From Planctomycetota bacterium (GTDB taxonomy: Bacteria > Planctomycetota > SZUA-567 > H5-PLA8): 64,000 nt of DNA. A program made the position numbers and the translations under genes. The notes beneath the pieces are model-generated. The model made no database searches. It was given only the letters and a program-made list of their open reading frames with translations, and was not told where the DNA came from. This document shows, one piece after another, positions 1 to 64,000 of this stretch; within the stretch, counting starts at the first letter, position 1, and each line of letters opens with the position of its first letter. The DNA is taken from the NCBI GenBank assembly GCA_038227875.1, contig JBBRPR010000006.1, positions 1 to 64,000 of the forward strand. The letters are read 5' to 3'.

Positions 1-447
1 AACCTGGCCTTCAACATGCTCAACTCCCACGACGAAAAAACGCACGAACGAGCGATCGTTTTAGGCATGAAGCTGATCGCTCAGCAAGAACGCCAGGCGA
101 GCGCCGAAAAGTGGCGCGAGTTCGTCTACTTCGACAAACTCAAACGCAAAGAAGCCGCCAAGAAGCAACAGGCCGAAACCGAGCTCAAAGAGGAACTCGA
201 AAGCGGCCAAAACCGGACAAAAGCGGACACCACCGCCGAACCGTCCGCCGAAAGCGGCCAAATCCGGACAGAACCGGACACGACCGCTGAATCCAAATCA
301 GAACCCGGCCAAAACCGGACAAATCCGGACACGACCGAGCCGCCCATCGTGGTCAAAGAAGCCAAGTTCACCACCGCCCCAAAGAAACCCAACGTCCCAC
401 CGCCGAACAAAGCCCCCTTCTACGCCGGAGTCGCCGGCCGAAGATAG
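1..447 (+). CDS. Hypothetical protein, 5'-truncated; helical region followed by three 17-aa repeats (GQNRTxxDT) and a Pro-rich tail
   Basis: Frame is open from base 1 to TAG at 445-447; repeats ESGQNRTKADT / ESGQIRTEPDT / EPGQNRTNPDT. Confidence 0.6.
   Translation, partial: NLAFNMLNSHDEKTHERAIVLGMKLIAQQERQASAEKWREFVYFDKLKRKEAAKKQQAETELKEELESGQNRTKADTTAEPSAESGQIRTEPDTTAESKSEPGQNRTNPDTTEPPIVVKEAKFTTAPKKPNVPPPNKAPFYAGVAGRR
203..332 (+). repeat. Three 28-bp units at 51-bp period, each built from 10-bp-periodic (G/C)CGG(A/C)C-AAAA subrepeats
   Basis: Units start at 203, 254 and 305: gcggccaaaaccggacaaaagcggacac, gcggccaaatccggacagaaccggacac, ccggccaaaaccggacaaatccggacac. Confidence 0.9.
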
Positions 448-485
448 AAGTAGGGGACCATTGGATCGACTAACCGAAAGCCGAC

Positions 486-690
486 CACGCCCACGCGAGG
501 GGTCCTGATTTCGAAGAAATCAGGTGGGTGATCGACAGCGAACAAGAACCTTGTCTGCGAGCGAGCTTCGTCAACACGGGTGCCGAGAACACGGACGCGT
601 CATTCCGTCTGACAGCCCATTCGTGTTCTCGGCACCATTTCAAGCCTGACCGTCAGCACGGACGAGGTCCGTGTTCGCTATCGCTCGCAG
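486..690 (+). other. Highly structured non-coding segment (candidate ncRNA or structured 3' element)
   Basis: Perfect inverted repeats 504-512/516-524, 555-564/681-690, 579-593/622-636 and 657-663/667-673. Confidence 0.45.
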
Positions 691-697
691 CGACTCC

Positions 698-733
698 AAA
701 AAAAATCCACCGCTGAACGCGGCGGATTTTTTC
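698..733. terminator. Bidirectional intrinsic terminator between convergent genes
   Basis: A-run, ATCCACCGC-TGAAC-GCGGCGGAT hairpin, T-run. Confidence 0.75.
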
Positions 734-754
734 CTCAGTCCTCAGTCCTCGCTC

Positions 755-1786
755 CTACAAATCCCGGCTGCCGGGTGTCGGCGGCGGGAGCGCGGGCGCG
801 GGCGGCGGCGTGGGCTGCAGCATCTGGCTCGGCGGAGTCGTCGGCGCTGGCAGCTTTCCCGGAGTGGGCAGCGGCGGACGTTGCGTCGGTGGCGTGAGCA
901 GATTCGGCGGCTGCAAACCAGGGCTGGTCGTTACGCTCCCATTGCCCGACGGCAACGGCTGCGCCGGTTGTATGGGTCGCGTGGGATATGTGGGGTAGAT
1001 GGGCCGCACCGGCGTGTAGGGCACGGGACTCGCCGACGCGATCGGTCCATACGGAAACGGAAGCCCGTTGGAATACAGCGGCACCGGAACGGGCACGTAC
1101 ACCGGCTCCTGCTGCGCCACCTGCTGGTTGTACTGTTCGCGCTGCGCGTTCAGCAGATCGCGTTCGGCCTGTAACTTCTGGATCTGAGCTTCCTTCAAAT
1201 CAGCTTCGGCTTGAGCACGTTCGGCCTGCGCCAGTTTGGCTTCCTGCTTGTCGCGCGAAGCTTTGATGTCCGCCAGTGCTTCCTTGGTAATCCAACGCCC
1301 TTCGTAACGGACCAGGCCGAGCGCCAGATTCCGCTCCGTCGCGGTCATCCACTTTCCCTGCAGAAATACATAGCCAAGACCTTCCCGGGCGGTGGCGTTC
1401 TCCGGATCGAGCTCGATCACTTTCTTGAACGCGTCTTCGCGGTTGCGGGCGAGCTGATTGTCGCCGGCCCACTGCGCCAGCTCCGTCCAGCTCTTGATCT
1501 GCGCCGGCGTCTCCAGCTCGCCGTCCTTGATCTTCTTCTGCAAATCCGCGGAGCGGCGGCCAAATTCTTCCAGCGGCGTATCTTTGCGGACGATGGATTT
1601 GATCTGCGAACGCTTCAGGCGGATGGTGCCCTGCGGCAGTTCCACCGTGACGTCGCCATTGTCGTTTTCGATGGCGTGGCCTTCGAGCACCTTGTCGTTG
1701 GTCAGCGTGATCGTGTCCGCGAACAGCGGCGCCGCAAAAAAGGCCGCCGCGAATACGGGCACTGCGCGTCGCACGATCCAGTTCAT
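755..1786 (-). CDS. Secreted hypothetical protein with coiled coil and Pro-rich C-terminus
   Basis: ATG 1786 with AAAGGA upstream; signal peptide MNWIVRRAVPVFAAAFFAAPLFA; 'AREGLGY..GKWMT..GLVRYEGRW' segment typical of planctomycete proteins. Confidence 0.75.
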   Translation of the reverse strand: MNWIVRRAVPVFAAAFFAAPLFADTITLTNDKVLEGHAIENDNGDVTVELPQGTIRLKRSQIKSIVRKDTPLEEFGRRSADLQKKIKDGELETPAQIKSWTELAQWAGDNQLARNREDAFKKVIELDPENATAREGLGYVFLQGKWMTATERNLALGLVRYEGRWITKEALADIKASRDKQEAKLAQAERAQAEADLKEAQIQKLQAERDLLNAQREQYNQQVAQQEPVYVPVPVPLYSNGLPFPYGPIASASPVPYTPVRPIYPTYPTRPIQPAQPLPSGNGSVTTSPGLQPPNLLTPPTQRPPLPTPGKLPAPTTPPSQMLQPTPPPAPALPPPTPGSRDL

Positions 1787-1801
1787 CGCCGATCCTTTCC
1801 A

Positions 1802-1842
1802 CAAAAGAAAACCGTCATCATGAGGTTATCATGATGACGGTT
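1802..1842 (-). terminator. Intrinsic terminator downstream of 1874..2872
   Basis: Perfect 14-bp stem aaccgtcatcatga-ggtta-tcatgatgacggtt (1810-1842) followed by a T-rich run on the minus strand. Confidence 0.7.
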
Positions 1843-1873
1843 CAGGTCAGGCACTAATTCAACTGATTTAGTG

Positions 1874-2872
1874 TTACTTTTCCGGGGCCTTTTCTTCCTT
1901 CTTTTCTGCAGCTTTCGCCGGCGGAGGATTCTTGGCCTTCTCAAAGTGCAAGTCGTGCTTGGCCAGGACCAGGACCGTAATCGTGCCGCCCAGATTCGTC
2001 GGGTCGCCGTCCTTCGGCAATACCGAACGCACGGCCTTAACCAGTTCCACCGTGCGGCCTTCGGCGAAGGCGTATTCCATGTGGATTTCGCGTTCGTCGT
2101 TGGTGCGGTTCAGACTGCCGATGGGACCCATGTGGCCATCGTTGGTGTACACGGTCTTTTCGTCTTCCTTGCCGCGCTTGTCCTTCTTGCGGCGGGAGAA
2201 GATGACGTTGTAAATCTTGGCGTCGCCGGCGAAGGCGGACTTGAGCTTGTCGTCAGGGATGCTTTCATCGCCCTGGCACCAGAGTCGCGCAACGCTATCA
2301 GCCAAGTCGACCTTCTCTTTGGCCAGCTTCCAGTTTTCCTTCTCGGTCGCTTCAAGATCGTCTTTCATCTTCGTGGCGATATTTTGTTCGCCCGTGCGCA
2401 TGAAGTAGAACGCGATCACCGCCACGAGCAGAAGCACGAGCACGCCGCCGGCGATCATCAATTCCGGTCCGCCCACCCCGCCCTTCTTGGAGCCTTTGGA
2501 GCGACCGCTGCGTTCGTTGCCGCCGCCGGGACCTGAGCGACCACTGCGACCCGCGGGCATGCGCTGATTGGATTTCGCCGCGCCCATTCGGCCGCTCGGC
2601 GAAGCGGGAGGCATCGCGGCAGCCGAGGGTCTCGGTGCCGGCATACGGCCGCTTCCTGTCGGAGTCGCCTGCATGCGGCCGCTGGTGCTGGCCGGCGGCG
2701 CAACTGGAGCGGGAGCCGCTGCCGGACCGCGGCCACTGGCGCGCGCCGGAGCGGGGACGATTTGGGGATTGCTGGCCGGAGGCGCGCCACGGCCGCTGAC
2801 TGCTGCGCCTCTGCCTGACGTACTAGCCGACGCAGCGCCCTGCCGTCCGCTTGGTCGTCTCGTGTCTGCCAT
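1874..2872 (-). CDS. Single-pass membrane protein with disordered SGR-repeat N-terminus
   Basis: Nine SGR tripeptides, then hydrophobic segment LMIAGGVLVLLLVAVIAFYF. Confidence 0.75.
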   Translation of the reverse strand: MADTRRPSGRQGAASASTSGRGAAVSGRGAPPASNPQIVPAPARASGRGPAAAPAPVAPPASTSGRMQATPTGSGRMPAPRPSAAAMPPASPSGRMGAAKSNQRMPAGRSGRSGPGGGNERSGRSKGSKKGGVGGPELMIAGGVLVLLLVAVIAFYFMRTGEQNIATKMKDDLEATEKENWKLAKEKVDLADSVARLWCQGDESIPDDKLKSAFAGDAKIYNVIFSRRKKDKRGKEDEKTVYTNDGHMGPIGSLNRTNDEREIHMEYAFAEGRTVELVKAVRSVLPKDGDPTNLGGTITVLVLAKHDLHFEKAKNPPPAKAAEKKEEKAPEK

Positions 2873-3172
2873 GTGCCGCCCCCTTAACTCTGAATTGAAG
2901 CTGAAGCTCGTGGTGCTTGCTCAATGTGATTACACTAAAATGATTCGCAGCCACCTCAAAAATTTGTGCGGTGTCCCGGCCGGAATTCCGAACTATACGA
3001 CTTTTCCACACCCACGTACAGAAGAACCCGCACTTTTTTTACACACAAAGTCCGCCTGCTGGTGTGGTTACAGAGTTTCTCCCCACACTTTAACGAACAC
3101 CGCAAGGTGAACTTGCATGAATTCTGCATACACCGCAAGAATTTTGTAAGCACCGCAAAGCCGCCGCCGCTG

Positions 3173-3375
3173 GCGGCGAGGGGTTAGGGGTCAGGGGTCA
3201 GAAATAGGCCCAGGCAGGATTGAAGATATTTTCGCGCGGTCGTGAGTTGGCCGAAAGCCCAAGGCAGCAGGCAATGCCTACTGCCTTCTTCCACCCTGAA
3301 TCAAAAAGCCCAAACGACGGACCGTGCGCGTGCTCTATTCTGACCCCTGGCCCCTAACCCCTGACCCCTCGCCGC
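3173..3375. repeat. MITE/REP-like element with inverted arms of GGGGTCA heptamers
   Basis: Left arm 3173-3207 gcggcgaggggttaggggtcaggggtcagaaatag; right arm 3335-3375 is its reverse complement plus one heptamer; internal hairpin 3261-3287. Confidence 0.75.
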
Positions 3376-3385
3376 TACGCGGCGC

Positions 3386-4147
3386 TTACTTCGCGGGCGC
3401 GGGATCAGGCGTCGGATCGGTGCCGTCGTCTTTGCGTGTTTTCTTCGGCTTGACGGGGCGCGTTAATTTTGAGGGGGCGACGGCTTCTGTTGCGGCGGCT
3501 GCAGCGGGGGCGGTGTTTTGCGAAACCACGAGATTTAAAAATCCTTCCACCTGCCGGCGCACCAACGGATCGCCCTTCAGCGCTGCGTCGAGCACCTGAA
3601 CGGCGCGGTCGGTGCCGAGCAGCGTTTGCGTCGTGTCTTTCAGCGCGGGAAAGCGTGAGAGGTACGCATCGCGCAATTCCTGTGAGGACAGCTTCGACGT
3701 CGGAACCGGCGTGTTGAGGTCCTTGTTCAAATGCAGCTTCGCCAGCGTCTCCGGATCATAGGCGGTCGTGGGCGCTTTCAGATTGTCTTTGTCGATCGTC
3801 TTCTTCGTCTCTTCTTTGCGAAAGCCAGTGCCTTGGACGACTTTTCGGCAGAGCTCCGTGTCGGTCTGGAAGCCGCTGATGGTGCCATTGGCTTCGCCGT
3901 GGATGACTTTGGCGATCTGGCTCTTGGGGATCAGGCGCTGCTTCTTAACGGTCTTGTCTTTGGGATCGCTCTCGACGATCAGCGCGCCGTTGTCGGCGAC
4001 CATCAGGATTACGCATTCGATTTCTGTGCCGTCGGTGAGCACGATTTTGTCGACGCGGCCATTGACTTCCAGGTCCGCGCGCGCGGGGAACGCGGCGGCG
4101 GCAAAAAGGAGTATCAAGCCTGAGACGATTGTCGCGCGCACCGTCAT
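3386..4147 (-). CDS. Secreted hypothetical protein
   Basis: Signal peptide ending PARA; DKIVLTDGTEIE start of mature domain. Confidence 0.7.
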   Translation of the reverse strand: MTVRATIVSGLILLFAAAAFPARADLEVNGRVDKIVLTDGTEIECVILMVADNGALIVESDPKDKTVKKQRLIPKSQIAKVIHGEANGTISGFQTDTELCRKVVQGTGFRKEETKKTIDKDNLKAPTTAYDPETLAKLHLNKDLNTPVPTSKLSSQELRDAYLSRFPALKDTTQTLLGTDRAVQVLDAALKGDPLVRRQVEGFLNLVVSQNTAPAAAAATEAVAPSKLTRPVKPKKTRKDDGTDPTPDPAPAK

Positions 4148-4350
4148 TTTCTATTCCTGCGTCCGAACTCAAATCCCATCGCAAACCGTATCGAGTTCCA
4201 CATTTATAGTGCCCTTTACGTCACAAGCCATTCCGAAAAACGACACGAGCATCTCGGGAGCTCCGATTTCCCGTGAAACTTTCCCTGTCCCCATTCGTTA
4301 ATCACGGGTGTAAGCTGGCTGAGTCGTAAACCACGAATGGACGGTCGCAG

Positions 4351-6111
4351 ATGAACTCCCGAAAAGCCTGGGTCGCCTCATTGTGCGTGTTCGTGGTGCT
4401 GCTCGGTGCCTCCTTGATTTATTTCAACACTTTTGTTGTGGCCAAACGCACGGATGCCCCTGTCTCATCGCCCACGTTGCCCTCCCTGCCCTCCTTGCCC
4501 ACGTCACCCCAGTCGGAAACGCCCTCCCAGCAACTGCCGGTCGCGGAACCACACCGTCAACCCACAGCACCAGCTGGTGCGGAGAACGACGACGAGTGGA
4601 ATCTCGTCGGCGGCACGAAATCCATCTCGGTTCACTATGGCGAGCAGAAATTTGAAATCGAAGATCCGGCGGCGGTCAAGAAACTGATGGCCGCGTTGCA
4701 GGTGACACAGGTTTACAACTCCGGATGCAAGTCCTACGCGATCGACCGCACGCTGAATTTTCATCGCGGCGCGAAGGGCGATTTCCTCGTCTACATCACG
4801 GACGAAGGCGATGGCTTTTGGACCCAGTTCCCCATTACGGGTAACACGGCGTTAATGACCGTGGAGAAGCATTTTTTCGACACGTTGAATCAGCAACTCA
4901 GCGCCAAGGCCCAGAAACCGCTGGATATGCTGGCGGAAATTCCTGTTGATCAGAACGTTCCCCAGCCGCACCACCTCACCCGCGAATCCCTGGCGAAAGG
5001 TCTAAAACGCGTGATGGTGGACTATGACGTGGATGGTCGGATGCGACATGCCGCCACGGAAGATTCGGCGCGACTCAAGGCGTTGGCCGATGCCATGGCC
5101 TCGTACAACACTCTTCCTGAGTATGACGACCAGCGCGAACAAGGTCCCCATTTTTACGCGGAAGCCATGGACGGCGCTGTGCTGTACACCAGCCTGAATT
5201 ACATCAACGCCCTGGGAAAGGTCGCGTCGACAGAAAAGCTGACGAAAGAAATGAATGCCATCCCCACGGCATACGAAAAACGGGAGATCAATGTCTTCGG
5301 CAAAAATTCCGCGGTGAAGGAACTGGCGGCGAAGGCCGAGCAGCTTTCGAAAATCATCGGCGCCGCGACGAAGATCGAACTGCTGCAGGACACCTTTGGC
5401 GCAACGAGCGGCGCCGTCTTCGACGATGCGGAAGTCCAGGAAGTCGTGAAGTCCTTCACGTTCGCCGAGGTGCTGCCGCGCAACGAGAAGCTCCGACCCG
5501 AGAAACTGAAAGTCCGCATCACCACCGCCGACGGCCGCGCGATAACTGCTGCGTTCCTGGACGAAGAAGGGTTGGACGGCGGAATATCCACGGGCACGCC
5601 CCTGGATATTCCCGACTACGGCCAGATCTGGATCAACTCCGAATTCAAGGATGCCCTGGCCGCTCAGCAACAGGCAAACTTTCAAAAGCGCGCAACCGCC
5701 CGCGCGCTGTCAGACTTTCCCGCGTTTCTCAAGCAGCTCAAATCCGCGGTCGTGAAACGCCCGGAGGTCGAGACACCAATTCCCGCTGGGGCGTATTCCT
5801 CATTCGATTTCGCCACACCGGAGCAGACTCAGCGGTTGATCCAGTTGCTGACAATCGACGCAATGAAGCCCGATCCCAAGGCCGACTGTGTCTCCTTGGG
5901 CAAAAAGTCCAAGTGCACGCTCCAGCTAACGGCGCTCGTCGGCCACGATCTCCAGATGCACTTCATCGACAATCGCACCGCCGTGATCGACAAATGGGGC
6001 ACCGTCGAATTCAAAGGCGACGTGCTGACCGAACTCAACCACATCGCCGACGCCGCGAAAGCCGAACGCAACGCCGAACTTCATCCGCCGGAGCCGAAGC
6101 AGGATTTTTGA
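4351..6111 (+). CDS. Membrane-anchored hypothetical protein with apparent internal domain repeats
   Basis: 586-aa ORF, N-terminal TM, Pro/Ser linker. Confidence 0.75.
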   Translation: MNSRKAWVASLCVFVVLLGASLIYFNTFVVAKRTDAPVSSPTLPSLPSLPTSPQSETPSQQLPVAEPHRQPTAPAGAENDDEWNLVGGTKSISVHYGEQKFEIEDPAAVKKLMAALQVTQVYNSGCKSYAIDRTLNFHRGAKGDFLVYITDEGDGFWTQFPITGNTALMTVEKHFFDTLNQQLSAKAQKPLDMLAEIPVDQNVPQPHHLTRESLAKGLKRVMVDYDVDGRMRHAATEDSARLKALADAMASYNTLPEYDDQREQGPHFYAEAMDGAVLYTSLNYINALGKVASTEKLTKEMNAIPTAYEKREINVFGKNSAVKELAAKAEQLSKIIGAATKIELLQDTFGATSGAVFDDAEVQEVVKSFTFAEVLPRNEKLRPEKLKVRITTADGRAITAAFLDEEGLDGGISTGTPLDIPDYGQIWINSEFKDALAAQQQANFQKRATARALSDFPAFLKQLKSAVVKRPEVETPIPAGAYSSFDFATPEQTQRLIQLLTIDAMKPDPKADCVSLGKKSKCTLQLTALVGHDLQMHFIDNRTAVIDKWGTVEFKGDVLTELNHIADAAKAERNAELHPPEPKQDF

Positions 6112-6174
6112 GCTACGCGCCTAGCACGTCCGGCGGACTTAGCCCCCCAGCCCCCTTTTCAAGGGGGGAGAATG

Positions 6175-6204
6175 AAAATCCCCCGCTGAGCGCGGGGGAT
6201 TTTT
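6175..6204. terminator. Bidirectional terminator hairpin
   Basis: AAAATCCCCCGC-TGAGC-GCGGGGGATTTTT between convergent genes. Confidence 0.75.
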
Positions 6205-6321
6205 CTAAATTCTGCTGACTGCCATTCTTGCTCTGACCGCGCGGGCGAGTCCAGCTACTCGCCAAGGGTCGCACCCATCTCTGACCCCTGACCCCTGACC
6301 CCTGCGCGAAAGCGCAGCGCC

Positions 6322-7404
6322 TTAGTAGTTCGCGGACGTGCGGTACAGTTCCCACATTTCCGGGCGGCCCAGCCAGCTCTTGAGGACGTGGCGGACGTAG
6401 AAGACGCTCGGGTAGCGCTGCTGCGGGTCGCGCGCGAGGCACTTGACGCAGAGGGCTTCGAGTTCCGGCGGCACGCGGCGGCGGGTGAAATCCGACGGCG
6501 TGGGCACCGGGCTGTGGCGGAAGTACGGGTCCAAATCCATCGGGCGCTGAATCTGGTTGGGCGCAACGCCGGTCAGGAGGAAGAAGAGCACGCCGCCGAG
6601 GCCGTAGACGTCGGTGCGTTCGGTGAACGTACCCGGATCGCCGGCCCACTGTTCGGGCGCCATGTACGTCGGCGTGCCGACCGCGCGGACGGACGAATCG
6701 CTGACCAGGCTTCCGGTCAGCGTCGTGTTGAGATTCGGATTGGCCGGGACTTCGCCCGACGCGTAGCGCTTGGGGAATTCCGGCGCGTTGAGCGGCTGCG
6801 CGATGCCCCAATCGACGACCACCACTTCGCCGCGGCTGCCGACGACGATGTTGGCCGGCTTCAAGTCGAGATGCAGGACGCCGTTGGCGTGCGCGTGTTC
6901 CACGCCGGCGCAGATCTTGTCGAAGAGTTCCGCGACCGCGGTGATGCTGTAGCCGGTCAGTCCGGGGATGCCGGATTCAGAGATCTTCTTGATGATCACG
7001 TCGAGCGACGAGCCTTCAATGTAGGGCAGGGTCATGAAAATCTGGTCTTTGCCGAAGGAGCCGAGTTCCAGCAGGCGCGAGACGTTGGGGTGATTGAGCT
7101 TGGCGGAGTAGCGCGCTTCCTTGATGATGCGCTCGCCGTTCCAGCCGCCTTGCGGGGTGCTGGTCTTGAGAATGACTTCGCGTTCGGCGATCTGATCGAA
7201 GGCGACCTTGCACGCGCCGGCGCCGCCGAGCTGAATTTCGCGGCGGATCTGGTAGCGATCGGCCGGGACAGCTGGAATCTTGGCCAACACTTCGTTCGCC
7301 GGTATGGACTTCGTTTCCGCAACGCCTACCGATTCGGTTTTCACAGTTTCAGGTTCCTTCTGCTTGGGTGCGGCTGCGGTTGGCGCTGTCGCCTGAGTGG
7401 CCAT
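6322..7404 (-). CDS. Hanks-type Ser/Thr protein kinase (cytoplasmic)
   Basis: LGGAG loop, VILK, HLDLKPAN, VDWG, GTPTYMAPEQ, DVYGLG; GGAGGAG RBS. Confidence 0.92.
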   Translation of the reverse strand: MATQATAPTAAAPKQKEPETVKTESVGVAETKSIPANEVLAKIPAVPADRYQIRREIQLGGAGACKVAFDQIAEREVILKTSTPQGGWNGERIIKEARYSAKLNHPNVSRLLELGSFGKDQIFMTLPYIEGSSLDVIIKKISESGIPGLTGYSITAVAELFDKICAGVEHAHANGVLHLDLKPANIVVGSRGEVVVVDWGIAQPLNAPEFPKRYASGEVPANPNLNTTLTGSLVSDSSVRAVGTPTYMAPEQWAGDPGTFTERTDVYGLGGVLFFLLTGVAPNQIQRPMDLDPYFRHSPVPTPSDFTRRRVPPELEALCVKCLARDPQQRYPSVFYVRHVLKSWLGRPEMWELYRTSANY

Positions 7405-7582
7405 GACGATTCTCCTCCCCTTTGTAAATGCAAAGTATCGCTCTGAAGCCCCGCCATTATGTGTGGGTCGTGATGAATTGCAAGAAGCTCAGCCGGTAAT
7501 TCTTACCGAAAGAAAAGTGCGGCTGTTTGGCTCTTGGCTCTTGGGGGTGCGAGAGCGGTTATTTAATCACGAGGCCTGCGAC

Positions 7583-8446
7583 TCACCGAGTGCGCGCCGG
7601 TTGTCGCTCGTCCTTTGCCGTGCGTGTCGACTGCCGGGCGTAGTCGCGGGGCGAGACGCCGAAGCTGCGGCGGAAGATGCGTGCGAAGTAATTGGCGTCC
7701 GGGAAACCGGCGTCGCGGGCGATTTCGGAAATCGGCATCGGCGTCGACTTCAGCAGATCGCGGGCGCGCTCGAGTCGGATCTGCGTGCGATACGCCACCG
7801 GCGTCTTGCCGACTTCCTTGTGAAACAATTCGCCCAGATGGTCAGCGGTGTAGCCGACACGCTCGGCCAGCGACGAGAGCGCCACGTCGGAATGCTCCGC
7901 GTGCTGTTCGATCAGGCTCTGGTAGAGCCGCACCGCTTTCTCGTCGCCACTGCTCTCCACGGGCAGCTCCGCCCACGTCGCGAGCAGTTCTATGATCAGC
8001 GCGCTAGCCCGCAGTTGGGACGGCAGATCGGGACGGCGTTGGAGCATCTGCAATTCGCGAAAACGCTTGAGTACGGCGGGCACTTCCGCGACGGTAAGAT
8101 TGCGCACGTGGCTGCGGTGGACGCGCGCTTCGCCCAGCGACAAGGCCACACGTTCGCCGGTTTCACTCTTCAATCCGTCCCAGTGGAACTTGCACCAGAT
8201 CATGCGGAAGTGGCCAACTAGGCCGTTGGAATCCAGCTCGCCGGCTGGAAGCAGCCCCATATAAGGGGCGCGGACCTGGAGCAGTTCCTTGCCCGAAAGA
8301 TATGCACCCTGCGCCCGGTAATGGCAGGCGATCACATGCTCGTCGTGGTAGCTGTGGTGGTACTCGCCGGGTTTGTTGCGTGATACCCCTTCAGCGTGCA
8401 CCACGCTGTGAACTGCGGGAAGTGGGTGAAGTGAGTGCGCAGACAT
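7583..8446 (-). CDS. AraC-family transcriptional regulator
   Basis: C-terminal ARDLL...ISEIARDAGFPDANYFARIFRRSFGVSPRDY; GGAGG before ATG 8446; divergent from the oxidoreductases. Confidence 0.9.
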   Translation of the reverse strand: MSAHSLHPLPAVHSVVHAEGVSRNKPGEYHHSYHDEHVIACHYRAQGAYLSGKELLQVRAPYMGLLPAGELDSNGLVGHFRMIWCKFHWDGLKSETGERVALSLGEARVHRSHVRNLTVAEVPAVLKRFRELQMLQRRPDLPSQLRASALIIELLATWAELPVESSGDEKAVRLYQSLIEQHAEHSDVALSSLAERVGYTADHLGELFHKEVGKTPVAYRTQIRLERARDLLKSTPMPISEIARDAGFPDANYFARIFRRSFGVSPRDYARQSTRTAKDERQPARTR

Positions 8447-8564
8447 GGCTGTCCTCCAAGGTGCTCCCCTTATCATCCCGGAAAAGTGCTACTTTTCCAG
8501 CATTGCAACGCATGCGGCGCAGATTCCATGAGGTATCGTGAGTGTGTACCGCGCGGAGGCTACT

Positions 8565-9770
8565 GTGGGCATCAAACTGGCTGTACTGGGTGTCGGCGAA
8601 TTCGCGCAGTGTTTCATACCGCTCTTCAAAGCGCATCCGCTGGTCGATGAGCTGGTCTTCTGCGACAGCGATGCCACGAAGCTCCAGCGCAACGCGCAAA
8701 AGCACGGTGTGACGCGTGGCTATACCTCGTTCGATGAACTCTGCGCGTCGGACGTCGATGCCGTGGCGATCATCACGCAACATTGGCTCCACGCGCCGCA
8801 GGCGTTGCAGGCGCTGAAAGCCGGCAAGCACGTGTACTCCGCGGTTCCCGCGGCGGTGAAACTGGAGGAGATGGAACAGCTCGTCGAGACCGTTTCCAAG
8901 CGGCGCTTGATCTACATGATGGGCGAAACGAGCTACTACTATCCCGAAGCGATCTACTGCCGCGAACGCTACCGGCGCGGCGATTTTGGCCATGTCGTTT
9001 ACGGCGAGGCCGAATACTACCACGACTGGTCGCACGGCCTTTACGACGTGATGCGCTGGCGCCGCGGCCCGAACTGGCGCAGCCAGGCCGGCGATCCGCC
9101 GATGCACTACCCGACGCATTCGGTGGGCATGCTCGTCTCCGTCACCGGCGCCCACGCGACTCATGTATCGTTTGTCGATTCCAAGCCGGAAGACCGCGAC
9201 ATTTACTCGCCAGAAAATCCGTGGCACAACCGTTTCAGCAACGAAACGGCGCTGCTGAAAATGTCCGACGGCAGCAGCTTTCGCATCAACGAATTCCGCC
9301 GCATCGGCCACCCCGGCACGGTGCGCATGACCTTGTTCGGGACAGCGGCGAGTTTCGAATCCAACTCCGCTGGCTCGGCCTGGGTGACGCTGGACCACAA
9401 AGCCACCGAGCGCCTCGAAGATCTACTCCGCTGCGGAGAAGTCTCCGCCGCTGACGTCGACGGCAGCAAGATGAAAACCGTGACCGCCGGAGACGGGACA
9501 CACAAGGACGTCTCGCGCGTCCATCCCGTCGCGCGGCTGCCGAAGGAATTTCGCGGCCTGCCCAACGGTCACAGCGGCTCGCACCAATTTCTCGTCGACG
9601 ATTTTGTCCGCGCCTGCGTGCAGCACGCACTGCCGCCAAACAACGTCTGGCAGGCGGCGCGGTACCTGCTGCCGGGCCTGACGGCTCACGAGTCGGCGCA
9701 GCGCGGCGGCGAATTGTTGCGCGTCCCGGATTTTGGTGCGGAGCCGGCCGACTGGCCGCGGCTCTCTTGA
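8565..9770 (+). CDS. Gfo/Idh/MocA-family oxidoreductase
   Basis: GxGxFA Rossmann motif, AGKHVYSAVP, YPTHS; GGAGG before GTG 8565. Confidence 0.88.
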   Translation: MGIKLAVLGVGEFAQCFIPLFKAHPLVDELVFCDSDATKLQRNAQKHGVTRGYTSFDELCASDVDAVAIITQHWLHAPQALQALKAGKHVYSAVPAAVKLEEMEQLVETVSKRRLIYMMGETSYYYPEAIYCRERYRRGDFGHVVYGEAEYYHDWSHGLYDVMRWRRGPNWRSQAGDPPMHYPTHSVGMLVSVTGAHATHVSFVDSKPEDRDIYSPENPWHNRFSNETALLKMSDGSSFRINEFRRIGHPGTVRMTLFGTAASFESNSAGSAWVTLDHKATERLEDLLRCGEVSAADVDGSKMKTVTAGDGTHKDVSRVHPVARLPKEFRGLPNGHSGSHQFLVDDFVRACVQHALPPNNVWQAARYLLPGLTAHESAQRGGELLRVPDFGAEPADWPRLS

Positions 9771-9803
9771 TTTTTCCATTCACCCCCAAGGAGTAAAACA
9801 CAC

Positions 9804-11021
9804 ATGGCCTCTCCCGTTCGTCTGGCAGTCGTCGGTGGTCGTCGCGGCGGATCGTTCGAAGCGGCATTGAAGGCGTTCAAGGACAAAGTTCAGCTCGTGG
9901 CGTTGTGCGATCTCGACGAGAAGGTGCTCGCCAGCGCCCGCGAACGGCACCCGGAACTCAAGACCACCACGTCCTACGACAAGCTGCTCGACGATCCGCA
10001 GATCGACGCGGTGCTGCTGGCGACGCCGATGCATCTCCACGCCCCGCAGTCGATCCAGGCGCTGAAAGCCGGCAAGCACGTGCTGAGCGAAGTGATCGCC
10101 GCCATCTCGCTGGACGAATGCTGGGAACTGGTCGAGACCGTCGAGAAAACCAAGCGGGCGTACATGCTCTCCGAAAATTACTGCTACACGCGCCAGGCGA
10201 TGATGATCAAGAATATGTGCGAGCAGAATCTCTTCGGCGAACTGACCACCGCGGAAGGTTCCTACCTGCACGACTGCCGGCACCTCCTCTATTACCCCGA
10301 TCATTCGAGAACCTGGCGCGGCACGATTGTCTGCGGCCAGATCGGGCGCTCCAACGGTTACCCCACGCATTCGCTGGGTCCGATCGCGCAGTGGCTGGGC
10401 ATCACGCGCGGCGATGAATTCCTGCGCACGACCACGTTCGTCACGCGCGAAGCGGCGCGCAGCGAATACGCGGCGGCGCTGCTGGGCAAGGATCATCCCG
10501 ATGCGCAGCCGTCAGCCTGGAAAGGCGCGGCCGACAGCGCCTCAACGCTGATCGAAACGAAGAATGGCCGCGTGATCTACATCCGCGTCGACAGCGGCAG
10601 TCCGCGTCCGCACGACATGGCGCGCCACACGCTCAACGGATCGCGTGGCTGCTTCATCACCGGCCGGCACTCGCGCGAAGATCCACTGGTGTGGATCGAG
10701 CAGCTGAGCCAGGGCTCCGGGCTGCCACACGCCAAGGAAGATCCGAAATGGCAGTCGCTGTGGGAACTGGCGGACCGTTACGAGCACCCGCGCTGGAAGA
10801 AGCACCGCGAAGCCGCCGAGAAAGCCGGCCACGGCGGAGGCGACTTTTTCGTGCTCGAAGACTTCTCCGATGCCATCGTTAACAAACGGCTGCCGGCGAT
10901 CGATGTCTACGACGCCGTCACGTGGAGCTCCATTGCGCCGCTGTCAGCGGAGAGCGTCCATAAGAATGGGGCGACGCTGGACGTGCCGGACTTCCGCCGC
11001 GGAAAGGCGCGCGGAGAGTAG
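9804..11021 (+). CDS. Gfo/Idh/MocA-family oxidoreductase (GH109-like)
   Basis: AGKHVLSEV, ENYCY, YPTHSLGP, GHGGGD; AAGGAG RBS. Confidence 0.88.
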   Translation: MASPVRLAVVGGRRGGSFEAALKAFKDKVQLVALCDLDEKVLASARERHPELKTTTSYDKLLDDPQIDAVLLATPMHLHAPQSIQALKAGKHVLSEVIAAISLDECWELVETVEKTKRAYMLSENYCYTRQAMMIKNMCEQNLFGELTTAEGSYLHDCRHLLYYPDHSRTWRGTIVCGQIGRSNGYPTHSLGPIAQWLGITRGDEFLRTTTFVTREAARSEYAAALLGKDHPDAQPSAWKGAADSASTLIETKNGRVIYIRVDSGSPRPHDMARHTLNGSRGCFITGRHSREDPLVWIEQLSQGSGLPHAKEDPKWQSLWELADRYEHPRWKKHREAAEKAGHGGGDFFVLEDFSDAIVNKRLPAIDVYDAVTWSSIAPLSAESVHKNGATLDVPDFRRGKARGE

Positions 11022-11059
11022 ACACGTACCGCCGGTTTTCAGCCGGACTGAAATCTCAC

Positions 11060-11091
11060 CTGACCCTCCGGCAAATTTGCCGGAGGGTCAG
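11060..11091. repeat. Perfect 32-bp palindrome
   Basis: ctgaccctccggcaaa|tttgccggagggtcag. Confidence 0.85.
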
Positions 11092-11278
11092 CGGGCAGTA
11101 AAGCTGCTGCTATTTGCACGCTCTGCGCAATACCCTAACATCCCTTCCCGACCTCAAATTATTAAACTCTGATGAACTCCTTGCCGATATAAAGCGGACG
11201 GCGTAATGCTTTAAAGCGCAAGAGGTTCCCGTGAGACGAAATAAAGCAAGTATTTCTCACAATCTGGCGTCTTCAGGC

Positions 11279-11307
11279 TTGCCTCGATACGGTCTTCGTC
11301 CCATAAT
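11279..11307 (+). promoter_or_regulatory. Putative sigma70 promoter of the P1B ATPase
   Basis: TTGCCT-17 bp-CATAAT. Confidence 0.4.
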
Positions 11308-11400
11308 GCGCGCTCTTTTCCGCACGGATGGCCCGTAGCGGGGTCATAATTTCGGTAGCTGTTCAGTAAATATTAAGCTACGGAGTGCAAGCCGAACCCA

Positions 11401-13836
11401 ATGAGCTTGAACGGCACGGTAACGAAACTGATCGGTCGTCGCGAAGGCGAAGACCGCACAACCGTGCTTGTGATCGGCGGAATGCAAAGTGCCGCGTGCG
11501 TCAACCGCGTGGAAAAAGCGCTCTGCGACCGGCCCGACGTGGACAGCGCCGGCGTCAATTTGCTCACGCGACTGGCTACCGTGCGCCACGCCGCTACGGT
11601 CACGCCGCAGGATCTGCTCGAGACCGTGGCCGCCGCTGGTTACCAGGCGTCGCAGGCCAATCCCACTCCCGGCGTGCGCGATGGCGTGACGTTCGGCGAA
11701 ACCATCGACGTAATCGCCAGCCGCAAGACCCGCTTCGTAGCCGGCGCGATTTTAACGCTGCTGATCCTGCTCGTTGATCAGGGCTGGTCGAGCACCAGCT
11801 TGTACAAAGTGGCGCTGCTGTTCCTGCTCGCGACGCCGGTCCAGATCATCGTCGGCTGGGATTACTACCGCGGCTTCTTCCAGGCGCTACGCAACTGGTC
11901 GTTCACCATGGATTCGCTGGTGGTGCTGGGATCCAGCGCCGCGTACATGCAGGGCTTCCTCTGCTTCTTCGCTGAAGTCAGCGCCGATCATGAATTCATG
12001 ACCAACCCGCAATTCGGCACGGCGGCGATGATTCTCACCGTCGTCAGTCTCGGCAAGTGGCTTGAAGTGCGCGCGCGCGAATCGACCAGCCAGCTGTGGG
12101 GCAACTTGAATGACCTCTCGCCGCGCGAAGCGTGCGTCTTCCGCGACGGCCGCGAGCAGATTATTCCCGCGGGCGTAGTGGCGGTTGGCGACATCGTGAT
12201 CGTGCGCCCCGGAGAGAAGATTCCCGTCGACGGCGAAGTGCTCGACGGCCAGTCCGAAGTGAACGAAATGCTGCTGACCGGCGAAAGCCGCCCGGTGCCG
12301 AAGGTCAAGGGCGACCGCGTGGTGGTGGCGAGCGTCAACGGTTCGGGTTTCATGCGCGTGAGGGCCGTGGGCGTCGGCACGAACTCGACGCTGGCCCACA
12401 TCACCCGCATGGTCAATGACGCGCAGCAGCGTAAAGCGCGCATCGAACAGATGGCCGACCGCATTTCCGGAATTCTCGTGCCGGTGACCGTGGTGATCGC
12501 GATGACCGCGTTTGTCGGCTGGTACTTTGGGCCGCTGGCGGTGCGTCATTTAAGCAACCGCGGCCTGCTGCCGCACTGGTTTCAGGAATATCGCTTCGGC
12601 GGCTGGCTGAGTTTCCTCTTCCACGAATCGTCGCTCTCGCTGGCGTTGCGCCCAACCATCGCGGTGCTGGTGGTCGCCTGTCCGTGCGCGCTGGGGCTGG
12701 CAACGCCGACAGCCGTGATCGTCGCAACGGGTCTGGGTGCGCGGCGCGGACTCCTCTATAAAGGTGGCGAAGCGATCGAATCGGCCGCGCGCATCACCGA
12801 CGTGGTCTTCGACAAGACCGGCACGCTGACCGATGGCTCGTTTACCGCACAGGAAGTGTTGATGGCCTCCGACATCGACCGCGAGGAACTTCTCACTGTC
12901 GCCGGATCGCTGGAAGCCTGCTCCGCACACGCGCTGGCCAAAGGCGTGGTGAAGGAAGCGAAGAAGAGCACGCTGCAACTGCGCAAGGTCGAGAATTTCG
13001 AAGCGCTACCCGGCCGCGGCCTGAAAGGGACGCTGGGCGGCAAGAGCTACCTGCTGGGCTCGCGCACGCTGATTTCCGAACGCGGGATGAAGTTCGCCGG
13101 CGCTTTCGCCAAGCGCGTCGACACGCTGGAAGGTGAAGGCGCGACGCTGATTTTCCTGGCCGAAGAAAGCGGCCGGCTATTGGGCGCCATCGCGCTGGCC
13201 GACCGCATCAAGCCCAGTTCCGCGCAAGCGATCGCGGAGCTCAAAGCGCAGGGCATCACCGCGCATCTGCTCTCTGGCGACAATCCGGCTGCTGCACTAT
13301 CGGTCGGAAAGCTCTGCGGTTTGAAAGACGAGCAGATTCATTCCCTGATGCGCCCGCAGGACAAGGTTGAATTCGCTCAGCAGCTGAAGAGCCAGGGCCG
13401 CTGCATCGCGATCGTCGGCGACGGCATTAACGACGCGCCCTCGCTGGCCGCCGCCGATGTCGGCATCGCGCTGGGGATGGGGACGGACATTTCGATCGAG
13501 AGCGGACAGATCGTGCTGGTCTCGCCGGACGTACGCGGCGTGGGCCGCTCGATCAAGCTGGCGCGACAGGCTTCGCGCACGATCCGCTGGAATCTGATCT
13601 GGGTCTTCGCCTTCAATCTGATCATGATCCCGATGGCGTTCTTCAACCGCCTGGAGCCGACTCTGGGCGCGAGCTTCATGGCGTTCAGCAGTGTACTGGT
13701 GGTCTTGAATTCGCTGCGACTCATCTATAAGTGCAAAGATTCGAACGGCACGCCCCCGTCTTCTCCGCTACGCAAAGCCAGCGAGAGCAGCACCGAAAGC
13801 GGATTGGTGCCGACGCCGTTGCCGGTGAAAAGTTAG
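11401..13836 (+). CDS. P1B-type heavy-metal (CopA-like) ATPase
   Basis: HMA-like N-terminal domain, [35 protein letters not shown]. Confidence 0.93.
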
Positions 13837-13943
13837 GTAACGAAAACTCGCCCGAGCCTTTTGGCTCGGTATCGCAAGTAACTCCGACCAAATCCTTTGC
13901 CGTTCTTTGCGTCTTAGCGGCTTTGCGTGCGATAAGGACAGCG

Positions 13944-14936
13944 TCACTTCTTGGTCAGAAAATATTCCACCGTCCGCTTCAGCCCTTCCTCGTTGCTCAC
14001 CGGCGGTTTGTATTTGAAATCGCGCTTGGCCTTCTCGATGTTGTAATAATGCGAGCACGCCAGCGCGCGCGCGAGGAAGCGGGTCATCGGGGGCTCCTCG
14101 TATTTATTCAGCAGCGAATACACCTTTTCGAAACAGGCGCCGAGCCCATACGCGATCTTCACGTGGACGCCTTTCTTCACCGGCGGGATCGACATGCGCT
14201 CCAGAAAATCGTTGATCCAGTCCCACAGCACCACCGGATTGTCATCGGAAATAAAGTACGCCTGCCCGGCCACGCGGCTTTGCGTCATCGCGTCGCAGGC
14301 GAAGAGATGCGCCATCGCGGCGTTTTCGATGTAGGTGAGATCGACCTTGTTCTTGCCCGTGCCGACGCGGCGCAGTTTGCGGCGCCGAGCGCGGTCGATC
14401 AGGCGCGGGAGCAGATGGTTGTCGCGCGGACCCCAGAGCAGATGCGGGCGGATCGCGCAGGCCAGCAGGCCGTCGCGGCCGCTGCTTTGCAGCACGGCCT
14501 GTTCGGCGACGGCCTTGGTCTGCGAATACGGATTGAACCATTCGGTGGGATACGGCGCGCGCTCGTCGATGCCGTTTTCGTCGACCATGTTGAAGACCAC
14601 GCTGGGCGAGCTGGTGAAAATCAGCTTCGCCACGCCGCGGCGCTTGCAGGCGGCGATCACGTTCTGCGTGCCGAGAATATTGATGCTGCCGAACGCGTTG
14701 ATGTCGCCCCAGATTCCTGGCAGCGCGGCGGTGTGAAAAACCGTGTCCATGCCCATGCAGGCTTTAAGCACGTCGTCAAGATTGCGGATGTCGCCTTGGA
14801 TCTGTTCGGCCCCCAGCGCGCGCACGACGGGGTAATCGTTGCGCGCGATGATGCGCACGGAATTGCCGCGGCCGAGCAGCATCTCGACGATGGCCCGCCC
14901 TAAAAATCCGCCGCCGCCGGTGACCAGTGCTTTCAT
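13944..14936 (-). CDS. oleD: 2-alkyl-3-oxoalkanoate reductase-like (3-beta-HSD/extended SDR family)
   Basis: TGGGGFLG, TSSPSVVF, YSQTK, RPHLLWGPRD; start overlaps the oleC stop (ATGA). Confidence 0.8.
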   Translation of the reverse strand: MKALVTGGGGFLGRAIVEMLLGRGNSVRIIARNDYPVVRALGAEQIQGDIRNLDDVLKACMGMDTVFHTAALPGIWGDINAFGSINILGTQNVIAACKRRGVAKLIFTSSPSVVFNMVDENGIDERAPYPTEWFNPYSQTKAVAEQAVLQSSGRDGLLACAIRPHLLWGPRDNHLLPRLIDRARRRKLRRVGTGKNKVDLTYIENAAMAHLFACDAMTQSRVAGQAYFISDDNPVVLWDWINDFLERMSIPPVKKGVHVKIAYGLGACFEKVYSLLNKYEEPPMTRFLARALACSHYYNIEKAKRDFKYKPPVSNEEGLKRTVEYFLTKK

Positions 14937-16735
14937 GAGGGATTCGATGCGGAAGAGGAATAGTTGGGGTTGATCCAATGGAGCGAACGTTGCGCGCCGG
15001 CCCAGCGGCTCAGGGCTTCGCGGTCGATCTTGGCGTTGTGCCTGACGTCGACGGGGAACGGCTTGGCGTACCAGAAAATTCCGGCGATGTCCGCCGCGCG
15101 CCGCTCGGTGGCGCTCCAGGCGTCAAGCTCCCAGGAAAGGGCGGCGCAGTCGCTCGTCGTTTTTTCATGAGGCACTTCGACCACGATCACTCCTTCCTGC
15201 GCGCCGGCGCTGCCCAAGCCGGCGAGCGCGGCACGGATTGAGCCTGAATTGGGGCTCTTGTTCATACGCGTTGTTAAAAAATTCTCAAACACCGCTTCGA
15301 TGCAGACGCTGTAGAGCGCCTTGCCGCTGCGCAGAATCACGCGGTGCGCTTTGCGGCCGCAGAACCAGAGCCGGCCGGCGTCATCGAAGTAGCCCATGTC
15401 GCCCATGCGATGCCAGCACGAATAGGACTGAGGGCTGGCGCTGGGAATCGGTTCGTAGATTTTGGCGGCGGCGGTTTGGGCGGGCATGTTGAAGTACTCT
15501 TTGGTGACGACAGGGCCTTTGACCACGATTTCGCCGATGCTCCGCGGCGGGAGGACGAGAGCATCATCCCAGACTTGCTGCGCGGCGGCGGTTTGAGAAC
15601 TGCCGATGATTTTAACGGTGATGCCGGGAATTGGGCGGCCGACGCAGTAGCCGTGGCCTTGTTGCGTCAGCGCCCAGGTTTCCTGCAGGACTTCCGAGCC
15701 GCGAATGCTGGCGACGGGCAGCGCCTCGGTCGCGCCGTAGGGAATGAACGTGTCGCCGTGGGGCAGAATTTTGGCAAACGGCGCGAGCACATCGGCACGG
15801 ACGGGAGCTCCGGCGAGCAGAATACGCTTCACGTTGGGAAATGTGATGCCGCGTTCGGCGCAGTACGGGCCGACGCGTTTCCAGATTGACGGCGAGCCGA
15901 ACGTGTAGGTGATGTTGTGGTCGAGAATCCCGCGCACAATCTTTTCCGGATCGCACTGCGCGGGATGCGACGGGTCCATTTCGGGGATCACGCAGGTCGT
16001 GCCCAGCGCGGCGGCGAACAATCCGAAAAGCGGAAACGCCGGCAGATCGCGTTCGCCGGGTGCGATGCCGTAGAAGTCGCGAATCAGGTCCACCTGCGCT
16101 CCGAACATGCCGTGCTCGTAGAGCACGCCTTTGGGAATGCCCGTGCCGCCGCTGGTGAAGAGGATCGCGGCCGGGGAACACGGTGTTGTTGGCGCAATGG
16201 GGAAGGTTTTGTCGGAACCGAGCATTCTTACGTGGTCGAGTGTCAGACCGCCCCAGCACCAGCGGCGCCCGACGGTGATGTTCAACGCGACGCTGTCGAA
16301 GGCATCGTTGCCGGGGAGAATCCGCAGCGCGTGCGCGAGCGAAATGGCGATCATGTTCCGCGGGCTGCATTGGCGCACGCAGTTCATCACGTTCTTCACG
16401 CCCATTCCCGGATCGATCAACACCGGTACCGCGCCGACTTTGAAGAGCGCAAAGGTCAGCGCGATGAAGTCGAGCCCCGGCTTGACCATCAGCAATGTCC
16501 GGCTGCCGGCGGTAACGCCCACATCGCGCAGGCCCCAGGCGAGGCGGTCGCTTTCCTGATTCAGCTCACGAAATGTCAGCGCCGTGCGGCCGAGCGCGTC
16601 GGCGCGCTGCGGGCAGACGATCGCCGGTCGCTCCGGCGCCTGCGCCGCCATTAAAGGGAGGAATTGAGCGATGTTAAATAAAACGGGGGCAGCGTCCTGA
16701 GTCGGACGCGCATCCGGCAGAGTCGGAGTTCGCAT
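14933..16735 (-). CDS. oleC: Olefin beta-lactone synthetase-like AMP-dependent ligase
   Basis: ALTFALFKVGAVPVLIDPGMG, FTSGGTGIPKGV, PYGATEALP, WHRMGD, FPVDVRHNAKIDR; exact start uncertain. Confidence 0.82.
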   Translation of the reverse strand: MRTPTLPDARPTQDAAPVLFNIAQFLPLMAAQAPERPAIVCPQRADALGRTALTFRELNQESDRLAWGLRDVGVTAGSRTLLMVKPGLDFIALTFALFKVGAVPVLIDPGMGVKNVMNCVRQCSPRNMIAISLAHALRILPGNDAFDSVALNITVGRRWCWGGLTLDHVRMLGSDKTFPIAPTTPCSPAAILFTSGGTGIPKGVLYEHGMFGAQVDLIRDFYGIAPGERDLPAFPLFGLFAAALGTTCVIPEMDPSHPAQCDPEKIVRGILDHNITYTFGSPSIWKRVGPYCAERGITFPNVKRILLAGAPVRADVLAPFAKILPHGDTFIPYGATEALPVASIRGSEVLQETWALTQQGHGYCVGRPIPGITVKIIGSSQTAAAQQVWDDALVLPPRSIGEIVVKGPVVTKEYFNMPAQTAAAKIYEPIPSASPQSYSCWHRMGDMGYFDDAGRLWFCGRKAHRVILRSGKALYSVCIEAVFENFLTTRMNKSPNSGSIRAALAGLGSAGAQEGVIVVEVPHEKTTSDCAALSWELDAWSATERRAADIAGIFWYAKPFPVDVRHNAKIDREALSRWAGAQRSLHWINPNYSSSASNPS

Positions 16736-16833
16736 GCGTCTGACGCTTTTAGTCGAATTTCGGACGTAGTTCAACCGACGTGCGGGGCGGCGTGGTGGAC
16801 CGCGGTTTGCGATTCAAGCGTAGGAGGGCCTGA

Positions 16834-17307
16834 ATGATGAAGATTGCATATATTCCGATACTGCTATTAAGCGTCGCCTGCTGCGCGGTGAATGCTGCGT
16901 CGACTAATCCAGAGGGCGAATTTCAGAATGCTGAACTGACGGGAAAAGTGGACACGACCGGACGCGGCGAATTTCTGGAAGCCAACAACACCCGCTACCA
17001 GATGATGTTCACCGATCCGCGCCAGAAACGCATGGCGCTGGAAATGGACGGCAAGACGGTTCGCGTCGAAGGCCAGATCGATCGCAACGCCAGCCAGAAA
17101 CTCTTCTGGGTGGATCGTTTCACGCGGATCGAGCCGATTGGCGAACACAACTACGCGCGTCCGATTCTCGATGAGGAGCGCGAAATCACCGCGTCCGACG
17201 ACCAGCCCGTGGGTGATTCACACTTCCGCGGCAAGGCCGTGCTCGACATGCCTTTCCAAGGCGCCGAAAACGAGACGATCTACCCGAAGCTACATTTGCG
17301 CTGGTAA
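16834..17307 (+). CDS. Secreted hypothetical protein (possible OB-fold)
   Basis: AGGAGG RBS, signal peptide, 'GKTVRVEG' strand pattern. Confidence 0.7.
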   Translation: MMKIAYIPILLLSVACCAVNAASTNPEGEFQNAELTGKVDTTGRGEFLEANNTRYQMMFTDPRQKRMALEMDGKTVRVEGQIDRNASQKLFWVDRFTRIEPIGEHNYARPILDEEREITASDDQPVGDSHFRGKAVLDMPFQGAENETIYPKLHLRW

Positions 17308-17327
17308 GAAAAAATTATCTCCCAAAT

Positions 17328-17356
17328 TTGAAACCTGTTTGTGGCTGAGGTATATT
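17328..17356 (+). promoter_or_regulatory. sigma70 promoter of the cysS operon leader
   Basis: TTGAAA (17328-17333)-17 bp-TATATT (17351-17356). Confidence 0.7.
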
Positions 17357-17364
17357 TCTCAGCC

Positions 17365-17430
17365 ATGAAGCATTTCATCGCCCACACTATTACCGTCCAA
17401 GCCTCCGCAACTTCGGGTTGTCGTTGTTGA
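17365..17430 (+). CDS. Putative Cys-containing leader peptide MKHFIAHTITVQASATSGCRC
   Basis: ATG 9 nt after the -10 box, ends TGT CGT TGT TGA, 171 nt upstream of cysS; below the ORF-track length cutoff. Confidence 0.6.
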   Translation: MKHFIAHTITVQASATSGCRC

Positions 17431-17601
17431 CGTTCTGCTACGGCAACTCTGCCGAAACCCGTTAAACTTCCGCAGCCCGTGAAGATCCTCTGACCTGCGT
17501 CGCGAATCGCCTTTACAGCCAGGCGTTTCGCGGAACAATAGCGGACTCACTTTTTTCACGGGCTGCCAGCGACTACAAAAAACAGAGCTTAGGAAGCGAT
17601 C

Positions 17602-19137
17602 ATGTTTGTCATTCTCAATTCGCAGTCCCGTAAAAAAGAGGAATTCAAGCCGCTGGATCCGGCGGGCAAGCACGTGAAAATGTACACCTGCGGCCCGACG
17701 GTCTACGACAGCCTGCATCTGGGCCACGCCCGCGCGGCGATCACCCCGGACCTGGTGCGGCGCTATTTGGAATACAAAGGCTTTGAAGTCCGCTACGTCA
17801 CGAACTTCACCGACGTCGACGACAAGATCATCAAGCGCGCGCTGAAGGATGGCGTGCACTGGCAGGACCTGACGCGCCGCTACATCGCGGAATTCCACAG
17901 CCTGATGCTTTCGCTGAACGTCGCGCCCGCGGATGCCTACCCGCGCGCCACCGATCACATCAAGGAGATGATTGAGATCGTGGCTCGCTTGATCGCGTCG
18001 CAGCATGCATACGCGGCGTCCGATGGGGACATCTATTTCGATACGACCAGCTACGAGCGCTACGGCGCTCTCTCGGGGCGCAAGCTGGAGGAAGAAGATT
18101 CGGCCTACTCGGGCCGCGTCTCGACCGATCGCATCGCGGTGAAGAAAAGTCAGGGCGACTTCGTGCTTTGGAAGCTGATCAAGAACGACAAAGGCGAAAT
18201 CGGCGAAGGCGGCGCCGCGGTGCCGCGCTGGCCCTCGCCGTGGGGAGAAGGCCGGCCGGGCTGGCATCTGGAATGCTCGGCGATGTCGCAGAAGTATCTC
18301 GACGTGCCGTTCGACATTCATATGGGCGGCCAGGATTTGCTCTTCCCGCATCACGAAGACGAAAAGGCGCAGACGGAATGCGCGTACCATGATCACCTGG
18401 GTGATAAGGAATCCGTGAACTATTGGGTTCACAACGCGTTCATCACAGTGAAGGCGCGACCGGACGAAGTGGTCGGCAGCGAGAACCTCGATGCGCAGAC
18501 CGGCACGGTCAAAATGTCGAAGAGCCTCGGCAATGTGAAGTGGCTGCGCGAAATGATCTGGCCGGAAGGTCCGTACGATCCGATGGCGTTGCGCATGCTG
18601 ATGCTTTCGAGCCACTACCGTTCGCCGATTATTTTCGAGCCGGCATTGCTCGACGAATCGGCCGCGCGTCTCGAGCGTATCTACAACGCGCTGGAAGCAA
18701 TTGAACGCACCACCGCGCAGATCCCCGATGCGGCGAAGCTGCGCGATACAAACTCGGAGACGATCAAGAAGTTTGTGGTCGCGATGGACGATGACTTCAA
18801 CACCGCCGGCGCGCTGGGCGAAATCTTCGATGCGGTCTCGAAAGCCAACGGGCTGATCGCGGGTTCGAAGTCGGAGGCGGATCTCAAGCAGGCGGCGATG
18901 CTGCGCAATGACATCATCGAGATCCTGAACGTGCTCGGTATCCGGCCACACCGTGCGAAGACTACTTCGGCGGGAGATAGTGAGAAACTGGTGGACTTGC
19001 TGCTGCAGGTCCGGCAGGATGTGCGCGTGGCCAAGCAGTACGCGATTTCCGACAAAATTCGCGATGGCTTAAAGGGTTTGAGTTACGAAGTCGAAGATCT
19101 GCCCGGCGGCAAGTCGCTGGCAAAAAAGAAAACCTAA
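17602..19137 (+). CDS. cysS: Cysteinyl-tRNA synthetase
   Basis: YTCGPTVY, HLGH (HIGH), GRPGWHLECS, FPHHEDE, KMSKSLGN, DDDFNT. Confidence 0.97.
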   Translation: MFVILNSQSRKKEEFKPLDPAGKHVKMYTCGPTVYDSLHLGHARAAITPDLVRRYLEYKGFEVRYVTNFTDVDDKIIKRALKDGVHWQDLTRRYIAEFHSLMLSLNVAPADAYPRATDHIKEMIEIVARLIASQHAYAASDGDIYFDTTSYERYGALSGRKLEEEDSAYSGRVSTDRIAVKKSQGDFVLWKLIKNDKGEIGEGGAAVPRWPSPWGEGRPGWHLECSAMSQKYLDVPFDIHMGGQDLLFPHHEDEKAQTECAYHDHLGDKESVNYWVHNAFITVKARPDEVVGSENLDAQTGTVKMSKSLGNVKWLREMIWPEGPYDPMALRMLMLSSHYRSPIIFEPALLDESAARLERIYNALEAIERTTAQIPDAAKLRDTNSETIKKFVVAMDDDFNTAGALGEIFDAVSKANGLIAGSKSEADLKQAAMLRNDIIEILNVLGIRPHRAKTTSAGDSEKLVDLLLQVRQDVRVAKQYAISDKIRDGLKGLSYEVEDLPGGKSLAKKKT

Positions 19138-19152
19138 AGGAATCTCTGCGCC

Positions 19153-19584
19153 ATGCCCAAAATGCCTCCCCCCAGTGACAAGAGCTTGGAGAAGATCGAC
19201 CGGCTCGTGAAGTCGTACTGCACCAAGTCCGGCACGACGACGCATCCGGAACCGGAAGTGACCAAGGCTGTTGTCGATGGTCTCGCGCAGCACATGGACG
19301 CGCTCGGCCGGCCGCTTTGCCCGTGCCGTTACTACCCGGACAAGACCGAAGAGATCAAGCACCGCACGTGGATCTGCCCGTGCGAGGACATGAACGTCTA
19401 CAAGTATTGCCACTGCCTCCTCTTCGTCACCAAGGAAGGCGTGCCGATCACCGAGTACCTGCCGGAAGACCACGAAGGCCGCAAGACCTACGGACTGGTG
19501 AAGGATCCGACGCCGGACGTCGGCCGCCCACTGCGTGACAAAGCGGCGGAGCGCGAAGTTGAGCGCAAGACGCGTCCGTCGTAA
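19153..19584 (+). CDS. Ferredoxin-thioredoxin reductase catalytic subunit family protein
   Basis: GRPLCPCR, WICPC, CHCLLF motifs. Confidence 0.9.
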   Translation: MPKMPPPSDKSLEKIDRLVKSYCTKSGTTTHPEPEVTKAVVDGLAQHMDALGRPLCPCRYYPDKTEEIKHRTWICPCEDMNVYKYCHCLLFVTKEGVPITEYLPEDHEGRKTYGLVKDPTPDVGRPLRDKAAEREVERKTRPS

Positions 19585-19589
19585 GGGAC

Positions 19590-19668
19590 CGGGATTAGGG
19601 ATTCGAGAATCGGGATTCGGCAACTGCCTGCGCCTCGGCGAATGCTGATTCCCGATTCTTGAATCCCG
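19590..19668. repeat. Inverted-repeat element of GGGATTC-type heptamers
   Basis: cgggattagggattcgagaatcgggattcgg ... ctgattcccgattcttgaatcccg. Confidence 0.65.
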
Positions 19669-19681
19669 CAGTTCATAAACC

Positions 19682-20896
19682 ATGACCGACATCGCACAAT
19701 TCAACGGAAAGATCGGGCCGGGCAATCTGCTCGGACTGGTCAAGAACACCGCTCCCTTCATTTTTGATTTCGGATTCGTGCCGGACGCGACGCCGTTACC
19801 TGTGCGCGCGTCGCCGGTGCGGCCGATTGAGATGTCCGGGCATCCGTATGGGTGGCTTGAGATTCTCAAGAATACCGAAGCGGTCGCGGCGGTCGGCAAT
19901 CCGAACACCGAGCAGCGCGAGGACTACTTCGCGCTCTGTATCGCATGCCACCACGCCACGGTCGCGACCTTCATTCCGACCGATGTCGATTCAAAAATCC
20001 GCGGGCACCTCTGGCAGCAGCGTGAAGATCCGCTCGCGTTGCGGCGCATGTTCGACTTCGTGGTTAACGCGATGAGCTGGGACGTCTCGCGCATTTCCAC
20101 GCGCACGATCGCGCGCTCGGGCGTCGGCCCCGTCAGCGGCCACAATGGCGAGATGCTGGGCGTGCTGGCCGGCGCCCTCGGCGGCTTCCTGAAAAACGGG
20201 GACCCGGAGTACGCCGAAAAAGCGGCCGAGACCATCGATGGCGAACTTAAGCGCGAAGCGCACGAACTGTTCTTCGTGATCGAACAATGCCACGCGGGCA
20301 AGCCGCTGGAGCTGGATCTGCTGCGCCTGGCGTCGAGTCTCACGCACAACGTCGGCGATCTGGACCAGGGCATCAGTTTCTGGAGCGGGCGCGATATTTA
20401 CACGCCGTACCGTGAGCGCTTTCACCGGCTGGCTCACGAGAATTCCGAACCGTACAACCGCGCGTACCACATTGCCGCGCACATCTACAAGAAGATCATG
20501 TCGAGCGAAGGGCATCGCCACTACCCGCTGCGCGAAGTCCGCGCGTTGCGGCAGTCGCGTGAATTTCTGCTGCCGCTCGGACCGTTTTTCGACGACTGGG
20601 GCGCGCTGGCCGGCAGCCATCCGAAAATGAGCGTCGACGATCGCGCGGAACTGCTCGCGGCGCTGCTCTCCGGATGCAAGAAGATTGCCAATCAGGTCGG
20701 CTACTTCCGCGCTGTCTCCGGGATGGCCGCTGCGCTCGGCGGAAATCTCGACGCGATCGTGAAACGGATGCCCGCGTCGTTGCGCAACGAGCTCAAGGAA
20801 TCGGAAGTGCGCAAGCACATCGCGCTGAAAAAGATTTCATTTGAGTCCGGGATGCGCAAGCGGGCGATGGCGGCGTTGAGTGAAAAGGCGACCTGA
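19682..20896 (+). CDS. Hypothetical protein with His-rich motifs (possible metalloprotein)
   Basis: 404-aa ORF with host-like codon usage; CIACHH, GHNGE, THNVGD, GHRHY. Confidence 0.75.
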   Translation: MTDIAQFNGKIGPGNLLGLVKNTAPFIFDFGFVPDATPLPVRASPVRPIEMSGHPYGWLEILKNTEAVAAVGNPNTEQREDYFALCIACHHATVATFIPTDVDSKIRGHLWQQREDPLALRRMFDFVVNAMSWDVSRISTRTIARSGVGPVSGHNGEMLGVLAGALGGFLKNGDPEYAEKAAETIDGELKREAHELFFVIEQCHAGKPLELDLLRLASSLTHNVGDLDQGISFWSGRDIYTPYRERFHRLAHENSEPYNRAYHIAAHIYKKIMSSEGHRHYPLREVRALRQSREFLLPLGPFFDDWGALAGSHPKMSVDDRAELLAALLSGCKKIANQVGYFRAVSGMAAALGGNLDAIVKRMPASLRNELKESEVRKHIALKKISFESGMRKRAMAALSEKAT

Positions 20897-21035
20897 CCGT
20901 TGTCCGAATTGCTTCGAAGTCGGACATTTTTCCGGCAGGGGTACGTCTGTCCTGGAGCTTCTTGTTGCTATAGCAACCCGGCCCGAGGGGCCGCGCCACC
21001 CCTCGCGGGTTTGTCAGTAATCGTCCGTAAAAATT

Positions 21036-22331
21036 TTACACTACGATGACTTTCGCGGGCGGGATGCCGTTGAAGATCACGGCGCTGGCGCAGCTGTATG
21101 CGCCGATGTTCGGGACGTAGACCACGTCGCCGACATCCAGCTCGGGAACTTCCTCGTTCAGCGAGATCGTGTCGAACGAATCGCAGGTCGGGCCGGCGAG
21201 GATGCTCGCGAACTTCTGACCGCGCTTGAGCGTCTTGAACTCGTACTTGCAGTGGTCGAAGACCTGACCAGAGAAGTCGCCGTAGACGCCGTCGTCCAGG
21301 TAGTAGTAATTCTTGTTGTTGCGGATCGCGCGGCCGACGACGCGGGTGATCAGTGTGCCCGCGGGGCCGCAGAGCGCGCGGCCCGGTTCGGCGATGATGT
21401 CGATGTCCTTCGGGAAAAGCCGGTCGAGCTCGCGGCGCATCTGCTTCGCGAACGACTCGATTGTGTGCGTGTCGGAATCGAAATGGCGGATCGGGAAGCC
21501 GCCGCCGATGTCCACCATCTTGAACGGAATGTTGCGGGAGCGGGCTTCGCGCATCAGCTGCGCGCCAATTTCAAACGCGCGCTGGTAGTTCTCGATGTTG
21601 GTGCACTGCGAGCCGACGTGGAAGCTGATGCCTTCCGGCCTCAGGCCCAGCGACTTGGCCTTGCCCAGCATGTGGACGATCTGTTCCTGGTCGGCGCCGA
21701 ACTTCAGCGAAAGTTCCACGATGCTGCCGAGGTTGCTCACCTTCAAACGCGCGAGAACGCGGCAGCCGGGGGCGTGCTTGGCGATCTTGTAGAGTTCCGG
21801 CTCATTATCGAACGTGACGAAGTTGATCTTCTGCTTCCGGCAGAATTCCAGCGCTTCGGGGCGCTTGATCGTGTTGGCGAAAATGATGTTGTTCGGCGAG
21901 ACGCCCTGCGAGAGCACGTGCTTCATCTCGCCTTCGCTGGCGACGTCGAAGGACGAACCGAGGTCGCGGAAAGTCTTGATGATGTCCGGATGCGGGTTGG
22001 CCTTGATGGCGTAGAACAGGCGGACGCGCGGGAGCAGTTTGCGGAAGCGCGTGTATTCGGCGATCAGGCGGGCCTTGTCGATGACCAGCAGAGGGGTGCC
22101 GTGTAGCTTGATCAGCGCGCGGAGGCGCTTGGGCATGCCCAGCTTCATAATAGATGGGGGAGTTTTGTGAACGGCGGCGTGGACGAACTGCGCTTCGCTG
22201 AGCACCGGGGGGAACTTGGATTTTTCAGGGTTGCTCACGGCGTGTCCGTTACCGTTCGAGCCATTCGCTTGCGCGGCGCGTTTGCGGGCCAGGGCGCTCA
22301 GGCGCGACGGCGATTTCAAAGACTTTTCCAA
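21036..22331 (-). CDS. Group IV (beta/alpha-barrel) PLP-dependent ornithine/lysine decarboxylase
   Basis: FYAIKANP, FDVAS, KFG, HVGSQ, DIGGGF, EPGR, GPTCDSFD, GAY; start uncertain. Confidence 0.9.
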   Translation of the reverse strand: MEKSLKSPSRLSALARKRAAQANGSNGNGHAVSNPEKSKFPPVLSEAQFVHAAVHKTPPSIMKLGMPKRLRALIKLHGTPLLVIDKARLIAEYTRFRKLLPRVRLFYAIKANPHPDIIKTFRDLGSSFDVASEGEMKHVLSQGVSPNNIIFANTIKRPEALEFCRKQKINFVTFDNEPELYKIAKHAPGCRVLARLKVSNLGSIVELSLKFGADQEQIVHMLGKAKSLGLRPEGISFHVGSQCTNIENYQRAFEIGAQLMREARSRNIPFKMVDIGGGFPIRHFDSDTHTIESFAKQMRRELDRLFPKDIDIIAEPGRALCGPAGTLITRVVGRAIRNNKNYYYLDDGVYGDFSGQVFDHCKYEFKTLKRGQKFASILAGPTCDSFDTISLNEEVPELDVGDVVYVPNIGAYSCASAVIFNGIPPAKVIVV

Positions 22332-22623
22332 CGACCCTTCTCCTTAAACTGAATGTACTTTTGATTCGACGGAATGTGTCGAAGAGGAAAGAGATACTAT
22401 GCAATCGCGACGTCAATTTTCAATGAAGAAAGGGAAAATAGTCTGTGTGATTTGACGGAAGGACGGAGAAGTGCGACTGGGCGAACGGCCGACAGGCTGC
22501 AAGGTGTGCGGCCTTGGTCTTCAATGGGTATAGAACCCGCGAGCACGTGGATCGAAACAAAACCCGTATTCCAAGCTTCGAATTCCAGACGGCGGCGGGG
22601 GCTCGCATAAACCCCATTCCCCC

Positions 22624-22652
22624 TTGACGTTTCCCCGCGCCATTGCTACAAG
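22624..22652 (+). promoter_or_regulatory. Putative promoter of ppdK
   Basis: TTGACG-17 bp-TACAAG with a TG at the extended -10 position. Confidence 0.35.
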
Positions 22653-22789
22653 CCTTGCAGCAAAAACAGTCTCGCGGATTCGCCGGTGTACGGCCTGGTC
22701 CCTACCCCACAGATCTGGGTTCGCGTTCGAGTTTCAGCTCGCGCGGGAGACTTGCGTTCGGAATTTTGAGCAGATTGGAGAAGCGGACA

Positions 22790-25570
22790 ATGCCCAAGCG
22801 TGTGTACTTTTTTGGCGCTGGAAAAGCAGAAGGTAAGGGCCACGAGAAGGAACTTCTCGGCGGTAAAGGCGCGGGCCTGGCGGAAATGACCAGTATCGGT
22901 CTCCCCGTTCCCGGCGGATTCACCATCACCATCGACACCTGCGCGGAATACTACGCGATTGGCCGCAAGTTCCCCAAGGGCCTGGAACAGGAAGTCAAGC
23001 AGCACATCGCCAAACTCGAGAAGGCTGCCGGCAAGAAGCTGGGCGACGCCCACGACCCGCTGCTGGTCTCCGTCCGCTCCGGCGCGGCCCGCTCGATGCC
23101 CGGCATGATGGAAACCATCCTCAACCTGGGACTCAACGACATCTCCGTCGAAGGCCTCGCGACCAAGACCAGCAACCCGCGCTTTGCCTACGACTCGTAC
23201 CGCCGCTTCATTCAGATGTATTCGACCACGGCCATGGGACTGTCCAAAGAGCCGATGGAAGAGATGCTGCACCACCTGAAAGCGAAGCTGGGCGTCAAGA
23301 ACGACACGGATGTGCCGGCCGATTCGATGAAGGAACTGTGCCAGGAATTCAAGGCATTCTACAAGGAAAAGAAGGGCGACGAGTTTCCGCAGGATCCGTT
23401 CGTGCAGCTCTGGGGCGCGATCAAGGCGGTCTTCGACTGCTGGGAAGCTGAAAAAGCGGTCACCTACCGCCGCGTCGAAAAGCTCAACACCCTCAAGGGC
23501 ACGGCCGTCAACATCGTCCAGATGGTCTACGGCAACAAGGGCGACAAGAGCGGCACGGGCGTGTGCTTCACCCGCGATCCGAACACCGGCGAGAACGTGT
23601 TCTACGGCGACCTGCTGATCAACGCGCAGGGCGAAGACGTGGTGGCCGGCATCCGCACCCCGCTCAAGCTCTCCGAATTGGCGTCGCTGCTCCCGGCCGC
23701 CAACAAGCAGCTCTACGATGTCCGCCGCATCCTTGAAGGCCACTACAAGGAAATGCAGGACCTCGAATTCACGATCGAAGACGAAAAGCTTTACATGCTG
23801 CAGTGCCGCACCGGCAAGCGCGGCCCGGCGGCCACGTTCGTCATCGCCGCCGACATGGTCAAAGAAAAGCTGATCACGAAGGAAGAAGCGATCGGCCGCA
23901 TTGCCCCCGAAGACATCGAACGCCTGTTCTACCCGGTGATCGATCCGCGCTTCAACAAGTCCGACCTGGCCAAGCGCCAGATCGCGACGGGCATCAATGC
24001 CGTCCCGGGCGCCGCGTTTGGTGAAGTCGTCTTCAACGCCGCCGACGCCGAAGAACTGGCCAAGGCCGGCAAGCCGGTGATCCTGGTCCGCAAGGAAACG
24101 TCGCCGGAAGACGTCGGCGGCATGCACGCCGCCCAATGTATTTTGACCGCGACAGGCGGCAAGACCTCCCATGCGGCCGTCGTTGCGCGTGGCTGGGGCA
24201 AGTGTTGCGTGGTCGGCTGCGAAATGCTCCACATCGACTACGAGAAGCAGCAGTTCACTTCCGCCGGACACGTCGTCAAGAAGGGCGACTTCCTGACCCT
24301 CAACGGCACGGAAGGCCTGGTCTACAGCGGCAAGATGGACCTGGTGAAGCCGGAACTTCCCGACGCGTACTACACGATCATGAAGTACGCCGACCAGATC
24401 CGCACGATCAACGTCCGCACCAACGCCGACACGCCGTACGACGCCGAGAACGCGATCAAGATGGGCGCCGAAGGCATCGGCTTGTGCCGCACCGAACACA
24501 TGTTCTTCGACACCGAAGCCCGCCGGCAGGCGATTCAGGAAATGATCGTCGCCGAAACGGAAGAATCCCGCCGCGCCGCGTTGGCCAAGCTGCTGCCGTT
24601 CCAGCGCGACGACTTCTACGGCATCTTCAAGGCGATGAACGGCCTGCCGGTCACCATCCGCCTGGTCGACCCGCCGCTGCATGAATTCGTGCCGCACGAG
24701 GAAGACAAGCAGCGCGCGCTGGCCGCCGTCATTGGCGTGCCGTTCGAGAAGGTCAAGCACCGCGTCGACCAGCTCCACGAAAGCAACCCGATGCTGGGTC
24801 ACCGCGGCTGCCGTCTGTGCATCACCTATCCTGAAATCCTCGAGATGCAGGTGCAGGCGATCATCGAAGCGGCGGTGAAGTGCAAGCAGGAGAAGATCAA
24901 GGTCCTGCCGGAAATCATGCATCCGCTGGTGCTCGACCTGAAGGAATTCCAGATCCTCGAAGCGCGCACGCGCAAGGTTGCTTCAGAGGTGATGGCGAAG
25001 GCCGGCGTGAAGGTCGACTACCTGGTCGGCACGATGATCGAAGTGCCGCGAGCAGCGCTGATGGCCGATGAGATCGCGAAGTCGGCGGAGTTCTTCAGCT
25101 TCGGCACCAACGACCTGACGCAGATGACCATGGCGCTATCGCGCGACGACGCGGGCCGCTTCCTGCCCGACTATGTCGACGTCAAGAAGGCCGCGGTCTT
25201 CCCGGACGATCCGTTCGTTTCGCTGGATCAGGCCGGTGTGGGCAAGCTGGTCAAGATGGGCATTGAACTGGGCCGCACGACCAATCCGAAGTTGAAGATC
25301 GGCATCTGCGGCGAACACGGCGGCGAACTGAAGTCGATCAAGTTCTGCCACCGCGTGGGCATGAATTACGTTTCGTGCTCGCCGTTCCGCGTGCCGATTG
25401 CACGCTTGGCTGCGGCGCAGGCCGCGATCGAAACGGCCAAGGAAAAAGCGGGGGCCAAGAAGGCCGCCAAGCCGGTGGCGAAGAAGGCTGCCAAGCCCTC
25501 GAAGCCGGCCGCAAAGAAAGCCGCGCCGAAGCTGGCGAAGCTGAAACTGCGCAAAGCTGTGCGCCGCTAA
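22790..25570 (+). CDS. ppdK: Pyruvate, phosphate dikinase
   Basis: LLGGKGAGLAEM, SVRSGA..SMPGMM, GGKTSHAAVVARG (phospho-His), FSFGTNDLTQ, GICGEHGG; GGAG RBS before ATG 22790. Confidence 0.97.
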   Translation: MPKRVYFFGAGKAEGKGHEKELLGGKGAGLAEMTSIGLPVPGGFTITIDTCAEYYAIGRKFPKGLEQEVKQHIAKLEKAAGKKLGDAHDPLLVSVRSGAARSMPGMMETILNLGLNDISVEGLATKTSNPRFAYDSYRRFIQMYSTTAMGLSKEPMEEMLHHLKAKLGVKNDTDVPADSMKELCQEFKAFYKEKKGDEFPQDPFVQLWGAIKAVFDCWEAEKAVTYRRVEKLNTLKGTAVNIVQMVYGNKGDKSGTGVCFTRDPNTGENVFYGDLLINAQGEDVVAGIRTPLKLSELASLLPAANKQLYDVRRILEGHYKEMQDLEFTIEDEKLYMLQCRTGKRGPAATFVIAADMVKEKLITKEEAIGRIAPEDIERLFYPVIDPRFNKSDLAKRQIATGINAVPGAAFGEVVFNAADAEELAKAGKPVILVRKETSPEDVGGMHAAQCILTATGGKTSHAAVVARGWGKCCVVGCEMLHIDYEKQQFTSAGHVVKKGDFLTLNGTEGLVYSGKMDLVKPELPDAYYTIMKYADQIRTINVRTNADTPYDAENAIKMGAEGIGLCRTEHMFFDTEARRQAIQEMIVAETEESRRAALAKLLPFQRDDFYGIFKAMNGLPVTIRLVDPPLHEFVPHEEDKQRALAAVIGVPFEKVKHRVDQLHESNPMLGHRGCRLCITYPEILEMQVQAIIEAAVKCKQEKIKVLPEIMHPLVLDLKEFQILEARTRKVASEVMAKAGVKVDYLVGTMIEVPRAALMADEIAKSAEFFSFGTNDLTQMTMALSRDDAGRFLPDYVDVKKAAVFPDDPFVSLDQAGVGKLVKMGIELGRTTNPKLKIGICGEHGGELKSIKFCHRVGMNYVSCSPFRVPIARLAAAQAAIETAKEKAGAKKAAKPVAKKAAKPSKPAAKKAAPKLAKLKLRKAVRR

Positions 25571-25609
25571 GAACAGTTCGGCAAATAATCAGCAGTCCGT
25601 TTTTCCCGG

Positions 25610-25648
25610 TTCCCCCTCGTCAGTAACGCGACGAGGGGGAATTTTTTT
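25610..25648 (+). terminator. Intrinsic terminator of ppdK
   Basis: ttccccctcgtc-agtaacgc-gacgagggggaa followed by T7. Confidence 0.85.
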
Positions 25649-26051
25649 ACCGCCACACCTGCCAATACCCGAAATGCAATCGGTTGGGCTCGCATTGAGA
25701 CGCGATTTCACGTGGCGCATATCTATCGTGCGGGACATTCCGCATACTTTTGATTCAAGGCAATCGATTTGCTACAGCAACACCCGGCTCAAAGTCACGG
25801 GTTTCGGACTGCTAATGATTGCTATGGAACTGACAGAACTCTATAATAGGCAAGTTCGAACACACCATGCCGTTGGCAATGGTTGGTTCCATTGCCTGGG
25901 TGTTCTCTGCGCGATTGGTTGGCTTCGCAGTACCTCGCAAGCCGTCGCCGCGCGTCTGGATCTATTCGCAAATCACGCCCGCGCTGGTTTCAACGTTCAG
26001 CCGCTGTCCCGGTTCGCGCGGAGATTTGCCGCACTGAAGGAGTTCTGCCGA

Positions 26052-26489
26052 ATGGCAAAGAAGCCCGATACGGCCTCCCAATTGTTTCTCGCCGTTGAAA
26101 ATGGACACTGCGACGCGATCGCCGTGATGCTCTCCAAAAAAGGCGCACGCCTGAACGTGAAAGAAACGACGTTCGGCATGACCGCGCTCCACGTCGCCGC
26201 GTCGAAGGGCAACAAAGAGATTTGCGAGCTGCTGCTGACCCGCGGCGCCGATATCGAAGCGAAAGAAGACACCGGCCGAACTGCGCTGCACACTGCCGCG
26301 TTCCGCGGCTACATGGAAATCGTGACGCTGCTGCTGGAGAAGGGCACGAAGATCAATGCGCAGACCAACGACGGCAAGACGCCGCTCGATTGGGCGATCA
26401 TCAACAGCAAGATCGACATCGCCGAAGCAATCCGCGCCGCCGGAGGCAAATGCGGCAAAGAGTTGGCTACCGCGCCCGCGGCGAAGTAG
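26052..26489 (+). CDS. Ankyrin-repeat protein
   Basis: GMTALHVAA, GRTALHTAA, GKTPLDWA repeats; AAGGAG before ATG 26052. Confidence 0.9.
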   Translation: MAKKPDTASQLFLAVENGHCDAIAVMLSKKGARLNVKETTFGMTALHVAASKGNKEICELLLTRGADIEAKEDTGRTALHTAAFRGYMEIVTLLLEKGTKINAQTNDGKTPLDWAIINSKIDIAEAIRAAGGKCGKELATAPAAK

Positions 26490-26522
26490 CCGAACGGCGC
26501 GGCAAGATCGGGGGTTTGGGTC

Positions 26523-26654
26523 ATGTCGGAGAAGAAACCACTCGCCACGCTCACGCCGGTCCACGTGAGGTGCCTGCGCTGCGGATCCAAGTTCATCTCC
26601 CCCGACAAGACCCGCAAGCGGATCTGCCGTCCGTGCTCGCTGAGAAGACTTTAA
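26523..26654 (+). CDS. Small zinc-finger protein (43 aa)
   Basis: MSEKKPLATLTPVHVRCLRCGSKFISPDKTRKRICRPCSLRRL; two CxxC pairs; not in the ORF track. Confidence 0.6.
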   Translation: MSEKKPLATLTPVHVRCLRCGSKFISPDKTRKRICRPCSLRRL

Positions 26655-26658
26655 CGGC

Positions 26659-26801
26659 ATTGCGGATTGCGGATTGCGGATTAGCTTGGCAGACACTGAG
26701 AGCAGTCGGGTGCCTTCCGCGGATGCGAGTTGGGGTTTGCATGCCTCGCACCGGACAGATTCACTTCGCTAATCCGCAATCCGAAATCCGAAATCCGCAA
26801 T
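26659..26801. repeat. Inverted-repeat element of GCGGATT/AATCCGC heptamers
   Basis: attgcggattgcggattgcggattagc (26659-26685) ... gctaatccgcaatccgaaatccgaaatccgcaat (26768-26801). Confidence 0.8.
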
Positions 26802-26816
26802 AAAAAGCTCTGAATG

Positions 26817-26854
26817 CAAAAAGAACTCGCCGCTCATCGCGGCGAGTTCTTCTT
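26817..26854. terminator. Bidirectional terminator
   Basis: aagaactcgccgc-tcatc-gcggcgagttctt with A/T flanks, between convergent genes. Confidence 0.75.
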
Positions 26855-26877
26855 CGCGGCCAAGCCTGTCCGGCGAA

Positions 26878-27816
26878 TTACCGTTTTCCATCCCGCCAGA
26901 ACTTGTCGTGCGGATAGCGGTACGTCGCCAGTTGCTCGTCGGGCGAGAACGGGGGCGGCGTGAAATCGGCGCTGGGGTTGTAGACGAACGGTTTCTCGCC
27001 CTTGGAGTACGGCGAGTTGGCGCGATCGCGCAGGCAGGCGAGCAGTTCCTTCTGCTTCACCGGGATGTACTCCAGCGTGTGCGGCCCGAACTCGCGTTCG
27101 ACTTCGCCGGGGCGGAACTCGAGGTAGATGACGCGGCGCAGTTTCGTCAGCGCGGCCGGGGAGCCGTGCAGCGCGAGAATGTTGTGCAGGATCACGTCGC
27201 CGGGATTCATCTTGATCGGGACGGCGCCTTCCGTGTGGAATCCATCCTTGTTCAAGCGTGCGACAGTTTCGTTGGCTTCCTTCTCGGACCATTGGTTGGA
27301 ACCGGGAATGCCCCAGAGGCAGTTGCTCAGGTCCGATTCATCGAGATAGAAATCGACATTGAAGATCGGCTTACCTTCCACCGTGCAGGCGGTTCCCGCA
27401 TCGCGGTGCCAGGGAATCGCGGCGCCGGCGCCGGCATTCTTGAAGACCATGCTGTCCCACGTCGGAATGAAATTGCGGCCCTGGAGTTTCTCGACCGTGC
27501 GCAGCACAAACGGATGACCGCGCAGCGCCTTGGCTGCCTTGGTTTTGTCGACGACATACTCGATGCGCATCGGCACGCGTTCTTTGGTGATCTCGTGTTC
27601 CTTGTAGAAAAAGTCCGGCCGGTCGGAACGATCGCTGTTGGCCATCTGTACCAACGCCTGCGTCTGCTCGCGCAGATCGGCCAGTTCCTGGCCCTTGAGC
27701 ACGTTGCGGATTACGAGCAAGCCATTCGCTCTGAAAAAGTCCGCCTGCTCGTCGGTGATGCAATCCAGCTTGCTAGCGTCCACATGCGGAAATACATCCA
27801 CAGCACTTGCCGTCAT
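26878..27816 (-). CDS. Phytanoyl-CoA dioxygenase (PhyH) family Fe(II)/2OG dioxygenase
   Basis: PWHRD, GDVILH..ALHGS..RR; GGAG before ATG 27816. Confidence 0.9.
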   Translation of the reverse strand: MTASAVDVFPHVDASKLDCITDEQADFFRANGLLVIRNVLKGQELADLREQTQALVQMANSDRSDRPDFFYKEHEITKERVPMRIEYVVDKTKAAKALRGHPFVLRTVEKLQGRNFIPTWDSMVFKNAGAGAAIPWHRDAGTACTVEGKPIFNVDFYLDESDLSNCLWGIPGSNQWSEKEANETVARLNKDGFHTEGAVPIKMNPGDVILHNILALHGSPAALTKLRRVIYLEFRPGEVEREFGPHTLEYIPVKQKELLACLRDRANSPYSKGEKPFVYNPSADFTPPPFSPDEQLATYRYPHDKFWRDGKR

Positions 27817-27972
27817 CGTTTTGGTCTCCAGAAGAAGAGTGAATTCCAACGATGCAGAGAATACCGCTTTGAATCCGGAAAGACGTCCTGCGTTTTGATA
27901 AGTTCTTCTTGGAAAATAAGATTTTGGATCAGAGACTCAAAGATTTAAGTCCTGATGAACGCTTCGTACAAT

Positions 27973-28023
27973 TTGCACGGATCGCCCACCAAAACTTCAC
28001 CTGACCCGCAACAAGTGTTTACA
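27973..28023 (+). promoter_or_regulatory. Possible Pho-box-like 11-bp direct-repeat array
   Basis: tgcAC, cccAC, ttcAC, gcAAC, tttAC at 11-bp spacing upstream of a PhoX-like gene. Confidence 0.35.
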
Positions 28024-28133
28024 CCCCACGACTAACCTCGATTCAAATTCGGCATTTGAGCGCGACGGGCCGTCTCCCTGCCGGTGCATGGAGAGGCGTG
28101 ATCCCTGGGCTCATTCCATTTTTGGAGAACGTA

Positions 28134-30659
28134 ATGAACAGACGAGTACGCAGCCTACTTCTTGGCGTTGTCGCAACGATGGCGATGACGGCTCACGGTT
28201 ACGATCAGTCGGCGCCCTCGGTTAAGGGACCCAGTTCCAGTGATACCCCCTACCTGGTTCCGATTGCAGGCACGGGAGTGAAAGTGGTCTCCATCCTGTC
28301 GGCTGGTAATTCAGTGGGCAATAAGAAGGGCACCACTACTCCCTATAAAATGCTGGGCATTCCCGACGGCGGTGGCGCGTTCGACAATGGCGACGGCACC
28401 TTCACACTGTTGCTCAATCATGAATTCGGCACCAATTCCAACAACCAGCCTGTGGGTGCGGTCCGGGCACATGGACAGGCGGGCGCGGTGGTCTCGAAAT
28501 GGATCATCAACAAATCCGACCTGAAGGTTCTCGACATTCAGGACTTCTGCCAGTCGGCCAACGACGTCATGCTCTTCAACACGGCGACCGGTAAATATGT
28601 TTCAGCTCCGACCTTGTCGACCAATGGTAATGCCTTCCAGCGTTTCTGTTCCGGCGACCTGCCGGTGGTCAGTGCGTTATTCAACAAGAACACGGGCCTA
28701 GGCTCCAAGGAACGCTTCTACTTTGCCGGAGAAGAAACCGGTAGCCTGATCGGTCAGGCATTCAATCCCGCTGGCGGCGCCCCCGGAGTCGGCCGCAATT
28801 TTGCTTTTGTGATCACCGGAACCGACGCGGGAAAGATCTTCGAACTGCCGCGGTTGGGCAAAGGCTCGTGGGAAAACGCACTCTGTAATCCGTTCGCACA
28901 AGACTTGACAATCGTCGGCGAAATGGACGATTCGACGGGTACCTCGACGGGCCCCAATAAGAATCCGTTTGGTCTGGTTTGCTTCTATGTCGGCACAAAA
29001 ACCGCAAACGGATCGGATGTCGATAAGGCCGGTCTGACCAATGGCAAGCTCTTCGGCGTTTCCGTGACGGGCGTGCTCAACGAAGTCCGGGCCGATGGAC
29101 TAGGCGTGGCCAAGGGCACGCAGAAAACCTTCACGTTGGTCAAACTCGCAGACGACGCCACCTCGCTCTCCGGTGCGGCCCTGCATACGGCCTACACCAC
29201 CGCCAACGGTACGCAGTTCCTCCGGCCTGAAGACGGCGCGTGGGATCCGAAAAATCCGAGGGTGTTCTTCTTCCACACCACCGATCAGCTCGACACCCGA
29301 GAACTCGTTGGCGGCACCGTAACAGGCGCAACCCGTCTTTGGAAATTGACGTTCAGCGACATCGCCAATCCAGCCGCCGGCGGCACGATTGAAGTGCTGG
29401 TCGATGGTTCAGTCGATAAGGTTCCGGGAGGCGGCGCCAACGAGTACATCAACATGCTCGACAACATGGGGACCGACCGCTTTGGCCACATCATGCTTTG
29501 CGAAGACGTCGGCAACGCCGCGCACAACGGCAAGATCCATCAATTCACACAGTCCACAAAGACCATCAAGACCATCCTCAAGCATGATCCCGCGCGCTTC
29601 GGCGATGTCGATCCCGCGACCGGTGCGGTGACGCTCGCCCAGGACGGTGGCACCGCCACAAATGATAAATTCAGCAAGGACGAAGAATCTTCCGGCGTGT
29701 TCGATGCGTCAACGGTGCTTGGACCGGGCTGGTGGATCGTGACTGTTCAGGCGCACTACATTACTGCGGACACCGAAATACAGGAAGGTGGCCAGCTGCT
29801 CGCGTTCTTCGCCCCGGACTCTGTCGGCAACGAAGCGCCGGTCGTCGACTCGACGCCATTCGCGACGCCCAATCCCGCCGGCGTGGGCCAGACGGTGACC
29901 TTCACGGCCGGAGCCAGCGATCCGGACGGCGACACGCTGACATACACGTGGTCCTTCGGCGACGGCACGAACGGCACAGGCACGAGTGTCACCCACACGT
30001 ACGCTGCCGCCGGTGTGTACCAGGCGAGCGTCAGCGTGGCGGATGCACGCGGGTTGGTCACGATCAGTTCAACGGTCGCAGTGACCGTCAACAAGCCGCT
30101 GATTGGCGGCGGCAAGGACTCCGACGGTGACGGCTTCAGCGACGATATCGAAACGAAGTTCGGTTCCAATCCCAACAACGCGGCCGATACGCCCTTCGGC
30201 GGAAAGGCCGCGCCGGTTCCGACCGCGTTCAGCTCGCTGGGCAAAATCGCGGTCAAGGTGAGCTTCGATCCGAAAAAAACCGGCAAGGATTCGCTTTCGT
30301 TCTCCGGAATTCTGTCCGTGCCTTCCGGATTGACGCTCAACGGCCTGAAAGTGCTCGTCGACTTCACCGGCGAAACCCGTGTGTTCACCCTCGACGACAA
30401 GGGCAAGTCCACACCCAAGGGGAATGACACGTTCATGTTCTCGAAGCCGAAGAGCGGAAACGCGCCTTTTAAGGCGAGCTTCAAGAACGCCAACCTGCTC
30501 GCGTCACTGACGGCGGCAGGCATCGTCAACGAAACGTCCAAGGGCAAGCCCGTGACCTTCACCGTGAACGTGTTCTTTAACGGCGCAATTTACTCCAAAT
30601 CGGTCACTGCAATGTTCAAAGGCACGAAAGGCAAGTCAGGCAGCATCACCGCCAAGTAG
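28134..30659 (+). CDS. Secreted PhoX/DUF839-like alkaline phosphatase with PKD domain and Ca-binding DxDGDG repeat
   Basis: GIPDG, LNHE, RFCSGD, WEN, FLRPEDG, MLDN, EESSG, VQAH; PKD motif YTWSFGDG..HTY; DSDGDGFSD. Confidence 0.8.
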   Translation: MNRRVRSLLLGVVATMAMTAHGYDQSAPSVKGPSSSDTPYLVPIAGTGVKVVSILSAGNSVGNKKGTTTPYKMLGIPDGGGAFDNGDGTFTLLLNHEFGTNSNNQPVGAVRAHGQAGAVVSKWIINKSDLKVLDIQDFCQSANDVMLFNTATGKYVSAPTLSTNGNAFQRFCSGDLPVVSALFNKNTGLGSKERFYFAGEETGSLIGQAFNPAGGAPGVGRNFAFVITGTDAGKIFELPRLGKGSWENALCNPFAQDLTIVGEMDDSTGTSTGPNKNPFGLVCFYVGTKTANGSDVDKAGLTNGKLFGVSVTGVLNEVRADGLGVAKGTQKTFTLVKLADDATSLSGAALHTAYTTANGTQFLRPEDGAWDPKNPRVFFFHTTDQLDTRELVGGTVTGATRLWKLTFSDIANPAAGGTIEVLVDGSVDKVPGGGANEYINMLDNMGTDRFGHIMLCEDVGNAAHNGKIHQFTQSTKTIKTILKHDPARFGDVDPATGAVTLAQDGGTATNDKFSKDEESSGVFDASTVLGPGWWIVTVQAHYITADTEIQEGGQLLAFFAPDSVGNEAPVVDSTPFATPNPAGVGQTVTFTAGASDPDGDTLTYTWSFGDGTNGTGTSVTHTYAAAGVYQASVSVADARGLVTISSTVAVTVNKPLIGGGKDSDGDGFSDDIETKFGSNPNNAADTPFGGKAAPVPTAFSSLGKIAVKVSFDPKKTGKDSLSFSGILSVPSGLTLNGLKVLVDFTGETRVFTLDDKGKSTPKGNDTFMFSKPKSGNAPFKASFKNANLLASLTAAGIVNETSKGKPVTFTVNVFFNGAIYSKSVTAMFKGTKGKSGSITAK

Positions 30660-30684
30660 TACCATCCGGTTGCCTCAACAAGCG

Positions 30685-30718
30685 AAGCGGGCGGACAGCG
30701 ATGTCCGCTCGCTTTTTT
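30685..30718 (+). terminator. Intrinsic terminator
   Basis: aagcgggcggaca-gcga-tgtccgctcgctt followed by a T-run. Confidence 0.8.
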
Positions 30719-30719
30719 A

Positions 30720-31598
30720 TCAGGGCTTCTTCGCAACGTCGGCCGGAGCTGCCGCAGCTTCCGTCTCAAATTTCGTCTTGATCTCCGCGCACTTGGCGTC
30801 GAAATCGGATTTCAGTTTCGCCAGCTTCTGATCCTTCGTGGCGACGAGGTCGGCGACTTTCTTGTCCTGATCTGCGGCGGCCTGGTCCGCGGCGGTCTTC
30901 TGTGCCTGCAGTGCCGCGCGGCGGGACTGGGCGTTGCGCAGTTTGTTATTCCACGCGGCGACGTCGGCGGCTGGTTGCTTGGGTGCGCTTAATCCGCGCT
31001 GAGCGGCCTCCACTTCAGAATCGAGTGTCGCGGCCTGAGCGTCGATCTTTTTGGCGGCGGCATCCAACGGATCCTGGGCGGCGACAGCCTTCTTGCCCTC
31101 GTCCATGATTGCCTGCACGGCCGCGTCGTACTTTTTCCTTTCGTCGGCCACGGCCGCAGCGATCCTTGCCACGACCTTTGGATCGGTGGACGCCGCTCCA
31201 GATGCAGCGGGTGCGGGGGGCGCAGCCGGCACAGCGGCGTCGGTCTTCTTTGTTGTGTCCGCAACGGGCGCGTCTGCTTTTTTGCCGTACTTCGCGATCG
31301 TTTTCTGAGCCAAGTCCGAGAGGCTGGAAATCGCCACGTCCTCAGTGGTCATCGATTTCACCTCGGCTTCGGTATACTCCGCGCGCTTGCCGTCCACGGT
31401 CGTGCCGTTGTACACGGATTGCCCGTCAATGGTTGCGGTGTTCACTTTGATGCATTTGATCACATCGCCATTGTTCAAGGTCAGCAGTGTCAGCTTCACC
31501 GTCGGCGCCGCATCGTCGCTGGCCATCGCGAGCGCACCGGACAGTATTACGCACAGGTGAATTGCGGTGAAACTCACAATTTTTTGTCGCACGGTCAT
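30720..31598 (-). CDS. Secreted Ala/Lys-rich coiled-coil hypothetical protein
   Basis: GAGGAG RBS, signal peptide, helical heptad pattern. Confidence 0.7.
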   Translation of the reverse strand: MTVRQKIVSFTAIHLCVILSGALAMASDDAAPTVKLTLLTLNNGDVIKCIKVNTATIDGQSVYNGTTVDGKRAEYTEAEVKSMTTEDVAISSLSDLAQKTIAKYGKKADAPVADTTKKTDAAVPAAPPAPAASGAASTDPKVVARIAAAVADERKKYDAAVQAIMDEGKKAVAAQDPLDAAAKKIDAQAATLDSEVEAAQRGLSAPKQPAADVAAWNNKLRNAQSRRAALQAQKTAADQAAADQDKKVADLVATKDQKLAKLKSDFDAKCAEIKTKFETEAAAAPADVAKKP

Positions 31599-31866
31599 CT
31601 TCTTCTCCTCGTCATGGTCGTGTGGCTGCACTTGGAAAGATGACGGGAGTGTAGCGCTTTTAATTCGAAAAAAGTGCAGAGAAGAACGCTGTAAGTCAAA
31701 TAATCAATTTGTGTTACATGAATTCAGGTGACACGAATGTCGGCGTGATTCGTGATCCCGAATGATAGTGAATGGGAGTCATGTAATTTGTTCCGTCACG
31801 CGGAATGCTTTTTGCACCTCCTTAGGCACACAACGGAAACTGTCACATAAAGGGGCAACTTGTAAT

Positions 31867-33150
31867 ATGACTGTTCCAAAAGAGAGCGTTTTCACGTGTG
31901 CAGGCTGCGGCAGGTCTTTCAAGGCGGCGCTCGATACCAAAATCTTCAAATGTGCGAGTTGTCAGGATGTCATCAACACCGTCGATGACTCCGCTCGCGC
32001 GCAGCCGGGCAAAATGGTGTGCGGCAGCTGCTGGTCGGGGACACAGCTTCGCGATCAGCTCTGGAAAACATCGGAAGCTCTTTTTGGAGAAACACAACCC
32101 GGCGAGGCTGAAAAGCACAGCCATGACAATTCGGCAGTGATCGCTGAACTGGAAGCCCATCTCGCCATCGCCTCCGAAGGCCGCGTGATCGCGCTGCGCG
32201 AACGCGATCTGGCTCAGGAAGTCCGCCAGAAACTCGAACGCACGCTCGGCGATTTTCTCGCCAAGTTCGCCACCGCCCGCGAAGCCGAATTGAAAGTGAT
32301 GAAAGAACGCGACGCGGCGCTGGAAGCGTCTCGCGTGCTGAAGCAGAAGAACAGCGAGTTGGAAACCCAGGTTGCGCTGGCCGAAGAGACAGCCAACGAT
32401 GCGTTGAACGAACGCAATTCCTTCGCGGAATCGCAGCTGGAGCTGGAGGACAAAGTCGCGGAGCTGGAATGCCGCCTGATGGAACCGGAGGCCCCCGCCG
32501 CGGCGCCGATCAAGGCGCGCGGAAGTTCGGCGCGTATGGCGTCCTTCGCCGACGCCCGCATCAACGATTTGCAATTGAAGCTCGAGGCTTCGCAGGCCGA
32601 GCTCGCGCGCTACAAACAGGAATCGGAAGAGAACCGTGCTCAATTGCGGGCCAAGGTAGCCGATCTGCACGGCGATCTGGTCGCCGAACAGATCGACAAG
32701 GTCCAGTTCCTTGCGGAGAAGGACATGGCTGTTGCCGCGCACCACGAAGCCGCGGCGAAAGTCGAGGATCTCAACGCACGTCTGGCCAAAACGCAGGATG
32801 CACAGGCCGCGTTGACCAAGAGTCTCGATGAAGTTCAGCGCACGGTCGCGAAGGAGCAGGAGGAGGCTCAAAAGGCCAAGGCGCAGCTGGCCACCTTGCG
32901 CGAAGCGGCGATTTCATCCCTGGAACCGATGTCCGCCGAAATCAACTCGGCGCTCAAGGCCCTTTCCGCCGAAGCCGACGCAATTCAGAAGTCCGCGCAG
33001 ACACCGGAAACCGTCGCGGCTCTTCAGCGACTCAACGAACAGATGACCTCCGTGCGCCGCCAGCTCGTCGGCCGCATTGCAATGGTGATGGGCGTGCCGG
33101 TCTCCGACTCGCAGGAGATCCCCGCGGTGGGCAAAAGCTCCGTGGCGTAG
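31867..33150 (+). CDS. Zn-ribbon plus long coiled-coil protein
   Basis: CAGC, CASC, CGSC at the N-terminus followed by about 300 aa of heptads. Confidence 0.75.
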   Translation: MTVPKESVFTCAGCGRSFKAALDTKIFKCASCQDVINTVDDSARAQPGKMVCGSCWSGTQLRDQLWKTSEALFGETQPGEAEKHSHDNSAVIAELEAHLAIASEGRVIALRERDLAQEVRQKLERTLGDFLAKFATAREAELKVMKERDAALEASRVLKQKNSELETQVALAEETANDALNERNSFAESQLELEDKVAELECRLMEPEAPAAAPIKARGSSARMASFADARINDLQLKLEASQAELARYKQESEENRAQLRAKVADLHGDLVAEQIDKVQFLAEKDMAVAAHHEAAAKVEDLNARLAKTQDAQAALTKSLDEVQRTVAKEQEEAQKAKAQLATLREAAISSLEPMSAEINSALKALSAEADAIQKSAQTPETVAALQRLNEQMTSVRRQLVGRIAMVMGVPVSDSQEIPAVGKSSVA

Positions 33151-33153
33151 CGT

Positions 33154-33519
33154 CTAGATGAATCCGGCCTTCTTGAAGCGGTCGAAACCATTTTTCGTCA
33201 GCACCGCGAGTTCTTTGAACAGCACGGGATCTGCTTTCTTGAAATTAAAGCAGGCCTTGCCCTGTTTGCGCTTCTTCAGCTCCGGCGAGAGTGCCTGCTG
33301 CATTTCCGGGCAGCAATACAGGGGCATGAGGTGAAAGCTGACGTAATTTTTTTTGATGATCACCGCGCCGAAAAAGATCGGTGCTTTCCGCTTCGCGTCA
33401 AACGCACCGTCGACGTAATACTTTTCCTTCGTGTCGGACACCACGGTCAATTGGGATTCAAACTTCTTCAAAATCGGCCGCAGACCCTCGAATGCCGCCT
33501 GGAAGTCTGGATTTGTCAT
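33154..33519 (-). CDS. DUF1801/YdhG-like protein
   Basis: KKNYVSFHLMPLY, QGKACFNFK. Confidence 0.7.
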   Translation of the reverse strand: MTNPDFQAAFEGLRPILKKFESQLTVVSDTKEKYYVDGAFDAKRKAPIFFGAVIIKKNYVSFHLMPLYCCPEMQQALSPELKKRKQGKACFNFKKADPVLFKELAVLTKNGFDRFKKAGFI

Positions 33520-33658
33520 TACTCGCCCTCACATTAAATAGCGCTACCGGTTGGCAGGCATCAGCACTCTACGCAATCCTGCTCTGTTCAGGAAACGGAG
33601 TTCGGTGCAGACTATTCTAACCCGTTTTACATCCGATTTCGCATAGGAGAACCCCGTC

Positions 33659-34657
33659 ATGGTCGAACTAGCCCTCGTCGGTTGTGCGCACATTCATACG
33701 CCCGGCTTCATCAAGAAGATCAAGGAACGCAGCGATGTCCGTGTGAAGCTTGTCTGGGATCACGATAAGGCGCGCGCGCAGAAGAACGCCACGGAGCTCG
33801 GCGCAACCGTCGTCGACGACGTCAGCGCCATCTGGAAAGACGCATCCATTCCCGCGGCGATCATCTGCTCCGAGACCGATCGCCATGTCGCACTCGTTAC
33901 CGCCGGCGCCAACGCGAAGAAGCATCTCTTCGTTGAAAAACCGCTGGGAATGGGCGCAGCGGATTCTTACGAAATGGCCTCGGCGATCGAGAAGAACGGC
34001 GTCATTTTCCAGACCGGATACTTCACGCGCGGCGACCCCATTCATTTGTTCCTGCGCGAACAGATCGCCGCCGACGCCTTCGGCAAGATCACGCGCGCGC
34101 GCCATTCCAATTGTCATTCCGGTTCGCTGGGCGGCTGGTTCGACACCGACTGGCGCTGGATGGCCGACCCGAAGGTCGCCGGCTGCGGCGCGTTCGGCGA
34201 TCTGGGCACGCATTCGCTCGACATCCTGCTCTGGCTCTTCGGCGCGGTGGACAAGGTCACCGGCAGCATCCATGTCGCGACCGGACGTTACGGCAATTGC
34301 GATGAATTCGGCGAAGGTCTGCTGCACTTCAAGAACGGCGTCGTGGCCACGCTGGCCGCGGGCTGGGTCGACGTTGAAAATCCCGTGCGCCTGCTCATCA
34401 GCGGCACCGAAGGCCACGCGGTCGTGGTGCATGGCCAGCTGTTCTTCCACAGCAAGAAGGTCGAAGGTGCCGATGGCAAGCAACCGTGGACGAAACTCCC
34501 GGCCGCGCTGCCGCACGCGTTCAACCTGTTCCTCGACGCGGTCACGGGCACGAAGGAAGTCCCGCTGGTCGGAGCACGCGAAGCCGCCGTCCGCAGCGCC
34601 GTAATGGAAGCGATCTACGAAGGCTCGCGCGATGCGAAGTGGGTCTCGCCGAAGTAA
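33659..34657 (+). CDS. Gfo/Idh/MocA-family oxidoreductase
   Basis: HLFVEKP, GAFGDLGTHSLD; AGGAG RBS. Confidence 0.9.
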   Translation: MVELALVGCAHIHTPGFIKKIKERSDVRVKLVWDHDKARAQKNATELGATVVDDVSAIWKDASIPAAIICSETDRHVALVTAGANAKKHLFVEKPLGMGAADSYEMASAIEKNGVIFQTGYFTRGDPIHLFLREQIAADAFGKITRARHSNCHSGSLGGWFDTDWRWMADPKVAGCGAFGDLGTHSLDILLWLFGAVDKVTGSIHVATGRYGNCDEFGEGLLHFKNGVVATLAAGWVDVENPVRLLISGTEGHAVVVHGQLFFHSKKVEGADGKQPWTKLPAALPHAFNLFLDAVTGTKEVPLVGAREAAVRSAVMEAIYEGSRDAKWVSPK

Positions 34658-34850
34658 ATTCTCCTTTAGTGGTGAGCGGGATTCCTTGCAACGCTTGGAA
34701 TTCCGCTCACCAGCTTCTAACGTCCCGCCTCCCCACCCCCATATCTGGCCGTATCTCCAGCCCACCTGTGCATTTGCGTGCACTCGTTCAATTATTTTTG
34801 AAAAAATTCCGAACCGATCGCCGGGTCATGGGGGCTAGACTGTAGAAAGC

Positions 34851-35516
34851 ATGGAGTATGACGGTATGGCGACAACCACGGCGGCGAATACGATTCTGAA
34901 CGGCTCCGGCATCGGTGGTGCCGGCCAGGCCGATTGGAAATCGCAGCTGCCGGAGAAGTATTGGGAACTGATCGACCGTTACCGCGGCGAACTGACCACC
35001 CAGGCGTTGGCCATTCTCAACAGCCCCGAAGATGCCGAAGATGTCGTACAGGAAACCTTCTGCGACGCGATCCGCGACCCGGCCAAGCTGAAAAAAGCCG
35101 ACTCCATTGGCGCGTGGCTCAAGTCGCTCAACCGCTGCAATGCACTTAACCGCCTCCGCGACACCAACCGCTCGTCCAAACGCATGCAGGCGGCGGCGCA
35201 GGATGCCGGGGGCGATCAAACCTTTACCACGGGTGGTTTTACTGTGATGGAACTGCGCGAATCGGTGAACACGGCGCTGGTCGTGCTGCCGCCAAATCTG
35301 CGCACAGTCGTAAAGTTGCGGTACTGGGAGTACCTCTCCTGCAAGGACATCGCGGCGCGACTGAACATCGCCGAAGGCAGCGTCAAACGGATGCTTTTCG
35401 AAGCCAACATCAAGCTCTACGAAAAACTACGGGCACAGTTCGAACAGAAAGCGCCGACGAAACAATTTGTTCCGGCGCAGGTCCGGGAAATCCTGGCCAA
35501 CGACAGCGGCGTGTAA
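34851..35516 (+). CDS. ECF sigma factor
   Basis: DAEDVVQETF, AWL, LPPNLRTVVKLRYWEYLSCKDIAARLNIAEGSVK. Confidence 0.9.
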   Translation: MEYDGMATTTAANTILNGSGIGGAGQADWKSQLPEKYWELIDRYRGELTTQALAILNSPEDAEDVVQETFCDAIRDPAKLKKADSIGAWLKSLNRCNALNRLRDTNRSSKRMQAAAQDAGGDQTFTTGGFTVMELRESVNTALVVLPPNLRTVVKLRYWEYLSCKDIAARLNIAEGSVKRMLFEANIKLYEKLRAQFEQKAPTKQFVPAQVREILANDSGV

Positions 35517-35594
35517 ACTCCGCTGCTTCAAATTTGCGCGAGCCGACGTCTTTTTTGCGCTCGCGAGCAAGCAACATTCAAGCGAGGAAACAAC

Positions 35595-37511
35595 ATGGGT
35601 GCGACAAATGTGGTGGACTGCAACATGGTGGCGGAATTGGCGCCGGCTTACGTCGAAAAGACGTTGAGCGCCGAGGACGCGCAGAGCGTGGAATCGCATC
35701 TGCGGAGCTGCCCGAACTGCCGCAGTGCTGTGAAGCGCTTCCGGGCCGTCGATGGCCTGATGGGCTTCGCGCAGTTGGACCAGAACAGCGTCAACGCTGA
35801 AGGCGCTCCTGCGGAAGGTGGCGAAGAGGAAGGCGAATTGGTCGGCGCGGGTTCCGGTGGCCTGGCTGAACGCCTGGGTGGCGCGCCGTGGTGGGCAGTC
35901 TCCTGCGTGCTTCACGTGCTGGTGATCGCGCTGGCGAGCCTGGTCTCGATGGCGATCGAACTGCCCAAGAGCGACGACGCCGTGATCATGATGACCGAAC
36001 TGGCGGCGCGCCCGACGATTCAAGACGAACAGAAGGAAGACAAACAGGACAAGGCGCTGGAAGCACTCGCCTCCAATCACGACACGCCGCCGACGGACCC
36101 GACGTCGAAGCTCGCGTCGGACGTCGTGGTCCCGCCGGACATTCTTCAGAAGGCGGAACTTGGCGACCATTTCGAAACGATCAACCCCGACATGCCCGAC
36201 ACCCATAGCGCGCTGGGCAATCCCGACGCGAAGATGTTCCACTCTGTCGAAGGCAACACCGAAGCCGCTGGTGGCGGTGGCATGGGCGGGATGGGGATGG
36301 AAGACGTGATCGGCGTCGGCGGCGCAGCCTCGAAGGGCACCGGCGGCGGCTTCGGCGGCGGCGACGGCACGGGTATCGGTGTCGGCTCCGGCGCGGGACG
36401 CGGCAGCTTCGGCAACCGCAACGGTGGCGGACGCAAGCTGATGGTGATGCGCCACGGAGGTTCGAAAGCTTCCGAAGGTGCCGTCGACAAGGCGCTGGAA
36501 TGGCTCGCCTACCATCAGGAACCAGACGGCCACTGGGACTGCCTCAAGTACGAAGGCAAGCCGGAAGGCCGCACGCAGGGTATCAACGGCAATGCGGCGT
36601 GCACGGGCTTCGCGCTCCTGGCGTTCCTCGGCGCGGGCCATACGGACAAGGTCGGCAAGTACAAGGAAAACGTGGCCAAGGGTATCGCGTACCTGATCAG
36701 CACGCTCGACGCGAAGGGCCGCTGGTGCACCAACTATGGCAGCAACTACACGCAAGGCGTTGCGGGCCTGGCGCTGGCGGAAGCCTGCGGCATGAATCCG
36801 CGCAACAAGGAACTGAAAGAAGCCGCGCAGCGCGCCATCGATGGCGTGGTGGCCGGACAGATCAAGATCGGCGATAGCGAATACAACGCCTGGGATTACG
36901 CGCCCGGCGGCATGACCGACGACACCTCCGTGACCGGCTGGAACATCATGGCGCTGAAGTCCGCGAAGGTCGCGGGGCTGCATGTCGATCCGTTCTCCTT
37001 CGCCGGTGCGATGACCTGGATCAATGCCGGTCAGGACCTGAAGAACGCGCCGAAGGGCGGCGACGCCGAATACTGGGAAGGCGGCATGATGGCCTACCGC
37101 GGCACCGTCCAGAATCCCGGCGCACCGAAGAACATGGCGATGACCGCGGCCGCCACGCTCACCCGCCTGCTGGTCGGCGGCGAGAAGCCGGACACCGCCG
37201 GAATTTCCGGCCCGTGCAATCTGATGAAGCAGGACAAGAACCTGCCCAACAAGTGGCCGGGCAATCTCTACTACTGGTACTACGCGACGCTGACGATGTT
37301 CCAGAAGGGCGGCGATCACTGGAAGAACTGGAACGAGCCGATGAAGAAGACCTTGATCGACAACCAGCGCAAGGATGGCGACTTCGCTGGCAGCTACGAT
37401 CCGTTCTTCACCGAAGAGACCGGTTTCATCTACGGCGGCCGCGTGCAGGCCACCGCGCTCGGCGCGCTCTGCCTGGAAGTGTATTATCGCTACGCGAAGT
37501 TGAATCAGTAA
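35595..37511 (+). CDS. Zinc-finger anti-sigma domain, TM, Gly-rich linker and prenyltransferase/squalene-cyclase-repeat domain
   Basis: HLRSCPNC; TM WWAVSCVLHVLVIALA; ALEWLAYHQEPDGHW, DTSVTGW, YYWYYAT, LEVYYRY. Confidence 0.85.
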   Translation: MGATNVVDCNMVAELAPAYVEKTLSAEDAQSVESHLRSCPNCRSAVKRFRAVDGLMGFAQLDQNSVNAEGAPAEGGEEEGELVGAGSGGLAERLGGAPWWAVSCVLHVLVIALASLVSMAIELPKSDDAVIMMTELAARPTIQDEQKEDKQDKALEALASNHDTPPTDPTSKLASDVVVPPDILQKAELGDHFETINPDMPDTHSALGNPDAKMFHSVEGNTEAAGGGGMGGMGMEDVIGVGGAASKGTGGGFGGGDGTGIGVGSGAGRGSFGNRNGGGRKLMVMRHGGSKASEGAVDKALEWLAYHQEPDGHWDCLKYEGKPEGRTQGINGNAACTGFALLAFLGAGHTDKVGKYKENVAKGIAYLISTLDAKGRWCTNYGSNYTQGVAGLALAEACGMNPRNKELKEAAQRAIDGVVAGQIKIGDSEYNAWDYAPGGMTDDTSVTGWNIMALKSAKVAGLHVDPFSFAGAMTWINAGQDLKNAPKGGDAEYWEGGMMAYRGTVQNPGAPKNMAMTAAATLTRLLVGGEKPDTAGISGPCNLMKQDKNLPNKWPGNLYYWYYATLTMFQKGGDHWKNWNEPMKKTLIDNQRKDGDFAGSYDPFFTEETGFIYGGRVQATALGALCLEVYYRYAKLNQ

Positions 37512-37515
37512 CGGC

Positions 37516-37602
37516 CGGGAATCGGGATTCGTAAAACAGAAACGGGGATCGGGTGATGTCACCCGATCCCCGTTCTTTTTCTGTTACGAATCCCGAATCC
37601 CG
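37516..37602. terminator. Long heptamer-flanked hairpin between convergent genes (bidirectional terminator/REP)
   Basis: cgggaatcgggattcgtaa..cggggatcgggtga-tg-tcacccgatccccg..ttacgaatcccgaatcccg. Confidence 0.75.
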
Positions 37603-37612
37603 CCTGTTCCAA

Positions 37613-38860
37613 CTAAAACTCGAACGAACTCTGCCCCAGCCGCTTTTCGATTTCGGCGACGACGCGCGATTCTTCCTGCACGCCCTTGGCGATGAACGTC
37701 ACGCTGAAGCGAACATACGGACCCGCGTCGTCCCACGGCACGGTGCTGATCAGCGAGTTGGTGATCAGCCACTGTGAGAAGTCTTCGGCTTTCTCGAAGA
37801 CCGTACGCTTGCCGTCCTTGGCTTTGGCGGCCTTCGGCGCGGGCACATAGAGGAAGAAGCTGCCCTTCGGCTTCTTCGCCTTGAAGCCGTGCTTATTCAA
37901 CACACCGCAGAGCGCGTCCATGCGGCGGCTGTATTTGGCGGCGATGTCGCGGGTGATCTGCGGATTGCGCAGCGCAAACGCGCAGGCCTTCTGAATGGCG
38001 AGGAACTGGCCGGAGTCGCTGTTGTCCTTGACGTCGCCGTAGGATTTCACAATCAGCGGGTTGCCGACTATGAAGCCCAGGCGCCAGCCGGTCATGTTGA
38101 AGCCCTTGCTCATTGAATGGAGCTCGACACCGACATCCTTCGCGCCGGGCGTCGCCAGGAACGAAAGCGGCTTGCCTTCGAACACCAGCGCCGCGTAGGC
38201 CGAATCGTGAATGACGATGATGTTGTTCTTCTTGGCGAAGGCGACGACCTTTTCGAAGAACTCCGGCGTCGCCGACGCGCCCGTCGGATTGTTGGGGTAG
38301 TTCAGGACGATCGACTTGGCTTTCTTCAGCACGTCGGCAGGAATGCTCTCCAGGTCCGGCAGGAAATTGTTCTTCTCCAGCAGCGGCAGATTGTGGACGG
38401 TGCCGCCAAGGTACTTGGAGTGCGTGCCGTAGACCGGGTAGCCGGGCGTGGTCATCAGCGCGACATCGCCGGGGTTGATGAAGCAGTGCGGGAGCACGGT
38501 GAGCGCGCCCTTGCTGCCGATGGAGTGCATCACTTCCGTTTCCGGATCGATGCCGGAAACGCCGCAGACTTCCTTCATCCATGCGGCGGCGGCGGCTTTG
38601 TACTCCGGGCCGCCATTGTCGGCGTAGCCGCGGTTCTCAGGCTTGGAGGCCTCATCGGAGAGCGCCTTGACGCAGCTTTCCGGCGCCATCTCGTCGGGTT
38701 CGCCCACGCCCATGTCGATCAACTCGACGCCGGGGTTGGCGGTCATCGCGGCGCGTTTGGCGCGCTTGATCTTCTCGAATTTGTAGATGGCGGTGTCTTT
38801 GCCGTAGTTCTTGCCGCCGATGCGTTCGGCGAAGAGGTTCTGGATGTACGAGTCGGCCAT
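37613..38860 (-). CDS. dapL: LL-diaminopimelate aminotransferase
   Basis: YKFEKIKRAK, DMGVGEPD, NYPNNPTG, SMSKGFNMTGWRLG, DSGQF; start ATG 38860 with GGGAG. Confidence 0.8.
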   Translation of the reverse strand: MADSYIQNLFAERIGGKNYGKDTAIYKFEKIKRAKRAAMTANPGVELIDMGVGEPDEMAPESCVKALSDEASKPENRGYADNGGPEYKAAAAAWMKEVCGVSGIDPETEVMHSIGSKGALTVLPHCFINPGDVALMTTPGYPVYGTHSKYLGGTVHNLPLLEKNNFLPDLESIPADVLKKAKSIVLNYPNNPTGASATPEFFEKVVAFAKKNNIIVIHDSAYAALVFEGKPLSFLATPGAKDVGVELHSMSKGFNMTGWRLGFIVGNPLIVKSYGDVKDNSDSGQFLAIQKACAFALRNPQITRDIAAKYSRRMDALCGVLNKHGFKAKKPKGSFFLYVPAPKAAKAKDGKRTVFEKAEDFSQWLITNSLISTVPWDDAGPYVRFSVTFIAKGVQEESRVVAEIEKRLGQSSFEF

Positions 38861-39141
38861 GATTGCTCCCTGTCGAAAGGTGGTTGTGTCAGCCGGACGT
38901 ATGTATTCCGAGCGCGGCGGAAGATCAAGAGCATTGCGGATTGCGGATTGGATGGGCTTGAGTTCCAGCTGGATTTGGCGTGGCGACGTTTGTGCAAGTT
39001 TCGATTGGATCTGAGGTTGTGAATTTAATGTCCGCATTCGAAAAAGATTCAAGATCGCGTTGGTAAAACCACCGTTCGCGCGCATGAGTAGGCGGGAAAG
39101 CGTGGCAACAGGATGGAGAGCCATGTTAGGATTCGGGAAGA

Positions 39142-40542
39142 ATGGTTGACGCATTGACCGACGATGAATTGCTGCTGGCCATCTCGGAACGCCGCGATCA
39201 AGACGCGTTCGCGGAACTGCACGCCCGCTTCCTTATCTTGAGCTTCAACGTCGCCTACAACATCACGGCCAACCGTTCGCTCGCGGAAGAGGCGATGCAG
39301 GAAGCCATGTTGCAGGTCTGGCTTTCGGCGAAGGCCTACAAGCCCGGCAATGCGCGCGGGTGGATCCTGCGCATCGTCGTGCGCGAAAGTCTGGAGCTGG
39401 CCAGAAAGCAATCAAAGGGACGAAAGCGAATGGAGCAGGAACGCTCGCGCCAACAGTCGAAGGTCCCGGCCCAAGTCGCCGACAATCCCGAGCAGGACGA
39501 ATTGCTGCGGATGCTGCGGAGCGTCTTGCACGAACTCCCCGCGCCAGACCGGCAACTGCTGGCGCTCCATTTCGGTGCGGAAATGACGCAGCAGGAAATC
39601 GGCACCGCGCTCGCCATGCCACAGCAGACGGTCTCGTTCAAGATCAAGAAGCTGCTCGACGATCTGCGCGGCCGGCTCTCGGTCGCCGGTTTTGCAGTGC
39701 TGGCCCCGGCGCTACTGGCGGAAAGCATAAGCAAAGCGATCTGCAGCGGCGTTCCAGCGCCGCACGGTCTACCCGCGCCAGATGTGGCAAAGACCCGCGA
39801 GCGGATGGTTCCTCGACAATCACTCGGAATCCCGGTGGGTGCGGCCGCCTTCGCAGTGATCGCATTGGGTTGCGCCGTGGCCTTCGGTATGAAGACCGGA
39901 CAGTCCGTGCCACAGAACCCGGCGTTGACGGCCCAGGCAGGCACGGACGAAAAGCAGACGTCGCTGCGCTGGTCCTTTGATGCTGGAATTCCCGACGATC
40001 TTAAAACCGAAAACGGCGCGGCGAGCCGCGAATGGAAATGGAAGAAGTCTCCTGGTGAGAGAGGGCAATTGGTCAGCGATGGCGTCATCGCTTTGACCTT
40101 GCCGGTTCGCGTTCCCGAGCGTCCGTTCGTCATGACGGAGCATTTCGACATCAAAGGCCGCGAGAATCTGCTGATGGCCGGCGCCTGCTGGCGCAACGAG
40201 CGTGAAACGCTGCCGCACCGCGAAAACTTCAAAATCCCGCTCTGGACAAGCAAGAACGCTCCCGAACGCATCGATATCGCGACCTACTTCCTGGGCCGTT
40301 ACGTCGTCCACGTGACCAACGGAACCATTTCGAAAATCTGCGAATACGAAAAGAGCTTCCCGTCGGACAAATCCATGATGTTCTTTCAGAATTGTGGCCT
40401 GTGCTCAGTCGAATTCCAGACGCTGGCTCCCAACGACATCCCACTTGAGATGCGCGACACGGCGAAGCTGCTCGAACAGTTTAAGGCCGGCGGCGCGACG
40501 GCGCATGACGTCGCCCCGACAGAACTGCCGCCGGGCTGGTAG
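39142..40542 (+). CDS. ECF sigma factor with C-terminal TM and extracytoplasmic extension
   Basis: AEEAMQEAMLQVW, GWIL, MTQQEIGTALAMPQQTVS; hydrophobic segment GAAAFAVIALGCAVAFG. Confidence 0.85.
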   Translation: MVDALTDDELLLAISERRDQDAFAELHARFLILSFNVAYNITANRSLAEEAMQEAMLQVWLSAKAYKPGNARGWILRIVVRESLELARKQSKGRKRMEQERSRQQSKVPAQVADNPEQDELLRMLRSVLHELPAPDRQLLALHFGAEMTQQEIGTALAMPQQTVSFKIKKLLDDLRGRLSVAGFAVLAPALLAESISKAICSGVPAPHGLPAPDVAKTRERMVPRQSLGIPVGAAAFAVIALGCAVAFGMKTGQSVPQNPALTAQAGTDEKQTSLRWSFDAGIPDDLKTENGAASREWKWKKSPGERGQLVSDGVIALTLPVRVPERPFVMTEHFDIKGRENLLMAGACWRNERETLPHRENFKIPLWTSKNAPERIDIATYFLGRYVVHVTNGTISKICEYEKSFPSDKSMMFFQNCGLCSVEFQTLAPNDIPLEMRDTAKLLEQFKAGGATAHDVAPTELPPGW

Positions 40543-40558
40543 CGGACGTTCCAAACAA

Positions 40559-40738
40559 ATGGGATCGGGGATCGGGCATCTACGGATTTTCCAGGGGCAC
40601 CCCGGAAAACCGCCGGCATCGGTCAGTTTGAACGCTCGCCATTTAACATTGTGCTATTGCATCGATCGAGACGGACACGAGCCTCACGGACGGTCATTCC
40701 AAAAAGCAGATGCCTGATGCCCGATCCCCGATCCCATC
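40559..40738. repeat. Inverted-repeat element of GGGGATC-type heptamers
   Basis: atgggatcggggatcgggcatc ... gatgcctgatgcccgatccccgatcccat. Confidence 0.75.
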
Positions 40739-40826
40739 TGTTTCGTTACCAAGTGACACAGCCCCTCCACTTGCAGGCCCCATGGCCACGCTACACTGAG
40801 GCCTCACCTTTCCAACGAGGTCTTCC

Positions 40827-41993
40827 GTGCGCAACAAAATCTCCGCCAAGGCGGCGCAGTTCACCGAATCCGTGATCCGCGAGATGACGCGGCTGTGCAA
40901 CCGGCACGGCGCCGTCAATCTCGCGCAGGGCTTTCCCGATTTTCCCGCGCCGGCCGAGATGAAACGCGCCGCGCAGGAGGCCATCGCCGCGGAGAAAAAT
41001 CAGTACGCGATCACCTGGGGCGCGAAGGCCTTTCGCGATGCGCTCACGGCCAAGACAAAGCGTTTCACCGGACTCACCATCGATCCGGAACGCGAGCTGA
41101 CCGTCTGCTGCGGCTCGACGGAAGCAATGATCTCCGCGATGCTGGCCACCGTCGATCCGGGAGAGGAAGTGATCGTCTTCGAGCCGTTTTATGAAAACTA
41201 CGGACCCGACGCGATCCTCTCCGGTGCCACGCCCGTCTACGTCAAACTCTCCCCGCCGGACTGGTCGTTCGACCGCGAAGAGTTGCGCCGCGCGTTTTCG
41301 CCGCGAACCAAGGGCATCATCGTCAACACGCCGCACAATCCGACCGGGAAGGTCTTCACCCGCGAGGAGCTGACCTTCATCGGCGAGTTGGCGATCGAAC
41401 ACGACACGCTGATCTATACCGACGAAATCTACGAGCACATCCTTTACGACGGCCGCGAGCATGTTTACCCGATGGCCCTGCCTGGCTTGCGCGAGCGGAC
41501 GGTTGCGATTTCCGGGCTGAGCAAAACGTACAGCGTCACCGGCTGGCGCATCGGCTATGCCATCGCGCCGCCGGAGATCACGGACGCGATTCGCAAGGTC
41601 CACGATTTCCTGACCGTGGGCGCACCCGCGCCGCTGCAGGAAGGCGCCGTCGTGGGCCTGCAATTCGGCGACGACTACTACACGGAACTCGCTCAGAAAT
41701 ACACCGCACGCCGCGCGCTCTGCCTGGACATGCTGGGCAAGGCCGGATTCAACTACTACGCGCCGCAGGGCGCGTACTACGTGATGACCGAATATCCCAA
41801 GAGCGCCGGCTTCACCGACGACGTGGCATTCACCAAATTCCTGATCGAGAAGATCGGCGTCGCCGTGGTCCCCGGTTCGAGCTTCTACCGCGCCGGATCG
41901 CCGGAGGCGAAGAAGATCGTGCGCTTCAACTACTCAAAGAAAGACGAGACGCTGCTGGAGGCCGGACGGCGCCTGTTGAAGCTGAAGCCGTGA
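40827..41993 (+). CDS. Class I/II PLP-dependent aminotransferase (YbdL-like)
   Basis: NLAQGFPDF, NTPHNPTG, DEIY, SKTYSVTGWRIG. Confidence 0.9.
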   Translation: MRNKISAKAAQFTESVIREMTRLCNRHGAVNLAQGFPDFPAPAEMKRAAQEAIAAEKNQYAITWGAKAFRDALTAKTKRFTGLTIDPERELTVCCGSTEAMISAMLATVDPGEEVIVFEPFYENYGPDAILSGATPVYVKLSPPDWSFDREELRRAFSPRTKGIIVNTPHNPTGKVFTREELTFIGELAIEHDTLIYTDEIYEHILYDGREHVYPMALPGLRERTVAISGLSKTYSVTGWRIGYAIAPPEITDAIRKVHDFLTVGAPAPLQEGAVVGLQFGDDYYTELAQKYTARRALCLDMLGKAGFNYYAPQGAYYVMTEYPKSAGFTDDVAFTKFLIEKIGVAVVPGSSFYRAGSPEAKKIVRFNYSKKDETLLEAGRRLLKLKP

Positions 41994-42038
41994 CGAATCC
42001 ATTCGCGGTTTGCAACGCAAGCGCGCAACAAAGTTACG

Positions 42039-44732
42039 CTACGGTTTACTCACATCCAACGTCTCCGTTGCAGCGTAAGTAATCCGGCAACGCAGTACCC
42101 GGTTATTCAACAGGTCCGCCACGTAAACGTTGCGGTCGGTCACCGCCAGGCCGATGATCCAGTTGAAGGCGATTGAAGGCTCCGCGAAAGGACTCTTCAG
42201 ATCTGCAGGATCCCCCTGCTTGCGCGGACGAAGCAGCTGGCTTGACGGGTCGACGACGTAACTGTCGGTTCCGCAACAATCCTGATTGCCATAGGCACCA
42301 AAGTACGTCAGCACGTTTCCGTTTGTATCCAGCACCATGATGCGCTGGCGCGCCAGGTCCGGGGCGAACGTACGCCCGAAATCGTCCACGTCGAAATCCG
42401 TGCCAGTGCAATGGCACGAGTCGCTGCTCCCGCCGTTGGAAACCATGTCGCCCACCGGTCCAATTCCGGGTGTAATCCATAGTGCTCCCTGAATCGCGCC
42501 ATCTTTCTTCCGGCTTCCTGAACCCTCAACACTGGTTTTGGCCACGTCGGCCGGGAGGGCGACGGGATCGCCTGCGGGTTTGTCGGTATCCTTTGAGGCG
42601 AGAAAAATGTTGCCACCCGCAGACCCAAACTTGACCACACTGCCATACATGTAATCAAACACGCGCGAGACTTCCTTCTCGGCAGGCAAATGGGTTTTGA
42701 ACTCAGCGGGAAAACTTTGACCCACCGGCTTGATGCTCTCCATGATGTACAGGTTGCCCTTTGGATCGAGCTTTGGTCCATAGGACCCGTCCGTCACGCC
42801 CCACAACGCCGTGCGCTTGATCTTTCCATCCTGTCCAAAAACGAGGACATGCATCAGCCCGTGATACGACGTGCCGCGGATCTTGGCGTAGATCTCGTTC
42901 TTGCGATCGATGAAGTAGTCGCGTTCCCACGCCGTCGTGCCGCTGGAACCGTACTTGTTCGGCAGACCGCCCATGTACGGACCGCTCGGAATATCGGTGG
43001 CCTCAAACGGTTTCAATTTGCCATCGGCGTCCCAGCGGCGAATGCCCAGCGCGTGCGTGTTTGAATAGATGCACCCGTCCGGTCCCAGCCGGTTGATGCC
43101 GCCGGCGTCGATCACGCGGTTGACCTTGCGGATCTTCCCGCTCTCCTCATCCACGATGGTGAGCACATTATCCACCTGGCATGCCACTTCGCGCCGGTAC
43201 GGATCGGTTGTGGGATTGCGGAGCCTCGGGGGAAAGTAACAGTCCACCGCCGCCGGTTCTGAGAATTGGCTGCCCTGGTCTTCGCTGCGCTTAAGAGTGG
43301 CGGGAGTGGCGGCCACGCTGGACGTACCCAGCCAGAGCAACGGTTTTTCCCCACTTGTATCCAGCGCAAAACTGCGCCGGAAGCTCCATTCATACGCTCC
43401 AAATGTGCCTCTCTTCTGATACGCGAGACTCAGGCGGCAGACCTCCTTCGGATGCTGCCAGTCGGAATATTTTACGACGCTGTCTTTTTCACAAACGTAA
43501 ACGGCACCCGTCTTGGAATGTACGCCGACCCACTCCGGCTGTTCGGTCGGCCAGGATCCGGCGACGTGCATGTCTTTCTCGTCCAGCACGATCACGCGAT
43601 TGTTGCCGCTGTCGCAGACCAGCAGGTGCCCGTGCCCGTCGCTGCAGAGGCCGCGCGGCTGTTTGAGATGACTCTGGTCCTCTCCTGCCTTGGCCGGATC
43701 TCCAAAGACAACCTCGCCCGGGCCGCGATTCGCAAAGGAGACTCGCGCCACGAACGGCGACACGTCGGCCAACTTGCTGCCGCCTGCGGGCGTGCCGAAT
43801 CCAGTCACGTACAAACTTTTGCCATCGGAACTGGCCGCCAGAAACATCAGCCCATACTTCCATCCTGCCTTTGCATCCCCCAGTACGGGGCCGGCGAACG
43901 GATCCAGAGGCATCCCACCGGTCAAATCGATCGCGGCGATGCGCGGAGAAAAATTCCGCGACCAGCCGCCCGGCCCGGTATTCACGACCGTATGCCAAAG
44001 CAGGCCGTCCGCCACGACCATCTGTGCGGCCGGCCAGTCGCCCGCGGGATAGTAGCCCATCTCCTGCTGATGGCGGATCAGCGGGTTCAGGTACTGGCGC
44101 TCATTCAGAAATGCGCCGCTGCCTTTCAATCGTTCCAGCGGCAGGCTGGGCGAGAAAGGTTTAATGGTTTGCTCGTAGCTGCCGTCACGGCGGAAGACGT
44201 GCACCGTCGAACCGTTGAAATGCTGATTGGCCTGAAAGCCCGGCCGGTCGTCAATCACGTACACACGGCCGTCCGGGCCGCTGGCCATGCCCAGCACGCT
44301 GGTCACCGCGTTCGGACCGGACTTTTCCGTGAACGCAGTGCCGGCGTATTCCGCCTGAAGGCCCAGGGACACCCTCGCCTTAAAGGATCCACTGGCAGCA
44401 ACCTTGCCGTCGTCGTCTTTGCCGTCCCATGCCAGACTCTGTTCGAGAACATTCGGCTGGAGCGGCGCGGGCGCGCTTTTACCCAGCAGGCCCGCTGCGA
44501 GATGGCGGACGATGCGGCCTTTCTCATCGAGAATAGCGACCGCGACGTCGGTCTCTCGATCCACGGCAAACGTGATGACGCTCGCTCCCGCAGACTTCAC
44601 GGCCGACGGCTTTTTGGTGAACACCGCAGCCTTGGAGTTCTGAGACTGCGCTTCGAAGCCTTGAAGCGTTCCTGCACAGCACACGATAATGGATAGCTGC
44701 GCCGCGAAACCAACCCATCTGTTGCACATCAC
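42039..44732 (-). CDS. Secreted FlgD-Ig plus NHL/beta-propeller protein
   Basis: Signal peptide, IVRHLAAG..WDGKDDDG, DSGNNRV, FGAYGNQD, YVADLLNNRV. Confidence 0.8.
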   Translation of the reverse strand: MMCNRWVGFAAQLSIIVCCAGTLQGFEAQSQNSKAAVFTKKPSAVKSAGASVITFAVDRETDVAVAILDEKGRIVRHLAAGLLGKSAPAPLQPNVLEQSLAWDGKDDDGKVAASGSFKARVSLGLQAEYAGTAFTEKSGPNAVTSVLGMASGPDGRVYVIDDRPGFQANQHFNGSTVHVFRRDGSYEQTIKPFSPSLPLERLKGSGAFLNERQYLNPLIRHQQEMGYYPAGDWPAAQMVVADGLLWHTVVNTGPGGWSRNFSPRIAAIDLTGGMPLDPFAGPVLGDAKAGWKYGLMFLAASSDGKSLYVTGFGTPAGGSKLADVSPFVARVSFANRGPGEVVFGDPAKAGEDQSHLKQPRGLCSDGHGHLLVCDSGNNRVIVLDEKDMHVAGSWPTEQPEWVGVHSKTGAVYVCEKDSVVKYSDWQHPKEVCRLSLAYQKRGTFGAYEWSFRRSFALDTSGEKPLLWLGTSSVAATPATLKRSEDQGSQFSEPAAVDCYFPPRLRNPTTDPYRREVACQVDNVLTIVDEESGKIRKVNRVIDAGGINRLGPDGCIYSNTHALGIRRWDADGKLKPFEATDIPSGPYMGGLPNKYGSSGTTAWERDYFIDRKNEIYAKIRGTSYHGLMHVLVFGQDGKIKRTALWGVTDGSYGPKLDPKGNLYIMESIKPVGQSFPAEFKTHLPAEKEVSRVFDYMYGSVVKFGSAGGNIFLASKDTDKPAGDPVALPADVAKTSVEGSGSRKKDGAIQGALWITPGIGPVGDMVSNGGSSDSCHCTGTDFDVDDFGRTFAPDLARQRIMVLDTNGNVLTYFGAYGNQDCCGTDSYVVDPSSQLLRPRKQGDPADLKSPFAEPSIAFNWIIGLAVTDRNVYVADLLNNRVLRCRITYAATETLDVSKP

Positions 44733-44752
44733 TCACCCCCTGCTTCTCTCGA

Positions 44753-45850
44753 CTACTCCTTTATTCTCAAGCGCACCGGCACACGCACACGCAATTCGGG
44801 AAGGCCGGGATTGGCGCGACGCTCGAGCAGAATCGCCATCGCCGCATCGGCCATGGCCCGGAGATCCCAGGTGATGGCGGGTGGAGGCGCGATGCCGTGG
44901 AACATCGGCGCGTACCGGCTGGCGTACATTTCGCTCGGCGTCCACCCGACCAGCTGAAGATCCTTGCCGATCACCAGACCGCACTCCGCCGCCGCCTGCG
45001 CGAGAGGCGAGATGTGCGTGTTCCACAAGGCCGCAATACCGTCGGGCCGCCCGGCCCCGGAAAGAATCTTGCGCGCGGCGGACAGCACGTCGTCGCTGGT
45101 CTGGAACACCAGGCTGGACTCCGTAGGCATACTTTTGCTCAGCAGCCCGGCACAAAATCCGCCAAAGCGGTCGAACACGTGGACGTTGCAGTCTGCGCGT
45201 CCAAACCAGGCAATGCGGCGACAACCGGCCTCGGCCAGGTAGCGGCTGGCGAGCATGCCCCCGTGGTGACCATCCTGCAGCACCGAGTCCACCCCGGAAC
45301 CTTCAACCCAGGAATCAACCATGACCAGGGGCAGGCCCGCGTCTTTGACAGAGGACAACGCCGCGGGATCGTTGCTGTCCAGAATCGCGGCCCATGCGTG
45401 CGACGCCGCCAGTCGCGTCCGCACATTTACAGATTGAATGGCACTCTCTCCCATCGCAGCCAGCGGCCAGCCCTTGCGATCGGCGGCATCCTGCAAGGTA
45501 GACATCAACCGCGCGTGATGTTCATCCCACGCCGCGGGTTCACGAGAGTCGCTGCGAATGTAGGCAACCGGACATCCGCGCAACGGATCGTTGGCCATGC
45601 CCAGCACGCGGTAGCCCTTGCGTGGCTCCGGACGAATCAGTCCGTCGGCCTGCAGTCTGGCCAGCGCACGGCGTACGGTCGTATGCGCCACGGCGAACGA
45701 CTGTGAGAGCTGTCGCTCCGTCGGCAAGTAATCGCCCACGGCCACAGCGCCCTCCAAGACTTGGCGTCGCAGGGCGATGTACACCTGGCCCGAAGAACGT
45801 CCCGTCGACTGATTTATTACTATTTCTTTGCTATCGTCTTTGATCATCAT
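44753..45850 (-). CDS. GntR-family regulator with LacI-type sensor domain
   Basis: LPTERQLSQSFAVAHTTVRRALARL..GLI..RKG; LPLVMVD..DSV..GG..A..YL. Confidence 0.88.
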   Translation of the reverse strand: MMIKDDSKEIVINQSTGRSSGQVYIALRRQVLEGAVAVGDYLPTERQLSQSFAVAHTTVRRALARLQADGLIRPEPRKGYRVLGMANDPLRGCPVAYIRSDSREPAAWDEHHARLMSTLQDAADRKGWPLAAMGESAIQSVNVRTRLAASHAWAAILDSNDPAALSSVKDAGLPLVMVDSWVEGSGVDSVLQDGHHGGMLASRYLAEAGCRRIAWFGRADCNVHVFDRFGGFCAGLLSKSMPTESSLVFQTSDDVLSAARKILSGAGRPDGIAALWNTHISPLAQAAAECGLVIGKDLQLVGWTPSEMYASRYAPMFHGIAPPPAITWDLRAMADAAMAILLERRANPGLPELRVRVPVRLRIKE

Positions 45851-46110
45851 ATGATTTCATATACAACTGAAATTAACAAAGATCAATGCTTTCTCATAAA
45901 TTTCTATGCTAGCTCTGTGCTATACATATGGGGCAGGCCGTAGAGATCGATGGTAGGGCCATCGTCTTTACGTGGTGTATTGAAAAAATTTTATCTGGGT
46001 CTGTGAGGGAGTAGATCTTTGGACGAATGAGATTCAAAAAAGCGAGCTACCGCATGCGGAAATCAAGCGGACCTCCGATGGGTACACCAATCTCTGACCC
46101 CTGGCCAGCC

Positions 46111-46752
46111 TCACAGCGACTGCGGACAATCGCCGTGATATTCAATCCAGTGGACCACCACTGTCGGATCCGGGCCGCGCCAATCGATCGACATCTCTTT
46201 GCTCACCGGCGTGCCTTCCGCTCGCTGGTATTCGCTGTACACGCATGTCAGCACGCGATCGGGCGGAACGGGCTTTTCCACGAATTTCGCCGGGTGCTTG
46301 GTCATCGAACCGCGGCGCCAGCCGCCGGGCGTCAGATGCCACTGCGTCCACTCGTCGCGCAGCGCCTCCTGATGCGGCTGCGGTTCCGGCGGTTTGGCTT
46401 TGAAGAACAACTTCGCCGCCGCCAGGTCCGGCGCGACCTTCAACACGCCGACCAGTCCCAGCAACTTCAACACTTCCAGCACCGGCTCCGACGGCGCCAG
46501 CAGCACCACATTGCCGCCGTGCTTTTGAGCCTGGTTGGTGGCGGAAACAATCGTCCCCAACCCGGCGGATGATACGTACTCGATCTCGGTCATGGCGATA
46601 ATCAGCGCGTAAGTGCCCTCACTGAAGATCGCCTCGATCGCGCTTTCCAGCGACTCAAAGGAATGGGTGTCCAACGAACCGCCGAGATGGAGCATCTCAA
46701 TGCGTTCGTCCTTGAGCGAATCCCGATTGATGGTGAGATCTTTTATCATCAT
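46111..46752 (-). CDS. STAS-domain anti-sigma antagonist fused to a small Trp-rich domain
   Basis: GSLD, YVSSAGLG, VLKLLGL; C-terminal EWTQWHLTPGGW. Confidence 0.8.
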   Translation of the reverse strand: MMIKDLTINRDSLKDERIEMLHLGGSLDTHSFESLESAIEAIFSEGTYALIIAMTEIEYVSSAGLGTIVSATNQAQKHGGNVVLLAPSEPVLEVLKLLGLVGVLKVAPDLAAAKLFFKAKPPEPQPHQEALRDEWTQWHLTPGGWRRGSMTKHPAKFVEKPVPPDRVLTCVYSEYQRAEGTPVSKEMSIDWRGPDPTVVVHWIEYHGDCPQSL

Positions 46753-47085
46753 GGTCGAATCCCAGTTGTAGGTCGGTACTACAGATATAGAAGACATAAC
46801 GCACGTCGTGCATTTGTCAATCGACGTGTCGATAAAATTTAAAATATTATGCTTCAAGTGTATGTCCTGTATAAATTTGTACAACGGAAGAGATTGCCTG
46901 TAGGATTCATCCCGACGCAGATTGTGAGCTCACTGGATAAGGGCAAAGTTCCCACCCATCTCTCTGGACCGGGTCGACTGCGCGCTTTCAACGATCTCGT
47001 GCGTTACCAATTTTTTTAGTTGGCTCAAGTTTGCATACCCACTTTCCCCCGACTATCATTTCTGGGTCACTGGAGAATTGAAACT

Positions 47086-47868
47086 ATGAAAACGCTCTTC
47101 GCCACTCTCGCCGCCGCACTCCTGTTTGCCGCATTCAATCCCGCGCGCGCCGCCGAGCAGGTCACCGTCACCTACACGGACGGCAAAAGCGACAGCGGAG
47201 AACTGCTCTCGCAAGACGCCGACAAGATCGTCATGCGCGTCAGCGTCGGCGGCAATCATGTCGACATGCCGATCGTGTGGGCACGGATTCAGAAACTCAG
47301 CAACGGTCTGACTCAGGACGCTGCAGCTAAGAAGTGGAAAGCCGACAACCAGGATAAGCTCTGCCCCGATTGCAACGGCGACAAGAAGATCGTCTGCAAA
47401 AAATGTACCGGCACCGGTCTGCTCGCACGCGCCATGATTCCTTGCACCGCCTGCAAAGGCGAAGGAAGCATTCCGTGCACATTTAAGCTCTGCGACAAAG
47501 GCCAGGTCCCCTGCCCCGGCAAGTGCCTCAAACTGAGCGAAGGGAAATGGGTCAAGGGCAAGGAGGATCACCTCTGGCGGCGCTTCGACTACAAAGGCGG
47601 CTACATGGAATGGAGCGATCGGCACTTGGGCGAAGTGATCGAATTCAACGCCGCCGGCGTCCCCGAGAACAAAGGCCCGTGTCCGCTCTGCAACGGCACG
47701 CAGAAAGCGGCCTGCAAAGTCTGCGAAGGCAAAGGCGTGACGCAATGCACGCTCTGCAAAGGCGCCAAAGAAATCCCCGCACCCGGCCCAGAAAAGAAAT
47801 GCCCCGATTGCAACGGCGCGAAGAAAATCACCTGTCCGACGTGCAAAGGAACGGGATTGAAAGACTGA
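47086..47868 (+). CDS. Secreted protein with DnaJ-type CxxCxG zinc-finger repeats
   Basis: Signal peptide ending ARA; eight CxxCxG motifs plus two variants; GGAG RBS. Confidence 0.8.
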   Translation: MKTLFATLAAALLFAAFNPARAAEQVTVTYTDGKSDSGELLSQDADKIVMRVSVGGNHVDMPIVWARIQKLSNGLTQDAAAKKWKADNQDKLCPDCNGDKKIVCKKCTGTGLLARAMIPCTACKGEGSIPCTFKLCDKGQVPCPGKCLKLSEGKWVKGKEDHLWRRFDYKGGYMEWSDRHLGEVIEFNAAGVPENKGPCPLCNGTQKAACKVCEGKGVTQCTLCKGAKEIPAPGPEKKCPDCNGAKKITCPTCKGTGLKD

Positions 47869-47990
47869 CGGCGAAGCAATTCAAAATTCAAAAACGCACG
47901 CGGCAAGCATTTCGCGCCACGGATACGCGGAACTTTGAGCGTAGCGAAAAGTTACGTTCATCCGTGCATTGAGCGCTGATTAACCTGTGT

Positions 47991-48431
47991 TTATTTCCTT
48001 TTACTTAGCATTTCTAAAACATTTTTTACTACGTTTTGAAAAAGTCTGGCTCGTTCAGGATCGGTCGGTAGTGGGGAAGCGCCCTTTATCGCGGTAAATT
48101 TTGATGGATCTTGAGCGGCCACGTCCTGAAGCGTAAGCGTGAAATTCACAGAAACACTCTTCATGATTTCTGGAAGATTATTGCATTCTAGGAATCCCTT
48201 TTTGCATAACTCATCGAAAGACTTCGGCCATTCTCCTGGATAGAACTGGATGTAAAGAGCTATCGCCTCAAAAACAGTTTCTCGATAGTCCGGTTCGTAA
48301 ATTAATCTCGCGTCTCGAGAAGTGCGCTCGTCGTTCAGTTGAATATTCACTTCCAGGCCGAGCAGTATTCCCAGCAATAGTGTAATTGCCAAAATCCCGC
48401 GGAGTGAAAATTGAAAACGTGGGCTCGTCAC
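47991..48431 (-). CDS. Membrane-anchored hypothetical protein (paralog 1)
   Basis: FQFSLR + TM, PGEWPKSFDEL, FTLTL..FTAI; start overlaps the upstream stop. Confidence 0.75.
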   Translation of the reverse strand: MTSPRFQFSLRGILAITLLLGILLGLEVNIQLNDERTSRDARLIYEPDYRETVFEAIALYIQFYPGEWPKSFDELCKKGFLECNNLPEIMKSVSVNFTLTLQDVAAQDPSKFTAIKGASPLPTDPERARLFQNVVKNVLEMLSKRK

Positions 48432-48883
48432 TTTTCAAGGTTCTCAATTTGCACTTCCCGGATAGCGTCGATGAATACCTCGGTATATTCCAAGTCGCTG
48501 GTCTGCCACTTGGGATTTGAATGCCGAATCGCGGTAAAATTCGACAGGCCCTGTTTAGCAGCATCATCCAGCGTAAGTTTGAAGTCGATCAAAACATTTC
48601 GTTCCAAACTCAAATCATAGGCAACCGCGATGGATTGAGGATAGGTTTTATTATCATTCCACAACTCTTCCCAGGAACGTGGCCACTGTCCGGGATGTCC
48701 CTGAACAAAATGCATGACTAACAATTCAGCCGACCCGACGTCTATACGTTCCCGCTGCCGCTCCTGTTCCGCGACTCTACTTAAATAAAACGCCACAACC
48801 AAGCCAAGCATGAGACTCGAGAAAAGCGTCATAATCACCATGAACTTCAGCGAGATCTGAAACAGCGCCGGTTTCTTTTCCAT
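48428..48883 (-). CDS. Membrane-anchored hypothetical protein (paralog 2)
   Basis: FQISLK + TM, PGQWPRSWEEL, FKLTL..FTAI. Confidence 0.75.
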   Translation of the reverse strand: MEKKPALFQISLKFMVIMTLFSSLMLGLVVAFYLSRVAEQERQRERIDVGSAELLVMHFVQGHPGQWPRSWEELWNDNKTYPQSIAVAYDLSLERNVLIDFKLTLDDAAKQGLSNFTAIRHSNPKWQTSDLEYTEVFIDAIREVQIENLEK

Positions 48884-48912
48884 TTTTTGTGTGCGCTCCG
48901 GTCTATGCGCAA

Positions 48913-50082
48913 TTACTTATTCAACACGCCACGCCACTCATTGTCGCGCTTGGTCCAGAACTTCAAGCGCCGACCCCGCCGGTCGATGTATCCCTCGAAA
49001 AACCCGCGATCGGGCGTCTGCTCTCCAACCCAGGCAATGCCGGAATCGAAATTGGACCACAGTTCGAAGTGATGGGCGAGAACTTCCTTGCCGGTCGTGT
49101 CGATCACTGCCGCGCCTGTTTTCGTCCAGACGAAAGCCAGTCCCTCGTGGAACGAATATGCGCGCCGATACTGAAGAGGAATGATCAACGTTCCGGTACG
49201 GTCGATAAATCCAACATCGTCTCCCGAATTGGATCCGCTTTTCCGGCCAATCAGGGCGAGGTCTTCGGAAAACGAATACGCCCGGTCGTATTGAAACGGA
49301 ATGACAACCGTTCCCGTTTTGTCGATGTATCCAAACTTGCCGTTCTTGCGAACCGGAGCAAGCCCTTTAACGAAGTCCCCCGCAAAGTCGAATTGCGGAG
49401 TAATGACCACGTCCCCGGCCGCATTCACAAAGCCGCACTTGCCCTCATTCGAAAACAGGTGCCCGCCCTTTTTGATCACTGCCAGTCCGTCGGAGAAGGA
49501 GAGTGCGTCGTCGTAGATCGCCGGAATTGATTCCTCTCCTTTGGTGTTCAGGAATCCGAATTTGCCGGCGCGTTCAAACGGAGCCAGTCCTTCGCTAAAC
49601 CGCCTCACTGAATCGTATTGGGGCTCTTTTAGAAATTTCCCGGTGGTATCGATGAATCCCCACTTTCCACCCTCGGCGCAATTCCCTCCCGGTTTCCAGA
49701 CTCCGCCGATATTCACGCCGGCGAAACCTTCGGAAAACCGCGTCGTCCAGTCAAAGGCTGCCGCAATGGCCCACTTGCCATGCACATCGATGTATCCAAA
49801 TTTCCCATCCTGCCAGCACTCCGCCAAGTTTTCCGAAAACGGAGCCACCGCTGCAAACTGAGGCGCGATGACGGTCTTTCCATCCTTGTCAATAAACCCG
49901 TACCAGTTCCCCTCTTTGTAGAGTCCAAGACCACAGGAAAAATGCGGAGACTGGGTCAGCCAGCCCTCCACGCTTTGCGGAACCGGCGTCCAGACGTATA
50001 CCCGATAAACGATCCCCGCAGCCATGAGCAGCACGACAATTAGTCCCGCAAACGCGAGTAGGATCTTTTTGACCAGTTTCAT
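48913..50082 (-). CDS. WG-repeat (KWG-like) protein
   Basis: Repeated 'GKFGYIDxxGxxVIPxQYDxAxxFSEGLA'; N-terminal TM; start 50082 adjacent to the upstream stop. Confidence 0.9.
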   Translation of the reverse strand: MKLVKKILLAFAGLIVVLLMAAGIVYRVYVWTPVPQSVEGWLTQSPHFSCGLGLYKEGNWYGFIDKDGKTVIAPQFAAVAPFSENLAECWQDGKFGYIDVHGKWAIAAAFDWTTRFSEGFAGVNIGGVWKPGGNCAEGGKWGFIDTTGKFLKEPQYDSVRRFSEGLAPFERAGKFGFLNTKGEESIPAIYDDALSFSDGLAVIKKGGHLFSNEGKCGFVNAAGDVVITPQFDFAGDFVKGLAPVRKNGKFGYIDKTGTVVIPFQYDRAYSFSEDLALIGRKSGSNSGDDVGFIDRTGTLIIPLQYRRAYSFHEGLAFVWTKTGAAVIDTTGKEVLAHHFELWSNFDSGIAWVGEQTPDRGFFEGYIDRRGRRLKFWTKRDNEWRGVLNK

Positions 50083-50083
50083 T

Positions 50084-50593
50084 TCATTGCGGTTCCGGTC
50101 CTGGAGGTTCATGGGATTTCTTTTGCGAGGCGCGAACATATCTTAGAAATTCGTCGATAAATTCCGGCTGTTGATCACGCCAATTTGGATTCGCCGTCTG
50201 AATTGCCGTGAAATTCGATGGGGTTTGATTGGCGACTTCTTCGAGCGTTAAATTGAAATCCACAAAAACGTGCTTCTCAAGATTCTTGTCGAAAGCGATC
50301 ATGTCGGTTATCGCAGAGGGAGTAAATTGGCCGGGATGATACTTGGGATGATTATTCCATAAATCATCCCAAGACCGTGGCCACTCGCCGGGATGATTCT
50401 CAAGATAAAGCAGTACGAGGCACTCTACTTTCTTGCGGTCAATCAAAGCCTGCTTCAGTTGTTCGTGCATTGAAAGCTTTACATAGACCGTCACCGCCAC
50501 TCCCCAGAATGCCGCGAAGAGAAGCAACGCAATAACCATGAACCGAAGTGAAAACTGAACGAACGGCGCCTTCGTATCCTTAAACTCGTCCAC
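50084..50593 (-). CDS. Membrane-anchored hypothetical protein (paralog 3)
   Basis: VQFSLR + TM, PGEWPRSWDDL, FNLTL..FTAI; GAGGA RBS. Confidence 0.75.
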   Translation of the reverse strand: MDEFKDTKAPFVQFSLRFMVIALLLFAAFWGVAVTVYVKLSMHEQLKQALIDRKKVECLVLLYLENHPGEWPRSWDDLWNNHPKYHPGQFTPSAITDMIAFDKNLEKHVFVDFNLTLEEVANQTPSNFTAIQTANPNWRDQQPEFIDEFLRYVRASQKKSHEPPGPEPQ

Positions 50594-50617
50594 AGTCCTC
50601 GGCGCTCCATACCCGTC

Positions 50618-50815
50618 CTATTGCTCATCCGTTCTTTGCGCCTTTGCGTCTCTGCGCGAGGCTAACAACGCCAGCATCTCCGGCGAAATGCTCACCGGCA
50701 CCACCTGCCCGCAATACGGTTCGATATTGACATATCCCCGCGCGCGCACGCTCGCCAGACGCGCGGGAGGCATCCGCGCCAGCACGTCCACCGCAAGCAA
50801 CTCAAGCTCAGTCAT
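50618..50815 (-). CDS. Small hypothetical protein
   Basis: 65-aa ORF co-oriented just upstream of the paralog operon. Confidence 0.4.
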   Translation of the reverse strand: MTELELLAVDVLARMPPARLASVRARGYVNIEPYCGQVVPVSISPEMLALLASRRDAKAQRTDEQ

Positions 50816-50856
50816 TATTTCCAATCGCACTCCCACGATAATCGCGGATGCATTCT

Positions 50857-50961
50857 ATCGCGCCCACCCCGCCAATCCGCAATCCGAAATCCGCAATCCG
50901 CAATTTTTTCGATTTTCCCCGCCTCCTTGCCCACGGTCCTTCCCACCCCGCCGGATATCTT
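50857..50961 (+). repeat. Direct repeat copy A (AATCCGC heptamers plus conserved upstream motif)
   Basis: 50857-50904 matches 51725-51772 at 44/48 nt; CCTTGCCC-N6-CTTCCCACCCC at 50925-50949. Confidence 0.8.
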
Positions 50962-51009
50962 CAGAGCGTCAATGCTGCCGTCTCGCTTAATTAGAACGGA
51001 GGAATCACT

Positions 51010-51273
51010 ATGCTGACGAGGTACAGGAGCAAGCCCGTAAAATTCAACAGAATTAAGCCCTGCCGAAAGTGCAGACTTAAGACACCTCACGCCGCTATGA
51101 AGCGTGCGATGCGTTATTTGGAAGATGAAATGCGCACTCCATACGTATGTCCGTACTGTATTTTTTTCCAGATTGGACATCCACTTCCGCGCTATACAAA
51201 TGGCTCGGAGAGAGTTCAATGTTGCGACCGAAACGGAACGATCAATCATGCGGCGACATCCCGAACACAATGA
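51010..51273 (+). CDS. Small Cys-rich (zinc-finger-like) protein
   Basis: GGAGG RBS; CRK..T..AA..A..R.PYVCPYC..FQIGH. Confidence 0.6.
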   Translation: MLTRYRSKPVKFNRIKPCRKCRLKTPHAAMKRAMRYLEDEMRTPYVCPYCIFFQIGHPLPRYTNGSERVQCCDRNGTINHAATSRTQ

Positions 51274-51718
51274 CGAGTTTGACCGCGCCTTCGACGCACT
51301 CCTTGCCACCGCGTTTGACGAGTACCTTCGCAAGCAATCGGCGGCGTTAATCGACAATGAATCGACCAAGTGGCACTACGAATTGGAAACCTGCACATTT
51401 ACATTCAAACGTTTCTTCTTGTTCAGGCGGAAATTCACTCTCACGCCGATAGCCACCTACTTGCCATCCAAGTCAAGTTGGCTGTGGGCGTGGGCCAACG
51501 ATTCGCTCCCTCCGCTGGCGCGAGAACGCTCCGCGCGCATTAAAACGCTGACCGAAAAAACCAAGTACAAGATCTTCACCTCCCCGCAGTTCGACGTGAC
51601 GAGCGAAGAAATCGACGAACTCTGCGCACTCGCACTTCACCACCTGGATGGGAGTTCGCTGTTTAAGGTCAAGTCATCCGAACCCTGGCTGTATCTCGTG
51701 CTCCATGAAAATCCATGA
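51248..51718 (+). CDS. DUF6882-like protein
   Basis: IATY....SWLWAWANDSL motif; start uncertain. Confidence 0.6.
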   Translation: MRRHPEHNDEFDRAFDALLATAFDEYLRKQSAALIDNESTKWHYELETCTFTFKRFFLFRRKFTLTPIATYLPSKSSWLWAWANDSLPPLARERSARIKTLTEKTKYKIFTSPQFDVTSEEIDELCALALHHLDGSSLFKVKSSEPWLYLVLHENP

Positions 51719-51724
51719 ACACCC

Positions 51725-51851
51725 ATCGCGTTCACCCCGCCAATCCGCAATTTGAAATCCGCAATCCGCAATAATTCTGCACTCATTTCTCATAATTCTG
51801 AATTTCCTCCCACCCCCTTGCCCTCTATACTTCCCACCCCCCTGGTAAGTT
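51725..51851 (+). repeat. Direct repeat copy B, upstream of the WYL gene
   Basis: Matches copy A; CCTTGCCC-N6-CTTCCCACCCC at 51816-51840 then TAAGTT. Confidence 0.8.
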
Positions 51852-51873
51852 TACAGGAGAAAGGGAGGGAAGA

Positions 51874-52896
51874 ATGCCCGTTACGTCCCATGCCGGCAGG
51901 CTCCAGGCGGCGATGCAGATCCACCGCGAGATCCTGGCCGGCAAATATCCCAACGCCACGTCGCTCGGTAAGCTGCTCGGTGTCAGCTCCAAGACGGCGC
52001 GGTCGTACGTCGAGCTCACAGCCGATGTTTTCGGCGTCAATCCGCTCTACGACGAATATCAATACGGTTACTACTATCAGAACGTGCCCAAGGCCCCGCT
52101 GATTCCAAACCTGCGGGAGGAGGAGGTCGCGGCCGTGTTCCTGATCGAACAGGCCGCGCGCGATCTGACCGGGTCGCCGGTTCAAAAAGTTCTCGAATCG
52201 GTCCTGTCCAAACTGGCGCTGATGCTGCCGTCGAGTTGCAACGTCACTCTCGACGACATCGGCAGCGCGTTGTCCCTGCGCTCCGACCGGGGCGCATCCG
52301 TGGCTCAGCGGGATCAGGAAACGCTGACCACATTATATTCCGCGCTGCTGCAACGGCGCTGCGTCGGCATCACGTACGAAGCGCCGGGTCAAAAAGCCCC
52401 GACACGCCGGACGATCGACCCGATCCATTTGACCCGTTGCGAAGGTCAGTGGTACCTGGTCGCGTACTGCCACCTCCGCAAGGAGATCCGCACGTTCGTG
52501 CCGGCGCGGATGAAAAACGTGAAGGTGCTGAGCGAGAAGTTTGAGCGCCCCCCGAATTTCGATCCGCGCGAGCACTTCCGCACCGCCTTCGGCATCGCGG
52601 CCGGAAAGGACGTGCGCGAGGTCGCCATCCGTTTCGACGTCGCCGTGGCTGTGCTGATCCGCGAACGGCAGTGGCATCCAACACAGAAGCTCGAGGAGCT
52701 GCCCGGCGGCGCCGTACGCATGACAATCACCTGTTCTCAAGGAATAGAATTACAGGCGTGGATCTTAAGTTGGGGAGAGCAGGTGCACGTCGAAAGTCCG
52801 ACGGAGCTGATCGAAACCATCCGCCGCCGCCACTGGGCCGCAGCGGCAGGATATGCCGGGAACACGAATAAAATGGATGGCCTAACGATTGCTTAA
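51874..52896 (+). CDS. WYL-domain transcriptional regulator (wHTH-WYL-WCX; PafC/DriD-like)
   Basis: LGKLLGVSSKTARSY HTH; RTIDPIHL..QWYLVAYCHLRKEIRTF; WILSWGEQVHVESP. Confidence 0.92.
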   Translation: MPVTSHAGRLQAAMQIHREILAGKYPNATSLGKLLGVSSKTARSYVELTADVFGVNPLYDEYQYGYYYQNVPKAPLIPNLREEEVAAVFLIEQAARDLTGSPVQKVLESVLSKLALMLPSSCNVTLDDIGSALSLRSDRGASVAQRDQETLTTLYSALLQRRCVGITYEAPGQKAPTRRTIDPIHLTRCEGQWYLVAYCHLRKEIRTFVPARMKNVKVLSEKFERPPNFDPREHFRTAFGIAAGKDVREVAIRFDVAVAVLIRERQWHPTQKLEELPGGAVRMTITCSQGIELQAWILSWGEQVHVESPTELIETIRRRHWAAAAGYAGNTNKMDGLTIA

Positions 52897-52963
52897 TTTG
52901 GTCAACGTTAGTCGTTCAGAAGGTGGAGTCGATTTGAACGTCTCACTTACGAAGGAGGGTAGC

Positions 52964-53257
52964 ATGAACACCCATTCCGCAGTCCTGATTCAGGAAAACG
53001 TCGTCGCATTGAACGATTACGATATGCAATTGACCCTGGCGCTGATTGGCGACACCGCCGACGCGCTGCTGGAAAAGGCCGCTGTCGACCACGACGACAA
53101 CGCGCTTGACGAAGCGTGGGAATACATCGATTTGTATAACAAAATGAGCCAACGCACCGAACCCGAGATGCGTTCCGTCCCGAAGCCCGAACGCCGCCGC
53201 CATCAAGGTGTTATAGCCTCTGGCCGCGCGACGCCTCGCGCTTCGCGACGTTTCTAA
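52964..53257 (+). CDS. Small hypothetical protein
   Basis: AAGGAGG RBS before ATG 52964; acidic helical core, Arg-rich tail. Confidence 0.6.
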   Translation: MNTHSAVLIQENVVALNDYDMQLTLALIGDTADALLEKAAVDHDDNALDEAWEYIDLYNKMSQRTEPEMRSVPKPERRRHQGVIASGRATPRASRRF

Positions 53258-53410
53258 TTCGAGCAGTAATTTCTTGAATATATCCCTGAGTTCGGGTGTT
53301 TCTAAATGTGGGAAACGAGACGTATGCGGGGTTCTGCGCGGGCCTCTGGGGAGGCCAACCGCGCAGCACGCACCCACCACTTTCGACCTGACAAGGGAGG
53401 TTCAAGTTTC

Positions 53411-53833
53411 ATGAAGTACGCATGGATTCCGATGTTCGTTCTGGCGTTGAGTGTCGCTGGCGTTTCCACCGTCAAGGCCGCCGAAGAAACCAAGGCCGCC
53501 GCCACGGCTGCGCACTACACCGACATCGAACATAAGGATTTGGTCAAACTGATCGAGGAAAAGAAAGTCTTCCTGATTGATTGCAACGGCAGCGAAACGT
53601 TTAAGGCCGGGCACATTCCCGGCGCGATCGATTTTGAAACGAAGGGTGCCGATTTAGCGAAAGTATTGCCCGCCGACAAGAGTGCCCTGATCGTCGCGTA
53701 TTGCGGCAGCGTCTACTGTCCCGCGTACAAGTCAGGCGCCGACGCCGCCGCGAAGCTCGGCTACACGAACGTCAAGCATTACGCCGGTGGATTGGCCGGC
53801 TGGCAGGAATCCGGCGAAAAGCTCGAAAAGTAG
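53411..53833 (+). CDS. Secreted rhodanese-like domain protein
   Basis: Signal peptide, GHIPGA, YCGSVYC, LGYTNV.HYAGGLAGW; GGAGG RBS. Confidence 0.9.
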   Translation: MKYAWIPMFVLALSVAGVSTVKAAEETKAAATAAHYTDIEHKDLVKLIEEKKVFLIDCNGSETFKAGHIPGAIDFETKGADLAKVLPADKSALIVAYCGSVYCPAYKSGADAAAKLGYTNVKHYAGGLAGWQESGEKLEK

Positions 53834-53870
53834 TTCGCCCGTTCCCCCGACCCGCCATCCCGAAATTCCT

Positions 53871-53910
53871 CGTGCTGAGTTCCGCGAAAGCGGCTCAGCA
53901 CGTTTTGTTT
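53871..53910 (+). terminator. Intrinsic terminator
   Basis: cgtgctgag-tt-ccgc-GAAA-gcgg-ctcagcacg followed by ttttgttt. Confidence 0.8.
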
Positions 53911-53956
53911 CGGGAGTTCGAACGTCCGCTTCCCCATCCGCCAACGCCGGCGCAGT

Positions 53957-54125
53957 CCGGCCAAAAGCGGACAAAACCGGACACGCGCGAGCGAAGCGAA
54001 TTCGGTGGGGCTGCGCGCAGCCGGAAAAAAGCGGACATTTCCGGACATGTCCGCCGCAGCCAGGGGTGTGCGAACCGGACATAAAACCGGACAAAACCGG
54101 ACAAAACCGGACAAAACCGGACACG
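53957..54125 (+). repeat. Three clusters of 10-bp-periodic CCGGACAAAA repeats
   Basis: 53957-53984, 54021-54048 and 54075-54124 (the last contains four perfect tandem AAAACCGGAC). Confidence 0.9.
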
Positions 54126-54215
54126 CTTTGCTCAGCAGGCGTATATTCGATAGGATTTATAGACATCTGCTGAGTTATGATGTTAAGCAACTATCGAACA
54201 TTTTAGGATCGCCTA

Positions 54216-55032
54216 ATGAAAGCTCTGTATGACTACGTTCTCATCGGGATGTGTGCGCCATTTGTACTCCTGCTGATCGCAGCGGGTTTGCGGAGTTACA
54301 TCCTAGGTGCCGTCTTCGCCGGCATTGGGATGCTCTTTGCATTGGGCGGAGTGGCCATCGGTTTTGCGGGGCTAAGAGAGGCCCATGACGTGGTCGGAAA
54401 CTTTGCCGCCTTTGCGGGGCTCTATGCCATTGTTGCGGTAGCCTGCTTTTTCTTTCGCCATTCGGTCCGCCCAACGAAGGAAGAGCGCCTCGCCAGGATT
54501 CGTCAACAATACAGCGACGAGCACTTTGTCCTGATGCCGTTTACTGGATTCCATCAGGACGGTGCCTGCTGGGAATGCGGCAACCCTCATGCACCGTTGC
54601 GCCAGTTTCGGTTGGTTCGAGTCGTCGTACTGCCCGTGGCAGTTGGCGGAGAATCTGTGACCACTCCAATTCCACTGTGCGCAGAACATTCTTCCTACAT
54701 GCACACAGTGCCGCATTGGGTTCGAATGCTATGCGGTCCTTTCGCGTTTCTAGTTCTAATCCTGCCGCTGCTCGTGTTTGGCGACTTCTTCGAACGTCAA
54801 TCCGAGACGTTCCGAAAAGTTGAGATACTGAGTTCCCTGGTCGGGGCGATTGCCTTCTATTTCTTCTGTTTTTGGTGGGCAAATCAGAAGCAGCACCTTC
54901 AGACTACGGACACTGGATCTGGAGACGGGAGTCGCTGTCGTGTATTTTCAGAACGCAGAAATCGCGCGGATGGCGCGCGCTGAACTCGAAGCTCAAGCAC
55001 AGCGAGAACTTCACGTCTGCACTACATTATAA
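54216..55032 (+). pseudogene. Multi-TM membrane protein with probable frameshift near 54885
   Basis: ORF 54216-54983 ends in a polar junk-like tail; the +1 frame continues RSSTFRLRTLDLETGVAVVYFQNAEIARMARAE to TAA 55032. Confidence 0.5.
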
Positions 55033-55251
55033 ACATCAATGCTGGCGAATTAATTAACAGCACATTATGTCATACTAGTGTGTACATTATAAAATTTCTT
55101 TATTCTCCTATGAACTATTAGTTTTATTTAGTCGCACAAAACAACACACAAAGTTTTTTATGGATTGAACCTCCCGAAATTTCGAGCTATATCAATTGGA
55201 CGCAAAATCGCCTGCCCCGCGTGCCCCGGCATTACCTTTGGAGTTTCTTAC

Positions 55252-57894
55252 ATGTCGAACACCCGCCTCCCAATCCTTGTCTTTTCACTTTTGATCTCGA
55301 GCTTACTCACCGCGTCGAACTGCGCTCACGCCGAGTCTCCGGCGCCGATGCCGGCTGCGCTCAGTTCCGCGCCCGCCAACACGTGGGTGAAGGTGCTGGA
55401 ATTGAAGACCGGCGAGCGCGATCAGCCCGTGTTCGTCTTCGCGTCGAAATTCGGCAAGTTCGTCGCCGCCGCCGGCAACCAGGCCGACTGCGCCATCCGG
55501 CCGCGTCACTACGACACCGAGGAATTCGATCTCGCTCAGTCCAAGTGGATTAACGCCTATCCGCCCGGCATGGAACAAGGCCGCCCCGAGTCGGGACCGG
55601 TCAGCGACGAGTACACCAAGCAGCGCTCCGCACAAGGCGGCCATGGCGCCGAGCCCTTCTATAAGGATGGAAAGTACCTGCGTCCCGGTGTCGGCAGCCA
55701 ATGGAACATCGCCAAAACGTATGGCGAATACTGCTACGCCGCGGACGGCAGCAAGGGCGGCTCGATCTACGCGTACCTCTGGAACAAGACGCTCCAATAC
55801 GACGTCGCCGCGCGCACGTGGTCGGATCTGAATACTCCGCCGCGCACCCAATGCCGCATCTGGGGTTCGCTCTGTTACGACCCGCTCAACAAGGAAGTCG
55901 TTCACGTCGGCGGTGACGGCGGCACCGCCGACACCTCCACGTGGGTTTACAGCATCGACAAGAACGAGTGGCGCAAACTCGAATTCGGATCGCCCAAGTT
56001 CAAGGAACTCTTCGCCAAAGCCCATGACCTGTGCTGGCAGACCAAGACGCTGGTCGGCCGCTGCGCCGGCCGCCACGCCATCGCCGAAACCGCCGCGGAA
56101 AGCAAAGTCGATCTCAGCGCAGAAGCCGTCAAGCTCACTTCAAGCATCGAAAAGTTTGCCTCCGACATCAAGGCCACTGAATTGGCCGGCAGCGAAAAAG
56201 CCGCCGCACAGGTCGCGATCACGCGCCTCAATCTTGCGGCCTCCGCGCTCAAGACTGCCGGAGCCGGATTGAGCAGCGCGATCACGCCCGAGAAAATCGG
56301 AGCCACCCGTGCCGTACGCGAGACCATCGAGCAGGTCGTCGACGCGCTCGCTCCGGAACCGCCTGGCCGCGCACGCTCGCAGGCCGTGCTCAATCCCGTC
56401 AGCAACAAGATCGTGGTCTTCGGCGGCGATGGACTGGACCGCGTCCTCTCCGACACCTGGGTCTATGATTGCAAGACGCGCGTGTGGGAGCAGCGCTTCC
56501 CGGCCAAGGTTCCCTCGCCGCGCGCGGGGCATATTCTCAGCTGGCTGCCCGGCGCCAAACAGGTCGTCCTGGCTGGCGGCTACAACCGCCTCACGCTGCC
56601 GCAGGAAGTCTGGGTCTACAACGTCGACTCCAACGAATGGAAAGCCGTGCTGAATTGCCTGGTTCCCGACAACGGACCGAAGATCACCAACCGTGGCATC
56701 CAGGTCGGCGCCGTCTCCGATGGCGACATTCTGCTCTGCCCCAACGGCACCACCGTCTGGGGTGTCAAAGTCGACGCCGCCAAACCCGGCGCCGCCTCTG
56801 AGGGGGCGGTCGCCGTCGCGCCGGGCAGTTACGTCATCAACCCCATCGACCCGGCCACCTGGGAAAACGCGGCGCATTCCGATCCCGCCGCCGCTCGAAA
56901 AACGCTCAACGATCTTCCGGCCAATCAGTGGACCGCGCTCAAATTTCCCAAGTACGCGCCGGGCTCGAACAACCGCTGGGGCACCACGGCCTACGACACC
57001 GATCGCCACCAGTTCCTGTTCTGGGGCGGCGGACACTCGGCAAGCCACGAAGACGACGTCGATCACTTCAGTGTGCTCGGCGGCTTCTGGACCATCGGCT
57101 ACACGCCCGACGACCCGATCGAAAATGTCTACGCCGACCAGCCCACGCCGCTGAGTTTCCGCGACCGCTGCCACGTGCCGGTTCATGCTTACCGCGCCTA
57201 CGCCTACGATCAGACCGCTGGCAGAATGTTCTACCTGGACCGCGGCTACGACCCGCTGGTGCGCGATTGGGTCACGGCTCCTACGACCGGTCTGGAACAT
57301 CTCGGCCCAATGCATACGCACATCAAGCCTACACCGGCCGGCGCCGTCGCCTTGTCCACCAAGGGCTTCTTCCGCTTCAACGCCAAGACCATCACCTGGG
57401 CCAAGCTGCCGTGGAACGGCCCGCCGCCCGGCGATGCCTGGTGCGACGGCGTCTGCATGATTTACGATTCCAAGCGCAATTGCGAATGGATCACCTTCGA
57501 CAAGGAGATTCTCAAATACGATTTTGCCTCCGGAAACGTCGAGAAGCAGACGCCCGCCAAGCCCGCGTCACTGGGTCAATGGCTGCTGCCGGCTGAAGCC
57601 GTTTATCTTCCCGATGCCGATCTGATCCTGGCAATGACGATGATCAAGCTGAAGGACGGCCAGCTGCACAACTACGCGTTCGATCCCAACGATGGAAAAT
57701 TTTACACCGTCGACCTGCAATACAGCGACGACGGCAAGCCCGTGGCCTTCAAGGACAGTCCCTTCAGCTGGTCCGATGCGATGGACTACGACCCGGAGCT
57801 CAAGCTGGTGTTCCTGAACAATTCCAGCAGCTACAAAGTCTGGGCCTTAAAGTTCGATCGCAAGAGCGCGAAGCTGACGGAGCTGAAAGAGTAG
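55252..57894 (+). CDS. Secreted Kelch/beta-propeller protein
   Basis: Signal peptide; VVFGGDG..SDTWVYD, PSPRAGH, LFWGGGH repeats. Confidence 0.8.
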   Translation: MSNTRLPILVFSLLISSLLTASNCAHAESPAPMPAALSSAPANTWVKVLELKTGERDQPVFVFASKFGKFVAAAGNQADCAIRPRHYDTEEFDLAQSKWINAYPPGMEQGRPESGPVSDEYTKQRSAQGGHGAEPFYKDGKYLRPGVGSQWNIAKTYGEYCYAADGSKGGSIYAYLWNKTLQYDVAARTWSDLNTPPRTQCRIWGSLCYDPLNKEVVHVGGDGGTADTSTWVYSIDKNEWRKLEFGSPKFKELFAKAHDLCWQTKTLVGRCAGRHAIAETAAESKVDLSAEAVKLTSSIEKFASDIKATELAGSEKAAAQVAITRLNLAASALKTAGAGLSSAITPEKIGATRAVRETIEQVVDALAPEPPGRARSQAVLNPVSNKIVVFGGDGLDRVLSDTWVYDCKTRVWEQRFPAKVPSPRAGHILSWLPGAKQVVLAGGYNRLTLPQEVWVYNVDSNEWKAVLNCLVPDNGPKITNRGIQVGAVSDGDILLCPNGTTVWGVKVDAAKPGAASEGAVAVAPGSYVINPIDPATWENAAHSDPAAARKTLNDLPANQWTALKFPKYAPGSNNRWGTTAYDTDRHQFLFWGGGHSASHEDDVDHFSVLGGFWTIGYTPDDPIENVYADQPTPLSFRDRCHVPVHAYRAYAYDQTAGRMFYLDRGYDPLVRDWVTAPTTGLEHLGPMHTHIKPTPAGAVALSTKGFFRFNAKTITWAKLPWNGPPPGDAWCDGVCMIYDSKRNCEWITFDKEILKYDFASGNVEKQTPAKPASLGQWLLPAEAVYLPDADLILAMTMIKLKDGQLHNYAFDPNDGKFYTVDLQYSDDGKPVAFKDSPFSWSDAMDYDPELKLVFLNNSSSYKVWALKFDRKSAKLTELKE

Positions 57895-58003
57895 CTTTTA
57901 CCGATGCGCCGCTGACTTTTCGGCGCATTTTTTACGGACGCATTGTACTAAATACAGAACACATGTTCTTGATTTGAGACGACGAACTGGAGAGCCGAAC
58001 CAC

Positions 58004-60100
58004 ATGAGTCCACTCCGCGCCCTGCTCGCCGTTCTGCTCCTCGCCTGCGCCGCCGCACGCGCCGCAGAAGGCAAATCCGAAATCCTGGCGGAACTCGACG
58101 CGCCCGCGGCCAACGGCTGGCCCGACCGCTGGAAGGACGATGTCGTCGAGAGCACCAAGGTGGTCCATCCGACCGCCGGCACCTGCTATGCGTCGGCTAC
58201 CATCAAGGGCAAGCTTCCCGACTCGGGAACCGTGCTCGTCCGCATCCATTATTTTTCCGAAGGCAACGACGCGTTCACCATGGGCATCGGCGCGTGGGGT
58301 TCGCCGACGCAGGAAGTCATTCCGCAGAAGAAAGGCTGGCAGGATACGTACCTGGGATTTAACGCCTGCGTGTTGCCCGGCTTCGTGAAAGACGGCAAGC
58401 TGGCGCTGGTCTTCCAAAAGCCGCTGGCGAAAGGCGCCGGAATTTCGCGCGTGGAACTCTTCGTGCCCTCGCACGATGAACTGCTGACCGCCTACAAGAC
58501 CTTTGTGAAAGAAAGCACGGAAGAAGCTTGGAAACTGGCCATGGGCGGCAAGTTCACGTTCGTCGACGACTACGACAGCAAGGAACCGCTCAACCCCGCC
58601 GACGAAGACCAGAAGCGCGGCGCGATTCCATTTCTGCGCAGCTACGTGAAGTTCATCTACCCCGCCAGCGTCCCGACCAAGGAGGAACGCCTGACCAGCG
58701 CCGGCGTCCAGCTTCCGCCCGGCGAAACCGTGCCGCTGCAGCTGGCGATCAAGGCGCTCAAGGATTTTCCCGAATGCAAAGCCGAAGCCGCCGGCGCGCT
58801 GCCCAAGGGATTGAAGACCGACATCCGCTGGGTCGAGAACGTTCCCATCCGCACCGCCGGTGGCTCGACGTCGACCAAGTGGCACGTCCAGCCCAACCGG
58901 CTCTGGACCAGCGACATTTTCCCGACCTGCGCCGTGAAGGCCAACGACGCGCAGGCGTGGTACGTCCTGATCTCCGCCGCCGCGGACACGCCGGCGGGAA
59001 TTTTTCCCGTCAGCATCGCCATCAAGAACGGCGCCGAGACGATCCTGACGTTCACCGTCAAAGTTGAAGTGCTGCCCTTCAAACTTCCCAAAGACATCGG
59101 CAAGCGCTTCATCCTCACCGAAGGCCTCATGGTTGAAGACGAGAAGATCATCCAGGACATGGGCGAACACGGACTCAACGGCGTCGCGTCGTTCAACGAT
59201 TTTCAGCCAGTCTTGAAGAAGGCCGTCGACTTCACCGCGTGGGACGCCTACTTCGCGACGCTCAAGAAACACGGCATTGACCAGGCCTTCTACTGGTACC
59301 TCGGCAATCCCAAGAGCGGCAATGCCGTGATGGGCGACGTCGGCAAGGACGACTTCGTCAAGATTCTTCAAGGAATCAACGAACGCGTCAAAGACGGCCG
59401 CTACCCGAAGTTCTTTGTCCTCTCCATCGACGAAGCCGCCTCCAGCGCGCACGCCATGACCCAGCTCAAGGAACTCGCCGAGCTCATCAAGCAGCACGCG
59501 CCGCTGCTCCATTGCATGAGCGCCTCGATGGGCAGCATGGACAACGCGCAGAAATACTTGGGGACCATCGACGTTCTCGCGACCAACGGGGCCTATCCAG
59601 AAAGCAACGCCTGGTGCAAGAAGAACAATGTCACCTTCACTGTCTACACGTACGTCGCCGCGCGCGTTAAAGCCGCCGATACGCGGTTGGATTACGGCAT
59701 CATGCCCTGGCAGAGCGACGCGACGTTGATGAACGGCTGGGCGCTGCGGTGGTACAACGGCAACCCGTTCAACGATCTCGATTCGACGGCCTCCGATTGG
59801 TGCGTGATCATGCCCAACTGGTGCGGTGCCCCGATCTCGACGCCCAGCTGGGAAGGGATGCGCGAAGGGATCAACGACCAGCGCTACCTGGCGCTCTACG
59901 AACAACTGGTGAAGGACGGCAAGGCCGACGGCCAGCTCTTGCAGCAGCTCAAAGAAAAGGGCGCCGGCAGCACCACTGTCGCGAAGGAGAAAGTGATCGG
60001 CGACTCCGTCTTCGGCGCGAGCGCCAACAATGCCTCCGACCTCGAAATCGCCCGCGAAAAAGTCATCGCAGAGATCGTGAAGGCGGTGGGGAAGAAGTAG
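58004..60100 (+). CDS. Secreted putative glycoside hydrolase-like protein (DUF4091-type C-terminus)
   Basis: Signal peptide, PGETVP..L, SIDE, STPSWEGMREGINDQRYL. Confidence 0.7.
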   Translation: MSPLRALLAVLLLACAAARAAEGKSEILAELDAPAANGWPDRWKDDVVESTKVVHPTAGTCYASATIKGKLPDSGTVLVRIHYFSEGNDAFTMGIGAWGSPTQEVIPQKKGWQDTYLGFNACVLPGFVKDGKLALVFQKPLAKGAGISRVELFVPSHDELLTAYKTFVKESTEEAWKLAMGGKFTFVDDYDSKEPLNPADEDQKRGAIPFLRSYVKFIYPASVPTKEERLTSAGVQLPPGETVPLQLAIKALKDFPECKAEAAGALPKGLKTDIRWVENVPIRTAGGSTSTKWHVQPNRLWTSDIFPTCAVKANDAQAWYVLISAAADTPAGIFPVSIAIKNGAETILTFTVKVEVLPFKLPKDIGKRFILTEGLMVEDEKIIQDMGEHGLNGVASFNDFQPVLKKAVDFTAWDAYFATLKKHGIDQAFYWYLGNPKSGNAVMGDVGKDDFVKILQGINERVKDGRYPKFFVLSIDEAASSAHAMTQLKELAELIKQHAPLLHCMSASMGSMDNAQKYLGTIDVLATNGAYPESNAWCKKNNVTFTVYTYVAARVKAADTRLDYGIMPWQSDATLMNGWALRWYNGNPFNDLDSTASDWCVIMPNWCGAPISTPSWEGMREGINDQRYLALYEQLVKDGKADGQLLQQLKEKGAGSTTVAKEKVIGDSVFGASANNASDLEIAREKVIAEIVKAVGKK

Positions 60101-60431
60101 GACGAGCGTCTGAACGTCGACGATTGCCCCCGTGCGCGCGGAACAAATCAAACGATAACCTTTTTGAGTGGTGGCCCGGCCCAGAGCGTAGCGTCGGGCC
60201 GGGTCGCGCAGCGACAAGAAGCTCCAGGACAGACTCGTCCAATTTAAAAAATTTACGACTTCGCCAATTTCGCGAACAGACGTGCCCGCACTGCAACACG
60301 GAAACAGTCCACAATCGCAACTCCCAAGAGCCGAATTCCCTCCTCTTTTTTCGTTGACACGCGCTGTGGAATCGTCAATTATGCGAACACGTTAGTTGAA
60401 TACGTAAACTGTTAATCAGGACGCCCAATCC

Positions 60432-61364
60432 ATGCCGACCGCCACCGTCCGTGAGATCGCACTGCGCGCCGGGTTCTCCGTCGCCGCCGTCTCCAAGACC
60501 CTCAATTCTGTCGAGGGCACGATCCGCATCGGCGATGAGACTCGCCAGAAAATCCTCGAGGCCGCGCGCTCGCTCTGCTACCGGCCCAACGACGACATCG
60601 GGCTGCTCGTCACACCCGACTACTCGTACCTCGACCCGCTCACGGCGCGCGTGCTCTAGGGCGTGCAATTTGAAGCGCAGAACCGCCACTCGCACGTGCT
60701 CTGCGGCCTGATGAGCGTCGGTGCGCTGCCTCAGATCGTCCGGGAGTCCTGCGTCGGCGGCGTGCTCTTTCTCCACCGCGCGCCGGAGGCGATGACCAGT
60801 TACCTCAACGACCGCGGTCTGCCCTTCGTCGTGATCAACCCCGACGTCGAGACCGAATCCGACTGCATCGTCTGCGACGACCACAAAGGCATGAGCGACG
60901 CGCTCTCCCATCTCTACAAGCAGGGCTGCCGCCGCTTCGTCTTCATGTGGCCGGAGAACAATCATCCCTCGTACGCCAAGCGCTTGCGCGCGTTCACGGA
61001 ATTCGTCACGCGCCGCAAGCTCGAACACTTTGTCGTCTCCACGCAACCGGATGCCGCCACGGCCAAGCACGTCCGCGAGTGGCTGAAGACGCCGCAGCTG
61101 ACGGGTTTCATCATCTGGGAAGAACTCTACCCCTTCATTCTCGCGCAGGCCGAGCGCGCTCAGCTCAAGCAACTGCGCGTCGTCACGGTCAATGACCTGC
61201 TCTCGGCGCTCTTTGTGCCGCGCGTCACGTCCGTGCGCGTGCCGTTTCTGGAGATGGGCCGCGAGGCCGTACGCATGCTGATTCGCAAATGGAACGACAA
61301 TCACGCGCCGATGCCCAGCGTCACGGTGACGCCCGAGCTGATCGTGCGCGAATCGGAATTCTGA
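60432..61364 (+). pseudogene. LacI-family regulator interrupted by an in-frame TAG (60657-60659)
   Basis: TVREIALRAGFSVAAVSKTLN HTH; the same frame continues past TAG with GVQFEAQ...TSVRVP..EMGREAV..PELIVRES. Confidence 0.8.
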
Positions 61365-61385
61365 AAATCCAGGAGGAGTAATCCA

Positions 61386-63272
61386 ATGCCAACCGCGTGG
61401 GGGCGGGCGAGTCTTTTGGCCGTGGTGTTTGTGCTGGGGTTATGCAGCCAGGCTGCACGCTCGGCGCAGTACATCGTCGATCAGAAAAGTGCCGGAGCCA
61501 GCGACGACAATCCGGGCAGCGCCGACAAACCGTTCCGTTCCATCCACAAAGCCACGGACGTGGCGCGCGCGGGCGACATCGTGCTGGTCAAGGCCGGTCT
61601 CTACCGCGAGTGGGTCCCGCTTTATCACAGTGGAACTGCGGAAGCGCCGATCCGCATTCAAGCCGATCCGCCGGGTTCCGTGACCGTCTCGGGCTCGGAT
61701 CTCTTCACCGAGTGGGAACCGCTGGCCGGCACGGAGAACGTTTATTCCACGCCGTGGAAGTACGTCTTCGCCATCAGCCAGACCGCGGAAGGCAAACCGG
61801 TGGAGTACCATCCGGACAGTGCCAGCCTGTGGGGCCGCGCGGAGCAGGCCTTCGTTGACGGCAAGCCCTTGCGGCCGTGCTTGAGTCTGGACGAAATGCG
61901 CAAAGGCATCAGCGAACACGCGGCGGCGCTCAAAGACAAAAAGGAATCCCCGGTGCTCAAGACCCCGACGCCGAATCTGGGGACGCCGTTCGCCGGCATC
62001 TTCTTCGCCGACACGCAGCAGACCAAGCGCTTGTACGTGTGGCTGGCCGATGGCGGCGATCCGCACAAACATGCCATGGAGTTGTCGACGCGCGAATACG
62101 TCGTCGGCACCAGCCCCTGGGGATTTCCAGAAGGCACCAAATGCGTGATCTTCAGCGGCTTCATCGTCCGGCACGGCTCCTCCTTTCCGCAGCGCGCCGC
62201 GGTCTGCCTGCATGGCAAGAATAACGTGCTCGAGAACTGCATCGTCGAAGACATGGCCGGCAGCGGCGCGGCCGTGGACGGAACGATGCGTGGATGCGTG
62301 CTCCGCCGCAATGGCCACAACGGTGGCGGCGCGTTCGGCGATGGCTTCGTCAATCAGGAAAGTCTCTGGGAAGGCAACGCCTGGAAACCGATCGACCGCG
62401 GCTGGGATTCGGCCGGTATGAAAAATTGCTACGTGGACGGCGGCCGGATTGAGAAATGCATCTTCCGCCGCAACGGCGGCCCGGGTCTCTGGTTCGATAT
62501 TCACGCCCGCAACATCGACGTGACCCAGTGCGTCTTCTGGGAGAACGAAGGCAGCGGCCTGTTCATTGAAATCTCACGCAACATCCGCGTGTTCAACAAT
62601 CTCTCCGTGCGCAACGCCTGCGGCGTGGTCGGCTCTCCCGATGGCGGCTGGGGTGCCGGCGGCATCATGCTGGCGGAAAGCATGAACTGCGTCGTGGCCT
62701 CGAACACCTGCGTCGGCAACAAGGACGGCATCACGTTCCGCGAACAGGGCCCGCGCATGGTCGAGAAGACGCCGGACTTTGGCGACATTCCGTATGGCAA
62801 CCGCGGCGATGTCGTGACCGAAAACGTCTGTGCCGACAACGTCGGCTTTCCGTTCGCCTACTGGTCGGACAACAGTTTCTTCGGCTGGCATCCGTCCGAA
62901 AAGGACAAGTTCAAGAACGAAGAGGCCTGGGGCAAATGGATCGTGACCATGCCCGGCTACAATTGGGACCCGTCGAAGATGGGTCTGACGATCGACCGGA
63001 ATCTCTATTTCAAAACCGGTACGCCCGTGCAGCTCCTCTACGGTTGCCCCTGGCGCCCCAAGCACAAAGTCTGCGCCTCGGTTTCCGAACTCGCCCAAGC
63101 CAGCGGCTTCGACGCACGCAGCACCGTCGCCGACCCGAAATTCGAAGACGCCGCGAAGAACAACTTCCGCATCAAGCGCGAAGGCGCCGCGTGGGAGATG
63201 CAAGCCGGCTGGCTGACCGCGCCCACGGATCTGGAAGCGTGGATGAGCGCCTTTCTGCCGAAGTATCGGTAG
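61386..63272 (+). CDS. Secreted right-handed parallel beta-helix protein (DUF1565-like N-terminus)
   Basis: ASDDNPGSADKPFRSI..A..AGDIVLVKAGLYRE; NGGPGLWFD, GLFIEIS; AGGAG RBS. Confidence 0.85.
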   Translation: MPTAWGRASLLAVVFVLGLCSQAARSAQYIVDQKSAGASDDNPGSADKPFRSIHKATDVARAGDIVLVKAGLYREWVPLYHSGTAEAPIRIQADPPGSVTVSGSDLFTEWEPLAGTENVYSTPWKYVFAISQTAEGKPVEYHPDSASLWGRAEQAFVDGKPLRPCLSLDEMRKGISEHAAALKDKKESPVLKTPTPNLGTPFAGIFFADTQQTKRLYVWLADGGDPHKHAMELSTREYVVGTSPWGFPEGTKCVIFSGFIVRHGSSFPQRAAVCLHGKNNVLENCIVEDMAGSGAAVDGTMRGCVLRRNGHNGGGAFGDGFVNQESLWEGNAWKPIDRGWDSAGMKNCYVDGGRIEKCIFRRNGGPGLWFDIHARNIDVTQCVFWENEGSGLFIEISRNIRVFNNLSVRNACGVVGSPDGGWGAGGIMLAESMNCVVASNTCVGNKDGITFREQGPRMVEKTPDFGDIPYGNRGDVVTENVCADNVGFPFAYWSDNSFFGWHPSEKDKFKNEEAWGKWIVTMPGYNWDPSKMGLTIDRNLYFKTGTPVQLLYGCPWRPKHKVCASVSELAQASGFDARSTVADPKFEDAAKNNFRIKREGAAWEMQAGWLTAPTDLEAWMSAFLPKYR

Positions 63273-63407
63273 GGGGCGCTGGGCGTTTATGGAGTGCTTG
63301 GGCGAATAAGCGCTGGCGAGAGTTCCAATTCCGTTCGGCGAAAAGTGGTCGGTCGCAAGCGTTTGACCGACTACTATTAGCCGGACGGAGTTGGAATTTG
63401 AAGACAA

Positions 63408-63998
63408 TCAGTGTGAACCGTGCGACCCACTTTTCGAGGCAGCACTTCCCGCGTCCTGCGAAGCATCCCCCGCCCCGGCGGCGCTACTCTTCGCCACTTC
63501 GTGCTTGCCGCTCAGGACGCGTGCGATCAGGCCGCCCGCGGCGGAGAGCCAGCGGCCGGAGCCGGATTTCTTCGGCAGCACGTCGGTCTTGCTCACGCGA
63601 GCGGGTTCCGCGCTCTGGGTGTTCGTGGCCACCAGCGGCTGCTTGCCGTCGCGCAGGCGTTCAAGATCGCAGACCAGATCGGCGCAGCCCGTGTAGCGCT
63701 GCTGCGGATCCTTGGCCATCATCCGCGCCACAACAAAGGCGACGCCATCGGGGATATCGTGCTGGAGCGAGCGGACGTCGGGCGGATCTTCGTAAAGATG
63801 CTTCAACACCACCGTGGCCGGCGTCGGTCCCTGGAACGGCGTGCGTCCGGTGAGCAGGTGGAAGAACGTCGCGCCCAGCGAATAGATGTCGGAGCGGCCG
63901 TCGATGTTGGCGTCGGCACGGGCGTACTCCGGCGAGATATAGTACGCGGTGTCGCGCGTCGTGCCGACATGCAGGATCGTGCCGGTTTGCGTGACGAG
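63408..63998 (-). CDS. Ser/Thr protein kinase, C-terminal part (5'-truncated by the window end)
   Basis: YYISPEYA..IDGRSDIYSLGATFFHLLTGRTPF..MMAKDPQQRY. Confidence 0.88.
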   Translation of the reverse strand, partial: LVTQTGTILHVGTTRDTAYYISPEYARADANIDGRSDIYSLGATFFHLLTGRTPFQGPTPATVVLKHLYEDPPDVRSLQHDIPDGVAFVVARMMAKDPQQRYTGCADLVCDLERLRDGKQPLVATNTQSAEPARVSKTDVLPKKSGSGRWLSAAGGLIARVLSGKHEVAKSSAAGAGDASQDAGSAASKSGSHGSH

Positions 63999-64000
63999 TC

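Follow-up and report, generated by a model that had tools for sequence, protein, structure and literature searches.

The window analysed here is a 64,000-nucleotide stretch of contig JBBRPR010000006.1 from Planctomycetota bacterium GCA_038227875.1, a host whose assembly comprises 9.3 Mb with a G+C content of 59.6%. The region under study, window positions 17328-17601, is the intergenic region upstream of cysS; cysS lies on its 3' side, and its 5' neighbour is a 157-aa ORF (16834-17307) for which no Pfam match was found. The features of this region and of the adjoining genes are as follows.

17328..17356, plus strand: sigma-70-type promoter TTGAAA-17-TATATT, matching 10 of 12 consensus positions
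17342..17365, no strand assigned: inverted repeat TGGCTGAG-N8-CTCAGCCA over the -10 box, read from the sequence
17365..17430, plus strand: 21-codon upstream open reading frame (uORF) MKHFIAHTITVQASATSGCRC with stop TGA, by direct reading of the frame
17419..17427, plus strand: candidate sensor codons TGT-CGT-TGT (Cys-Arg-Cys), immediately before the stop
17431..17471, plus strand: untranslated spacer of 41 nt, rich in C (15) and poor in G (7)
17472..17568, no strand assigned: one copy of a palindromic dispersed repeat of approximately 98 nt, not specific to cysS (blastn, nhmmer)
17587..17607, plus strand: translation start region of cysS, with AGGA at 17591-94, leaving 7 nt to the ATG (17602)
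17602..19137, plus strand: cysS, cysteinyl-tRNA synthetase, 511 aa (Pfam tRNA-synt_1e, E 1.2e-105; DALR_2, E 8.2e-11)
19153..19584, plus strand: ferredoxin-thioredoxin-reductase beta-like gene, 16 nt 3' of cysS (Pfam FeThRed_B, E 2.7e-24)

Direct reading of the sequence placed TTGAAA at 17328-17333 and TATATT at 17351-17356, separated by a spacer of 17 nt, and this was the sole strong promoter match within 16700-17800. The promoter proposed in an earlier, sequence-only reading of this DNA was thus borne out, and all the strings which that reading had quoted (promoter, ATG, uORF, hairpin arms and stems) were found at the positions it gave. The distance from the end of the -10 box to the uORF ATG (17365) is 8 nt. 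In a count over 2742 ATG genes of the host genome, based on rough gene calls, leaderless-type genes showed a TANNNT peak exactly 6 nt before the ATG (3.2%, against approximately 1% at other spacings). Given a leaderless peak at 6 nt and a spacing of 8 nt at the uORF, the transcript may have a leader of 0-3 nt, which is its likely form with the start predicted from the promoter only.

The identification of the downstream gene as cysS was confirmed by its Pfam matches, and the spacing between AGGA and ATG at cysS agrees with the Shine-Dalgarno peak of the host genome. The ferredoxin-thioredoxin-reductase beta-like gene is probably co-transcribed with cysS, and the next gene after it is a 404-aa ORF without a Pfam match. 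No terminator-like site was detected in 16700-17800, where 1.6 were expected from shuffles, in agreement with the earlier statement that the region has no canonical terminator.

The arms of the inverted repeat match perfectly over 8 bp; the repeat ends at the uORF ATG and is a possible repressor site. Its position straddling the -10 box favours an explanation in which a DNA-binding protein controls cysS transcription at this site and the uORF is incidental. However, a search of the host genome found no second copy of the 7-bp core GGCTGAG..CTCAGCC, so that no regulon is visible, and an 8-bp inverted repeat within 300 nt is not very improbable (estimate about 0.1). An equivalent repeat is also lacking in the corresponding leaders of the related genomes G006/G012 and G018, described below. 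Control of this kind is considered very unlikely.

The uORF lies on the same strand as cysS and ends 171 nt upstream of it (17602). Its final codons are TGT (17419-21), CGT (17422-24) and TGT (17425-27), followed by TGA (17428-30); the Cys codons, at positions 19 and 21 of the frame, are therefore non-consecutive, with Arg between them. TGT is the minor Cys codon of the host, with a share of 21.7% when counted over roughly called genes, and the three Cys codons of cysS itself are all TGC. The host has a single tRNA-Cys species, with anticodon GCA, encoded by 2 genes.

Next, the rarity of this arrangement was determined on both strands of the 9.3-Mb genome. Among 1792 CxC-stop or CC-stop motifs, two loci have an in-frame ATG within 50 codons together with an adjoining promoter (TTGNNN-16..18-TANNNT, 4-9 nt before the ATG), and the cysS leader is one of them. 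Two Cys in the tail occurred in 2 of 100 promoter-adjacent sORFs preceding long ORFs in the host genome. Of these 100 listed sORFs, 11 precede annotated genes, and none of the 11 showed a cognate-codon pattern; tyrS is preceded by MAFLLA, without a Tyr codon, and the other 10 were unrelated or Pfam-less. Other genes of cysteine metabolism gave no parallel in the host, since no Cys-rich uORF was found within approximately 500 nt upstream of cysK (C65), a cysK paralog (C23) or cysE (C14).

These counts bear on the explanation that the uORF is a frame present by chance in the 5' untranslated region of cysS, in which the promoter drives cysS, the frame is untranslated or inert, and the Cys codons are coincidental. 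The non-coding DNA of the host contains about 100 sORFs, some of them nested, that finish in paired Cys, roughly 1 per 100 leaders; the 8-nt spacing between promoter and ATG is off the 6-nt leaderless peak; and the candidate was selected from a very large scan, so that some chance case is expected. Against this, promoter adjacency together with a CxC tail was found at just 2 loci in the genome, one of which stands before the single gene where it would be sensible. The folding of the leader and the leaders of relatives bear further on this explanation, and both are considered below.

The predicted folding of the whole leader (-81.7 kcal/mol, z -3.38) was more stable than that of shuffled sequence, and this signal was due solely to 17472-17568. 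When the repeat was deleted in silico, the z-score of the leader became +0.54; the uORF with the spacer gave +0.21, and the cysS start region gave +0.14. The sequence-only reading had included in a cysS switch both a set of alternative small hairpins and, downstream of them, a 12-bp stem with an inner stem, and neither part of this structural argument was upheld. The strings of the small hairpins are CGGCA/TGCCG (17441-45/17450-54), CGGGTT/AACCCG (17414-19/17456-61), GGGTTGTCGT (17415-24) and ACGGCAACTC (17440-49), and the region containing them (17405-17471) showed no excess of predicted stability over shuffled sequence (z -1.33; 23 of 200 shuffles did as well). The absence of above-chance structure outside the repeat is a further point in favour of a chance frame.

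The 12-bp stem (GCAGCCCGTGAA, 17472-83, with TTCACGGGCTGC, 17555-66) and the inner stem (17501-12/17521-32, one mismatch) belong to a dispersed repeat. Two rounds of nhmmer gave 85 matches at 67 distinct places in the host genome, and the consensus of the repeat was predicted to fold with -60.5 kcal/mol, compared with -48.1 kcal/mol (z -6.86) for the copy at 17472-17568. A DNA search found 37 matches in the host genome and none in 16 other genomes of the family, indicating that the repeat is a lineage-specific insertion. The hairpin has no U-tail, and with many scattered copies of a hairpin-forming unit it is of the REP/MITE-like kind. The large hairpin is thus a later repeat insertion between the uORF and cysS, outside any switch. 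The most conspicuous structure of the region is therefore a dispersed element peculiar to this genome, and both it and the alternative small hairpins are uninformative on the control of cysS.

In the lowest-energy fold of the leader, three segments of the uORF (17368-73, 17377-81 and 17396-402) were paired with the cysS start region (17587-17607), and the Cys codons (17420-26) were paired with 17567-73. The duplex between the 5' half of the uORF and the cysS start was of borderline strength, with p 0.04 when compared with shuffles and 0.27 when compared with genomic segments, and pairing between the Cys-codon segment and the cysS start region was no better than chance (p 0.7-0.9). When a paused ribosome was masked on the Cys codons, the mean unpaired probability of the Shine-Dalgarno sequence went from 0.25 to 0.22-0.30. 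With the repeat removed and a P-site-based footprint, this probability was 0.24 in the free RNA and 0.50, 0.22 and 0.27 at three pause positions. As modelled in silico, masking of a paused ribosome therefore gave no reliable release of the cysS ribosome-binding site in the window.

The same folds are relevant to an explanation in which the uORF is translated and acts on cysS without sensing cysteine, its translation opening the long-range pairing or shielding the RNA from Rho, so that the two frames are constitutively coupled. Consistent with this, the partner of the cysS Shine-Dalgarno sequence and AUG in the lowest-energy fold is the 5' half of the frame rather than its Cys codons. Rho is encoded in the host genome (681.9 bits), and the spacer at 17431-17471, being C-rich and G-poor, may be a putative Rho loading site as judged from its composition; the GC skew of 17440-17479 is -0.33. 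However, such coupling would leave unexplained the two rare Cys codons that end the frame both here and in G006/G012, and the duplex of the 5' half is itself marginal on the p values given above. Constitutive coupling is regarded as unlikely.

The leaders of cysS in relatives were collected from 40 related genomes, from genome contigs and metagenome contigs, and from 27 genomes of the class and 100 of the phylum, the start codons being approximate in the last two sets. The test applied to them was fixed beforehand from the first description of the uORF, and called for an ATG-initiated sORF of 8-60 codons that lies no more than 350 nt upstream of cysS and has two or more Cys among its four final codons. 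Such a frame was found in 3 of 28 distinct leaders of the family, namely those of the window, G006 and G012, the last two being near-identical congeners that represent one event. As controls, the reverse strand of the family leaders yielded one such frame in 28, and leaders of other phyla yielded none in 122 on each strand. The terminal paired Cys codons, which the sequence-only reading had put forward as a feature to be looked for in relatives, were thus present in G006/G012 and absent from 25 of the 28 family leaders, including those of L133, L134 and L016, whose CysS proteins are nearest to that of the window. The uORF was also absent from G014, the sister of G006/G012, and from G019, a congener of G018. 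No such uORF was found in 100 further Planctomycetota leaders, and the other Planctomycetota cysS leaders without one number approximately 160. A comparison of the window leader with 190 loci revealed no DNA similarity except to itself.

A third lineage was represented by G018, from a sister family, in which TTGACC-18-AATAAT is followed after 5 nt by an ATG opening the frame MAPCCFLPF..., 200 nt upstream of cysS; here the two Cys are consecutive. The Cys codons of the three lineages (window, G006/G012 and G018) are TGT in 6 of 6 cases. The phylogeny of CysS was based on 29 rows, after exclusion of rows with less than 45% identity, of the truncated ORFs L133 and L134 and of duplicate proteins; L019, from the unpublished G017, is a long-branch row. 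In this tree the window and G006/G012 are not sisters, so that the uORF was either gained twice or retained against repeated loss.

Several other frames and elements upstream of cysS were considered and rejected. The Cys-rich frame of G021 (L215) was not counted because it sits in a low-complexity inverted repeat, and those of G343 and G146 lie out of frame inside an upstream ispF-like gene. A conserved MCIC... frame in Nitrospirota seems, by eye, to overlap upstream coding sequence, and the sORF MKNTISSHANMC of G027 was not found in five congeners. The runs of an (AAGAGCC)n heptamer upstream of cysS in several relatives were rejected as a regulatory element, being a genome-wide repeat.

When the criterion was loosened to paired Cys anywhere in the sORF, it was non-discriminating: class leaders gave 6 of 67 on the forward strand and 3 of 67 on the reverse, other phyla 7 of 109 and 2 of 109, and the phylum sample 12 of 100 and 8 of 100. 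Promoter adjacency gave a sharper count. With a strict promoter rule, 5 promoter-adjacent sORFs were found in the class, two of them with paired Cys (window and G018); with a relaxed rule, 4 of 8 had paired Cys (window, G006, G012 and G018, with G006 and G012 counted separately), compared with 2 of 37 in the controls. The phylum sample yielded 14 more sORFs under the relaxed rule (8 forward and 6 reverse), none with paired Cys. This contrast is only marginal once the window, as the ascertained case, is set aside and G006/G012 is counted once. Conservation is thus patchy and the enrichment statistics are marginal.

For the chance frame, it counts in favour that most relatives are without the uORF and that the enrichment tests are non-significant under conservative counting. 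What weighs against it is the same tail before cysS in G006/G012, with strong nucleotide conservation, and the existence of genuine cysS leaders of the same design in other phyla. Together with the genomic counts given above, these points leave the chance frame an appreciable possibility, though on balance not a probable one.

The leader of G006/G012 is the strongest support for the Cys-sensing reading. These genomes belong to the same family as the window and to a different genus. Their leader reads TTGAAA-17-TAAAGA, 6 nt and ATG, and the uORF, MHTVADP[S/T]LPTVRGIDPRGAASCAC*, ends in Ser-Cys-Ala-Cys-stop, with the stop 54 nt upstream of cysS. A Shine-Dalgarno-like GAGG stands 4 nt upstream of the uORF ATG, which would allow translation of this frame from a longer transcript too. 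The lowest-energy fold of this leader places the Cys codons (TCGTGTGCG) in a helix with CGCACACGA, directly upstream of the cysS Shine-Dalgarno sequence GAAAGG, and two more helices cover the GG of the Shine-Dalgarno sequence and the stretch up to the AUG. The Cys-codon duplex gave p 0.02-0.06 against shuffled or genomic controls, and the unpaired probability near the Shine-Dalgarno sequence rose when a paused ribosome was masked.

The uORFs of G006 and G012 are identical apart from 1 of 78 nt, compared with 82 changes among 525 third codon positions of cysS (Fisher p 1.3e-4); the corresponding figures are 3 of 54 for the spacer, 3 of 43 for the promoter and 24 of 275 for the upstream stretch. 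The sole change in the uORF replaces Ser by Thr, and the synonymous sites are all unchanged. Because the lone change alters the peptide while the synonymous sites are frozen, the conservation of this uORF indicates a constraint that would act on the RNA rather than on the peptide. The single change within the Cys-codon helix converts U-A to U-G.

This pattern is relevant to the explanation that the product of the uORF is itself functional, as a small peptide whose C-terminal CxC could be, for instance, a metal or redox ligand and which acts as a partner of cysS and the thioredoxin-reductase-like gene. Such a peptide would fit the ...S(G)CxC tail common to the window and G006/G012, and the ferredoxin-thioredoxin-reductase-like gene 3' of cysS. 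However, the two peptides are unrelated outside the tail, and the only change between G006 and G012 alters a residue and spares the synonymous sites. The downstream gene is not the same either, the gene 3' of cysS in the genus of G006 being a 666-aa ORF that is different from the 143-aa gene in the window. A functional peptide is regarded as highly improbable.

A T-box leader is the usual control of cysS in Firmicutes, and no match to the T-box covariance model was found in the window at the gathering score or in 17200-17700 at E up to 10. A search of Rfam 15 likewise returned no family for the whole window at the gathering score, nor for 17200-17700 at E up to 10, where the only two rows, the greA leader and mir-7927, were at chance level. 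In the pheM-pheST system of E. coli, a leader with cognate codons precedes a synthetase operon and acts through an intrinsic terminator. In tnaC-tnaA, the Rho entry site next to a short frame is covered by a ribosome that is retained at the end of that frame, and free tryptophan is sensed through the nascent peptide. Neither the intrinsic terminator of pheM nor the nascent-peptide tryptophan sensing of tnaC was seen in the window.

Cys-codon uORFs before cysS are already known in Rhodobacterales and in Deinococcus deserti. In the former, the uORFC-8-2 motif is described with 145 examples upstream of cysS, consisting of two tandem Cys codons and a terminator (Brewer et al. 2021, PMC8632094). 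The likeness to the window extends to an AUG-initiated uORF with two Cys codons directly upstream of cysS on the same strand, the AUG being conserved in uORFC-8-2, and to the proposed logic, in which a shortage of Cys-tRNA-Cys stalls the ribosome and raises the synthesis of cysteinyl-tRNA synthetase (PMC8632094). By the same account, the Cys codons of uORFC-8-2 are tandem at approximately codons 14-15 with UGC dominant, whereas those of the window are UGU-CGU-UGU at the end of the frame; the uORFC-8-2 terminator is an intrinsic one, a stem with a U-run, whereas the window has no terminator, has a promoter-adjacent start and belongs to another phylum.

The cysS mRNA of D. deserti carries a leaderless 10-residue peptide with two Cys at its mapped 5' end (de Groot et al. 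2014, PMC4007540). An AUG at the 5' end of the transcript (predicted in the window), a short two-Cys peptide before cysS and attenuation predicted from sequence are common to both. Differential RNA-seq gave the start in D. deserti, for which attenuation of transcription was put forward (PMC4007540), whereas the start in the window is a prediction and no terminator was found; the window peptide also differs from that of D. deserti in having 21 residues with terminal Cys codons.

In mycobacteria, leaderless polycysteine sORFs relieve the masking of a ribosome-binding site, as shown by mutation (Canestrari et al. 2020, 10.1101/834739). The 'Cys ribulon' described there is characterised by at least two consecutive Cys codons and comprises cysteine-metabolism operons at six loci, with cysS unmentioned in that paper (10.1101/834739). 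In these sORFs a ribosome stalled on Cys codons near the 3' end blocks a duplex that hides the downstream ribosome-binding site (10.1101/834739). The window resembles them in the position of its Cys codons and in a predicted leaderless or near-leaderless start, and G006/G012 is a close fit to the translational design. In contrast to the mycobacterial sORFs, the Cys codons are split by Arg in the window and by Ala in G006/G012, and are consecutive only in G018; moreover, of cysS, cysK, the cysK paralog and cysE, only cysS has a uORF in the host, and the duplex in the window is not above chance.

A full-text literature search, with most subscription journals outside its coverage, found no such leader described for Planctomycetes. 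The earlier remark that no description existed thus holds for Planctomycetota as far as searched and does not extend to cysS leaders at large, since Cys-codon uORFs before cysS have been published for other bacteria (PMC8632094, PMC4007540).

Taken together, we give about even odds (approximately 0.5) to the reading of this region as a leader in which the translating ribosome senses the level of charged tRNA-Cys and thereby sets the expression of cysS. The main basis for this estimate is the association with the cognate gene, the genome-wide rarity of the arrangement and its single well-conserved counterpart in a second genus, which together make the reading plausible. Of the earlier proposal of a Cys-tRNA-responsive leader, the central idea stands as the best reading and recurs in a second genus and a third lineage; its structural argument fails, and most relatives lack the uORF.

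From these observations we infer a transcription start, uORF translation, a pause and an output, which would operate as follows. The cysS mRNA would start from the promoter at 17328-17356, at the AUG at 17365 or 1-3 nt before it, so that ribosomes would translate the uORF with no leader or almost none. Immediately before the stop of the uORF, UGU-CGU-UGU would present two rare Cys codons to a single tRNA-Cys(GCA). When Cys-tRNA-Cys is plentiful, the ribosome would complete the uORF and depart, leaving the uORF RNA free to pair with 17567-17607, which includes the Shine-Dalgarno sequence and AUG, and initiation at cysS would be low. When Cys-tRNA-Cys is scarce, through low cysteine or low cysteinyl-tRNA synthetase, the ribosome would pause at the Cys codons and occupy approximately 17401-17440. 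The paused ribosome, with any queued behind it, would then block pairing of the uORF strand, and more cysteinyl-tRNA synthetase would be made, which amounts to negative feedback. Translational unmasking aided by queued ribosomes is one possible output, and an output through Rho acting in the C-rich spacer is just as possible.

A wider reading, which we put forward tentatively and hold to be rather doubtful as a whole, is that promoter-adjacent frames with paired rare Cys codons arose or persisted before cysS in at least two or three lineages of one class, with rapid turnover. They would act without a terminator, through long-range masking of the start or through Rho, and the sensor in the window would have tolerated the insertion of a 97-nt mobile hairpin between itself and its output. 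If this reading were true, the sensing of charged tRNA by the ribosome would be easily gained and easily lost in a phylum without a described attenuator.

To our knowledge, almost no cis-regulatory RNA has been characterised in Planctomycetota. If the leader is real, it would extend ribosome-mediated sensing of tRNA-Cys at cysS to this phylum and would set beside the two cysS cases already published a form that is promoter-adjacent and has no terminator. Its patchy distribution would then show the speed at which such sensors emerge and disappear.

The promoter of cysS in the window contains a perfect 8-bp inverted repeat extending across its -10 box, which occurs only once in the whole genome of the window's source (G000).

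Window 17342-17365: inverted repeat TGGCTGAG-N8-CTCAGCCA

The leaderless-gene signature, TANNNT ending exactly 6 nt upstream of the start codon, was found genome-wide at ~3% of the ATG starts of G000, and 110 genes with an ATG or GTG start show it. The -35 element of these leaderless-type promoters is weak and resembles TTGCCA or TTTCCA.

The region between the promoter and cysS includes one copy of a palindromic dispersed repeat of ~98 nt, which was located at 67 places in G000 and is missing from the remaining 16 family genomes. Folding of its consensus yielded a hairpin of about -60 kcal/mol.

Window 17472-17568: copy upstream of cysS
G000 contig C1, 267714-267813: further copy, as an example
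G000 contig C7, 142158-142256: further copy, as an example

Copies were also observed within a tRNA array. G000 has two tRNA-Cys(GCA) genes, one of them in this array; two tRNA-SeC and one tRNA-Pyl were additionally called in this genome by ARAGORN.

G000 contig C25, 15917-21842: array of 30 tRNA genes, all on one strand, ~6 kb

The cysS upstream locus L215 (G021:C5:139410-139970) contains a long low-complexity inverted repeat at about 60-370, one frame of which is a 58-residue ORF with 11 Cys (...CRCC...CCRCCC...); the ORF was judged a probable artefact of the repeat. In G000, several non-coding sORFs share the end ...RPGASCC, which suggests another dispersed repeat family.

G000 contig C24, 47630-47677: example of these sORFs
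G000 contig C37, 54334-54381: example
G000 contig C55, 12170-12217: example
G000 contig C107, 5402-5536: example

In Planctomycetota of other classes, an ispF-like gene (...VNVKAKTNEGLG...) lies directly upstream of cysS at loci L307, L283, L276, L326, and L233, with a gap of only 30-150 nt.

Tandem (AAGAGCC)n heptamers lie within the last ~60 nt immediately upstream of cysS at loci L002, L016, L113, L122, L133, and L134 of relatives, often close to a complementary GGCTCTT run. In four genomes of the family (G000, G001, G003, and G008), the 16-nt double unit of this heptamer is present in 109-256 copies each; G011 has one copy, and the reversed pattern used as control was found 0-1 times. The heptamer repeat is not specific to cysS and is distributed genome-wide in these four genomes.
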